A stretch of DNA of 63,933 bases, the filler included, from Reticulomyxa filosa (lineage: Eukaryota > Protista > Foraminifera), in NCBI GenBank assembly GCA_000512085.1. It is 21 parts of 21 records of this genome, joined end to end, with 100 filler letters (N's around TTAATTAATTAA, not from the genome) between each part and the next. Parts side by side here need not be neighbours in the genome. Positions count along the whole stretch, not along the records: positions 33,469 to 41,985 come from ASPP01014009.1; 20 more parts are not named here. The stretch is one strand, 5' to 3'. The notes below the pieces were generated by a model. The model worked only from the letters and a program-made list of their open reading frames with translations, made no database searches and was not told where the DNA came from. Below are positions 1-63,933 of the stretch, one piece after another (within the stretch, counting starts at the first letter, position 1; each line of letters opens with the position of its first letter). The translations under genes and the position numbers were made by a program.

Positions 1-878
1 GGCCTGGTTGCATCGAATTTTAGTTAAATTGAAAATTTATTTGTTTTTATTTTGTTTCTAAAGGTAGACAATTAATTTCATTAGATTTCTTATTTAAACG
101 TATTTTACAAGAAAAAATATGCTAGGCTTTTTTTGTATAAACAAGTAAAGCATAAAAGTTAGAACAATGTATATAAAATAGCATACGAAATGGACATAGA
201 AGAAATACTGAAATTTAAGTATACTAAGCCCCTGGCAGAACTGATGAAGGTAATGAACCCAACAATGATACCATACCAAGCAATCCTAAAACGAATAAAA
301 CCGGGAGCAAACTCAAAAATATTTGCAACACTGGCAAAAGTGTTAACTAGGAACGCGAAGTTCAATTGGCAAACAAGGGGTGCACGAGGAACAACGGAAC
401 TGATGTTTAAAAAATGTATATGATGTAAATAACAATGGGACAACCAGTCCTTTTCAGTATATTTATATGATCTTATCAAAAGAGAATTTTATACAAATGA
501 GATTTGCTCGAGATAAAATATTGCTACATCGCCTTGCGGTAATTTGAATATTTGAAGAAATAGTTAAATAAGTAGTAGATACATTGAGCTAATATCTTTT
601 TCATCATTGGATACAAATAAAAATAATAAGTTTCCTTTTTTTTTGTACTATTTTCTAATGACTTGTAAAAGAGACTGGCATTAGCAATGATGCACGATAA
701 AATGTCAAAGTACATCCGATATTATCATAATTTTATATTTTCCAGTATTATTATAGCATTTACTATAAGCAATATAAAAATTACTTTTTAATTGGATATA
801 AATGGAGTTTCACAATTTTCAGATTCAATAAAGAATAAACTCCATTTTTTTAAATAATAACAATAAAAAAATACAAAG

Positions 879-1419
879 GTGCAATTAGTTGAGGAAATGA
901 ATCGACGATGCCAGTCGGTGGATAAGAATAGTAGCAACATCCAATTGCTTCCGGGGCAGTACTTGCGCATGTCGTTGGAGGGGACGATGTTACGCAGAGG
1001 CGCAAATGTTTCGCTTTGTGCCGCTAGACCCAAAGCAACAGCAGTACGTGTCCAAGCCATTGTCTGCGACCAACTACAAGGAGATACTGTTGCAAGTATT
1101 GAAGCCTATGTACAATTGATCCTCACAAGGCCTCGCATAACATCCAATTGTTTCTAGTTTATGTGCGTGCTATTTCCAATATGTTGTTTTTTTTGTATTT
1201 TCAGACCAACAAATATATATACATATATATGTATGTATACGTGTATATGTAATGCAATAGACTACATCACTTGTTTCTATCGCCGTTCCATTCGTCTGTA
1301 CTTCGTGTGAGCGATTTGTTCAATCATTAGATGTTCAATATCATAGTGGACATGATACATTCTGGTTTAGCCCTGTGTACGGGACTATCATTCGCTTACA
1401 AACTCCCAATGAAAGCTGA
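879..1419 (+). CDS. Hypothetical spliced protein fragment
   Basis: GC-elevated exon-like blocks (879-~1109 VQLVEEMNRR..., 1261-1419 TTSLVSIAVPFVC...LQTPNES*) separated by a (TA)n-rich intron-like segment ending in TAG at 1260. No recognisable domain. Confidence 0.35.
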
Positions 1420-2020
1420 AACACCAAAGTGAAACGATCAAAATCAACACACATGCCATACTGAAAGATTGTTTTTGGTTTTTTGTTGTGACGTTTGCCT
1501 TTTATTCACTTATTTACCTATTCACAACTCGTTTCTATCGTAATACAGTTCAATCATGCATTTTCTTAGATTGTTTAGGCATCCAATAAATATGTACAAC
1601 TTTATATCATTTGTTGACCAAATTATCAAAATCTCGTCATCGGCATGATCATAATGTTCTTTGTGAATCATGAATTATACATTATGAATTATGAATTATG
1701 AATCATGAATTAAAGTTTTTAATTTATGGCTCATTTGTGAATTATGCATTATGGAATTTTCCACTGTCATTGATGTAATATTTCGACTGACAGCACAATA
1801 TAATAAACTATTCTTTGTTATTGCCTTTTTTAAACCATATAGACTTATTCCTAATAAAAATGTTGCACTTTCTTCCAATAACACAGCAATATATATTATA
1901 AATTGTACATCCCCATCAGAGTGGTCATTGCCTTTCAAATAAAATTAGAAAAATTATTAACAACTTGAAAAAAAGTGTTATACGTAAAAATTTGTACGTA
2001 AAAAGAATAAAAAAAACGAA

Positions 2021-2120
2021 NNNNNNNNNNNNNNNNNNNNNNNNNNNNNNNNNNNNNNNNNNNNTTAATTAATTAANNNNNNNNNNNNNNNNNNNNNNNN
2101 NNNNNNNNNNNNNNNNNNNN
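2021..2120. other. Artificial contig linker N44-TTAATTAATTAA-N44 (first of 20)
   Basis: Identical 100-nt block with stops in all six frames. Copies start at 2021, 3245, 9338, 16144, 21248, 23365, 26752, 30326, 33369, 41986, 44745, 45845, 47626, 48729, 50256, 52412, 53845, 59408, 61580 and 62832. Confidence 0.98.
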
Positions 2121-2123
2121 GTT

Positions 2124-2161
<38 letters not shown>

Positions 2162-2169
2162 AACAAAAC

Positions 2170-3244
2170 AGAGTCTTTGGAATTAAAAAGGAGATAAGCT
2201 TCGATCGCAAAGGTAATCCAAACGACATCATCGTGTTTGATAGAGCTTTTCCATTGGCTATCATCGACGAGCCACTTTTCAAAGCACTGACGCGTGAGCT
2301 TGTGAAAGCGTTCGAGAACGAGTTCTCTTTCACATGACTGCATCTGATTCCACCAAAGAATCCACTTTGAACGTCCCTGCACATCAGAATTAGAATTAGA
2401 ATTAGAATTAGAATTAGAAAGAGAAAGCTGTTCTTGTTTTCGCTCCTCTTTGTCGATTTTGAGTGGAAGAGCAGTCCAGCATTGCAAAGGCGTTTTGAAA
2501 TGGATGGCCATGGGACGATGATCGTCATTCATGCCTCCGAGGATGTGGATGGACGAGTGATCGGGAGGGGACAGCACAGCGACGCCTCCGCAGAAGGGAG
2601 AAGGCAAGGTGTGCCTGGACTTGGTCCACGTGTCGTTGGCAATGGAATAGCAATGGATGGCATCGGTCTTCTTCTTAGTGGCTAGGTTGCATCCGCCAAA
2701 GAATAAAATATGGCCATCGATACATTCAAAGGCATAATATTTGAGCGGGGCAATGTCATTACATACATTCAATTGTTTGTAAGTAAACGTTTGCGTTTGC
2801 TCATCGAATCGAATGCAAAGTCCCGTTTGCAAACAAAATAACACCATGATATCACATTGACCTTCGATTGGTCTTTTCACCAGACAATGATAACCCAATC
2901 CATATTCATGCGGCTTCATTGGCAATCTCTCATTCATTATCGTTGTCACAAATTCCATTTTGCTCAAATCAAACACATCCATGTTCTTTGGAAAACGACT
3001 GATAAATAACAAATTATCATCCTTCCCACCGATCACTGCACGCACTCCTTTGTAGCTGTGCTCGTCTTTACTTATCACAATCTTCTTATTATTACTGTCT
3101 GTCAAATCTATCCATTCATTCCATGCATGTTCGCCTTTGCTCTCATTCTTCCACACGCTTGCATATTTCAACACCAATGTATGACTGAAACATCCTCCAA
3201 ATGATATCAATGTACATTCACCTCCTTTGCTATTGCTATTGCTA
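2170..3244 (-). CDS. Kelch-like beta-propeller protein, lineage-expanded family (partial)
   Basis: ORF 2065..3210 has SFGG..HTLVLKY, VRAVIGG, YHCLV, ILFFGG..DAIHCYSIANDTW and IHILGG (GG...Y...W Kelch pattern). An (SN)n linker and a C-terminal KWILWWN...FEKWL...W module follow. Confidence 0.8.
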
Positions 3245-6200
3245 NNNNNNNNNNNNNNNNNNNNNNNNNNNNNNNNNNNNNNNNNNNNTTAATTAATTAA
3301 NNNNNNNNNNNNNNNNNNNNNNNNNNNNNNNNNNNNNNNNNNNNTGTAAAAATGACCAAATTCGGTGGAGGAGTTGTCTACGACAACAGAAAGCAAGAAG
3401 ATTGAGATGATAAGAAGGGGGGGGGGGGTGAAGAGGACAAAAAGAATTCCGAACATACATCGTGTTGGATTTTTTTTTGTTTATGAAAATAACCAACCGA
3501 CCAACTTTGTTAAATTTGGCTATGTCATCATTTTTCATGCCCGGAAGCGCGCAAAGTCGCCACTCGCAGGTGTCTATCAACGTCCAATATCGTGCATCAA
3601 TGGAAAAGTATAAACGAATGCGGCAATTTCAAATAATGGCAGTCCAAGGCATCGTAACGAACATTTACAATCAATATATGCGCATAAAAATCGCTGCTGG
3701 CGATTGTTGGAGCGGCATAGCACCAAAGAGGACGTCGACATGCAATCGATAGGCACCAACGAACAAGGAACAATTTGCGTTAACAAAATTAGCGTAATTT
3801 CCATAACGACGAGATTGCCGAAACTGGTCGTGTGATTGCGCATGCAAAACTTGTATTTTGAATAGTCAGCTCGCGAAACATTAGACATTATTGACCAGTT
3901 AAGAAATAGATAGAGCTTGCACATCTTCCGACTCCATCGCCGCAAGAGTATTGGGTCTTGAGTTTGTCAAGAAAGATCATATTATCTTTGTCGAACTGCA
4001 ATCTACTGGCTCCAATGAGCAAGGGAAACTCGATTGTTATGAAAATGGCGCCAATTTTATAAACGGAGCACAATAATCGAAACGATATTGGGCAATTGTG
4101 TCAAAACGATCATGTGCTTGCTCATATGCGCAAATTTGAATTTTGAATCTTGTTCGTGCTGATGGAAGGAATCATAAGCTTGCAATCAACATTGAGCATT
4201 GATAATTGGTGAATAGATAAAGATTTTGCAGTGATGCAGTCAGAAAACGCAATAAATTGTGTGACTTGCATTTGTCGAAAGAGCGCATGTAATCTTTGCT
4301 AAATTATCTCAGGGATCGACTATTGACTACGGGCAGCGTGTTGAATGATACTCAAAGAAAGCAAGCAAGAAGAATAATAGCGAATATGTCAAAAAAAAGG
4401 AAATACAAGTGATACCATCAGTCATCTAATCGTCAATACAAAAATTGTTGAATGGACGTATGGTGGTGGATGCGAGAATTTTCAAACGACAATCATCCAA
4501 TGTCAAAGTATGTATCTCATCACAAGGGTGACAAGAGCGAATGAAGTTAGCATTTTAGAAAATATCCATTGTATGACTGCATTTGAGCAACTGGAAAAGA
4601 TTGTACCAGTTCAATCGTCGATGGTTTGGATCTTGCTCTGTCCGACTACGAAGACAAGCTCATCAAAAGAAAGAAAAAAAGATGTGATAATATCGCTCAA
4701 ATATATGATATTGGTATCGCAACAACAACAGCGACTGGATTGGTAGAAGAAATGAAAGACAAAGAAGAAGATAGCACGGACGTTGTAGATCTTATGCATT
4801 AACTAATTTTACATAATGCGCCCCCAATGGAAACTTCTTGACAGTTGTGACAATGTCAAGTGCGGCACCAGTGACACCTGTAATGATGACAACAAAGCGC
4901 AGTCCATGTCCTCGTTTACTTATTTCAATTGTTCAATACATTGGACTGATGTTGTGTGCACCAAAATTTGGGGCCAATGCCATATTCCACGATTTGCTTT
5001 GGTGCAAGAAGAGCTAATGTTGTGCACATTTGCTACAAAAGGAACAACATTGAATCAGTCGATAATTGGATCGACGATTCAAAAGCCGGTCTATTATTTA
5101 TCAAATCGAGAAAAAAGTTTGGATATTGGCAATGCGTTGGTGGCGCTGGGCCTGCTGGGTATATACATGAACAACATTTATGCCAGCAGTTGAGCCCTTC
5201 CTTTCAACACAGGCTTGCTGTTATTTGGTTGGCCATTTAGTGCGCCTGTTCCAACTTCCTGTTACCTGTTATAATTGTGTTTGGGCTCATTGCTTGAAAA
5301 CATTTTTTATATGTACAATTTTTTTTATATATGTGCATGTTCGAACTAATCGCAACATCTTTATGTATATTGATTATTTATTTGTATGTATGTGATATGT
5401 GTTGCTTGAAATTTGTTAATAGATATTTCAAGATGTATCAATGAAGTTTTGTAATGTGGATGGACACGTTTTTGCTATTTACATTGTCATTTGTGTTGCA
5501 GCGCGTTCACAGCGCCTCATTATCGAATGTTGCTGAGGAAATCTAATGTCAAATCATTGAAGCTGCACTACAACGCACGTGCCTGTCATTTCTCCAATAC
5601 ATTTATTTGTTTATTATGGAACAAGTATCTATAGCGACGGTGTGCATCAAATATTGGTCATTGTTTGTGTTTTGAATAACGTGTGCGATTTGGAAAAAAA
5701 ATGGTCCATGTGTACTGCAGGTCATGAGGATTGAAAGTGGTAAGTTGATGGTTATGACGATTATGTGCGCAACCATATTCCAAGTTATAATGTTTTTTTA
5801 TGATGTGATTAAAGTATATATGATCAATACACACGTACATAACATAGGTCCCAAAGAATACAATAACTGTGAAAAGTGGTTGTTGTGGTTGCAGTGCCAG
5901 TGAACAAGAGTGAAACGAAGTGCAAACAGCGGCATATTAATCGCAAGTATTTAACACGCTCCAATTTTTTTTATTGAAAAAATTTGTCTTTTTCTGGATT
6001 GTAGTTCGTTTTGTTTCTTTTTAATATCCTACCTCCACCTCACTTAATTTCTTTATTAAATTATGCTCATCGTAAAAAATTTCTGAACTTTAATATTAAG
6101 TCTAAAGAAAGCGCGTAAGACTGTGCGAAATAGGAATTGATTTTGCCACTATTCGTGGCAAAAAAAGATTTCGAGTAGGAGTAGACGACAGGAAAGAATA

Positions 6201-8045
6201 CGTATGACAGAAAGGAACAAGAAGATGATAAAGATAATGGCGAGAAAGAAAAGAACTGTCCAACTTTTTTATTTCTAAAGGCTAACTGTAATAACAGTTA
6301 TTCAAGTTAGTTTGAAAAAAAAAGCAAAAGTGTTTTAGAAACAATTGAAACGATTGATAAACGTTAAAAGATTTAAGTCCTTGACGTTACTTTTGTATGT
6401 TATTGTCCAGGTGTTTGTGGTGGCATGGGCTTAAATGTTTTTTTCGTCAATATTTTTTTTTAACATTCATGAGCTTTGGAACCTCCAAATGTAAGTTTCA
6501 GTTCATTTTTACCAACGCTTTTGAAGGTGTTGCCACAAGTCCGAACAACTTCAACAATGGTGGACGTACGCATCATAATGAATGATACTGTTATTATTTT
6601 TCTGCCGTTTATTCCATGACTCCGGCGTAAGACATGCCTTAAAAGTCGTGTACGTGCGATATTCATCTGATCAGCAATGCAAACACAGCGCCGAAGTCGA
6701 CTGCGTATAATTCAAGTGCACTGGGATCTTTGCACGAAAAAGGTTTCCTGAAAGTTCCATTCATCAAAAATTTTTTGCAATTGGGTGCGAATTATGATAC
6801 CACAACAATAGTGTTCATTATTTTCACCTTTTTATACATATGTAATATAAATTAATGATATGGTCGAACCATCTCAAAAAAAAAATTTCCTTTTCCTTTG
6901 GAAAAAACGAAACTGTTCCAAAGTTTTTCTAAATATGTGTTTTCCTTTCATCTGCGGTGCGAACGTTTTGCCGTAATGCTTCCCTCGAAGGCCAAATGCA
7001 AATTTGATGTGCTTGTTGATTTTATCTTTTTCACCGTTGCATTTTCAATCTCCGAAATATCTTCACAACTTGCTGTTGGGACAGCGTCTCGTTCAACAAC
7101 AACTTACCACTGTACATAAGTACATCTTCGATCAAAAAGTCGTGTCCATGAAAAGACTCCACAAATTGCCTTCAAATATCGTTGCACTGCTTTTTTTTTT
7201 TGAAGTTTCAAAAAAACTTGTGACGGAAGCCCTTGTTCGACGAGCCATCAGAACTCATGATATTAACTCTGTTGTATGAACCATCATCGACTTGGCAGTA
7301 TTCAAACAAATTGATGCGATGTTGTAATGTGTAATTTTGAAAAACTGAAGCGATGATAAAGTGTTATGTGATGGCAATCCGCCGTTTTCGCAACAGACAA
7401 CAAATGACTCCTTTTCAACAACAAGCATCCAATACTGGAGATTATCCGTTATATTGCAGATGTAAAACTTTCATAGTGATTCAAATAGTCCAAATTCTCC
7501 TTATCTATCGTTACCTCACGGGCCATTCGCAAGTATTCCTGAACAAAACTTAATTTTATTGTTTAACATTTTTTTGATTGCATACGTGAATGAAATGAAC
7601 ATACATAATATTATCACTTTTTATCGAAAAAATTATGTTTAGTTTTGTAGTAGTTGCTAGAATATGATAATATGAAATCATTTCTAAATTGTTTGTTGGA
7701 TAAAAAAGACAACATTTGATGATAATTTTGAGATACTTTATTGGTACATTTGTAGAGTTGCGGCGTAACAAATTAGAAAATAAACATCATTGAATTGAAT
7801 TTCCAATATATTTATGTTGTCCTAAGTTGGTCAAAGAAAGTATACGATATTTTCGATTTTTTCAAAAAAATCGAATAACATTTGTTTGATACAAATTTGA
7901 GATTTGAGGACCATGTGTATCTGATTAGCAATTAATTCCAACATAGCAGCATTCTGTTCCAGCGGCAAGTAAATAGTGATTTTCTGGAGTCAAATAACAC
8001 GCCATATTTGGAATCTGATTGGAGGCTTGCTGCTATTCACCAGGG

Positions 8046-9113
8046 CTACCTTGCTTCCGATGACTCTATCCTCGTATTCGGAGTACATCGAAAATGGTGT
8101 GTCACTCCTTTCTTTTTGATTTCCTTTGAAGGCGTAACTGGAGACGTCACTCTGGAATGTTTTTGGGTTTCAAGCGTCCAAACCATTTCTTTCTTTCCAG
8201 AATTGTATAATCTATATTCTCGCATCAAATACAAGCAAAGAAATATTTTTTAAAAGAAAAGTTTGAAGCTACTTCTTTTTTTTTTTAATTTGTTTATTTA
8301 GAATGAGTAAAGTCAGAACCTTGTTGAAATTGGACATGTTCTCTTTTTTCAATTTGCTTTGAAATCATTTCGATAACAGATGTTTGGAACAACGGAAATC
8401 GACCCATAATCACATAGGTGTCAGAGATTGCAAGATTGTATCGACACGCCAGCAATCAAAAGTTGTGTTTTTATTTTTATTTTTTAAAAAGCAAGAGTGT
8501 ACACACAAACATAAATATATTTGTACTTATATTTACATATATGTATATGTTTAAAAAAAAATACCTTTCTATTGTTAGTTAATTCAACTCGATCACCGAC
8601 GACACAGTCACGAGTAATTGAGTAGTGTGGGTCATTATAGTGATTTCTTGTACGATCTTGCACTTGCCAGATCATCGACAGTTCATTCACATTATTGTTG
8701 TCTACAGGTGTGCTGTCGTCAAAGTCGGCGAATCGACGATTGTGAGTGGCAAAATAGCCTTTTGCGATTTGGTCCAATGCAGCTTTATTTACGAAAGATA
8801 TGTGAAGAGGCAGGTTCGTGGTGTCTCTTTGTCAAATGTCGTCTTCATTCTGTTCGTCCAGCTGTGCAACATTCTCAGAATCTGTTGTCATTGTCATCGG
8901 TTCTTCTTTCTGTTTCAAGATACCTCTCTCTTGGAGTATGCTGCGGTCTTGACGCACATTCGGTAGCCACTGTAGCATATCCGTCACTGATCGCAATTGT
9001 GATGTCATGTCTTTCTTTTTGAGGATTCCTTTTTTCATCAAGTTACTTTGGAGTCTTGGCTTTAAAAACAATTGCAAACTTTGTCGGTTTTCATTAAGTT
9101 GGCTTCTTTCCAC
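8046..9113 (-). CDS. Hypothetical spliced protein, possibly degenerate
   Basis: Exon-like ORFs 8832..9113, 8563..8777 (ends VVGDRVELTNNRK then a GT donor) and 8046..8234. Frames do not join cleanly. Confidence 0.3.
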
Positions 9114-9485
9114 TGTTGGAGATTCTATGGGAGAGTCCTTTTCTTATTTTGCGTTGTATCTTTTTGATAAGAGACCAAAGCTTTAAAAAATAAATACATT
9201 ATATTTGCTAATTCGATCCAACGTTCAGAAATTATAATTTTGTCAAATATTTTTGTTGCAATGGTAGCAAGCCCCTTTTTTTTTTGGTGCTGCTGAAGAT
9301 TTACATGTTTTGATAATGTATCATCGGATTGATTGTGNNNNNNNNNNNNNNNNNNNNNNNNNNNNNNNNNNNNNNNNNNNNTTAATTAATTAANNNNNNN
9401 NNNNNNNNNNNNNNNNNNNNNNNNNNNNNNNNNNNNNTTCTTTTTCTTTTCTTTTGTTATTGCTTTGTTTTGATTTTATTTGTTA

Positions 9486-10416
9486 GTCGTGACAAGCTAT
9501 TTGAATATAAGGACTTGTCGGCGATGGCGATATTGCAAAAGTATCCCAAGCACGAAACAGATATTCAATCATTAACTAACACTGCTCGAAAGATTCAACA
9601 AGGCCTGATTAAATTGGAATTTGACAAGGAACTGCACACTCAATTGGCGAGTGAAGAGGTGTGCGACTTGGTGAAAGAGGCCAACAAAATGTTTCGACAC
9701 ATTGACCAAAAGAGCTCCCCGTCCTGGCAAAACGAAAACAATCAAATAATCGAAACACGGAAAACCACATTGGAAGAATTAATTAGTGATAGCAATCCAG
9801 GCATTCGTGTTCCTGGATATTGCCATTTGACTCCACAAGATAAAGCGCACATTCAAGAAATCCTGTTCTATGCTTATCGATACTCGATGCCCAGTCAACA
9901 TCCCATGCGAATGGGGTATTTGGTCAAACGGGGAAGTGGTAAACAGGGTTTTTTTAGTCGCCAGTCTTTGAAATTACGCTGGTTTGTCATTGAAAATCAA
10001 ACTCTAGCGTATTATAAAGTTTATTATTTGTTTGTGCATTTCACACATACAAAAAAATTCATCAAGTCCAATGCACAGTAACAACACTTGATATATTTCT
10101 CTGAACATGCAAACAGAACTTTAAAGCTTATCAAAACAAAGAAGATCCATTGCGATTACCTATCACGTTGAAAGGACGAGCTGTTCGAGTGGTTAATAAA
10201 GATCTGCTATGCTTTGAAATATCTGGCGTACAGTTGAGTTGTTTGCTTTTTTATTTTCTTGTTACAAATAAAATAAATCAAAAACGGTCCATAATTGAAT
10301 GGAATAGAATTTCAAAAAGAGCCTATTTGTTATTTGCAGAGACTTTTCAAGACTTTGTGTTATGGCTGCATGCTCTAACATTTTGTGCTGATAAAAAACT
10401 TAATGAATTGATGTAA
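9486..10416 (+). CDS. PH-domain protein (3' part)
   Basis: Spliced sequence reads MGYLVKRGSG...LKLRWFVIENQTLAYYK|NFKAY...PITL...FEI...|ISKRAYLLFAETFQDFVLWLHAL, including the C-terminal helix Trp of a PH domain. GT-AG introns at 10019-10116 and ~10233-10307. Confidence 0.85.
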
Positions 10417-10918
10417 GACAATCGTTTATTTTTTCAATATTTTTGTCGTGTGTTATGTCTTTTTTAAGTAAATTTTTTTCGCCAAAATGTTGCATATTGT
10501 TTGATTTTACTGGAATTATAAAAAATGAATATGAATAGAAAATAATTAATTTGTGTTGTTTGTTTAATTATTTAACAACCAATATATTTTTTGACAAAAG
10601 TTAATCAAGTAAGTGATTGGTACGATCATTTTGTAAGACAATTGAAACGATTTTGTGGAGGAACAAAACAACAACAACAAAAAATGCAATAAATTCTAAA
10701 TGATGGCAGAAGAAGACTAAACGCTTCACACTCAACAGAGTTTAAAATTTTGTTAAACACAAAAAAATGCAACAATTCCAATGCTGGTGCTCTTGAAGAT
10801 CAAGTTAAAACGGGGAAAAGAAAAAAACAACCAACAAGGCAAAACAGAAAATATTTTCTTTACACAGCAAGAGAGAGCGAGTGAAAAATAAAAAGAAAAA
10901 AAAGAAAAACCAAATAAC

Positions 10919-13331
10919 TTACTCAATTTTCCAACAAAAAATGCTCTTGTCATTTCCATTGACAGTTACTAAGTGATGTTCATCCTTCAAGAAAAACAAG
11001 GATGTCACCGGAGTAGAGTGATGTAAAGCACAGAACAAGGGTTGTTTTGTAAGGGTAGGGTATGTATGTAATCGAACAATACCAAATTTATCACCAGAAG
11101 CAGCGAGAGACCGATCAATTAAGCAATCTCCATCATTAAGTTCGTCTTCTTTCCATCCCTCCTGATAAAGTCCTTGCAAAGACCAATTAGTAAGTGGAAG
11201 CTTTGGCCACCATTCTATGGTCCAAGGAGGAAGTGCTGTGGCTGGCTTCAAAATATTTTCGCTCATTGCCATATTGAAATATTGTGTTTCATATTTTCTG
11301 TCAATATTAATAAGATTTGTACAACAGCAAAGTGAAAGTGTGTATTACACATATATATATGTACATATACGAATTTATAAACACGTGCAAAGTGTAACTC
11401 AGAAATAACGCAAAGCCACAAATTGTCTTTACTCATATACATATGAGAAATATGATCGCGCATTTGGATAGCATCCAGATCCCACAAGGAAAACTGCCGT
11501 TTTCCTTTGCGCAAATCCAAAATGTAGCCTTTTCTGCCGTAGCCAATGGCACACAGTTTGCCATTGAAAGACGAGCAAATGACTTTGATGATAGGGAGCT
11601 CTGATTTTTGAGGGGCTTGTTTCAAAATGATCGAAGGTTTTTTGGCATGATTGGACGAGGTTTCATTTGGAATGAACAGCGCTTTGATTAATTTGAAGGG
11701 CTGTATCAAATAGATTAGCAATTTGTTTGTAGTTGTTCCGACAATCAAGTACTTGTTATCGCACGTCCATCCAATCGCAGACACTTTTCCACTGCTATTG
11801 CGAATGCTGTATGTTTGCTCACAAACAGCATTCATATGCATCGCATCAAAATTCCATACACGAACAATACCATTCTGACAAACAGTTGCGTGTTTGGTTG
11901 GATCGCTCACCCCGACCAATTGCGAGTCTACAATTTCTTCGCCATGTCCAGTCACCATGGGTTTGATACGGCAATATCTAAGTTGAGGCTTGGGGATCAC
12001 ACATGCATACACACACATATGTCCAGTCAGTCAATCAAAAAAAAAAAAAAAAAAAAAAAAAGAGATAATACCTTATCTGAAAACTTTTCGATAACGACAA
12101 TATCACATTCATTGGTGCCAATGATCAACTGTTCTTTGGATCGATTGTATACACAAGCGTGCGCTCCTCCTCCAATTTTGTATTTCGGCATTTGGAATTT
12201 GTCTTCCAGCTTGACCCGCAGAGATGCTTTCAGTTTGCGGAAAGTAGTGCGTGGTGTTTGCTTGGCAAAGTTGTACGACTCTCCAAAAGATTGCTGCGAT
12301 TGCTGCAACACGCCACGACTCAAGTTGGTCATTTCCCACAGTTTCCAAAGTCCATCTCCGCCGGCAGTAATGAAGCCGCAAGGATGACTACTAATGGCCG
12401 CCAAATACTTGGAGTGCGCGGCATAAGACATTATGGCTTGGTTTTGCGAGCACAAATATAAATAACCGCTGTCTCCACCCAACACATAAAACCCGTCCGT
12501 GTTCGGCAAGAAATAGCCGCAATGGAATGCGTTTTCTTTTTTTTTCATTGGCTTCATGTCAATGGGCTGCATTTCCACAACATACTCGCCAATACTGTCC
12601 TTGTTCGCGTCGGGCTTGGGTTCCAAACGAGTCGTCGCTTGCTTCCGTGTGTAGCAATGATATGCCCCATTTTCGCCATACACCACAAACTCATCCACAC
12701 GTTGTCCGCTCATGTCCACTACATCATTGAAGTGCATGCCAAATATCTTTGTCCCAAAACAAACGATGAAGATCACATTTGTTATGTGTTGGATTGACAT
12801 TACAGAATTGGATAACATATACATATACACACACACACACACACACAAACTTTGTCTTTTGGGAGGGATATTCTAATGACAGGGTCTTTGGAATTCATCA
12901 TATGAAATGCGAATAAAGTGTTATCCTCTTTGCCTCTCAAAATGCAGTATAAAAAGTTGGAAGCTGGCGAAAATCGCAAATGATACACGTTTGTTTTGAA
13001 ATCCGCATTTGTGATTTTCCCAAGTCGACGAAGCGTCGTCGTGTCCCACAGATGAATTGCTACCTTTTTTTTTATTTTCGAAACAATGAGAAAGATGCAT
13101 GCTATATAAATGCATCGCTTTTGAAAAAAAAAAAGATTTTTTACCTTGGAATCCGCAGAACGAGGCAATCTGCTGACACTGGCCATGTATGGAAGCGTCG
13201 GATGAGCGCAAAGGCTCGTAATAGGAGTATTATGACGTGTGTACAATTTTTGTTGTCCAGTGGCTAAATTGTGGATTACGACGACGGATGAAACATTGTA
13301 TACAATCTAGAGAATAGGAGGGAGAAACATG

Positions 13332-13363
<32 letters not shown>

Positions 13364-16077
13364 AACAATTGCATCCCAGAAGCTCTTTTCTGTTCCGCTG
13401 TTGATGTGATTCTGTTTATTGCAATGAGCGTCCAGAGAGGTTTGTTGTTGTGTAAAATGAACTACAACACACACAAACAAAAATTAACGTCAAACTGCTT
13501 CGCCATCGTGTGTAATGAATAGGTTGTTTTTACACATTGGAAGCGCGGCATAGCCACACACGTAAGACAATTGCAATGAAGGATTGGGTTTGTCTTCCTT
13601 GCTTGGATTGCTTTCATCTTGTGTCTTCGTCAAACTCACTTCCGCTGGAATCATCGCGTGCAATGTCTCATTTCCAAATTGGTACTCGACTCGTCTGAGC
13701 CAATTTTTTTCGTTTTTTTTTTTTTTAAAAAAAAAAAATTATTCCCCCATTTACCATCCCCACGTTATGTATATTAATATACATATACATTTTTTGTTCT
13801 CTCTCTCTTTCTCTTTTTTTTATACATGTATAGTATATTCCCCTCTCCACCTCACTCGCTTTGAACAGAAACAATACCTAGAGTACATACACACACACAC
13901 ACAACATAAGTGGATACAAACACAACATGCACACTTTTGTTTCAAGGATTTACTTCGAACGTGATTAGGTTTGGGGGCAGAAGACTCCGCAAGAGGATTT
14001 GCACTCTTTGCTTTAGGACTACCGGTCAACTTGTCCATCAATTGATGATCGCTCTTGCTTCGTCGCAGTGGATCGCTGCTGGGGTTACTATAGGGAATGT
14101 TCGGCGCATCAAAAAAAGGCCCAAACACATGAGATTGCGACTTCATTCGTTTGGACACTGCATTACCTGACCCAATCCCAATTATCACATTATATATATA
14201 TACATATCATATGTGTGTGTGTGTGTGTGTGTGTGTGTACATATGTATGTATGATGACGATGGTGATATATGTTTTGATATGTGAAAAGTTAAAAGTAAC
14301 TCGAGTCAGCTTGAGCGTTGGTAGTCGATGGCGGAGGCGGAGTGATCTCAGGAAGGCTCTCCACAATCAGGTCGTTCCGCAATGGAAACAAGTGTCCCAA
14401 CTCTTCGTCTTCATCATCTTCGCTATTGTTATGTTTCATCTTCGCAAGCACGTGGCTAATGTCCGTAAGGCTTTTTGGCTTTCTGCTCCGGCTTGCTTCA
14501 AGGGCTTATTGTCCATTGTCATCGACGACGATCTCATGTGTTCGTCTACTCATACAAACACACACATTAGTATACGTATATTATCATACACACATATGTA
14601 TAAATATTATAACCATTAATCGTAGTTTGCCTTTTGGCATTTTTGTAATACATATCATATCTCATTGGAAATTGTTTTTTGTCTTGTGTATCACTGATCT
14701 GACGATTGGCATTACGGAAAGGAAAGCTTTTTCCGTGATCATCATGGTCATCGGCTTTGGATGCAATAATATCTAATTCCTCGTCGCTTTCGTGTAGCTT
14801 TACATGCGATTTTTCTTCTTCGTCATATTTCGAATCCTCGGTTTCTTCGATACTTACGCTCTTTTGCAACTTTTTGGTGTTTGCGGTTTTTTTGGAGGAT
14901 CCATTCTTACCATTGTCATCTTGTCTCCTCTTGCTCCCACTTGGCTCTTCTCCACGAGGGGATTCCTCCAAAGGTTCAAATGTGTAGTGATGTTTTTGTA
15001 CCGATCCAAATTCTTCTTCATTGTCGTCATCATCTTCATCATCATCGTCATCGTCATCGTCATCGTCGCCACCGTCCCCTTGCTGTCTCTGCTTCCCTTT
15101 GGGATTGGCCTTCTTTTGATGTTTGATAACAGTGTAATTGGGCGGGGATGCATTGGAGGAGGACGACATATGCGACTTGGATCTTTCGAGCTCTTGGTTT
15201 GTGTTGGATTTCATTGGAGTGTCGTCGGTGGCAGTACCGGCCCTCGAGGCTGCTTTTTTGCCATTGGCTTTGTGATTGTCGTTGTCATTGTCGTTGTCGT
15301 TTTCGTTTTCGTTTTCATTTTCGTCTTCGTCGTTTTCATCGTCGTTGTCGTTGTCGTTGTCATTGTTTTTGGCTTTGCCATTGGCCTTGCCATTGGCCTT
15401 GCCGTTGACCTTGCCGTTGACCTTGCCATTGGCTTGGTCCACATAGCTCAGCTCCGCGTTTTCATCGATGCCATCCAAAGACTTGTGTGGTGACTCGTCG
15501 ACCACAGAGTAGTCCTTCAGCGAAGACCAGTCACTGTCCGTGTCACGTTTGATCGTCACGGTTCGCGAAAGCTCCGGGAATTCAAATCGCATTAGGTCGT
15601 CGTCACTATCCGTCGTGCTGTACTGCTCCGCCTGTCCATCCCCATTTTCGTCGTTACGATCATCATCACTTGGTTTCCATGAACTCTCCGATGGGACGTC
15701 GACTTTTGGCGGGCGACTGTTTTTTGAACGATCAAATACACTCAACAAATTATTATCGGTATATACACGCACCATATAATACATATTATATACATATAAA
15801 CATATATGTATATAATATGTATTATATGGTGCGTGCATAATATGGTAAAATAAACCCCACTTAACACTCGGCGAAATTTTCGATGTCTGTGTTGAGAAGA
15901 ACCTGATGTGACTGAAGACGTAGTGCTGCCGTTTTGTCTCATTTGCCTTCTTTTTCGATGTTTTTTTGCTCTGCTGTTTTGTGATGCCCTCGATTGGTGG
16001 GTTCCTAATGAACCATGGGACGATAGTGATCCTTGTCTTTTTAACGGCTTTTCGCTTTTTAATTCTTCCATTGGCAT
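10919..16077 (-). CDS. EML/EMAP-like microtubule-associated protein (HELP + WD40 TAPE domain) with a long acidic low-complexity N-terminus
   Basis: HELP-like PNPSLQLSYVCGY...CKNNLF...DGE|IVYNVSSVVVIHN...YTRHNTPITSLCAHP, several WD40 exons, and EML-type C-terminus ASGDKFGIVRLHTYP...HSTPVTSLFF...DKSIFCWKIE*. Joining the N-terminal exons (14300-16077) to this gene is inferred. Confidence 0.8.
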
Positions 16078-16885
16078 ACTTTCTTTTTTTATTTTTCAAG
16101 TTTATTACAATTTAATATTTTTTAGCTTTTTTTTCCTTTTTTTNNNNNNNNNNNNNNNNNNNNNNNNNNNNNNNNNNNNNNNNNNNNTTAATTAATTAAN
16201 NNNNNNNNNNNNNNNNNNNNNNNNNNNNNNNNNNNNNNNNNNNCAACTAGAAATTAGAGTGGCAGTGGTGAAAGAAACAGCAGCATTTGTCATTCGAACC
16301 AACAGAAAATTGTGAAAACAACTTTTGACTAACTCGAATAAAACTTTACTGATTTTTGGCGTTAAATACGTAACTATTGTACATTTGTCGTTTCCTTGTT
16401 TTGTTTTTGTTTTTTAAGTGCCAGTGTTCATTTTTGGACGAGGTACTTTTGATTGAACTTGGAGACACTTTCGTTAAAAAAAAAAAAAATGACCATTCTC
16501 AAAAATTGACGCTTAATGTTGTAAAAAATAACTTCTGCACACATTAAGTAATTTTATTTTCAGATTAACTAAATTTGAAACATATTTAAGGTAAAAGATG
16601 ATAGCACAACTTGACAAACGAAACTAAATGTATAGTTCGACGTTATTTCCACTTTTCAAATTTGAAAAAAGGGTCGATTTGAGCTATAATAATTGATTGA
16701 ATTATGTATTAAAAGGGACTTTGATCAATTGTTCATACATCCAGATGAAGTTTAGAAAAAGATTCAAACACAAACTGCAGTCCCTCTACAAATTAGACAC
16801 CCAAGCTACTCACAAAAAAAGGAAAAAAAGAGGAAAGACCTGAAGGAGGTTTTCAGTTAGTTTGGTTTATGCAACAACAAGTTTT

Positions 16886-18013
16886 TCAGAGGTCACTGTT
16901 CAAAATGAATCTATTTCCTTCTGATTCTCTACCATCGTATTTGATTTTTCCCCTTCCCAAGAAAGCTGCTGGCTCGGTTTTTTGCTTCACTTCGACGTCT
17001 TGGCTCTCTTCTACAATATCCTCCGTATCTTGCATCTTATATTATTTAGCAAATTGAAAAGTAGAGAACAAACAAGCCAACAATTAAGAAAATTAAGTAA
17101 TTACATAAATAAATCAGTGTAGTGTATAAACACTAATTTTTTGGTGCTCTTACTTGTTGTTGTGAGGGTTTTTTCACCACCAAGAACTTTCCTTTTTCCA
17201 ATGCTTCTTTTTGCTCTTTTGGGGTGACTTCGGTGGTGTCCAGATAGGTGAGTCCATGTAAATGATACAAAACAGTGAATCGATAACGGCGGTATTTGTC
17301 TTCGTTTCCATGTTTAAAGTATATCGACGGGCACACGGGATTTCGTAGCAATGACAAGTACGATAGTCGAGGGCACTTTAGTTAATGTAGGTTTTTGGAT
17401 TTTTTTTTTATATTGAATTTTCCCGAGAAAATTTTGGAGAGATGAAGGAGAAAGGGAAAAAAAAAAACGTACATTTTTAGCCAAAGCCTTTAGCAAACCA
17501 TGCATATCAGATAATTGATTGTTGTTTAGCCATAAGGTGCGCAAATAAGGCATTTTTGGCATATCATCAATATCCAACATACCGTTTCGGTCCAATTGCA
17601 AGGTCTCCAAGCGCTTGAAATATTGCAAGTTTGCTAAAGATCTATTTGTAAAGAAATAACAGTCATTGAAAAAAACAAAGATTGTTAAAGTTAGAAAATG
17701 GGGGCGCTGGAGAGAAAAAAAAACTTATCAAGCAAGATTACGTATACCTGATTTTATTGTCTGTCAAAACCAAAGTTCGAACAGTTTCCCCCTTGGCCTG
17801 GGCTATGTCTGCTGGAATTTCTGACAGACTTTGTGATGTTAATCGCAAAATATTTTCGTTTTCTCCTTCATCTTCACTTTCAACTTGCATTTCCCGAACT
17901 TCGACATTTTTTAAATGCGAGGTCGATTGATTGGTAGTGCTCCCCTTAGTATTCTGCTCATTGGTGTTTGCATCGTCAACGAGATCTTCGTTTTGAGCTT
18001 TTGAGTCACTCAT
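16886..18013 (-). CDS. LRMDA: LRMDA/C10orf11-like leucine-rich repeat protein (4 exons)
   Basis: LRRs (LETLQLDRN, LRTLWLNNNQL), LRRcap LSLLRNPVCP...YRRYRFTVLYHLHGLTYLDTTEVT, and the family C-terminus KYDGRESEGNRFILNSDL*. Confidence 0.85.
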
Positions 18014-18328
18014 GATACCGTATCTTTACAATAGTAAAAAATGCACAAAATATTGAGATTTTGAGCTCTTTTTGCCAAGTAAGTCCCAAAAAGAGTTGTA
18101 GCCCCCAGAAAAAAATGCTTTACGGTAAACTGCAAAAAAATACTTCTTCTCACTTTTGCAATGTAAACAAAATTTGCCTTATGGAAAAAATTGAATTAAT
18201 TATCTTTGACAAAGTTTGAACAAGCGGCTTTTGTTTTTGGGAACCCATACTAGTTCGATTGTTGAAAAATTGATTTTCTTATTGAGGACACTTGCTATCA
18301 AATCGTTCCTTAATAAAACACCCACTCA
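18014..18328. promoter_or_regulatory. Probable bidirectional promoter between LRMDA and RPL18A
   Basis: Head-to-head start codons only ~315 bp apart on the same contig. Inferred from arrangement; no motif identified. Confidence 0.45.
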
Positions 18329-19127
18329 ATGCCAGTAAGAATTTTTGCTGTTTGTTGTTTTTAGCATTTAAAATTTCTCTTCTGACGACAATAGTTGAGA
18401 TATTTCGTTGTTATTGGTCGTGCAAAACCAACGGAAACCAATCAAAACCCAAAAATTTACAAATTGAAAGTATTTTGCAGAAATGATGTGAAAGCCAAGT
18501 CTTTGTTTTGGAAACATATGGCCAACTTTGACCGTATCAAGAAAACACAGGGCCAAGTTTAGTTGTTGTGACCTCTTGAGTTTAAAAATAAAGAAGAAGG
18601 GAGAAAAAAAGTGAAACTGTCTGCGATTTTTCGGCTATGATGTTTTGCAAATACATGATGAAACTATTGACACTTGCAGATATTGGCTGTTCACCGCATT
18701 TTGGACCGAGACCCCACACGTGTAAAAAATTTTGGTTTCTGGTTGAAGTATCGCTCACGCATGGGTATTCATAATATGTATCGTGAGTACAGAGATGTGA
18801 CAGTTGACTCTGCAGCACAAAAGCTGTACGACGATATGGCCGGACGACACAAGGCAAAACCAGATAACATTCATATTATTGACTGCCGTGAAATCAGTGA
18901 CCATCAAGTGAAAAGACCAAGAGTCAGACAATTTTTGGTATGTACTTGTTATTGTAACTTTTCAAAAAAAAATTTTTTTTCGAAAATGGGATTCAATCAT
19001 ATCAATGTGTTTTAAAAAACAGGAGCCTGAATTGCGCTTCAGAAATCCATTTAAAGTGCCTCGTGCTCCAACACGACAGCTCTACCGTGTGTTTTCCAAG
19101 AGAAAACTTACTTCTCGCATGGTCTAA
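18329..19127 (+). CDS. RPL18A: 60S ribosomal protein L18a (eL20), 4 coding exons
   Basis: Exons 18329-18334, 18395-18556, 18680-18937 and 19023-19127 give MP|LRYFVVIGRAKPT...AKSLFW...KKTQGQ|IL...VKNFGFWLKYRSRMGIHNMYREYRD...MAGRHKA...|EPELRF...*. All introns are GT-AG. Confidence 0.95.
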
Positions 19128-19695
19128 TTTTAAAACAACTCTGGTTGTTATCACCAATCGAAAGGTGTCATTTGTCAGCAACTTTGTTTTGTTGTTGGAA
19201 AAGAGAGTTGAATTATTTTGGTCATTTACAATGGCTTGATTTTGTTAGTGTTGGTGATAAAAAGAATTGTCTCGCTTTAATTTGTTGTCAAAAATCCAGT
19301 ATTAAAAAGAAACAAATTTTTGTTTCAAAATCTGCAAATTTTTTGACAATGAAGAAGCTCTGGCTAAGTGTGTTCAATATCTAAATCATCAAGCTCTCAA
19401 CTGTGTAAAAATCGATTCTTAAAGGTAGCAAGAAAATGGTTAATGTAAGCGTTTTACGATTTGAGAATTTGACTAGACAGAAAAGTCTATTGCCTGTTCT
19501 CAAAAAGACACCATTGTTTGTAAATTTTCTTTTGATAATTATGGTTGGTGTCGTCCTCTTTCCGGGGAATACGACATTTTTTTAAGATTGGAATAAATTT
19601 TGAAAATTTGGATGCGATCAACCTGTCACGCGAGCCAGTTGTTCTTTTGTTAGTTTGTAGTAGTTTTTTTCTTTGTTTCGGTAGTTGGGTAGATA

Positions 19696-21247
19696 ATGCC
19701 AAGAGTAGCACAAAGCAAGAGTAAGAGTAAGAGCAAAAGCAGAAGTGTGATAAAAAGCGTGAGCAGAAGCAAAAGCCAAAGCAAGAGCAAGAGCCGAAGT
19801 GTCAGTAATAATGAGAGCAGAAGCAAAAGTAAAAGCGGAAGTCCAAGTCTAAGTAAAAGCAAGAGCAAAAGCAAGAGTAAAAGTAAGAGTAAAAGTCAAA
19901 GTAAAAGCAAAAGCAAGAGCAGAAGCCAGAGTCAAAGCAAGAGCAAGAGCAGAAGCCAGAGTCAAAGCAAGAGCAAGAGCAAAAGCAAAAGTAAAAGCGT
20001 GAGTAAAAGTAAAAGTAAAAGCCAAGACGAAAGCAATGCAAATGAGCAGGACAAGAAGGAGCGAAGAGAGGTGCAAAATGACGAAGAACTCGACAAAAAG
20101 AGAGAAAAGGAGAGAGGGAGAGAAGGGACAAAAGACGACAAAGAAAAAGAAAGAAAAAAGGGGAAAGAAGAGGAAAGGGATAAAGAAAGAGCAAAGGACA
20201 AAGAAAAAGAAAAAGAAAAAGAAAAAGAAAAAAAAGAGATAAAAGATGGAAAAGCGCAATCGACAAAAAAGAAATCAAGTGGAAGCAGTCGTAAAAAAAG
20301 GAAAGAAAAAAAGCGCAAGCGATCGAGTGATGGAAGCAGTAAGGGGTCAAACCACCACAAGAAAAGGAAACGACTTGAAATAGCAATGACAAATGAGCAG
20401 CTGATTAGCAGCAACGCAGCGCTTGGAAGCGGCGCAGAGAATATTGGTAGTGCAATGTTCCTTTCCAATTCCATGACCCATCAAGGTATACATTGGTCAC
20501 ATATCATTTAAATCTGTCATAGCTCGCTTCGGCAATGTTCTTCATTCTTCTTTTCCTCTTCTTTTCCTCTTCTTTTCCTCCTCGTCCTCTCCCTCTTCCT
20601 CCTCCCCCTTTTCCTTCTTGCTCTTTCTGTGCTATGTATGCTATGTATGTGTGGCGCGCAACATAAAGCATAGACCTCTCACGCAAAACGCAATGTCCAC
20701 CATCATAGATGCGTTGTTTTCAATCTCGCTGTTGAATCAACAACAAACGCAAGTGGAGGAAGAAGCGCGCAAAAAAGGAATCGCTTTGGACCACCCCGAC
20801 TTGCGGCTTTATTTCGAGCAACTCGAAAGATTAAAGGCTAAAGTGTATGATCAACTGCAAGTTTAATCACGATATTTATCTCTCTCTCTCTCTTTGTTAT
20901 TATGTCTTTATATGTGTATGTGATGCTCTTTCCTCCTCCCCTTTTTTTTTTTTGGGATGTGGTTCACATCATTTTGAATAGAAACAAGGACGGGGAAACT
21001 CCGAATCGTCTAGCGATGGCAAAAGTAGCAGCCATAGGAATGCATCAAACTCCGACAGCGGACAGTCTTGGTCGTCGCGACACGACAAAAGGAAATCACA
21101 CAAACTCAAAAAAAATAATGGAAAGCATAAGCACGCTTCCAAAAAAGAACGAAGCATTGGGGATGCGTATCACGCCACGTTGCAAGGGAGTTTGGTTCCA
21201 TGGTTGATCCCAGAATTTTCGACACATGCTCACAACCTGCCAAGTTT
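19696..21247 (+). CDS. (Ser-Lys)n repeat, charged low-complexity protein, probably nuclear (3' truncated)
   Basis: About 100 aa of SK/SR/SQ dipeptides, a KE-rich tract and KKRKR NLS-like motifs. Further exons at ~20673-20842 and ~20982-21247. Confidence 0.6.
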
Positions 21248-21347
21248 NNNNNNNNNNNNNNNNNNNNNNNNNNNNNNNNNNNNNNNNNNNNTTAATTAAT
21301 TAANNNNNNNNNNNNNNNNNNNNNNNNNNNNNNNNNNNNNNNNNNNN

Positions 21348-22390
21348 CAGATACAAGATCAAGATCAGAAGGACGAGAGCGTGGCGAAGAGAATAGCAGT
21401 GTAGAAGATATGGAAGAACGACTATTGAAGAGAGAAAAGGAGAAGTGCAATCGTATTACACAAGTGGATATGGTGATAATGAATGGAGATGAAGGGAGAG
21501 AGACGAAGAAAGTGTGCAGTTGGGAAGGAACGAATAGCAATATCAAAGACTTGAACAACGAATGGAAGTGGAACAAGGTATTGCCGTTGCAAAACTATCC
21601 GTTCGAGTTGCTACAAAAAGACCTGTTGAATATAATGAACATTGAGAATGTGACGTTTGAAAAGGAAATAGCATTGGAGTATCTGGAATACTTTATCCGT
21701 GAGCACGTGCTCAGATACGACGCATGGCTGTTTCATCGCGATCACTCACACGTCGAAGGTCGTTGTCATCGATTTGACGATCTCACAAAGTTTCAAAAGT
21801 CCATTGCCAATTGGAGCTTCTTCTTACTCTGTCTTCAACGCCAACTCTATTGCAGCGTCAACATCTTTTTGCAATGTGATGCTGCTCCGCTCTTTTTCTT
21901 CAGTCCGTTCCATGCCACCACTACACACGCTACAAAGTTTATATATATATATATAACATATATATTATATATATATATATGTTATATATAATTTTGTTTT
22001 TTATGAAAATAAAGATTTACAGCACAGATTTGTTTGGAATTGGGAATGTTAGGACTGTATTGCATTGACCCCGCTAATGTGTTTGGGGAACATGTTAGTG
22101 ACGCCAAAGTCAAGAAATGGAAAGAAACAGAGGCAGTCAAAATTGACAAAGACAAGTTTGTCAACATTCAAAGAGCGAGGCTCAAACGCAGACAATGTCT
22201 CGATTTGGTGTTGAATTCGCACAAACTTGGAGAAATGGTATTTTCATTACACTCATTTGTTGTTCTCTCATTATATTCAAAACTCTTTTTGTTTGATTGT
22301 TTGATTGTTCTGGAATTGCAGGTGGAATCGTACGAAAGTGGTGATTGGATTTTATTTACACATGTCATTCAAAAACTGCTCACTTTATGA
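21348..22390 (+). CDS. Hypothetical protein (5' truncated, at least 3 exons)
   Basis: ORFs 21410..21991 and 22034..22390 joined through (TA)n-rich GT-AG introns, ending ...FTHVIQKLLTL*. Confidence 0.55.
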
Positions 22391-22677
22391 ATTTTTTCCA
22401 TCACTAACTCATTGTTTATTGTTCTTTTTTTTCTTTACAAAAATACCTCATTTATTTTAAAGAAGTGTTTTTTACAAGTTCACTTGGAGAGAGACAGTGT
22501 TTACTCAGTTTTGTTTTTGATATTTTTTTTAGCATATCCAAAATGCATTGTCAGTCCACATATTAAAATGGAACATTTTTTTTATTGCAAAGAAAATAAA
22601 TTAAACAATTAGTGTTGTCTTGAGGAAGGAAAATAGCAAAAAAAAAGTGTAGCACGCTCTTAATCACCCATCCTGCA

Positions 22678-22985
22678 ATGACTACCCATGATGTGAACAA
22701 CGGACGCTATCCACAGATTCTGGATCTTGGAAGTCCCTCTCAAGCAGACTTGGATAGTCATAAATGTCCAACTTGCAATGTTAACCAAAAAGTGTTATCT
22801 TCTGAGCTTACAGGATGAATATCTAGATTAAGATTGCAAAACAAAATATAGTGGAGCTTCACAGAACGAATTCCACGCGCATTGGATTGTGGTCATTCAT
22901 TTTTTTTCTGTGAGAATTGTTTACGAAAGCGAAAAGATGTGAAGTGTAGAAACTGTCATCAAATCACGTCAATTGCGCCGTTATT
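22678..22985 (+). pseudogene. Disrupted RING-finger coding sequence
   Basis: RIPRALDCGHSF(FF)CENCL...VKCRNC is the C-terminal part of a RING-HC motif. The upstream Cys pair is separated from it by stops or frameshifts. Confidence 0.5.
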
Positions 22986-23465
22986 CAATCCGTGATTTTA
23001 CATTCTTTTTTTTTAGAAAACAAAAAAGAAAAAATATATTATTTTGTGAGATGTCGCAATACTACCCTACCGTTAATAACGACCAATATGAATATGACAG
23101 AAACCTATTCGCTCAAAGTCCAGAGTCAAAGTATGGAAGTCAATCGCAAGCACCATATCAACTCTCGGTTTCAGTGAGTGGAACACCATGTTCATACCCA
23201 GTCCCTGATTCGGGTCATGGCTCCAGTCCGCAACATTTCACATACTCTCAACTTTCACCTTTCCCTTTGGTAATCCATTTATATATATGTATATATATAA
23301 ATTAAATATGATGTAATGTGTATTCTCTTTGATACATATCCAATTACTCAATTTCGGAAAAAAANNNNNNNNNNNNNNNNNNNNNNNNNNNNNNNNNNNN
23401 NNNNNNNNTTAATTAATTAANNNNNNNNNNNNNNNNNNNNNNNNNNNNNNNNNNNNNNNNNNNNC

Positions 23466-23642
23466 AAGCTGCTGCAGAAAATCCAGTCCACCCTGCGCCT
23501 GATTGAGGAAGGCAACTACGGTTACTGCGAAGACACCGGCGAGCCGATCGGCCTGAAGCGCCTGCTGGCCCGTCCGACTGCCTCGCTGTCGGTAGAAGCG
23601 CAAGAACGTCGTGAGCGCATGAAGCGTCAGTACGCGGACTGA
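23466..23642 (+). CDS. dksA: RNA polymerase-binding factor DksA (C-terminal part, bacterial)
   Basis: Reads KLLQKIQSTLRLIEEGNYGYCEDTGEPIGLKRLLARPTASLSVEAQERRERMKRQYAD*. Missed by the ORF track. Confidence 0.93.
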   Translation, partial: KLLQKIQSTLRLIEEGNYGYCEDTGEPIGLKRLLARPTASLSVEAQERRERMKRQYAD

Positions 23643-23666
23643 GTCTGCGATAGCAAGGCGAGCACG

Positions 23667-23693
23667 AGGCACCCTGCGGGGTGCCTTTTGTTT
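23667..23693 (+). terminator. Rho-independent terminator after dksA
   Basis: Hairpin AGGCACCC-TGCG-GGGTGCCT followed by TTTGTTT. Confidence 0.8.
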
Positions 23694-23774
23694 GCACGCA
23701 AGGCTTGGCAGCGCGCAGTGACTCGGGTTAATGTTGCTGTGCAAACAAACAGATAAAGCCCCAAGGACAAAGCA

Positions 23775-24846
<1,072 letters not shown>

Positions 24847-24864
24847 GCTGGCCCGACAGCATGC

Positions 24865-24893
24865 AAAACCCCCGCCGGATAGCGGGGGTTTTT
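24865..24893. terminator. Bidirectional intrinsic terminator between convergent aroG and AIM24-family genes
   Basis: AAAA-CCCCCGC-CGGATA-GCGGGGG-TTTTT. Confidence 0.85.
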
Positions 24894-24935
24894 GTTTGCC
24901 TGCGGCCAACGTTGGCCACCATGCCGAAACGTGGC

Positions 24936-25728
24936 TTAGTCCTTGCCGTCCATCAGCTTGCCCAGGCCGCCCAGCAGCGAGCCCTGTTCGCTGCTGCTGC
25001 CGCCGGCACGCGGGCTGGCGGCCACGATGCGGTCTGCCAGCCGCGACAGCGGCAGTGACTGCAGCCATACCTTGCCTGGCCCGGTCAGGCGGGCAAAGAA
25101 CACGCCCTCGCCGCCAAACAGCGCGCTCTTGAGCTTGCCGACGTATTCGATATCAAAATCCACGCTCGGTTGGAACGCTACCACGCAGCCGGTATCGACG
25201 CGCAGCACTTCGCCCGGGTGCAACTGGCGGCAGGTCAGTGTGCCACCGGCGTGCAGGAAGACATAGCCGTCGCCTTCCAGCTTTTGCATGATGAAGCCTT
25301 CGCCGCCAAACAGGCCGGTGCCGACTTTTTCTGCAGTGCCAGCCCCAGGCTTACGCCTTTGGCGCCGGCCAGAAAGCTGCTTTTTGCGCGTGCAGCACGC
25401 CGCCCAGCTCCTTCAGGTGCACCGGCACGATTTTGCCGGGGTAGCTGGCCGCAAAGGCCACCTTGCGTTTGCCATTGCCCTGGTTCTGGTACACGGTAGT
25501 AAACAGCGATTCGCCGGTGACCAGCCGTTTGCCGGCGCCCAGCAGCTTGCCGAACAAGCCGCTTTCGCTGGCAGAGCCGTCACCGAACACGGTATCCATG
25601 CTGATGCCGTCTTCCATGTAGTACAGCGCACCCGCCTCGCCTACGGCGGCTTCGCCCGGGTCCAGCTCCACCTCGACGTACTGCATGTCGTCACCAAACA
25701 CTTCGTAATCGATTACATCCATGCTCAT
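24936..25728 (-). CDS. TIGR00266/AIM24 (DUF124) family protein, two apparent frameshifts
   Basis: [26 protein letters not shown]...[11 protein letters not shown]...[17 protein letters not shown]...VDTGCVVAF...[32 protein letters not shown] missing A in two A-runs at ~25326-25385. Confidence 0.88.
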
Positions 25729-25800
25729 CGCGCTACTCCTTGGCTTGAAGGGATGGCCCATGCTAACTGCTTGTTTGGCAGCCGGCAAAGGTGATGGTGG

Positions 25801-25950
25801 TTAGGACTGGCGGTCTGTCTGTTCGGTCTCGCCCTTTGTCGGGCGCAGCAGCATAATCCATAGATGCAGCACGATGCCGGCCAGCGGCACCAGCCCCAGG
25901 ATGATGACGAAAACCCACTCCAGCGGGCTGAACAGGTCGCTCAGAGCCAT
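25801..25950 (-). CDS. 49-aa single-pass membrane small protein
   Basis: MALSDLFSPLEWVFVIILGLVPLAGIVLHLWIMLLRPTKGETEQTDRQS*, with an AGGAG RBS at 25956-25960, GC3-rich codons and one hydrophobic helix. Confidence 0.65.
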   Translation of the reverse strand: MALSDLFSPLEWVFVIILGLVPLAGIVLHLWIMLLRPTKGETEQTDRQS

Positions 25951-25976
25951 GGTTGCTCCTTGTGGTGTCGGATACG

Positions 25977-26000
25977 AAAAAGGCCGCCCGCAGGCAGCCC
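25977..26000 (-). terminator. Intrinsic terminator downstream of fba
   Basis: Minus strand GGGCTGCC-TGCG-GGCGGCCT-TTTT. Confidence 0.65.
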
Positions 26001-26037
26001 GGTGCAGCAGGCAGCCGCTAGCGGCTGCCGTGCAGGG

Positions 26038-26751
26038 TTACTTCACGATCTGGGCCAGCTGGCCTTGCAGATACAGGTTGGCCATCTTGTCCAGGCTTAC
26101 CGGCTTGATCTTGCTGGCCATGCCGGCAGCGCCAAACGCTTCGTAGCGGGCGATCACGATGTCGCGCATGGCCACGGTGCTGGCGGCCAGGTATTTGCGC
26201 GGGTCGAACTCTTTCGGGTGCTGCGCCATGAAGCGGCGGATGGCACCGGTAGAGGCCAGACGCAGGTCGGTGTCGATGTTCACCTTGCGTACGCCGTGCT
26301 TGATGCCTTCCACGATCTCTTCCACCGGCACGCCGTAGGTTTCACCCAGGTCGCCGCCGAATTCGTTGATGATGGCCAGCCACTCTTGCGGCACGCTGGA
26401 CGAACCGTGCATCACTAGGTGGGTGTTGGGGATACGAGCGTGGATTTCCTTGATGCGGTCGATGCGCAGCACGTCACCGGTGGGTTTCTTGGTGAACTTG
26501 TAGGCGCCGTGGCTGGTGCCGATGGCGATGGCCAGCGCGTCCACGCCGGTGTCTTTCACGAACTGGGCGGCTTCTTCCGGGTCGGTCAGCAGCTGGCTGT
26601 GGTCCAGCACGCCTTCGGCGCCCACGCCGTCTTCTTCGCCAGCCATGCCGGTTTCCAGGCTACCCAGGCAACCGATTTCGCCTTCTACCGATACGCCGCA
26701 GGCGTGGGCAAAGTTCACCACGGTACGGGTGACGTCCACGTTGTAGGCGTA
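26038..26751 (-). CDS. fba: Class II fructose-bisphosphate aldolase (5' truncated)
   Basis: Motifs [49 protein letters not shown] and FDPRKYL. Confidence 0.95.
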
Positions 26752-26851
26752 NNNNNNNNNNNNNNNNNNNNNNNNNNNNNNNNNNNNNNNNNNNNTTAAT
26801 TAATTAANNNNNNNNNNNNNNNNNNNNNNNNNNNNNNNNNNNNNNNNNNNN

Positions 26852-26893
26852 TATTATTATTATTATTATTATTATTACTATTATTATTATTAT
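26852..26893. repeat. (ATT)n microsatellite at contig edge
   Basis: Direct reading. Similar tracts end other contigs, for example (GAA)n at ~41955-41985. Confidence 0.9.
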
Positions 26894-29679
26894 ATCTTTT
26901 TCTTGTGCTACTGCCTAATAACAGACGAGAACAAATAATAATAATTATTATTATAGCAGTCAATAGCAGTGACGAACCACAGAATTCTATGGGTCTACAG
27001 CAACAGCTACCATAATTATAACAATTCCCACAATCACAACTATTGATGCAACCAGCAAAGGATCAAAATTGTTCCAATCGCCTGAGATGGGGGATATTCG
27101 TTTTGTAAACAAGGTGTAATCTAACTGGATTTAATATTGCAAAACATAGTAATTAAACTGTGTTAATTTATATATTAACTCGTCAAGTATTGTTACATGA
27201 TCTCTTTGCAAATGCAATCAAGATATCAATCATATCATTATCTTGGGTTTGGATGAATTTTCATAGACTTTGTTGGCAAATTGCTATTAAAAAAAAAAAA
27301 AACAAACTGTTTGCTTTGCATATCAAGTATTTATACAATCATTGATTTTTTTTTTTTTTTTTTAAAAAAAAAGTTGAATTGATGTCGATGAACTGAAATA
27401 ACAAAAACATTCGAAAAAGCAAGTCTAACTGATACAAAAAAAAAAAAAAAAGATTGCATGTGAAGTAAGAAGTTTGATTAAAATTTAAAGTGAAAAGGAC
27501 AAACAAAAAAAAAAAAACTCATTAGTCAATTCAAATTGGCGCTATTTAACTTTGCGTCGGCGCAACGGTCTAGTCACAAGAAGGAGTCAATTATTGGAAC
27601 ATTGATCATCAGCAAATTTAATAATAAATTGGCTTATCATCATTTATGACATGATCTTTACCCCAATGCCAGCGCTTGTCAAATATTACATCTTTATAAT
27701 CTACAATTGCCAAAATTGATTGATTAAATAGAACGTTATTGGACGATTCTATAATTCAAACAAACTATAATCACACAAAGTATGTCAATATGTTTTTTTT
27801 TTAATATATAAAATAAATACATTTTTTTTTTTGTTAAAGGTCGACTTTGGGATTCGAATCCACATCTCTGCTACATTATAATGAGCTGGAGCATTGCACG
27901 ACTATCTACATTGTTGATATTACTATCAACAATATAGCACAACTGTGTGCCAATGTGTAAGCAAGGATATACAAGACCCTGCGACCGGTGCGAATATATC
28001 CAAGACGCACTCCAACACACTGACTAGACTATCAACCTTTTTGCGGTTGAACCACCTACAAGAAGATCCGAAGAACTTCTCAAAGATGGCTGGACATAAT
28101 GCAGCCAAGGTCATTATACATTCGGAGGTCTTTGCAACCTACTGTATTAAGCTAAGCCGCCAAATTAGTTATGGGAATTGATCGTTTGTGTCACCACCAC
28201 CATCCAATCACAATAAGGTTTTATTAAAAAAAAAAAAAAAAAAATTTAAATGGAAACATATATAATAGTCCGGCTCCGAATAAAAAACATATTTTCGGAT
28301 TTCAATAAAGTGATACACGAAACTTTTTTTTCGACGTCTGGTGCAAGAACATTGAAAGGTATAGATCATGTATTTAAATCAAAATAAAATTCTTTTTTAT
28401 TAATGTTGTTATTGGAACAATGAAAAATTTTTGACTTGTTGTTCTTCGGCCCAAATCCAAAGTACAAAATCAAAAAGATCAAAGAAATAATTTTGAGAAA
28501 ACAGACCAAAAAACAAAAAGTGAGAAGCAACAAAACAAAAAAGGGCAACTCAGAACTTTGCTCGTAACTTAGAAATTTTATGTTATTTATTTTTAATTGA
28601 TTTATTCTGCATTTGGCTACAATTGAAAAAATTGTATGCTTACACTATCTAGAAATTCTTGAACAAAACCTAACTCAACTTGCAAAAAACTATTAAAAAA
28701 AATACTTATAAAAAATTACAACAACGATTACTTATTTGAATGTAATGCCCTTTTTAATTTAATAATAATGTGTGATTAGTGTCATTTGGTAATATTGACA
28801 TTGGAATATTTATTAATTTGATTATTGCATTTCAATTTGATTCAATATTTTTCATTAATTCAATATTGCTATTCAATGTAAATATATATTGTATTTAATT
28901 AGATATTACCAGAAAAGGAACAATGATTAATCATTAATAACAAAACAATATATCATATGCAAATCAGATATATTTTTTGTTCACAATATGGCGACAATGA
29001 TAAATTAATGAAAAACAACATTAACCACTTCATCAATTCACATTATTATTTTTTTATTTCAACGCTTTAAAAAAATGAACTTCAAGAAATAATTAAGATT
29101 TTATTACGATATCATACAAAAAATTTTATTGAAGCTAAAATAAGTTTTTCAAAAATTTTTCAAAAAAGAAAGTGTTATGCATGTGCTAATATATTTATGT
29201 TGATATCGATATTATTTTTGTCTTAGTCAAGTGGAATTTAATATAATATTTTTATTTCTTTTATAACATTACATAAACAAATCAAACATAAATATATTTA
29301 ATTTTAATATATTTTATAGTTCGTAAAAAACTAGCACATTCATCACACTTTTTATAAACATATGAAAATATTTTAATTTAAAAAATTGTTAGTTTTGCTT
29401 GCACGATACATTAGTAAATCGTTTACATTTATCATTGATGAAATGTATTGACAAAAATAGTAAGTTCAATTGTAAAATTACTTTATTTCTCTTAGTGTTG
29501 TTGTAAGAGATCTATTCAAGAAAATGTAACTGTTGAAAAAAGAGAGATTTAGGTTTCTTTTCGTTCCACGGACAGCAAAATGAAAAACTAGAAGTTAAAA
29601 AAGTATAGTATTCGCGTGGGAATTCAAAAGCGTTGTTGAACGTAGAAAAAACTAAAAAAGAACAACATTATTAACGCAA

Positions 29680-30277
29680 ATGCAACATATTTTTATTGGT
29701 TATTGCAAATATTGTGGAGGTGAAGGGTATTATGTCGGTTCGAATACAGTGAATTGGTTAGTCTCACAAGCGAATGCAAATTCGTGCAAGCATGAGCCAG
29801 TAGAAAGAAGTGAGCTAAGTAATGAATCGAGTGGATGCTTTCCGACAGTGAAAGAAGCAACTTATCGAGAGAGTTTGACAAATAGGAAAAGGAATAGTGA
29901 AAAATGCATTGAAAGATTAAAAAAGGATTTGCAAAGTTTTATCAATTGTGTGCACTTTTTTTTTTTTTTTTTTTTTGGGTGCTTTCCCCCTCTACCCTTC
30001 TTCCTCCCCCCCTCCCCTCTTGCACATATCAAAAAAAAAAAAAATCGAATAAAATAAAGAAATGCAAGAAGAAGCACAAATAAATGAACACGCAATTGAG
30101 ACAACATTTGAAGCGTTGACAGCAAAGCTGAGACAAAGAAAAGAAGAGTTGTTAGAAGAGGCAAGAGCAAAGCAAAAGGAGCGCGAAGCGGAGTTAATCA
30201 AGTTGAAAGAGGAATTGATCAAATATGGAAAGTCTTGTGAAAAGGCAGTGCACGATTTATGGCATATCATTAAAAAG
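29680..30277 (+). CDS. Coiled-coil protein resembling the B-box C-terminal coiled coil of TRIM proteins (3' truncated)
   Basis: Exons 29680-~29948 and ~30060-30277. IETTFEALTAKLRQRKEELLEE fits the BBC pattern I..F..L...L..RK..LL. N-terminal CKYC. Confidence 0.45.
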
Positions 30278-30783
30278 TTTTAGCTTATTATTTTTTGATT
30301 TTTATTACTTTTCTTTTTTTTTTTTNNNNNNNNNNNNNNNNNNNNNNNNNNNNNNNNNNNNNNNNNNNNTTAATTAATTAANNNNNNNNNNNNNNNNNNN
30401 NNNNNNNNNNNNNNNNNNNNNNNNNTCAATGAGGAACAATGGTTTGTGATTTTGTATTTATTTATATGTCTACTCTTTTGTTATTTAATGTTGTGTGTTT
30501 GTGTGATTAATAGGATTCCCCCGCAAAGAAAAAATATATATGTTTATATCATTTATTTATTTACCCCCCCATACAAAAAAAAAAAAAATTGCAAGTGTTT
30601 TTACAGGGAAAAGAAATAAAAATGTAATTCTACTTATCCAGTTATCAATATATTTTGTTGTATGTATTTAAAAGATATAAAATGTAACTTTGTTTGTTTT
30701 GTGATATAGGTCGGCGCAGCAAATACGTAGCAGTGATGGTTATCTTGAAGGGGGTTGGCGAATAGGGGGAAAAAAAAGTGAAG

Positions 30784-30880
30784 AAAAAAATGAATAAGGG
30801 TGGAGAAAAAGAAATGAATAAGGGGGAGGAAAAAAATGAATAAGGGGGAGGAGAAAAAAAAATACATAAGGGGAGAAGAA
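30784..30880. repeat. Degenerate minisatellite, ~23-25-bp unit (A7-TGAATAAGGGGGAGG), about 4 copies
   Basis: Repeated aaaaaaatgaataagggg(g/t)gag units. Confidence 0.6.
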
Positions 30881-33525
30881 AAAAAATAAAGTAATAAAAA
30901 AAAGAAATGTAATAATAAATAAAAAAAAGGGGAAGAAAAAAAATGGAATAATAAAAAAGAAAAAAAAAGGTTATAGAAAAGAAAAAAGTAAAAAATAAAA
31001 AAAAGTTAATGATGAAAAAGATAAAGAAAAAAAAAGAATAAGAAAAGGAAGAAAATTATATTTTAATTTTTTAATTTTATATTATAAAAATTGATTATCC
31101 TGCGCGGGATAACAAGTTAAGTATTTTTTTTTCTTTTTTTTTTTAAATATCAATGTGAAAATAAACTTATGACATTATAGAAATCAAAGACGAAGATGGG
31201 ACCAATGATTTCAGATTCAAGATCAATGGCAATTGTACTGATGGGATTCAACAAAGCAACTAGAATGTGGAGCAAAATAGAATTGATAATATTGAATGAA
31301 CCAAATTCTTCATTGGCGAAGGACATGATCAACAATTTATTATTTCAATTCGATATTCATTTATTAATTTGACAGTTCGATTGGCGAGGATATTGAAGTG
31401 GAGTACAAGAAGTGGGCAATGCAAGTGATCAATAGCACGACGCAGCTAACAACGTAAATATTTATATGTGTTCAATACAGCCGCTGTTTTAGTGTCTCCA
31501 ACTTTATCACAAACGTGGATCTGGATATGTTAGGTACATAAACACACACACAACAGTCGTTTGATTGTATCTTCTATAGACATATATGCAATCAATATAC
31601 AGGATTTCAAAATAGAAATAATTCGCTTTGTACAGTCTCCCGAAAGATATTCTCAACATACCAGATTTTCATGGTACATACACGTATTTAAAAAAAATTA
31701 ACGGCCACCAGTGATGACAACTGCATCTTCCAACCACACGGCCCAAAGAATTTATCTAGACATGCGGATGTCAAACAAAGTTGTTAATGTAAACAACAAC
31801 TTGCAATTCCAGGTCATTGTTAATGCGATTTCAATTCTTTTGCGCCAACGGCTTTGTTGCAAGTATTTGGGCATAATCTTCGAATTTGTCCAATGAGTTA
31901 GTACGTTGTCTTCAAGTCGAACAAGTGTACCATGTCATCAATATTTCGTGCTTAAGAATTGAAGTTGACTCCAAGACTCAATATCGAAACCATACAAGAC
32001 CAAGTTCCGCATATCCAAATATCACAGTCAAAATGAGAAAAAAGGTAAATCGTCGGACTAAGTATGTACTTTTTCTTTCTTGAATAATACCCAGTTGGTG
32101 CGTCCTGTGAAAATAGGTTTGAAACAATAAAAAATATCAAGCAAGTGAAAGCGTGTATATTATTAACAAGTTGCACAGAGCATAGTCTTCATATAACATA
32201 TATTAATTGTTGACTATGTCTTGGATGAATAGTCAGTGTTTGAATGATGAATAGACGCATTGAACGTCTTACCGTCGGCTGCAGATAATATTGGCACTAT
32301 TTGTGAGCAATCCGACCCCATTCGACAATACGCTGCTTACATTCACTCATCTCCAAATTGTATTGATGTATACAGTCAATATTGAAGATGTCCAGTTAAT
32401 ATATTAACACGGCCAGCAAACGAGTAAATTGGGATCATGATCAGCAGCCTTGGAATAGACTACACGAAATGATCATTTTGCGTCCAAGAGGCAACTTGAA
32501 ATTGCATTTCCAGTTTCAAGATATTGTCCATATCACCACCAAAAATTACAAAAACAATATAAATTAAGTATATGGGCATATGCAGCGTAATTTATATTAT
32601 CCAGCTTGGTATTTCCTTGGTCTATCGCAATCAAAACTTAAAAGTATATTGTTTGTGTAAGTGCACAAACCAATAAACATAATATATGCAGTCCAGGAAA
32701 GATAACTTCATCATAGCTTTGACGAGTGTAAGTGTGATCGACAAAGAAAAGATGATGAGTTCAAGTAAATTCATATTTTGTGGAGAATTCCTCATGGTAC
32801 GTAATCCTGCCATTGCCCGAATCCAAGACAGAAAATGCATCAATAAATTCCAGAACAATAAAAAAAAAGGCATACAAAAGGACAAACCTCAAACCAAGTA
32901 CGAAGGACAGCAGCTTTATCTGACGGTATATGTTATTTTTATCATATTTTCAGTTGTTGTGAGATATCTTAACTAAAACCATGTGAACATGTATTTTTTA
33001 ATTGTAGAACGACCTACTTTAGGTTTAGAATGAAAAAAAGGAGAAGATGATGAAAAAGAAAAGAAAGAAGCAAACGTGTGGTATATGAATTATGCCAAGA
33101 ACTACGACAGCTGACAATGAAGCGCGAAAGAAGTATTAGCATATCGAGAGACGCGAGCAGATAACGATGATCGCCACAATAAATCAGTTTCATCAAGACT
33201 TTAATTGCTGTCGTAAGATTGTAAACGCAAAGAACTTCATTGTCGACCGTGTTTCTTTCATTGCATATCATACAAGGTCACTCAAATTAACACGCAATAT
33301 TTTTAATCAATTTACTCCAACTAGTCAATGCGCATGATTGGTCGAATATTTGTCGCTTTTTTTTTTTTNNNNNNNNNNNNNNNNNNNNNNNNNNNNNNNN
33401 NNNNNNNNNNNNTTAATTAATTAANNNNNNNNNNNNNNNNNNNNNNNNNNNNNNNNNNNNNNNNNNNNAAAAAAAAAAAAAAAAATAAAAAAAAAAAAAA
33501 AAAGGAAAGTAAAGAAATAAATCAA

Positions 33526-35865
33526 GTGAATCGCGATGATGTGTTTTTCTTGGCAAGTCATATCTCCAAAAGCAATGTGACGGAGAAGCTCATCGCGTGG
33601 AAACTCGTCGAACAATGCTTTTATAAACTACGAAACCGAAGCGACGGTCTCACGCGAGAGCTTATCATTGACACGTGTAAAAAACTTTATGAATTGTACC
33701 AATTGGATTTGTGCTTTGTGCAAATGCATTGGGAAGCGATTCAAATGCATGTCAGCAGAGCGATTCAAATGCAACGAGAGCGCAAGGGCAGATATTTTTG
33801 GAGCAAGAGCGCCGATGCAGAAGAAGAAGAAGAAGAAGAAGAAGAAGAAGAAGAAAGAAGAAGAAGATAATGATGACGACGATGATGATGATGATAAAAA
33901 AAGACCTTCTCCTGCGCTTGATGCGTTTTTCGAAGATATAAAGACTCTATGCAACGACGAGAAAGACAAGGAAAGTGAAAAGGGGTCTGACTCACCTTCT
34001 TTATATCTTTCTGATGTTGGAGGCGATCGTCAAAGTTATAAATCCGAAGGTTAGTGGTTATTTACCATCGAGAAATAAAACACGATATAATAAAGCTATC
34101 ATAATAATATGTGCATATATGTGTATATGTGTGTGTGTGTGAAGGATCTCAGAAGGGTGAATCCGAAAAGAACGAACAAAAGTAACTCGCTTAGCAAGTA
34201 TAGCAGTCCATCCATGGACTCGGTTCGTCGAATGAAGGAGACAGCGGCGTCGGAATACCAAGACGATCCAAGTAGTCGAGATTCTGCCCGCTTGAGCTCA
34301 CTGAGCAGCAACATGAGCAGTAACATGAGCAGTAACATGAGCAACAGTTGCAGTGAGGAACAGACCAACACAAAAGAGCTAGATGTCGTAGGCACTATCG
34401 TCGCTTGTCTCATTGAAAACTCCTTTGTAAAAAAGTGGTTCACCGTCTCCAAATTTTACTCCATTCTTTCCAAGTCGTATCTGCCTTCCGCTTGTCCGAT
34501 CGATCTCCACTCTTGTGAAACCGCCTTCCAAACAGCGAACCACCCACTTCCGATGTTAAAAAGTTTCATCACAAAATTCACCCTTCTAATCCGGCTGAAA
34601 ACTGTTACTATTATTGCTGGCCGCTTAAAAAGTGTCCCATTTGCAAAAAAAGTTGGGTCTTATATACATGCATACATACATACATACATACATACATACA
34701 TACATGTATATAAGTACATAAATATAATATTGTTGTCTTTGTGGACGAAAAAGAGGAACCTAAGGAAATGAATCCAAACAGTGACAATGAGCAATTGACA
34801 GAGACCAATTTTCAGCCAGTGGACGAGATCAAGGAACGTCCATCCAAAAAAACAACCTCCATCATGCCCTGCGTGAGTGCGCCTGTTCGCAGTGTGTATA
34901 CCAAGCACAACGACGCTATGATGTACATGATGCGCTACGTGGTCGAAAACGAGTTCTTGGATCGATGGTTCAAAGCCGCGGACTTTCATCTTTCATGACA
35001 ACCAAAGCCTCAGAACAACGAACCTTGGACTGCAACAGCAGTAGTCTGATCGAGTGCAAGAAGCTCATGGACACGTGCAAGCACGCCAACACCGACGTTC
35101 CGATGTTCCACAAGTATGCCCCCGATCAAATTAAAAAAGTCTTCTTTACTACTATTGCTCCCCCGTTGCAAATTGTTCCATTTGCAAACGTTAGGCAAAA
35201 AAAAAAAATAAATGCATAAATAAATAAATATATACATATATACATATATACGTATACATATATATGCATATATGTATATGTACATATACATATATATATA
35301 TATACATTGTATAGAACAATGCCAAAAAAAGTCGGACAAAAGGTCACATTTAATAAGATCAAACATTATGCACCGATCCCAAGTTATGAAGACAGCGATG
35401 GCAAAACGGGGAATAAACGACCTCACAACAAGAAGGTGCCCAGGCCAGTACTTACTCATTGAAACCTGCGATTCGAAACATGCGATACACGATTGCGAGC
35501 ACCGTCGAGTTAATAGCAACGAGCCATTTCCAGGACAGGTGGTTCACGGCTTCGGATTTCCATGCCATCTTTTCCGAATGGCATCAACGCCACCGCGTTT
35601 CGGACTGTCCTACTTTTGCTGAAACTTGCGGTGTTCTCATTTGCATGTCCAAGTATCCACAGACCACTATCCTCATGTTCCATAGCAAAAAACCATCAGC
35701 TTCGGAGCATATCAAGTTTTATCTTTGCTGGCCTGTACTCAGCTGCACGTACTGTCTTACAGATAAAAAAGATTACGACGTGGAAAGGTTTAAAGTAAGG
35801 CTGAAAAACAAACCTTTGTTGCAGGAACATGAGCCATCAGGCAAGAAGTACATAAATACTTTTTG

Positions 35866-35896
<31 letters not shown>

Positions 35897-36007
35897 ATTT
35901 TTTTTTTTTTTCAAATTACGTACATAGAACATTCCAACGCTGAGGATAACGGTGACAGTAATAGTATGGCTGCGTGTCGGACTGAAAAAAGAATCACAGG
36001 TCGCTGA
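33526..36007 (+). CDS. Multi-exon protein with acidic tract and three copies of an unrecognised ~90-aa His/Cys domain (5' truncated)
   Basis: Copies at ~34382-34651, ~34912-35189 and ~35492-35756 share ENxF..[RK]WF...F...C...[HY]P...FH...YxCxPxxxCxxC once three homopolymer frameshifts are corrected. Confidence 0.7.
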
Positions 36008-37084
36008 TTGGAGAAGTAGAAGGGCGGGAGCATAGAATCATAGGACAACCGGGCCAGAGTTACTCAAAAAAAAAAAAAAAAAAAAAAAAATTGTTTTCAT
36101 TTCTTTAATACATAAAGTCTGGTTTTTAAAAATAATTTGATTAGTTCGGCTTTGCATCCTTTTTGTTGTGTGTCTTTTTTTCGAGTTAGTGGTGGCCAAA
36201 TATCTCTATCTTTTTTTAATACTTTTTGTGATAGCCATCTTTTTTTTCATTTTCCCAACTCTTCTCTGTTTTATCAATTTTCATTTATGTCCGAATTCCA
36301 CAATGTACTGTTTTGTCTGCTTTCATCAACAGCAATGTAAAGTAACAAAAAAAAGAATGCTAATAAAGCGTCAATAGTCTGTTAGATATCTAATATCAAG
36401 CGAGTCCCAACGATGGCAAATGCTCGAAACAACATCACAAAGAACAAAAAAAAGAAAGAAGGAATTCTGCGCCAATGCTATAAAAATCTGATGTGGTATG
36501 TCGTAAATAGCGAATTTGCGTTTGCTTTTTTTTGGGAATATTTGTTATATGATTATTTTGTTTACTTAAGAGAAAAAATTTTCAAAAGTTTACTTAGTGA
36601 GGATCTGACATTGCGATTAGTTGATGTTCAAATTTTTTCTTTTTCCAAAAGCGTTTAATACAATTTTTTGAATTGAATCGGTTTTGATTAAAATAAAGTT
36701 TAGTTCTGCACTAACCGAGAATCAAGAGTAGCAGCGGAAAGAATATAGCGGATATATACTCTTGCTAAACACGATATCAGCCACTCTGATTGGATTCTTG
36801 TATATCACTCACTACACAAGATATCAGTATACAATTTTTATACGTTTTTGATTTGTTTCACGTTTTATTCGTTTACATTGAAAGTTTTAATTTTAATTGT
36901 TAAAATCTGACTCTAGTATTATTGCTTTTTTTTGATTAATGTTTGGTTTTTCGAGCAATTTTGAATGGAAAGTAAATGTTGTGAATAAGAAATTGAATTA
37001 GCCAATACTCAAAAAAGTAGAGGTTCAAATAAAAAAGGGGAATAAAAATTGTTTAAAAGACCAAGATTTATTTGTAAGTACATA

Positions 37085-38306
37085 ATGCAGTGGTTGAAGA
37101 ATTCTCAAACTAGGTTTCAAAATGAGGTCGTGTGTGTCAAACCCAACAACATTGAGAGCATAGCACGACAGTTGGTAAGTTACACTTTAACTTTTGTTAC
37201 AACAAAACACAAATATGCTTTGTTGAATGTCTGGGCTAATTAATAAAAAAAAAACAGACAGAAAAACAAATGCAAACTATTATCCAACATTGGCTTCGAA
37301 TTTTATATGTGAGGTTGGGATGGATCCATAATTTTGACACAATTGTACTCAAATACGTTAAGTTATCACGTAAAGAAATATTCACCCTGTAATGTGAGTC
37401 ATCAACATCATCTAAACACAGGCTAAATTTTTCCAACTGCTTAAAGTTTTGCGAGGGCACAGTGGTCCAGTACGAAGTGTAAGATTTTCATTTGATGGCT
37501 GCAGGGTTATTTCAGGGTCAGATGATCACACAGTTCGAATATGGGATATTGCATCAGGACAACAAATTCAAATATTCCACACACCCAATTCGTTGAGCGG
37601 CATTGCAAAATTTTCCCCTGATGGGAATATCATCGCGTTATATTCATGGAACATAACAAATCAATTTTTGGATGTGAAAACAGGAAAAGAAGTGAGGTTA
37701 TTAAACGGAAATTTTGGGCGAGCGTACGCAATGGACTTTTCTCCAGACGGCAAAAATATTGCCATAGGTCTGCATGATGGTGTGGTACAATTATGGAATG
37801 TAAAGAATGGAAAAGAGATTATATCATCGTATAGTCATTCTGAAAGTGTACGGGATGTAAACTTTTCATCAGATAATAAAATGCTTGTGTCATGTTCGGA
37901 TGACACAACAATTAGCGTATTGGATGTAAAGTCATGTAAAATATTGATAAAATTGAAAGGGCATTCTCATTCAGTGCTAAGTGTAAAATTTTCTCCGGAT
38001 AACAAATTTGTGGTATCTTGTTCTTTGGATAAAACAATTCGAATATGGAATTTACAATCAGGAGACGAAGTAATGCAATTTGAAGGGCATTCATATGAGG
38101 TGAAGGACGTAAAATATTTTCCAGATGGTAAAATAGTTGCATCTTGTTCGGCTGACAAGACGCTTCGATTGTGGGATGTGACGTTAGGGTGTGAAATAGA
38201 CATGTTAGTAGGGCATGCTTCTTACGTGAATAGCTTGGATATTTCGCCAAGTGGGTATACAATTGTGTCATGTTCTTCTGACAATACTATAAGAATATGG
38301 ACATGA
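37085..38306 (+). CDS. WD40-repeat protein (about 7 blades), lineage-expanded family
   Basis: Exons 37085-37174, 37258-37356 and 37422-38306. N-terminal IIQHWLRILYVRLGWIHNFD module, then repeated GH...V..V.FS.DG..I.S.S.D.TIRIWD. Confidence 0.92.
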
Positions 38307-38770
38307 AGATACCCACACAAATATACAAAAGATCGTTTCTTTGTTGAACAAAACTTTGTAATAAAAAAAAGTATCACTTTTGATTGCTAGTTTTAATTAA
38401 TAACTTTTTTGTGGATTTACATTCAGTTAAAAAAAAGATTCTCTGAAACAGTTAAATCCGCGAAGCAAGAGAGTATATATTGATTGTTTAGGAAACAATT
38501 TTCTTGTTTTTAAACAAACTACAAATTTTCCTCAAAAAATTGGTGAATGGACAGCAAATAAAAAGCAGAAGATAGCATCACGAAAGTGTTTAAGAAAATT
38601 GGTACAAGAAAAGGTGTTCACAATAAATTGAAATTAACAACAGAGTTTAGACGGCCATATGAAGCGTCACAATAACCAAAAAACAGTACTACACGGAGCC
38701 CAACTATCCGTTTCGAACCACACACAAACAAAACTTCCTTTTATTTTTTTAAAATTGCTTTACGATAACT

Positions 38771-41174
38771 CTAGAAAAGCAAAAAAAAAAAAGAGAGAGG
38801 GACAAACCTTTTTTCATGGCATTGATGACAAATTTCGAAGTTGCATGGTTTACATGTAAACATGACGGTATCCTTAGGGAGATCGACGGAATTACAACTA
38901 TCGCACATTCCATAGGCGCAATAAAGGATACGAGTAAGTCGATGATGTCTTGGACAGGTGACTACATATGCAGTAGTGCCGCACAACAACAAATGCACAA
39001 AACAATGAGAAAAAAAAAAACAAAGTCATCTAAAGTGGGAGGAGAAAAAGTAGGAATAGAAATGAAAAGGACTTATAGAAAGAGTAGGCTCATCGAAGGC
39101 GAGGCTCTTTATCTCGGAGTTGGCTGAAAGTGGAGGCTTGGTAGCGCATTTTTCGCACAAATCGTAATTACACGTCCGACACCCCCAAACGTTTGATGTC
39201 GTCTTGTGACACCCATCACACTCGAACATGCCCATTAAATTTTTTAGTCCATGTTGTCCTGGGCAATTTCTTACTATTCATTTGTTTTTTTAATTTCCTC
39301 TTCTGTTTATTTATTTTTTTTAACAACAACAAATCCAAATAGACAAACATACAAATCTGAACAGGCCCCGATTCCGAAGACGCTTCCTTTGCATGATTGT
39401 CAGATTCCTCGTTGTTTGTTGATGTTTCATTCGAAGCGGAGTTGGTAGTCCCATTCTCTGAAATTATCAAATGTACGAACATGCATATTATATACGTAAA
39501 ATATATATACATATATATGTATATATATGTATATATATTATGTGTATATGTATATTTACACATCCATTGTAAAGAGAAAGCAACTGTGATCATGTTTTAT
39601 GAGTTTGCGTTGGATAATGAATTTGAGAACAGGATAGCTTTGAAAGTCGTTTGTGACAACGAAGATGGAGGGATGAGTGATATCGTCCACCATCGACTCG
39701 TACTCGCGATTGCGATGTTTGCTCTGTTTGGACGGCGGTCGCACATAGTCGCGTTTGCCGATTGTCGATTCCCCACATATCACCCTGCAGTACAACAGTT
39801 CCGCCTGTCCATTCGCCCCATCAAACGCCGCGTAGTCTTTGTAAATCGGATACGACGCGTCTCTCGCAAAATACACTCCTTTGCCATACATATGCGTTTT
39901 ATTGTAATCTCGAAGAAACCCCTTTGTATTATATGCATATATATATATATGTATACGTATATGTTTATATGTATATAAGTTTGTTTTTTTTTTTAGTGAC
40001 TCCATTTATTTAACAACAACAATAAAAAAAAAAAGCCACTCCAAAATAGGAAAAAAGATAAAGAAGTAACCGTTCGACAGATGATATCGACAGTGGCGAC
40101 ATTGGTGCCATGCCAAAGGAATTGCACGTTGAGATTGTCTTTGGTCAGACGTTTGTGTGCGAGCCAGTTGTTTTCCAAGCTTTGATGGTGCGACCAAATC
40201 TCCGAGTTTTGGATCTGATACACGTCTACAATCTCGTACTTGTCACGGTCCACTGTCGCGTAAAACGCTTGCACTGCTTGTCCCACCGATGCATCTTCGC
40301 TCATGCTCATCTTCACGTAGATGTCATTCTCATGCTCGTTGTGGTTGTTCCGCCACCATTCGGGCCCTTTCATTTTACACCATTGTTAACAGTGCAAACA
40401 ACAACCCATTTGAACTTTTTTTTTCTCAAAAAAAAAAAAAAAGGGTCTTTTTTTTTTATAAGTTAAACTTTTTTCATCCTCGTTGTCCACTTTTGTAATA
40501 ATCGCATTTTTGTTGGAGCGTTGGTTCCAACACGACTCACATATGGCCCAATTACACAAGCTGTTGTTATAACCATCCCCCCCCCCCAATTTTTAAGTTT
40601 GATATAGTCAAATCTTTGCAAAAAGGAAAATTAAGACACCTGCAGCTGAAGACCAATGAATTATCTGTCAATGCATTCGCACAGAGTTTACAACATTGAT
40701 CTTGGAACTTCTTTTTTGTTGGATTCAAAGTGTGATGGTTCGAACATGTTGCATTCGTTTCTGTTAATAACTTGTTTGAGGATTCCGTTTTTTGTAGCTC
40801 TTTCTTTTTTTTTTTTTTTTGAAAACAAAAAACATGTAATATGAAATTAATATAGTCGCGTGTTACAGAGGGAGAGGAGGGGAAAAAAAAAAACAAATGC
40901 TTAGACTTGAATTTGCTCTTTTTTTATTTGGACTAGGGAGAGATTGCCCTCTTTCTCTTTGCTCCTCGAATGCATTTTTAGGCTCATCGTTTGGTGAATA
41001 ACATTTGGCACAGCAGCTCCAGTCACATAGCTGGCACCCATACATTACATTTGCTGCCCCTGCCACTGTGACACACAAGTCACAGAGCACACCCTTTCGA
41101 GTTGTTGTAAACTTTGTCAGACCATGCTTTTGTGGACAATTTACGCCATTTTGATCACTCTCGACTATGAACAT
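38771..41174 (-). CDS. PARP-family ADP-ribosyltransferase (mono-ART type) flanked by four Cys/His-rich C1/ZZ-like modules
   Basis: Catalytic motifs QIQN..IW, FLWHGT, GF...YGKGVYFARDASY, LLYCRVICG and YESMVDDITHPSIFVV..DFQSYP. Two C-x3-H...CxxC...CxxC[DN][WYF]xxCxxC modules lie on each side. The exact 3' end is uncertain. Confidence 0.88.
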
Positions 41175-41341
41175 GGCCGTTTTGTATTTTTATTCGTGAA
41201 AATAAATTGATAATTTTTTTTAGGGGACTCTGAAACTCAAAAAAAACTAACACTGTACCTCTAAGAGGAATATCTTATCTGATAGGTGCGAAAAGGTATA
41301 TTTTACATATTGTGATCCATTTTAGAATCTCTAAAAGACAA

Positions 41342-41985
41342 CTAACGTATGAGGCAATATCTGTTGCAAACTAGACATTGCTGAATCGGAAAACAATAAA
41401 AGTAGTAAACATTTATAACACGCCCATTAGTTTTCTTTTTTCTGTGAAACATTTTGAATTTGGAGTTGGGATGTCTGGCAGTGCGCATAATTCTTTCACA
41501 AAAAGGCAAATCTTTTGGAAAATCAGAAGACACTCGATCTAAATATAATTTGGAAAATACAGCATAAAATTCAGATGGAGTGAACCATCTCTTATTAAAT
41601 TCATTTTCAATAATGCAAGCTATCATATCCACGACTGTATCTTGTTTCTTTGCTTCTGTCTTTTCATCTTCACTGCTTTGCGAATCATGACGAGGTGGGT
41701 CTAACACAATTGACTGTTTTTGAGGTTTTGGGCCACGCGTAGGAACTTCTGTTGATCCATGATGTGGAGGAGTTGTACTTTTTTTTGAGTCGTTGTAAGA
41801 TGATTCTATTCATGAATTATTTAACACGAAACAATAGAAGATATTACTAGTAATAAAATTCTTTATATTTGTCATTGTTGTGGCAATTACAGATAGGCAA
41901 ATAATAAAACGTACTTTTAAGTTTAGTCTTTTCATTGCTGTCTTCGTCAATGGGAGAAGAAGAAGAAGAAGAAGAAGAAGAAGAA
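41342..41985 (-). CDS. Protein ending in a fourth copy of the unrecognised His/Cys domain (5' truncated)
   Basis: VVDMIACIIENEFNKRWFTPSEFYAVFSK...PFCERIMRTARHPNSKFKMFHRK...YYFYCFPIQQCLVC. Confidence 0.7.
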
Positions 41986-44851
41986 NNNNNNNNNNNNNNN
42001 NNNNNNNNNNNNNNNNNNNNNNNNNNNNNTTAATTAATTAANNNNNNNNNNNNNNNNNNNNNNNNNNNNNNNNNNNNNNNNNNNNGCGTCCCCAACTCCC
42101 TACAAAGAAAAATTTTTGGGGTTGAAGCCACCCCACATTCAAAACAAAATTAAAAAAGTTTTGTATCTTTTTGTTTTTTTTATTTTTTATTTTTTTTTTT
42201 TATCTGGGAAAATTTTTTATTTAAGAAAAATGTATAATAAAAATAAAAAAGAAAGTAAAAAAATGTTTGAAAATGAAAAAAAAAAGTTGAAAATGTAAAA
42301 GAAAAATAAAAAATAAAAAAAGATTACAATGAGAAAAAGGAAAAAAAAGAGAAAAAAAGAGACAAAAAGGGTAAAGAAAAGGGTAAGAAATTGTAAAATG
42401 AAAAACGGGATATTGTTCCCGGAAAACTTGGAAATGTGCGTATTGCCACACGCACGAAAAATATCAAATGGAAGTGGCCAGTAAGAAGAAGATCACGCGA
42501 AGGAGGACGAAGAAAACAATGCAAAGTCGCCATTCGTTGGTGTGATGGAAGAAAGTACAATCCTCATTGCAAATGCTAACGTCCATTCGATCAGGCCAAA
42601 GTATGTTAATCGTCACTAGAGTAGATGGATTTGTAATTGGAAGACATCACGATATTAAACTAAAACAGTTGGCAAGATTCTCACAGATCAATCGCAGATG
42701 ATATCGATTTTGGTGTCGCCAAAATATAAAAACAAGTTCGCCAAGATGAAAAAAAAGAAGACGTGTCAACGTTATGACGTAGCAGCGGTAGCAGCGACTG
42801 GACCAAAGAAAGAAGACGATGGAGAAAATGACGTGAAATTTGTTAGAAAACGTCGACATCACGATCAAGCAAATTACTACATCGGGTGAATCATCCCATG
42901 TAAGAGTTGGATGAGTGGTAGCTATGTGCAAACAATGGCGATGTGAATTGCAAGGAGTAGCAGACGACTATGATTTGATCAATCCAAGAAACAAAAAAAT
43001 CAAAATTGGCAATCAGCTAGATTGGATTGTGGTCGTAAAAGTGTTATGAACTGGATCGGCATGGCTGACTTTAATCGCTGCGAAGAAATATTGGAAATTA
43101 ATTGGTAGACCAATGATCATGATATAAGTAAAGACGTACAAGTTCACTATCCTTACTTTGTGTTATCATAATTGTGTGTTTCAATACATTGTGCGAAAAA
43201 CCGTATGTACTTTGATAGTCGACGTTCAGTGGCCAATATTGAAATGTGAAGTAGGACCCCGTGAGCAAATAGATAAGACGAGGAAATAAACGAATATCCC
43301 ACTTTCCAAACATTTGCAATGCATTGAAAAGTACAAACAGCAGTTGGTCAACAAATTGAAAATAGCCTCCCATTTGGGGACATCTCATCCTCCAACTCAC
43401 AAGGTGAATTTGTTGACGCGATTGTCAGCAATCGAGTTCGAATCTTGTGGAGTAAAGCATGTGTCTTGCGATAACTTGGCGACGTGGAGTTTTTCAATGA
43501 AAAAGTTAATGAAATTTCGTTGGATAGTTGGAATTATAATGCAATCAGCAGAACTTTGTATTGGATTTTATTTCAATATTGAAAGCAAATTGACGGCAGC
43601 AATGACAACGACCTCGATGACGAAGACGGCGCAACGTCACCTCCGCAAGCGCCATTATCGAAGATCAAATTTAAGATTCGAGCATACGTTAAGTTATCTC
43701 GATGAAAAGCAGTTTGGAGTTGGTACATAGAACACTCACGGACAGTGCGGAGAAAGAAATATTTTGCAGCCAATGTATGTCGTGGCCATTTCAAGCGAAG
43801 AGCCTTCATTTCTCAAGTAGCGATTTCTTTGGTGAATCTGTTCGACCCTAAAACCTCTAATACGCCATTCAAATTGAAACCATTTAAACCTGACGATCGC
43901 ACAGTTTTCGTCAATGGGGTGGCAACAGGTTGAATTGAATAGATTTGATCAAACTTTACGCTTTCGTCTCGTCTTGCAAATATACCGCATCCAGATAACG
44001 TGTGAAAGTTGATATCGGTGTTGGTGCTGCTATGGTGAGCGTTCGCGGACCACTCATCCAACTCAATATCAATAACTTTGCTCGGCAAAAAGATTGTAAC
44101 CAGAGAAATAGAAACTGGAAAAGTCAATTGCAATTTGAAGAAAAGGTCAATTCAATCAAGAATCGTTCCAGATTGATTAAATATAATTTTTCGTGCCACC
44201 TCACTGATCGATAGAGCATTGACATTGAATTAAGTTTGTTTGTTTGTTTATAAATAATTTTTTTAAATATATAATGATATCTTGTGTCTTCTTTATAGAC
44301 TTATGGATTCCTGATGATCAACAAATATCGCTACTTTTAGGTTTTTTCTTTTTTCTTTTTTTGTTGTGAGATATTTGTTTGTAGTCAAAAGATATATCAA
44401 TTGAGAGTGACCTGGTTCGAATGTGAAATGTAGTGTCCAAAAAGAATATGTGCCTTCGCCAAACGAAGATCAATTTTCAAGATTCGATTGGTTCCGGAAA
44501 CGATAGCAACATATGAAAGCGACGACAAAAAGGAAATCCAGCATATAACGGCGAGTGCAAAAAAAAGAAATTAATCTGACCATATTTTTTTAAACGACGT
44601 ATAATGTTGAACTTTGAAATTGAAACAATAGACAACATTATACATTGGAAGGGACGCGAAAGGAGACGGCGTACACGGCATTGGAGTTAGAAAAGAATAT
44701 CTAATGCAAATAAGAAAACTCAACTGCAGTTTTGTTATTATTTGNNNNNNNNNNNNNNNNNNNNNNNNNNNNNNNNNNNNNNNNNNNNTTAATTAATTAA
44801 NNNNNNNNNNNNNNNNNNNNNNNNNNNNNNNNNNNNNNNNNNNNACACACA

Positions 44852-45775
44852 CTACAAACGTCCGTTGGCAAGACCAGTCGCACCATTACATTGCACGCTT
44901 TCAAATCTGCTGTTCCCACCACTCGTCCATTGCTTCAAACAGACGTAGATAATGAAACCTCCAAGTCGGACACTCTTGTCTCGTCGCCCGACACAAGTTT
45001 CGCATCCATGCATACATACATACATGCACGCACATGCATATGTGATTGACTTTGGACTTTCCAAGGAGTGAAAGACATTTAAAAAAAAAAAAAAGAAAAA
45101 GTAATAGAAAACAAAAGAGCAATGGGTTGGGACAAAAGAGCGACGGTCTGGGACAAAAGAGACGACACAGAATGGCTTCGACAACACAACCACACGCAAC
45201 ACAGCAGTCAGCCATTGACGAACGACGAGTTGTCGACCAGCCATTCTCAAGTGCCGCTGCGCGAAGTGAAGCTCGGCAATGACATAACCGGTCTGGCGAG
45301 TGAAGACGTAAGCACTTCGTATCTGCAGGCAACGACAGAGGAACAGTGGTCGATCACGTTCGAGAACAAATTCATAATCGTCGGCCCTCCTCCGGACTTG
45401 GGCACATTGGAGAGTGGTATTAAGCACATTGAAATGCCCAATGCAAAGGAATTACTAAAGAAACTCAGTCATTTGAAGCACACACACAAACATCCGTTAT
45501 GGGTTGACATGTCTTGCGACCATAAGACCTTTGCTGAGATCATGGCGCATATCCATCCCAAAGTGCATCCTCTCACTGTCGAAGATTGCATCTCCAAAGA
45601 CTGTCGTGAAAAGTTAGAGATATTCGATCATTATCTGTTCATCTCCATTCGCTCGCCTTCTCTGTATCGCGAGAGAACACAACACATTTCCATCATTGTG
45701 TTCAAGACCATCATTTTGACCTATCACGAACAGTCTGCGAGGGTCATGGATGACACTAGAAAAATTATCAAACGA
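44852..45775 (+). CDS. CorA/ALR1-family Mg2+ transporter (partial)
   Basis: LWVDM...VHPLTVEDC...REKLEIFDHYLFISI...ISIIVFKTIILTYH is the cytoplasmic-domain signature. The GMN motif lies beyond the contig end. Confidence 0.85.
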
Positions 45776-46025
45776 GTTCAGTTTTTTTATCATTATTGTC
45801 ATTGCTGTTGTTGCTGAAATGAAATAAATGTATTATTTTGCACANNNNNNNNNNNNNNNNNNNNNNNNNNNNNNNNNNNNNNNNNNNNTTAATTAATTAA
45901 NNNNNNNNNNNNNNNNNNNNNNNNNNNNNNNNNNNNNNNNNNNNATATAATATATATATATATATATTTATAAATTGTTGTGATGTTTTGCTTCAACAAA
46001 CAAATAAACAAATAAATAAAATAAG

Positions 46026-47579
46026 AATCTTGCTTCATGGAAGCGGTTCGACGATGTTGCACGATCCACAAATATCGCAACACCACGAAAATCACCTCAA
46101 ATGACGTGCTTGACAAATGCAGAAAGCACCTGCAATTGGAATTAAAGTCGTCAGGAACGTGGGAGTCGCAAGACCCAAGAAGTGGAATTTGGATGGCATA
46201 TGACCACGAAAACGTGTTGCGCATTGAACAATTATACAAAAATTTTGCACAACAAGCCGTTACCAACGACCTGCTTAATTTGGATGAATTGCATCACGTT
46301 GTTGATGTGTTCATTGAGTCGCGAAGATTTACTGTCGACATTCGTCACGGAGTACAAATGAACAACAGTGGCGGCAATCGACCTGTTCGCAGGCGCAAAT
46401 GTATGTCTTGAAAAAAAATAATATATATATATATATGTAGACATATACATGTATATATAATAATGTAATATGGAATCTTATTTATTGAAAGTAATTTGAA
46501 CAAATACCTTTTTTTTAAAAAAAAAAAGCTGCACCAAAAACATCTGTGGCCAACGATCCAGTTTCGCAAGAAGATACTACAGTAGCAACGAGTAGTGCCA
46601 CAGGCAATAGCAATCCAATAAGTTTGTCCATGTCGAGCACGACGTTCACAGTGAGTACTCGCACACATATCAATCCAGCGACAAATGTGAGTATGGCCGG
46701 ATTCTTGAAGCCTTTGCAGAAAATAATGGATTCGATTGTAACAGTGATGACGTCAATGGATGAAGCGGTGGACTCGTACTTGGCACAAACAAAGGCAGAA
46801 AAGAAGGATAACGAAGCATCGGAAGAAAAGACCTTATCCGATTCGAAAAAAGACGACAATGCAATAAACAAAAACGAACCAAACAAAGAGAAGGACAAAT
46901 TGTTATCAAAAGATCATTTAATTGGCTTGATGACCTCTCATCAATTGTTCACTCCAGACGATATGTTGAATGTGGTCAAGAACGTTGTTTACATGTATCC
47001 ATCATTATCCAAAGTTAAGACATTGTGCAAATCATATAAGTGCGGATTGATTTATGTGTGTATACGTCTAAAAAAAAAAAAAATAAAAATAAACACATAT
47101 GCAAAGATAAATGAAACAAATAACATAAACAGTTTGTCGTTTCTCACATCAGTGGAGGTAAGTCATTTATTCAATTTGTCGTCGATCGTTGCCTGCCTTA
47201 TTCCACAAACGCCACGGCGAGCAAGAAGCAAAGCGAGTCGCGATCGATGATGACCAATCGCAGCACCACATTAGCGATGGAGCTGCTATCGACCTTGATT
47301 CACTCGGGTTCATCCAAGTCGCCAATTGACAAGGAGACATTGAAAAAAATTGTCATTTTGTTGGTCGCCCACGTGGAGTCATTGACCAAGTATTTAACAA
47401 GCGACCATAAAGAGCAAGAGAGAGTTTTCCCAATGGCTTGCAGCATAGTTGCGGATTTGGAGGTGCTCGAATCGTTTATCAAAAACGCGCAAGAAAAGCC
47501 CTCACGCTTTGCCGCGCAATTAATGCTCGAAAACTCGTTGATTCAATCTCTGTGCAAATTGCTTGACGGCAAAGTCATG
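46026..47579 (+). CDS. WWE-domain protein with downstream helical region (partial; possibly a large E3 ligase)
   Basis: WESQDPRSGIWMAYDHENVLRIEQLY...FTVDIRHGVQMNNSGGNRPVRR matches the WWE consensus. The E3-ligase assignment is only an inference. Confidence 0.75.
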
Positions 47580-47591
47580 GTTTGTCTTCGA

Positions 47592-47625
<34 letters not shown>

Positions 47626-47725
47626 NNNNNNNNNNNNNNNNNNNNNNNNNNNNNNNNNNNNNNNNNNNNTTAATTAATTAANNNNNNNNNNNNNNNNNNN
47701 NNNNNNNNNNNNNNNNNNNNNNNNN

Positions 47726-48728
47726 TAATTGATCTCTGCCAAACCATTCTTTCTCCTGTTCACTGAGTTTACGCTTGCGATAAGGATTGCATGCAGCAAG
47801 AATTTTAATCTCATCTGGTATTTTGACTCCATCAAGAGAATGATTGCAAATTAATTCATTGAACCAACCAATATCAGGTGAAGTGTTGAATTCATCTAAG
47901 AAAAGCCAAATTTCTTTCGGATTACGCTGAGATTCATTTTCTTTCGACTCAACCATGTTTTCCATTGGTTTTAATCTTTTTTTGCAATTCTTAATAATTT
48001 CATGGATATGAGTTCTGTCAATACCTCCATGGATGTCAACAGCTTCCAATTCAGTGTCAGTTGCACATGCAAGATATTTTATTAAGACTGTCTTCCCACA
48101 TCCTGTTTCTCCCATCAACACAGTCGGAAGATTGGATCGAATGTTGAAGACGATATTTATCATTTTCAAAATATTGTCATAAGTCAACACGTAATGCTTG
48201 AATTCCCCTTCACACAATTTCTTTGTTATTGCGTCCTTCTTTGCTTCTGGTACTCCCACTGCTCGACACAATACTTCAATTCTTTTTTTTTTTTCTTCGA
48301 GAATATCTTCGTTTGATGGAATCTTGATCGTTGACCCCTATCGTATTTGTGATTACATTTATTTATTTATTTATCTATTCGAAACATATATGTTAACAGT
48401 CATCCATGCCCATAATCGTTGCAATTTGTTCATCTCTTCTTTCCAACAAAGTAGGATAAACTTTGCCTTTTTCAAAAACTCATGCTCTTCATCTTTCATG
48501 TCATTTTCATTGGAAATCATCAATGAGATGGATCCTTTTTCACATCACATATTCTTTAATCTGTTTAAAAAGAAACATATTGGCATATCAGAAAATTTTT
48601 TTTTTGCAATTCTAGTTACCGTCTTGGTTAATCAGAAAGAATTTGGAAGATTGCCATTTTTTGCACAAGCAAAATTGGGTATCATTTTCCTTGGCACTTG
48701 CATCTGTAAAAAATAATTCTTTGGCAAT
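47726..48728 (-). CDS. RNF213/mysterin-like dynein-type AAA+ ATPase (internal fragment)
   Basis: YVLTYDNILKM...LPTVLMGETGCGKT (Walker A), IHGG, LFLDEFNT (Walker B), ELIC.HSLDG and ILAACNPYRKR, in RNF213-family order. Confidence 0.85.
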
Positions 48729-49289
48729 NNNNNNNNNNNNNNNNNNNNNNNNNNNNNNNNNNNNNNNNNNNNTTAATTAATTAANNNNNNNNNNNNNNNN
48801 NNNNNNNNNNNNNNNNNNNNNNNNNNNNTCTTTCTTTTTTTTAAAAAACTTATTAGATTATCCATTGATCATTTTGGTAAGAAGAACCTTGGTATCTTCG
48901 AAAACAAATAGGAGCAAAAGGATATTTGATGAAGAGCAAATCAGAGTGGCTCAATCATGTTATAGCCAAGAACTGGCTTTTGCAAACAAATTGGTCTGAA
49001 GACATCCAAATTTTATTTGTGAGAAATGTTTGAAAGATTTTCTTACAAACAATAATAACTCATTAAGATAATGATATTTCTTCATTTTTCATTCTATCAT
49101 CACAAATGACAAAACCATAGAAAAAGAGAAGAAATTGTTTTGATCATGTACTAAATTTTTTTGGAATAAAATGATGGAATGCATAATCAGTTGTTATACA
49201 TTCAGATAATATTGAAGAAGAAAGAAGTTTGGAAGAAATTAAAAGGAGAATTGGAAAAAGATTTTTGAGAGAAATTTTATGTATTAAGT

Positions 49290-49800
49290 TTGTATTGCTT
49301 CATGATCCAGAACACAAATATCTATCATGATTAAATGGCGAAAATTCAATACAACTAATCCATTCAGTGCGCTCATTAAATATTTGTAATTGTTGATTAT
49401 TTTTGATATCCCAAAAACGAATAGTTATATCAACTGATGAAGAGCAAATGACATTAAGATTATAATTATGATGATAATTTCACACATGTCACACAATATG
49501 AATGTCCATTGAATGATTCAATTTGTTTATTGCTATCAACATCACATATACGAATTATATTATCTTCTGATCCAGAACAAAGTTATCGAGTGTTAAATAA
49601 TCAATACTACACAAAACATGAATTTATCCAGTAAATGTTTTATAAACAAAATGTTTCAAACATGAAACGAGCAGTTGCCTATGTCAAATAGTGAAATAAA
49701 TAATTTCATAAAATAAATATTTCAATTGAAACAAAACACAACATAATTGACAATAGATTTGTCAAAATCACTGTTCTACACTAATTTTGTCATTAATTTT
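49290..49800 (-). pseudogene. Decayed WD40-family gene
   Basis: NVICSSSVDITIRFWDIKNNQQLQIFNERTEWISCIEFSPFNHDRYLCSGS* and CSGSEDNIIRICD, broken by stops and deletions. Confidence 0.75.
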
Positions 49801-50355
49801 CGAGACCAATATCAACTAATTCATCACGAATCGTGTACAAAATACAGTAAAAATCTAAAGCCAATCAAATTTGAAAGTTTGAAATAATTCTAGTTGGGCT
49901 GAAAGTACCCCTTCTTCCAATTTTTTTGCATTGACGTGATTTATTTGGAAATCAATTTTTATTTTTATTTTCTATCGTACACTCAAAACGAATACAGTTA
50001 TCAACAACTGCAATGAAATTACTTTGTTTATCTTTTGATGAATAATGAAATATGTGAGTAAAAAATTAAACGACCACAATCATTTAAACTCAACTGAAGA
50101 GATAATGATTCCTACAATGATTAGTATGAAATAATAATCACTTATTTATTTAATAATATTATATTAACAATAGCATATCACAACTTCAACACAATTGTAT
50201 AAATATGTCTTTTTTTAAAAAAATGAAATCTTCAGTAATTTTATCCTTTGAAAAANNNNNNNNNNNNNNNNNNNNNNNNNNNNNNNNNNNNNNNNNNNNT
50301 TAATTAATTAANNNNNNNNNNNNNNNNNNNNNNNNNNNNNNNNNNNNNNNNNNNN

Positions 50356-52034
50356 GGATTCCAGTCATGGCATAACACTTCGGAGTTGTTATTGAGATTA
50401 ACAGAATCATCACAATGCTGTCACGTATGCAGTGTTATTGGATATATCATCTACTTATGATAGTGTTTGGAGATGCGAATTTATATTAAAAAGGAGATTG
50501 TATTGATGGTTGAACAGTTTTCTATCCAATCGAATTGAACAGTATTAAATAGAACAAATTCAAGCATTAAACAATTCAATACAAAAGTACCACAAGGATC
50601 ATTACTATCCCCTTTGTTATTCCTATTATATATTAATGACATCGCACAAGCAGTCTAGCGTCCAATCCAATGTGGAATGTTTGCAGATGATGTCGCTTTA
50701 TGGACATTCATCTACACCGTGATATTCATGGAAAAGCATATTTGACATTCCTGTGTTCATAGTGTTCATACAAAGGTATTAGGCTGAGTTTGAGCGTATA
50801 CAATTTATTATACAAGGCAATTATCAGACCATCATTGGAATATGCTTGTGCATTTTGGAATAGTGCTGATTGTTACAAACGAAAATTGAAAGGATCCAAA
50901 GAGTATCAATATGTAGAATCCTTGGAGTTATGAATTCTACAGCATATGATCCATTGGAATTACGACGAAGACAAGAAGAAGTAAAATTATTCCAGAAATG
51001 TGTGAGATGGAATGATAAGTTCACAAATCATAATTTAACATTGGGATATCAATTGTGGAAATCGAACCATGAATTTAAGATTTTGTTGGCGTGGGAAATT
51101 GCCTCGAGCGTTTATTCATGATGCAGAGGTAGGAATGTCAATTTCATAGATCGGTCAATATCCACATTGGAATAAGCCACCAAATCAAATTGACAAGCTT
51201 CTACATTCGAATAAATCACCATTCGTGAAGTGGCAAACCGACACAAGAACAAGTATTGGCATCATTGGATGGAAATGCTATTGTCATCTTTGCAGATGGA
51301 AGTACCAGAAATTGGTTATCCAAGACCCATCACTTCCACAATGGTGTTTCCGATTAAAGGTATTACTACCATGAGGTTGAAGCGATTCGACAAGCATTGC
51401 AATATATCCAAGAGCAATACAAATACAAAAACACCAGAGTTGTTATCCTTTCTGGTTGTAAATTTGCTGTGAATGTGATTCACAACAAATACAATTCAAA
51501 AACATACAATTATCCAACCGCTGACTGCCAGAAGATAATGAAAGACTTGGGATAGAATGGCGTTCCTGAAGTCTATTAAATTAAAGGATATTCTGGTATT
51601 CCTGGGAATGATGTTGTGGCAAAGAGAGCAAGATTCAAAGCTGAAGTAAATCAACTTGAATTGTTCCAAAGACCAGATCGAACAGCTCCGTTCCTGAATT
51701 TCCATGGATTGAATACATTCTGCGCTCATGTACTCCTAATCTGTGAAGTCTCATTTCCTTCACAAATCCAATGCCTGTTCCATTCTTCAGTGAGGAACAT
51801 CTGTAGAGTGATTACAGGCAAAATTGGATTAAATGGATATTTATTCAAGATCAAACAAGTGCAGGAGAAGAAACTGTGGAGCATTTCCTGATGGAATATC
51901 TACATTATCAAGGACTCAGAGATGCATGGTGAGCATCAATCAATACATTGTTGCCGTTCTTAACCTGAGAAGTTTGGTGATTGGAAACAAGACATGGGAA
52001 CCTTCAACAAGAATTAAAATAAAATAAAAAAAAA
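50356..52034 (+). mobile_element. Degenerate non-LTR retrotransposon (LINE): RT, RNase H and 3' region
   Basis: RT motifs WLNSFLSNR, VPQGSLLSPLLFLLYINDI, MFADDVALW, LYKAIIRPSLEYA and KIERIQR. RNase H motifs IFADGS, VVILS and IKGYSGIPGND..AK. Then ITGKIGLNGYLFKI and an A-rich tail. Many stops and frameshifts. Confidence 0.9.
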
Positions 52035-52512
52035 TCTATATTATCATTAACGATCGCCGTGAAAAATTGTCAAGATTATCTCGAGACCACTTCAAGTAAA
52101 CTTAGAACAAGTATATATATCGATATATCTCAAAATCGTCAAAAAAGTCAAGTTGTTTCAACACAACAAGAATCCTCAAGTCAAAGTCCGAAATTTATTT
52201 TTTTTACTGTGATTAAAAAATTTTTATAGTAGTTGGATTTTTGTGATATTGTTAGTATTGTGTGGTTTTTAACCTTTTTCACCATTTGGCAACGTTTTGT
52301 TGCAATTCATTTTGGGGGGGCTATTGTCGTCGGTTTCTACATCTTGCGTATTGTGTAACTGTTAGATGTGGAAGTGCTTTAAAGCTTACAGCTTATATTG
52401 ACCTCAGTTGCNNNNNNNNNNNNNNNNNNNNNNNNNNNNNNNNNNNNNNNNNNNNTTAATTAATTAANNNNNNNNNNNNNNNNNNNNNNNNNNNNNNNNN
52501 NNNNNNNNNNNA

Positions 52513-52722
52513 TGTTCTGGATCATTGGATAATACAATTCGATTTTGGGATATTCGATCAAATAAGAATGAATTATATATGATCAAAGGAGATAAAGAAG
52601 ATGATAGAATATATTGTCTTAAATTTATTGAATTTAAAAAGAAAGAAAAGACTAAGAATGGTGCATATGATTTGAATTTATGTTATGGTTCATACAATGG
52701 CATTATTCGTATTTGGGGATAA
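52513..52722 (+). CDS. C-terminus of a lineage-expanded WD40 protein
   Basis: CSGSLDNTIRFWDIRSNKNELY...IYCLKF...LCYGSYNGIIRIWG*. Confidence 0.8.
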   Translation, partial: CSGSLDNTIRFWDIRSNKNELYMIKGDKEDDRIYCLKFIEFKKKEKTKNGAYDLNLCYGSYNGIIRIWG

Positions 52723-53955
52723 TTTACTTTTTGTCGAATAAGAAATGAAAATATTTTTGTTTGAAAAGAAAAGTAATGTGATATTAAACTTGTTTGATTT
52801 AATTAAATGCAAACATTAAAAAGTGTGTTTTCTGGCTTTGTTGTTTAAAAAATTCAAAAAGTTGCATTCAATGTTTTTTAAAACATTCAAAAGCGTAATT
52901 GATGAAAATTGTATTTGAATATCAAAATTAATTGCAAGATATTTCATGTATTATATTTTTTTTATTGAAAATAACTACTAATTTTTAGATAGTCTTTTTT
53001 TGTCTTTGATATTGTTTTTTGTATAGTAGTGAACACTCAAAACAGGATAAGTTAAAGAGCAACAGTATGCATTATCAAAAGCAACATTTTCTCTTGAAGT
53101 AAGCATGAATGATCAGTAATTTAAAAAAGTGAAATATAACAATACAAACAATGTTTCAGTTTAGAATTTGCTTTTTATTACTTTTTTGCCATGAAATTTT
53201 TTTGATTTATTACAATTTTGTGAAGTAAAAAGGAGTGATTAAAATATGGTTTTCCTTATTAAATTGCAATTGTGTATGACACAAGAAGTAAATATCTTTT
53301 ATATTTTTATTCAGCAAATTTTTTAAAGGAATATGTAAAATAAAAATTTTCCATAATTTGAAAAAATTCATTTGTCATTATAGCAAACTCAAAACAAACA
53401 AGTATTTTTTTTTTGTAAATTGATATTCTATTTTCCTTTTAGAGTTACATATGCAATTAATTTTAAAAACTGTGCATATGATAAGTTAACAAATACTTGA
53501 AAATCAAGTTTAAATTGAAATGAAATCAATATTATGATTTACATTTTTAAAATGTCTTAGTTGTTTATGTTTCATTGTTCCAATTTAGTAAATGAGTGTT
53601 TTTATTTTCAGAACAAGGAAATGATATCTTTCAATTCACCAAATAAAAATGTATTCATATATTTCATTATCAAGTACTTCCTTCCTTAACAAAGATAATA
53701 TAGTATAAATTTTCTCTACAGAAGAATGATAATTAGATTTATAGATTATTTGCCTGCGGTGAAAGCAGATTTACGTTATTAAAAATTTGGCTCAAGTCAA
53801 TGTGTTTCTTTTTTGATTTGTTTTTTAATCTTTAAAAAGGCTTTNNNNNNNNNNNNNNNNNNNNNNNNNNNNNNNNNNNNNNNNNNNNTTAATTAATTAA
53901 NNNNNNNNNNNNNNNNNNNNNNNNNNNNNNNNNNNNNNNNNNNNAAAAAAAAAAG

Positions 53956-55313
53956 ACGGGGCTGCTCGAATTTATTCTAAAAAATGTGAACGCGTTCCCT
54001 AAAAAAGTGCAGAAAAGTGCGGTGTGGACGTTGAGCAACTTTTGTCGTGGGAAACCATTTCCAGATTGGGATCGAGTGTCAAAAGTGCTACCCGTTTTGA
54101 AGCAAATCCTCGACGAGACGAAGGACTATGATATGATAGCAGACATTTTGTGGGCAGTGTCGTTTCTGAGCGAAGACAGAGGGGACACGGAAGACGGGAC
54201 AAAAATCCAAATTGATGGCATTATCCAATGTGGTGTCTTGAATAATATTATCGCCATCATTAAGCAGACACAAAAGATAAAAGATGAATTGCAACCTAAG
54301 CTTGGTCAGGTCATTTTTCATTTGCACTCCCCCTTTTCCCCCCCCCTTCCCTCCTTCCCCCCTTTTTATTTCCCTTTTTGCCTATGGCCGGTTTCTATTG
54401 ACAATGAACCTGAAATTGAAATGGATTGCTATGATCGGGATAGGCGGATGCTAAACTTGAGAAAGAGATTCAGAGCAAGTTGTCAAAGAGTGAATACTTG
54501 GTTGGGCCGTGCGTTCATATAATCGGAAATATTGTGAGCGGTACTGACGAACATACCGCAGAGGTGTTAAAAGCAGGCTTTTATGAAATCATTGAAACTT
54601 GTCTTGATCAATCAGCCAGAAACACCAGGAAAGAAGCTTGTTGGGCTTTGTCCAATGTGTTGGTGGGTGGCAACAACCAATTGGAACCTTTCTTGAACAA
54701 TCAAAAACTGATCAAGTTCCGTTTTGTTCTTTTGATGAATCATGTTGTATTCATTCCATAGTTTGTTTGTGATATTGTATTTAGATGAGTTGTTTGTGCA
54801 TGGCATTATTCTCTTTTCTTTTGACACAGACGTGTGATAGACTTGAGTTCTGATGTCGATGTCAATGTGCGAAAGGAGGCCGGCTGGTGCCTTTCCAACG
54901 CAATATGCGGGGCAACATTCGCCCAACTATCAATTCTCGTCAGTACTGGTTTCATCAAAGCGATGGTGGAATTTGTGAAGACTTTCCAAAATGATAGAAT
55001 ATTATTGATGGCCATGGAAGCGTTGGAACAATGTTTGAACGCTGAACTCAAGCATCATCAGAATTTATTTGCACTTGAAGCAGAACAATGTGGAGTAGTC
55101 GATGCGCTGGACGTCGTGGCCGCATCAGATGCATATTCTGAACGATGCACCAAAATGGCTTCTGAACTAATTGCCAAATATTGGTCAGATTCTCACGACA
55201 ATAAACCCACAGGTCAACCTGATAACAACGATGTTGTTGGATCCTCTAATATTGATTTTAGAAACGACAACCAAATTTCTGGTCAAGCAAACAATGAACC
55301 ATTTCAGTTTTAG
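53956..55313 (+). CDS. Importin alpha (karyopherin alpha), 5' truncated
   Basis: ARM motifs AVWTLSNFCRGKP, DILWAVSFLS, IGNIVSGTDEHT, RKEACWALSNV and VRKEAGWCLSNAICG, with C-terminal FQF*. Two introns. Confidence 0.93.
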
Positions 55314-55721
55314 TTGATTTAATTCTTGTTTTATTTTTCATTCATTTAAAAAGTAATAAAGAGGGCTGGTTGTGACCAAAGGGTTGTATTTTTATGGCTC
55401 ACGAGGTGTGCCTTTCTTATCAGCCGAGCACGTCTCCACTCGTGCTTTGGTGTCTTTTGGAAATAAATTTTTAACAATTTTTTTTCTCCGCGGTTTGACA
55501 TTCGACTGCACAAAACCTAAAGGAGGAAAAACTATTTATTAAATGAAATTTTGGGAAAAATAATTGTTATCGCAAAAGATTTCTTGAATTTTGTTGAAAT
55601 ATATAAATTTTATTGACGGAATTCAATTTCATTGAAATAAGCACTTACAAGGTAGATGCTTTTTGTGGAATGATAAGAACTGTAAGGTTGACATTTTGGG
55701 GACACCGTTAAAACAGAAAAA

Positions 55722-58700
55722 TTAAAAGTCCTCCACGGACCACTTTCTTTGAATTTCTTTGTGTATCCAAACCAAGAAATCTGGATAAGATTTTTTACTG
55801 TTATCATTTTCATTAATTTTGCTTCCTGCTCGTATTCTCGCCGCATCTTCTATAAAAAGACTCAAAAATCGTTGCTGGTCAATTGTCAAGTGTGCGCCTG
55901 AGCTAATATCTGGGCGTATTAGCACTTCACATTCAAGCCAGATGGGTTGGTCAAATCTTATTTCATCTAACAATAATGACAAACGATAACCCAAATCCTG
56001 AACGTCTTCAGTAAAGTCTTCACGCAGAGTAATTTTTTGATTAACATTACCACTTCTGTCGTCATTTACATCTTGGAGCGTCACAAATGTTTGATTGAAT
56101 TTTTCAATTTCACAATGACTACCAACGCAAATAATAATTTTGCGGCCGGTTTCAACCACATAAATGCCTTTTTCATCCAACTTCACTTTTGTCAATTCCA
56201 GAGTTCGAGGGAGTAATACACGGCCGTTTTCACTGACAATGCATTCGTTGTCTTGTAAGTCGTGGATTGGATAAACATAAGGATGAACGTAAGAAAGACT
56301 GGCGGCCACTGGCATCATCTTATCATTTGTTGTTTGTTTTGACAGTCAATATACATATACATACCATATATGTATATATAAATGATTTATTAAGAAAAAA
56401 AGAACACTAAACAGCGGCATAAGACAACTCAAACACTCTCTCATCACTGCCCACATTTGCAGCAAGCATAGGACATTTGATCATACCCAAGGTATACAAA
56501 GGCAGCAGTTTAAGTGATTCCGGTAGTACAAGTTGTTTCTTGGCATTGCCGGCAGCACAATATCTGCGATAAGTGAAAAGTATTTCAACGCAACCGTTGC
56601 ACATACCTTCACGCGCCGCTGCGACCGAGGCCATGTCTCCCATTGGCACCATCAACGATGACACCGCTTGTTTTAGTGACACATTTAATACTGCGTCCAT
56701 ATCCACGCAACGATATACATCTGCCAATTTGTGGACGACGGGTAATGACACCGTGTGTACACGAATAAAGCCATTTCCTGATTTATTGGCAGTTCAACAA
56801 AATGTTGAAACAAAAGAAAAAAATGATAGTTTGAAAAAAAGGGGGAAGAGTAGGAAGGGGAGGGGGCAGGGGGGGGGAAAAAACATAAGAATGATGATAA
56901 TAATATGGTAATTAGTAACAAATAAAAAAACAAATGATAGAAAGAGACGCACATGAATAGTATGGCCCATACCATCGATGGTGGAATACAACATGGCCAA
57001 TTGCACAGCCACAAATGGCCTCTCATCCAACTTCTCCCAAATCTGCATGCGCACAGCAAACGCCCAATCACTGTTGACAGTGGACGGAGCGACTTCGCTG
57101 TGGTTGCTCAAGGTAAGGGCGCCCATATAATCGACCACTTCCACTCCTTTGCTAGCGCGAATCGCCAAGACACAGTTGAACACGGTTACGCGGGTTATGT
57201 CATGCAACAGATCCCTTTCAAACCGCAGTCCGTCCTTTTGGCTATAGAAATTGGGATAGTAATACAGCTGTCCGCCAGTTCTTCGTGACGCATATCCTAT
57301 AAGCAGAGAGCCACATAGACACTGATTTTTTTAATCCAAAAAAAAAAAAAAAAAAAAAATGTTCTTTGCATTTGACAATTATTGTGATTCGTTTCAAAAT
57401 TAAGTTTATCAAAAAGAGTTGGGGAAGGGAGAGGAAACACACCAACAGTGGCCAAGTCCAAATACACGTGAGTACTGCAGGCAAAGATATCGACAGTGGT
57501 CATACTATCGACACATTGGCGCATGAGACTTTCGTAGTGCTGACCATTGGGTTGGAATAGATCTCTTTCCTTTTCGGTGTCGAACCATTCGGCATTTTCG
57601 CGATGCGTGAGTTTGCCAATGCCCACATTGGGAAGACAAGTCAAAATCGCAAATATCTTGCCTCCAAACGAGGCAATGATCTGAGAGGCGGCAGTCAAGG
57701 CGCTGCCAAAGCAAGACTGATTCATTTTAGTATTCAAAAAGCTGCTGCTATTGTTGCTGTTGCTGTTGCTGTTGTTGTTATTGCTGTTGTTGTTATTGCT
57801 GTTGTTGCTATTGGTAGTGGTTGCTCCTGTACTTGTGGTATTGTATTCGTTGCCACTGAATTTTTTTTCTTCCACGTTTCTCAAGTCATTGTATGCAAAG
57901 ATTTGGGGAACTCTCTCCAACAACTGATCAAATTTGTCGTAGCGCTCTTCTTCTGTCTTTTCGTCCAATGTGTCGTCATAAATGTCGATAAGTATTTCAC
58001 TGGCGGGCAGAGCCACAAAAGGGTCATCCACTTGTGAAATTACGTGGATTTTGCTATCCGGCACCGAGTGCAAATGGATTTTCGTGTCATACGTCAAAAA
58101 TCCAACTTTCAGCTTCACTTGCGGGGTTTTGCTTTGGTGCAGCTTTTGCCGAGAAGATGTCTTATCATTATCCAATGGATTTGAGGCAGTCTCGTTGTTG
58201 CTATCATCCTGGTTTGGATCATGAGGATAATATTCTTTCAATTGCTCACGAAACGTACGCAGACAATTGCGAATCGAATTTACGGAAAGTTCTACTAACC
58301 CACGTTGATACGCGTTCGCAGTCACGTCAATTACAAAAAAATACACTGGATTCTTTTTATTTCATATATATGTATATATACATATATATATTTATATTTA
58401 ATGTATGTACATTTTTTTTTTAGCTTGTTTGTGCGCACACACACACACACAAACAAAGTCAATCCAAATGCAGAGCAAAAGAGACATGGGACGAACATTT
58501 TGTGTAATGAAATTTATTTTTATTGTTGTTATTGTAATTATTGTTGTTGTCATTCCTTGCTCTTGCTCTCTTCTCATCCTTTTCAACAAAACTGTCGTTG
58601 TGGGACACAGAGACATATATATATATATAACAAAACTCTTCGTAAGTGTGCAAAAAGTGTCTTTGGAAGCGACATAATCAACAGACCCTCGATGGAGCTC

Positions 58701-59350
58701 TGGCTTTTCCATGCGGTCCATGCGATTGCCCACGCCATCGATATTACAACGGTAATAGGTTGGACATTCGTTATTGATGTAGCAAATGTTGCACACCCAT
58801 GTCCGTCCAGATTGGATCCATTTGACATGTGGGTTCATGTATGCATGACATCCTTCGCAACGAATAGGTCCTTGGATCCCTTGATTCACTGTTGGAACTG
58901 GGTCCTAATCGAAAGTGTGTCACATCCCGAATCATCATTTCAAATATTATATATTACATATTATACACATGTATACACATATATATATTTTATAGATTTT
59001 TTTTTTTTCCTTCTTCCCCCCCCCCCCCCCCCCTATCTCCTCTCGTTGTTGAACAAATGCCTCAAATAACAAATAAATAAACAAAAAAATTGCCATTTCA
59101 TATTTGTTTAATACAAATATGTATTCATATTTCACAGAACTTCAGCCAGGCCAGTATTTGCCATTGGCTGAATCGCACATGCAAACCCAACCGCACTTTT
59201 GGTGCACATATCCCCCGATGATGGAACATTATACATGGTCATACGCATAAATCGAGGGGTTGCATTCCCCATGTCTTTGGCGATGTAAGGTGCACGCGCA
59301 CTGGGCGGGTTGTTATCCAATTTTGCCATTGACTTGTACTCTAATACTTC
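55722..59350 (-). CDS. SEC24: COPII coat protein Sec24 (Sec24C/D-like), multi-exon, 5' truncated
   Basis: GNATPRFMRMTMYNVP, zinc finger PIRCEGCHAYMNP...WVCNIC...PELHRGSVDYVA, trunk YFFVIDVT, LVLPESLKLLPLYTLGMIK and C-terminal SYPDFLVWIHKEIQ. Confidence 0.95.
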
Positions 59351-59507
59351 ATTTGTCTTTTCATTTTTTTTTTTTTTTTTTTTGTGCAACATTTTTTTTG
59401 TGATGGANNNNNNNNNNNNNNNNNNNNNNNNNNNNNNNNNNNNNNNNNNNNTTAATTAATTAANNNNNNNNNNNNNNNNNNNNNNNNNNNNNNNNNNNNN
59501 NNNNNNN

Positions 59508-59539
<32 letters not shown>

Positions 59540-61127
59540 AAAAAAAAAAAATTTAAAAAAAACTTCACAACCGAACATAAATTCATCCCTCCGACTTTTT
59601 AAATTTAAACCCACAAAGAACTTTTTTTCCTCCTTTTCCCTTCCCCTGTTCTTATCCCTCTTTTTGAAAAGCCATGCTACAAAAAGAGAGATAAGATGGA
59701 GGGCTTGCACGCCCACAACCAAAGTAATTCCTCTCTTGCAATGAAACAAATAATTAAAAAAAACTTTTTTTTTTTTAGATTAAACATTTAAATAAAAGTA
59801 AGATAAAAATTTGAACACATGTATGTGATATTTTCTTTTTTTCACTTTTTTAATTTTTAATTTTTTTTTTGATATTATTGTATTTTTTTAAATAAACAAG
59901 CAAAATTAATGAGATTTGATTTTACTGATTGTTTGTTTATTTCTTGATTGTTTTGTTTTTTTCTATTACTATTGTTACCTTTTTTTTCCTCTTTCTATAA
60001 TTTTTTAAATAATAATTTCAATCATTTCTCAATCTCTTTTTTTGTTTTGTGTATCAAAAGAACAACTGGATAAAACGAATAAAAAAAAATTGAAAAGTTA
60101 AAAATAAACAAACAAAATGGGCACATACACAAGAAATTTAAATCGTGATGGATGAACAATTGTGTGTGCGTGTGTGTTTCTCATATCTTTTCCGTTCCTC
60201 ATGACAAAAATTTTCTTTGTTTTGCTTGTTTGTTTCCTTTGTCTTGTTTTTTTTGTTTTGTTTTTTAATAGTGGTTTTTTTCAATTAGGTTGTGTAGCTC
60301 AAACATTTGTATTTTGGCATGTATGTGTTCACCTTTTTTTCTCCCCCATTATTGGAGTGTTTTAATTTCAATTGTTGTAACAATTACATGTTTCACAAAA
60401 GTTTTGAAACAGTTGCGTACAGAAATATCGTGTTCTTAGTATTACTTTTGCCTTATTTCCGAAAGTCAGTTCATGTAGGCCATTTAACTTGAATTAAAAT
60501 CTTACCGTTCTTCAATTTGCCGAATTTATTTTTAAAAACTTAACACAAATTCAAAAGCTATTTGTCGTTTGGGGTTTTTGTATTTTTATTTTTGTTTTTG
60601 TTTTTATTTTACTGGTCACAAAAATTTAATCTAAATCCAACGATTCGGATTGCTTTTTAACAGTGTTCATGTAAGAACATTTGTATTTTAAAAAAATTTT
60701 TTGAGGGACATTGACCCAAAAAATTAAGAAACAAAATAAAAAAAGAGTGAAAAATAAATAAACATAAAAAATTAAATTAATTTTAAAGCCAATATTTAAC
60801 AGCTTTGTCTGATTAGCATTTATTTTTGATGTTTTCTGTTGAAATGCTATTTAATTTTTTGAAATTTTTTTGCACTGCCTTTTTATGTTTAGCCTTACCT
60901 TACTTTCTATATTAAAAGCAAGTTTTTATGGAACTAAATAAAAAAAGATTAGCTGACTTGTGTGCTAATAAACTTTCTATAAATTATCAAACTACAACTT
61001 TTATGTATAAATCAGAAGGTAGGGAAGGGAGATATTTTCGTATATGGGGATGGGAAATGACTACGTGAAGCATTTTTAAAATATATTACAATAATCAGCT
61101 TCAGAAAGAAAAAAACAAAGAAGTAGG

Positions 61128-61579
61128 ATGAACACTTTTCCAGCAAATCATTTATTTTTGAAACTGTGCGTTTTGCTTGGTGCTTTGGTGTACCTGACGC
61201 AATATGTGGCAGGTTCGGCAATAGAAACTCTGAGCCCTTGTGTGTGCGGGAAGCCAATAATAAGTTTCGACAGTACGATCAACACAATCTCGATTATGTA
61301 TCCCCCAGCGCTTGCGGGTCAGTTTCCGACATATGGGAACTCAAGCGAGGCATATTGCACAGCAGTTTTGGCATCGCAAACTCTCCCGGCGAATATATCA
61401 ATGGGCATGAAGCATAATAATTTAGCGATTGCATTAGTATTCAATACATCGTTTGAAAATTGCATATTTCAGGACTATTTATACTTGGACAACTTGTCGA
61501 CATTTTCAAACGTCCAACTTTCGGTTTTCAACTTTCGTCTCAACAACGTATACGCAAATGTGTCAACAAAGTATCCAAA
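61128..61579 (+). CDS. Secreted or membrane hypothetical protein (3' truncated)
   Basis: Open to the contig end. Signal-peptide-like N-terminus (LFLKLCVLLGALVYLTQYVAG), several N-x-S/T sequons and Cys residues. Confidence 0.55.
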
Positions 61580-62965
61580 NNNNNNNNNNNNNNNNNNNNN
61601 NNNNNNNNNNNNNNNNNNNNNNNTTAATTAATTAANNNNNNNNNNNNNNNNNNNNNNNNNNNNNNNNNNNNNNNNNNNNGTTTCTATTGCAAATGTTGAA
61701 AAAATCTCATACCTCGTCAAGTGTAGCAAATAAAAATGAAAGACAAGCAAACTCAAGAGTGTTAATGCGAAAAAGGTCAGCAGCCGACATTACAAACAAG
61801 TGAAGAGAAAACACTACTCTTTTGAAATATGGGGACTATCCTCTGAGCAATGTCCTTTTCTACGTTGGTGGTATTAATCTCTTATTCTAATTCTTGCAAG
61901 AGATTTGCGTTTGTTGGGAATAAAAACAAGACAATAAAAATAATGGCCAATCAGACATTGGATTTATATTGGCAATCATGGGACAATCGCTAGAACAACA
62001 GTATAATTTTTTTTTACAAAAAAACATATCCAAATATTTGCACAAACAAAAACAAACTTATATCATCATATTTGAGGTCGCTGATTGTCTAAAAAATTTA
62101 ACAATCTTTCTCCATACTAATAATTGGCATTTTCATGTAATATGTCTCTTTTGTTTGTGAAATTGTGTTTTTGAGAACAGAAAACAAAAATGAGTAAAAT
62201 TTTTTCAAGAAATTTTGAGCTGAATAATTTTACTCAGATTCTCTTTACTTCCTTATGCTGAAATGCACACACAAGCAAGTATTAATGGATTGTTCAAGAT
62301 CATCAAATAATTGTCTTGTGCTTGGATGCAACGAAAGAAAAATTTAAGCGACATTACCAACTCTTCAGCAGGTTTTGTTTCCCTGTTTGATTGCCCATTA
62401 TTTAACTTTTACACACATTTGATCTGGTGTTTTTAAAATAAAAAAATAAAATTGAAAAATAAACACCTCACTTCTAGTGTAAATGTTTTTTATTTATTTT
62501 GTGACGCATCTCACCAAGTAAATATTTTTTAATTTTTTTTTTCCCACAAGTTTTTCAAATGCCTTTTTTCTGCTTGAATTGAGCCTTCATATTTCGATCA
62601 ACACTTTTGACAAAACTTTAAAAAAATTCCTTGAAACGATATGGTGAAAAAAGAGACATTTTTTGACACGCGATTTTTCTTTACAAAATGCTAGTCAAAG
62701 TTTTAATAAAAAAAAACCATACAAAAACACGTTTTTTTTTTCACAAGACTGTAATTTATTAGTAATCGGATTTTGAGTAAAGGTGACACAAAAAAACCGG
62801 AAAAGCGTAGTGGGAAAAAAAAAGGGATATGNNNNNNNNNNNNNNNNNNNNNNNNNNNNNNNNNNNNNNNNNNNNTTAATTAATTAANNNNNNNNNNNNN
62901 NNNNNNNNNNNNNNNNNNNNNNNNNNNNNNNGATATATATATATATATATGTATATGTGATGTAG

Positions 62966-63835
62966 ATAACGGTAAAGAATCGACGAATAATGCTCGACGA
63001 CAAAGAAATAACAATGAAGGAAAAAGGAAAAGTGTTATTTTTGCATGGATTACTGGAGGGCAGTGTACTATCGATTTGCGGTTTGAATGCGCATCCCCAC
63101 GCAGTGCAAGTGAGCGTAAAGTACGAAAAGGATGACGAGATGAGCAAGTCGTACACGTTGGATATGATGTCGACAGACACGATACTTGGCGTAAAGCGTC
63201 AAATCCAGCGACGCGAAGGATTGATGTGTTCGCGACAGCAAATGACACGAGCAGGAGCAGGACTGCGATTGGGTCCGGAGGACAAAGAGAACAGAGTCAG
63301 TGAGTTGAGTGACTCCACGACGTTGGTAAAGTTAGTACCTTATGGAAATGAGCTGAAGTTGCGAGTACGTAATCGTAAGAAGTGCATGGTCACATTGGAC
63401 GTGTTTTGCAAAGCCCACTTGCTGCCGGGATACGAGAGCAACGAATCGAATCTGCGTTTGTCGCAAGTGTTGTCGGCCATTGCTTGGAATAGCGACGATA
63501 TGCTGTACGTCGTGCCTCGTAGCATCTACAGTCTGTATCTCAGTAGCCACAGCAAATGGATTGCCGAGTCTCTGGAAGAAGGTACCGCAAGCGGATATCA
63601 AGACCTGTTCGGCTTGGAAGCCGCGTGGATGCCTTATGTGGAGCAAACCACCACGGGAATGTCGTGTTTCCTCAGCTGCTTGTTTGTTGTGGCCCATTAC
63701 ATGAACGGAAACGTACAGCACGCCGAGCAGATCTGCGGACATTTCAGGCTGATGTTGACCGACTTCCCTCCTGCTGTCATGTCATTGTTTTTATTGGGAA
63801 AAAGAAATTGACGCAAGTGACTCCTCCTCATAAGG
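62966..63835 (+). CDS. Protein with an internal ubiquitin-like domain (internal exon)
   Basis: VQVSVK...SYTLDMMSTDTILGVKRQIQRREGLMCSRQQM resembles ubiquitin [30 protein letters not shown] and lacks a terminal GG. Intron-like (TA)n flanks. Confidence 0.65.
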
Positions 63836-63838
63836 TTA

Positions 63839-63893
63839 CTTAATAATAATAATAATAATAATATATAAATATATATATACATATATATTTATA

Positions 63894-63933
<40 letters not shown>
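63839..63933. repeat. (TAA)n/(TA)n/(ATT)n microsatellite
   Basis: Direct reading. Confidence 0.9.

What the first reader, a model, noticed from the sequence alone, without database searches (positions are those of the whole stretch)
34382..35756. Unrecognised ~90-aa domain with a His+Cys3 tail, repeated three times and partly hidden by frameshifts
Seen: three segments of one gene share a pattern. A: VACLIENSFVKKWFTVSKFY..HSCE..NHP[+1 at 34543]TSDVKKFHHK..CYYYCWPLKKCPIC. B: MRYVVENEFLDRWFKAADFH[+1 at ~34992]..IECK..HANTDVPMFHK..FF[+1 at 35145]YYYCSPVANCSIC. C: VELIATSHFQDRWFTASDFH..ETCG..YPQTTILMFHSK..FYLCWPVLSCTYC. Invariant positions are F-x3-WF, a later F, a mid Cys, FH and C-x-P-x3-C-x2-C. 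The Cys tails of A and B are missing from the ORF track and appear only after one base is added to each homopolymer. Inference: a helical module followed by an H-C-C-C zinc site. It may bind nucleic acid and may be a foraminiferan-specific domain family. I do not recognise it as a named domain.
Basis: partly seen in the sequence, partly recalled or inferred. Interest (0 to 1): 0.8.

Follow-up and report, generated by a model that had tools for sequence, protein, structure and literature searches.

The report
Foraminiferan zinc-type winged-helix domain repeats
The three repeats are real copies of an unnamed ~93-residue winged-helix domain with an invariant His plus three Cys, found only in the foraminiferan Reticulomyxa filosa and a few environmental relatives as the tail of OAS-like proteins; two of the three copies are interrupted by single-base frame breaks of unresolved cause.

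Summary
Observation confirmed. The piece is a Reticulomyxa filosa contig. It also finds a fourth, intact copy D on the minus strand (1e-46). The next best hit is E 0.5.

Pfam and PDB sequence searches find nothing. An exhaustive profile search of 1.84 billion proteins gives only 7 representatives, all R. filosa or unassigned JGI contigs. An AlphaFold model (pLDDT 85.5) is a winged helix-turn-helix and matches only generic winged-helix structures.

W-F, F-H and C-x-P-x3-C-x2-C are invariant in 14 distinct copies. The "mid Cys" is not. Zinc binding is plausible but untested, because no coordinates were available.

Relatives share one architecture: OAS-like N-domain, then an "EQCFY" domain, a linker, and 1-3 copies of this domain. 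In the window each copy sits on its own exon between putative phase-1 introns.

The gene has at least four frame breaks supported by homology on both sides, and probably six or seven. No reads were available. A draft-assembly artefact and a young pseudogene are about equally likely.

The parts
33520..33855 (+). First exon, frame 1: the 'EQCFY' helical domain shared by the family (up to the conserved Y-x-W)
   Evidence: tblastn with P0004, P0023 and P0019 gives E 1e-15 to 1e-31. Alignment A5. No Pfam or PDB relative.
33826..33880 (+). Frame break (frame 1 to 2, one extra base) inside the (GAA)n/acidic run
   Evidence: The conserved Y-F-W is in frame 1 and the conserved P-S-P-A-L-D-A-F motif is in frame 2. 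Both align to the same relatives.
33881..34049 (+). Rest of first exon, frame 2 (PSPAL motif, acidic/Ser linker), ending in phase 1 before GTTAGT
   Evidence: The same phase-1 exon end is seen in paralogue locus L001.
34050..34144 (+). Putative intron 1 (GT..AG, with a TG/TATG microsatellite). The frame after the only usable acceptor (frame 1) does not fit the head of copy A (frame 2), so another break lies between about 34140 and 34185.
   Evidence: Read from the sequence, with comparison to L001 and P0004. Inference.
34373..34543 (+). Copy A, head (frame 2): helices 1-3 of the winged helix
   Evidence: External HMM positions 2-69, E 1e-11.
34543..34545 (+). Frame break in copy A: ccc run, one base short (frame 2 to 1), inside the Pro codon of the H-P motif
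34546..34650 (+). Copy A, tail (frame 1): wing with F-H, then C-x-P-x3-C-x2-C
   Evidence: External HMM positions 57-93, E 8e-7.
34652..34753 (+). Putative intron 2 (102 nt, GTTGGG..AG, phase 1, (ACAT)n inside), directly after CxxC-K-K. Splicing joins the tail frame of A to the head frame of B.
   Evidence: Read from the sequence. Its length fits the annotated R. filosa introns of 115-125 nt and the published mean of 87 nt (PMC13746701).
34915..34989 (+). Copy B, head (frame 1)
   Evidence: External HMM positions 2-27, E 1e-4.
34990..34993 (+). Frame break 1 in copy B: cttt, one base short (frame 1 to 0)
34992..35144 (+). Copy B, middle (frame 0), with helix 3 and F-H
   Evidence: External HMM positions 36-76, E 7e-4.
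35145..35147 (+). Frame break 2 in copy B: ttt run, one base short (frame 0 to 2)
35147..35188 (+). Copy B, tail (frame 2): Y-Y-Y-C-x-P-x3-C-x2-C
   Evidence: External HMM positions 80-93, E 3e-4.
35190..35314 (+). Putative intron 3 (125 nt, GTTAGG..AG, phase 1), at the same place after CxxC-K as intron 2. The linker that follows (35315-35460) needs one or two further frame changes to reach copy C.
   Evidence: Read from the sequence. Inference.
35483..35764 (+). Copy C, intact, inside ORF 35459-36007
   Evidence: External HMM positions 3-93, E 9e-19. Also.
41360..41644 (-). Copy D, intact. It is the last exon of a second family gene whose upstream exons lie beyond the contig end.
   Evidence: External HMM E 1e-46. 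85-90% identical to RFI_28299, RFI_02690 and RFI_07916. dN/dS 0.26-0.35 against these paralogues.

Best explanation
The repeats are three tandem copies of a lineage-restricted winged helix-turn-helix domain of about 93 residues. A fourth copy belongs to a second gene on the same contig.

The fold is H1, a short strand carrying the invariant W-F, H2, H3 and a beta-hairpin wing. Its C-terminal extension C-x-P-x3-C-x2-C packs back on the wing. The invariant His sits on the first wing strand (the F-H motif). The first Cys follows the second wing strand directly, and the last two Cys form a CxxC knuckle. Together they most likely hold one structural zinc ion that staples the tail to the wing (inferred).

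In R. filosa paralogues and in environmental relatives the domain is always the C-terminal module of one architecture (shown): an OAS-like nucleotidyltransferase-fold domain, a helical 'EQCFY' domain, a charged low-complexity linker, then one to three copies of this domain.

In the window the contig starts just before the EQCFY exon. Each copy, together with its linker, lies on its own exon flanked by phase-1 introns. That is the arrangement expected if the array grew by tandem exon duplication (inferred).

The most likely role is a ligand-reading module, nucleic acid first and protein second, for an OAS-like and possibly catalytically inactive sensor or adaptor (inferred, weak).

The window's three-copy gene carries at least four single-base frame breaks, probably six or seven, in short homopolymers or repeats. 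Either this end of a draft contig is badly called, or the gene is a very young pseudogene. I rate the two about equally.
For: Homology and significance of all pieces: (HMM from outside homologues only).

Fold: AlphaFold2 model of copy D, mean pLDDT 85.5, pTM 0.74, helices 2-13, 23-36 and 46-55, strands 66-73 and 76-83, tail pLDDT 85-87. Every structural neighbour is a winged helix:
- VIA-align Z 6-7.5: ORC/Cdc6 WH, Fur/Zur, PadR, Polycomblike WH, TFIIE, H1.
- Foldseek PDB best E 0.07: YceH, PadR, forkhead.
- Atlas TM 0.57-0.61: PadR, HARE-HTH.
- BFVD: wHTH proteins.

No named family: Pfam none, PDB sequence and profile none.

Invariant W-F, F-H and C-x-P-x3-C-x2-C in 14 non-identical copies that are 25-50% identical.

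Restricted range: 7 representatives among 1.84e9 proteins. Sources are R. filosa and JGI samples 3300030741, 3300030738 and 3300030627.

Architecture: P0009 (964 aa, one ORF, two copies), P0010 (two copies), P0020 RFI_00040, P0004 and P0023. The EQCFY domain is present in the window.

N-domain is OAS-like: ESM Atlas features score 0.96 with 197 shared features, and TM 0.64-0.66 over 282-291 residues to OAS and OASL clusters.

Purifying selection on D-like copies: dN/dS 0.22-0.44.

Intron sizes match annotated R. filosa introns. Exon B as assembled is 436 nt and needs two more bases to be a phase 1-1 exon. Exon A is 507 nt, which fits one extra and one missing base.
Against: - Zinc binding and the His/Cys geometry could not be checked, because the tools return no coordinates.
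- Structural matches are only middling (Z<8, Foldseek E>0.01). They show the fold class, not a family.
- Net charge of the copies runs from -4 to +7, so nucleic-acid binding is not a general prediction from charge.
- The OAS-like assignment rests on one source (Atlas). Pfam OAS1_C and NTP_transf_2 do not hit, and my own model of that domain was poor (pLDDT 46.8).
- The OAS-like part is not on this contig.
- The window's gene has no GenBank protein among the hits and has many frame breaks, so this particular gene may make no protein.
Confidence: 0.72

Rival explanations
1. The frame breaks are errors of the draft assembly, that is, mis-called homopolymer or repeat lengths at a thinly covered contig end. 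The real gene would then encode an intact protein with three complete domains.
For: - Every break is a single base in a homopolymer or (GAA)n run.
- Once frames are followed, there is no stop codon in any homologous segment.
- All family-invariant residues and the GT..AG phase-1 splice sites are kept.
- A and B score as well against the outside HMM (66 and 52 summed bits) as intact C (64 bits).
- A C10 run also breaks the neighbouring ZZ-PARP gene.
- The assembly is very fragmented, with N50 3.6 kb (PMC13746701).
- A JGI contig shows the same kind of break where sister contigs are intact.
Against: - The runs are only 3 bases long.
- Breaks go both ways: two extra bases and at least three missing.
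- Five other R. filosa loci, plus copies C and D, have no break in about 2 kb of the same domain. Three breaks in 560 nt is therefore a local excess (rough p about 0.01).
- No annotated protein covers this gene.
Confidence: 0.5
2. The frame breaks are real. The three-copy gene is a recently inactivated pseudogene of the family, while copy D and the paralogues are the working genes.
For: - At least four, and probably six or seven, breaks are concentrated in one gene of about 2 kb, while its relatives are clean.
- No gene model for it appears among the database hits.
- The family is multi-copy, with at least 8 loci, so loss of one member would be tolerated.
Against: With that many indels, neutral decay should also have produced several stop codons and hits on invariant residues. 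None is seen. Splice sites are still intact.
Confidence: 0.45
3. The His-Cys3 set does not bind zinc. It might hold an iron-sulfur cluster (3Cys-1His sites exist) or form disulfides, or the conserved residues might be needed only for packing.
For: Only conservation is shown. No geometry or metal data exist.
Against: - A CxxC knuckle plus two ligands from an adjacent hairpin is the usual layout of small structural zinc sites (general knowledge).
- The proteins have no signal peptide features, and their partner domains are cytosolic or nuclear in type (OAS-like).
- The model places the tail confidently (pLDDT about 85).
Confidence: 0.12
4. The similarity between the segments is chance, or reflects low-complexity sequence, and no real domain is present.
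For: None found.
Against: E-values come from a profile that contains no window sequence. The hits are collinear across frames. Intact homologues exist in other loci and samples. The fold prediction is confident. dN/dS is below 0.5.
Confidence: 0.01

Closest known systems
Generic winged helix-turn-helix domains (ORC/Cdc6 C-terminal WH, PadR, Fur/Zur DNA-binding domain, forkhead, Polycomblike WH, TFIIE-alpha extended WH)
   Same: Same topology of three helices plus a beta-hairpin wing. These are the only kinds of structure returned by four independent structure searches.
   Different: No sequence or profile similarity to any of them. Z is at most 7.5. The invariant F-H on the wing and the C-x-P-x3-C-x2-C tail are not features of those families as I know them (from memory, not tested).
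OASL, and DZF-domain proteins (NF90/ILF3, ZFR)
   Same: Architecture only: an OAS-type or DZF-type nucleotidyltransferase fold joined to tandem small ligand-binding modules. Relatives of the window gene carry an OAS-like N-domain. OASL and DZF clusters are among its nearest Atlas neighbours.
   Different: The C-terminal modules there are ubiquitin-like domains, dsRBDs or C2H2 fingers, not winged helices. The N-domain here does not reach Pfam OAS1_C or DZF. Its catalytic state was not tested. The canonical acidic pair appears to be missing, by eye only. The window contig does not contain this part.
Z-alpha domains of ZBP1/ADAR1 (tandem winged helices in innate immune sensors)
   Same: Tandem small winged helices attached to immune-type proteins. 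A viral Z-alpha-like protein (ASFV I73R) appears at Z 6.4.
   Different: No sequence similarity and no zinc site in Z-alpha (from memory). The match is no better than dozens of other WH domains, so this is only an analogy.
Eukaryotic OAS superfamily as surveyed by Culbertson and Levin 2023 (PMC10732462)
   Same: That survey reports OAS-like proteins in 8 of 12 eukaryotic supergroups, so an OAS-like protein in Rhizaria fits the known range.
   Different: That paper does not mention Reticulomyxa or Foraminifera. No paper held combines Reticulomyxa with oligoadenylate. The fusion to this domain was not found described.

Membership tests
Winged helix-turn-helix fold (superfamily level) | H1-(b1)-H2-H3-b2-wing-b3 topology | tested here: met
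   DSSP of the pLDDT 85.5 model: helices 2-13, 23-36 and 46-55; a bridge at residue 21; strands 66-73 and 76-83.
Winged helix-turn-helix fold (superfamily level) | Structural superposition on solved WH domains over most of the domain | tested here: met
   66-84 of 95 residues aligned at rmsd 2.1-4 A, Z 6-7.5. All of the top 50 are WH-containing chains. The scores are middling, so only the fold class is supported.
Any named WH family in Pfam (forkhead, RFX, PadR, Fur, HARE-HTH, Cdc6_C and others) | Profile match at or near the curated threshold | tested here: not met
   No Pfam family at E<=1 for copies C and D. The fragments of A and B gave only chance-level hits. A PDB profile search gave no hits at E<=10.
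Structural zinc site (His-Cys3) | Four ligand residues invariant across the family | tested here: met
   The His of F-H and the three Cys of C-x-P-x3-C-x2-C are invariant in 14 non-identical copies. Other Cys vary.
Structural zinc site (His-Cys3) | The four side chains converge in tetrahedral geometry | not testable with these tools
   Structure prediction returns no coordinates. From strand pairing (66-73 with 76-83), His67 and Cys84 should lie on the same face of the hairpin. This is inference only.
Structural zinc site (His-Cys3) | Bound metal | not testable with these tools
   Needs purified protein.
OAS / CD-NTase superfamily (N-terminal domain of relatives; not in the window) | Pfam OAS1_C, NTP_transf_2 or SMODS match | tested here: not met
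   No such hit at E<=1 for P0016, P0009, P0018 or the L001 product. The PDB profile search found nothing.
OAS / CD-NTase superfamily (N-terminal domain of relatives; not in the window) | OAS-type fold | tested here: met
   The Atlas's own model of P0018 (pTM 0.75) aligns to OAS, OASL and PAP clusters at TM 0.59-0.66 over 267-291 residues. Feature score 0.96 with 197 shared features. This is a single source. My own model was too poor to use.
OAS / CD-NTase superfamily (N-terminal domain of relatives; not in the window) | G-S ... [DE]-x-[DE] plus a third carboxylate (active site) | not tested
   The invariant G-x2-L-S-G ... S-x-G-Y-L stretch seems to lack the acidic pair. No reference OAS sequence was available from a tool for a proper alignment.

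The most novel reading that the evidence does not exclude
Reticulomyxid foraminifera possess their own family of OAS-like innate-immune-type sensors or adaptors. In these, one to three zinc-stapled winged-helix modules, a domain family not yet in any database, read the nucleic-acid (or other) ligand. The array grew by duplication of a phase 1-1 exon. This would be an independent protist solution to the 'NTase fold plus tandem reader domains' design seen in OASL, NF90/ZFR and ZBP1.
Probability: 0.25. Interest if true: 0.7.

Novelty: new variant of a known kind. Interest (0 to 1): 0.5.

Why it matters
This gives a sequence and fold definition for an unnamed domain family that no database currently covers.

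It ties about ten 'hypothetical proteins' of the only foraminiferan genome, plus unassigned soil-type contigs, into one architecture with an OAS-like domain. OAS-like proteins outside animals are almost unstudied functionally. A defined candidate ligand-reading module makes them testable through binding assays with copy C or D.

It also flags that several GenBank gene models of this family are wrong: split genes, read-through introns, and an 'intron' cut into the CxxC motif.

Finally, this contig end is either mis-called or holds a fresh pseudogene.

Tried and rejected
- Reads: the look-up of sequencing runs listed no run, so read laying could not be used. The cause of the frame breaks stays open.
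- Metagenome DNA: a scan for the A-break region with variable run length gave 0 matches. The search for related loci in metagenome contigs failed on alignment A2. With A7 it gave 101 pattern matches but no true relative.
- Reference paper: the R. filosa genome paper (doi 10.1016/j.cub.2013.11.027) is not held. The sequencing technology could not be verified. My recollection of 454 plus Illumina is unverified and was not used as evidence.
- RFX idea: my first guess from memory, that the domain is a divergent RFX-type DNA-binding domain, got no support from Pfam or PDB.
- EQCFY as a diverged copy of the same domain: hhalign probability 0.2%, rejected. EQCFY against PDB gave only chance-level mS29 hits.
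- N-domain model: AlphaFold model pLDDT 46.8, too poor for a fold search and not used.
- Copy D as the N-terminus of the downstream ZZ-PARP gene: rejected. In the paralogous loci L001, L002 and L003 the domain ends its gene and has other neighbours.
- Atlas feature search with the domain itself: scores 0.84, below the useful range.
Full report
**What the piece is.** The piece 33469-41985 is a contig of the naked foraminiferan Reticulomyxa filosa. The intact ORF at 41342-41707 (minus strand) is 85-90% identical to three R. filosa hypothetical proteins, RFI_28299, RFI_02690 and RFI_07916. Their loci lie in assembly GCA_000512085.1.

**The observation.**
- Copy A runs 34373-34543 in frame 2 and continues 34546-34650 in frame 1.
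- Copy B runs 34915-34989 (frame 1), 34992-35144 (frame 0) and 35147-35188 (frame 2).
- Copy C (35483-35764) is intact.
- A fourth copy, D, lies at 41360-41644 on the minus strand.
- The three breaks sit in ccc (34543-45), ttt (34991-93) and ttt (35145-47). Each is one base short.

A MAFFT alignment of the pieces with C, D and the three paralogues places every piece without conflict.

As an independent test I built an HMM from eight homologues that are not in the window. I searched it against all 481 stop-to-stop six-frame segments of the piece. Seven segments scored, and they were exactly the expected ones with collinear profile coordinates. The next segment had E 0.5.

| Segment | Profile positions | E-value |
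|---|---|---|
| D | 1-93 | 1e-46 |
| C | 3-93 | 9e-19 |
| A head | 2-69 | 1e-11 |
| A tail | 57-93 | 8e-7 |
| B head | 2-27 | 1e-4 |
| B middle | 36-76 | 7e-4 |
| B tail | 80-93 | 3e-4 |

**Is it a named domain?** It is not.
- Pfam gives nothing at E<=1 for C and D, and only chance-level hits for fragments.
- phmmer and a profile search against all PDB sequences give nothing.
- An exhaustive hmmsearch of the profile against 1.84 billion cluster representatives returned only seven proteins, all at E<=1e-16.
- Three of the seven are R. filosa proteins. Four come from JGI environmental contigs of three samples: 3300030741, 3300030738 and 3300030627.
- A further word-indexed profile search added RFI_40362 and one more JGI protein.
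- No other named organism appeared, so the family looks restricted to Reticulomyxa and close, unassigned relatives.
- The JGI contigs have similar G+C (32-34% against 28-37%).
- These contigs carry the whole protein as one ORF across positions where R. filosa genes have introns. That suggests they are transcript-derived, which is my inference.

**Fold.** AlphaFold2 on copy D with alignment A2 gave mean pLDDT 85.5 and pTM 0.74.
- Helices lie at 2-13, 23-36 and 46-55, with a one-residue bridge at 21.
- A beta hairpin spans 66-73 and 76-83.
- The tail is confidently placed, at pLDDT about 85-87.

This is the winged helix-turn-helix topology. Four structure searches agree and return essentially only winged-helix proteins:
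- VIA-align over 48,161 PDB representatives: Z 6-7.5 to ORC/Cdc6 WH, Fur/Zur, PadR, Polycomblike WH, TFIIE and histone H1.
- Foldseek against PDB: best E 0.07, to YceH, PadR and forkhead.
- ESM Atlas: TM 0.57-0.61, to PadR, HARE-HTH and DUF480.
- BFVD: wHTH proteins.

The scores are middling. They support the fold class but no family.

**Conserved residues.** In 14 non-identical copies (25-50% identity between subgroups) the invariant positions are W-F (the short strand after helix 1), F-H (first wing strand) and C-x-P-x3-C-x2-C (directly after the second wing strand).
- The other conserved Cys (D-C-P) is Phe in copy D and Arg in RFI_00040.
- From the hairpin register, His67 and Cys84 should face the same side. 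Cys90 and Cys93 form a CxxC knuckle.

A structural His-Cys3 zinc site that staples the tail to the wing is the simplest reading. I could not inspect coordinates, so the geometry is untested.

D-like paralogues show dN/dS of 0.22-0.44 over the domain, so it is under purifying selection.

**Architecture and context.** The relatives show what the domain belongs to.
- The JGI protein P0009 (964 aa, a single ORF) and R. filosa RFI_00040 (607 aa) have four parts in order: an N-terminal domain of about 340 residues, a helical domain with the motif E-Q-C-F-Y, a charged low-complexity linker, and one or two copies of the winged-helix-Cys domain.
- P0010 has two tandem copies. A multi-copy tail is therefore a natural state of the family and not an oddity of this window.
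- The window's gene begins with the EQCFY domain at 33520-33855 (tblastn E 1e-15 to 1e-31). The contig starts in the A-rich stretch just upstream, so any N-domain lies off the contig.
- The N-domain has no Pfam or PDB sequence hit, and my own model of it was poor (pLDDT 46.8).
- The ESM Atlas holds RFI_32555 letter for letter. Its features (0.96, 197 shared) and its own model (TM 0.59-0.66 over 267-291 residues) match 2'-5'-oligoadenylate synthetase, OASL, DZF and poly(A) polymerase clusters.
- I therefore call the N-domain OAS-like, on one line of evidence.
- The invariant G-x2-L-S-G...S-x-G-Y-L stretch seems to lack the usual acidic pair. That would make it a pseudo-enzyme like OASL, but this was judged by eye and not tested.
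- OAS-like proteins are reported in 8 of 12 eukaryotic supergroups (PMC10732462). That paper does not mention Reticulomyxa, and no held paper links Reticulomyxa with oligoadenylate.

**Gene structure in the window.** Directly after CxxC-K-K of copy A and after CxxC-K of copy B there is a GT in phase 1 (GTTGGG at 34652, GTTAGG at 35190).
- AG acceptors at 34752-53 and 35313-14 give introns of 102 and 125 nt. Both are filled with microsatellite sequence.
- Annotated introns in paralogous loci are 115-125 nt, and the published mean for the genome is 87 nt (PMC13746701).
- Splicing at 34651|34754 joins the frame of A's tail to the frame of B's head.
- In paralogue locus L001 a clean phase-1 intron joins the EQCFY exon to the domain exon in frame.
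- Each copy thus sits on a phase 1-1 exon, the arrangement that permits tandem exon duplication (inference).
- Exon B as assembled is 436 nt and needs two more bases to be divisible by three. This matches its two breaks.
- Exon A is 507 nt, already divisible by three. This fits one missing base at 34543 plus one extra base near 34147-34183, where the frame after the only usable acceptor (frame 1) has to change to frame 2.

**The frame breaks.** Four breaks are supported by homology on both sides.
- The first lies in the (GAA)n run. The conserved Y-F-W is in frame 1 and P-S-P-A-L-D in frame 2, and both align to the same relatives.
- The other three are the breaks in copies A and B.
- One more is needed near the start of exon A. 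One or two more are needed in the linker before copy C.

No sequencing run could be listed, so the cause cannot be settled here.

For an artefact:
- Every break is a single base in a run or repeat.
- No stop codon occurs in any homologous segment, and all invariant residues and splice sites are kept.
- A and B score as well against the outside HMM as intact C.
- A C10 run breaks the neighbouring ZZ-PARP gene.
- The assembly is highly fragmented.
- One JGI contig shows a similar break where sister contigs are intact.

For a real pseudogene:
- The runs are only three bases long, and the breaks go in both directions.
- Five other R. filosa loci, plus C and D, have none in about 2 kb of the same domain.
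- No database protein corresponds to this gene.

I rate the two at about 50:45.

**Function.** The following are shown:
- a conserved, selected, lineage-restricted winged-helix domain with an invariant His-Cys3 set;
- its position as a single or tandem C-terminal module of OAS-like proteins.

The following are inferred:
- Structural zinc (about 0.6).
- A ligand-reading role for the OAS-like protein. Nucleic acid is the first candidate (about 0.4), because this is what winged helices, basic wings (H-R-K-K-K in D-like copies) and OAS partners usually do.
- Against nucleic-acid binding as a general property, the net charge of copies ranges from -4 to +7. A protein-binding role (about 0.25) cannot be dismissed.

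**Verdict.** This is a real, previously unnamed domain family of a well-known fold, in a new architecture. The zinc site, the ligand and the nature of the frame breaks remain to be tested.

Noticed in passing
window 38771-41174 (minus strand): A multi-exon gene with ZZ-type zinc fingers and a PARP catalytic domain. The ZZ finger at 39029-39235 scores PF00569 26.6 bits, and further Cys-rich ZZ-like ORFs lie at 38771-38998, 40386-40589, 40567-40896 and 40863-41174. The PARP domain (PF00644) is split by an AT-rich intron into 39996-40373 and 39559-40005. The position of the catalytic Glu looks substituted, which would suggest a mono-ART type (by eye only).
   Followed up: partly
window 40578-40587: A C10 homopolymer lies where two overlapping minus-strand ORFs of the ZZ-PARP gene change frame (G-G-G-G in both). 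This is another homopolymer frame break on the same contig.
   Followed up: no
window 37449-38306 (+): An intact 285-residue WD40 ORF with six repeats (PF00400, E 2e-63). It lies between the two family genes, and its true start is unclear.
   Followed up: no
L001 (ASPP01006178) 631-3225: Upstream of the paralogous family gene, an 816-residue gene model has a weak PUB-domain hit (ORF 777-1226, E 3e-5) and a weak arginine ADP-ribosyltransferase hit (ORF 1720-3225, PF01129, E 3e-4). Together with the PARP gene in the window, ADP-ribosylation genes sit next to family members at two loci.
   Followed up: no
L001 3595-6417; L002 119-789; P0004, P0023: GenBank gene models of the family look wrong. 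L001 splits one gene into three models (429, 169 and 138 aa). P0004 and P0023 read through the intron after the EQCFY exon. P0002 removes an 'intron' that starts inside the CxxC motif, although the genomic ORF encodes the complete domain.
   Followed up: partly
L004 (JGI 3300030741, Ga0265459_10000930) 2965-3108: The second domain copy of this environmental contig is also split by a frame change at a Lys/A-run (profile 1-72 in the main ORF, 63-93 in another frame). Sister contigs (P0010, P0013) encode it intact.
   Followed up: partly
window 33520-33855; alignment A5: The 'EQCFY' domain, about 100 residues with invariant Y, I, C and W, is a second unnamed domain of the family. It has no Pfam or PDB relative and no detectable relation to the winged-helix-Cys domain (hhalign probability 0.2%).
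   Followed up: partly
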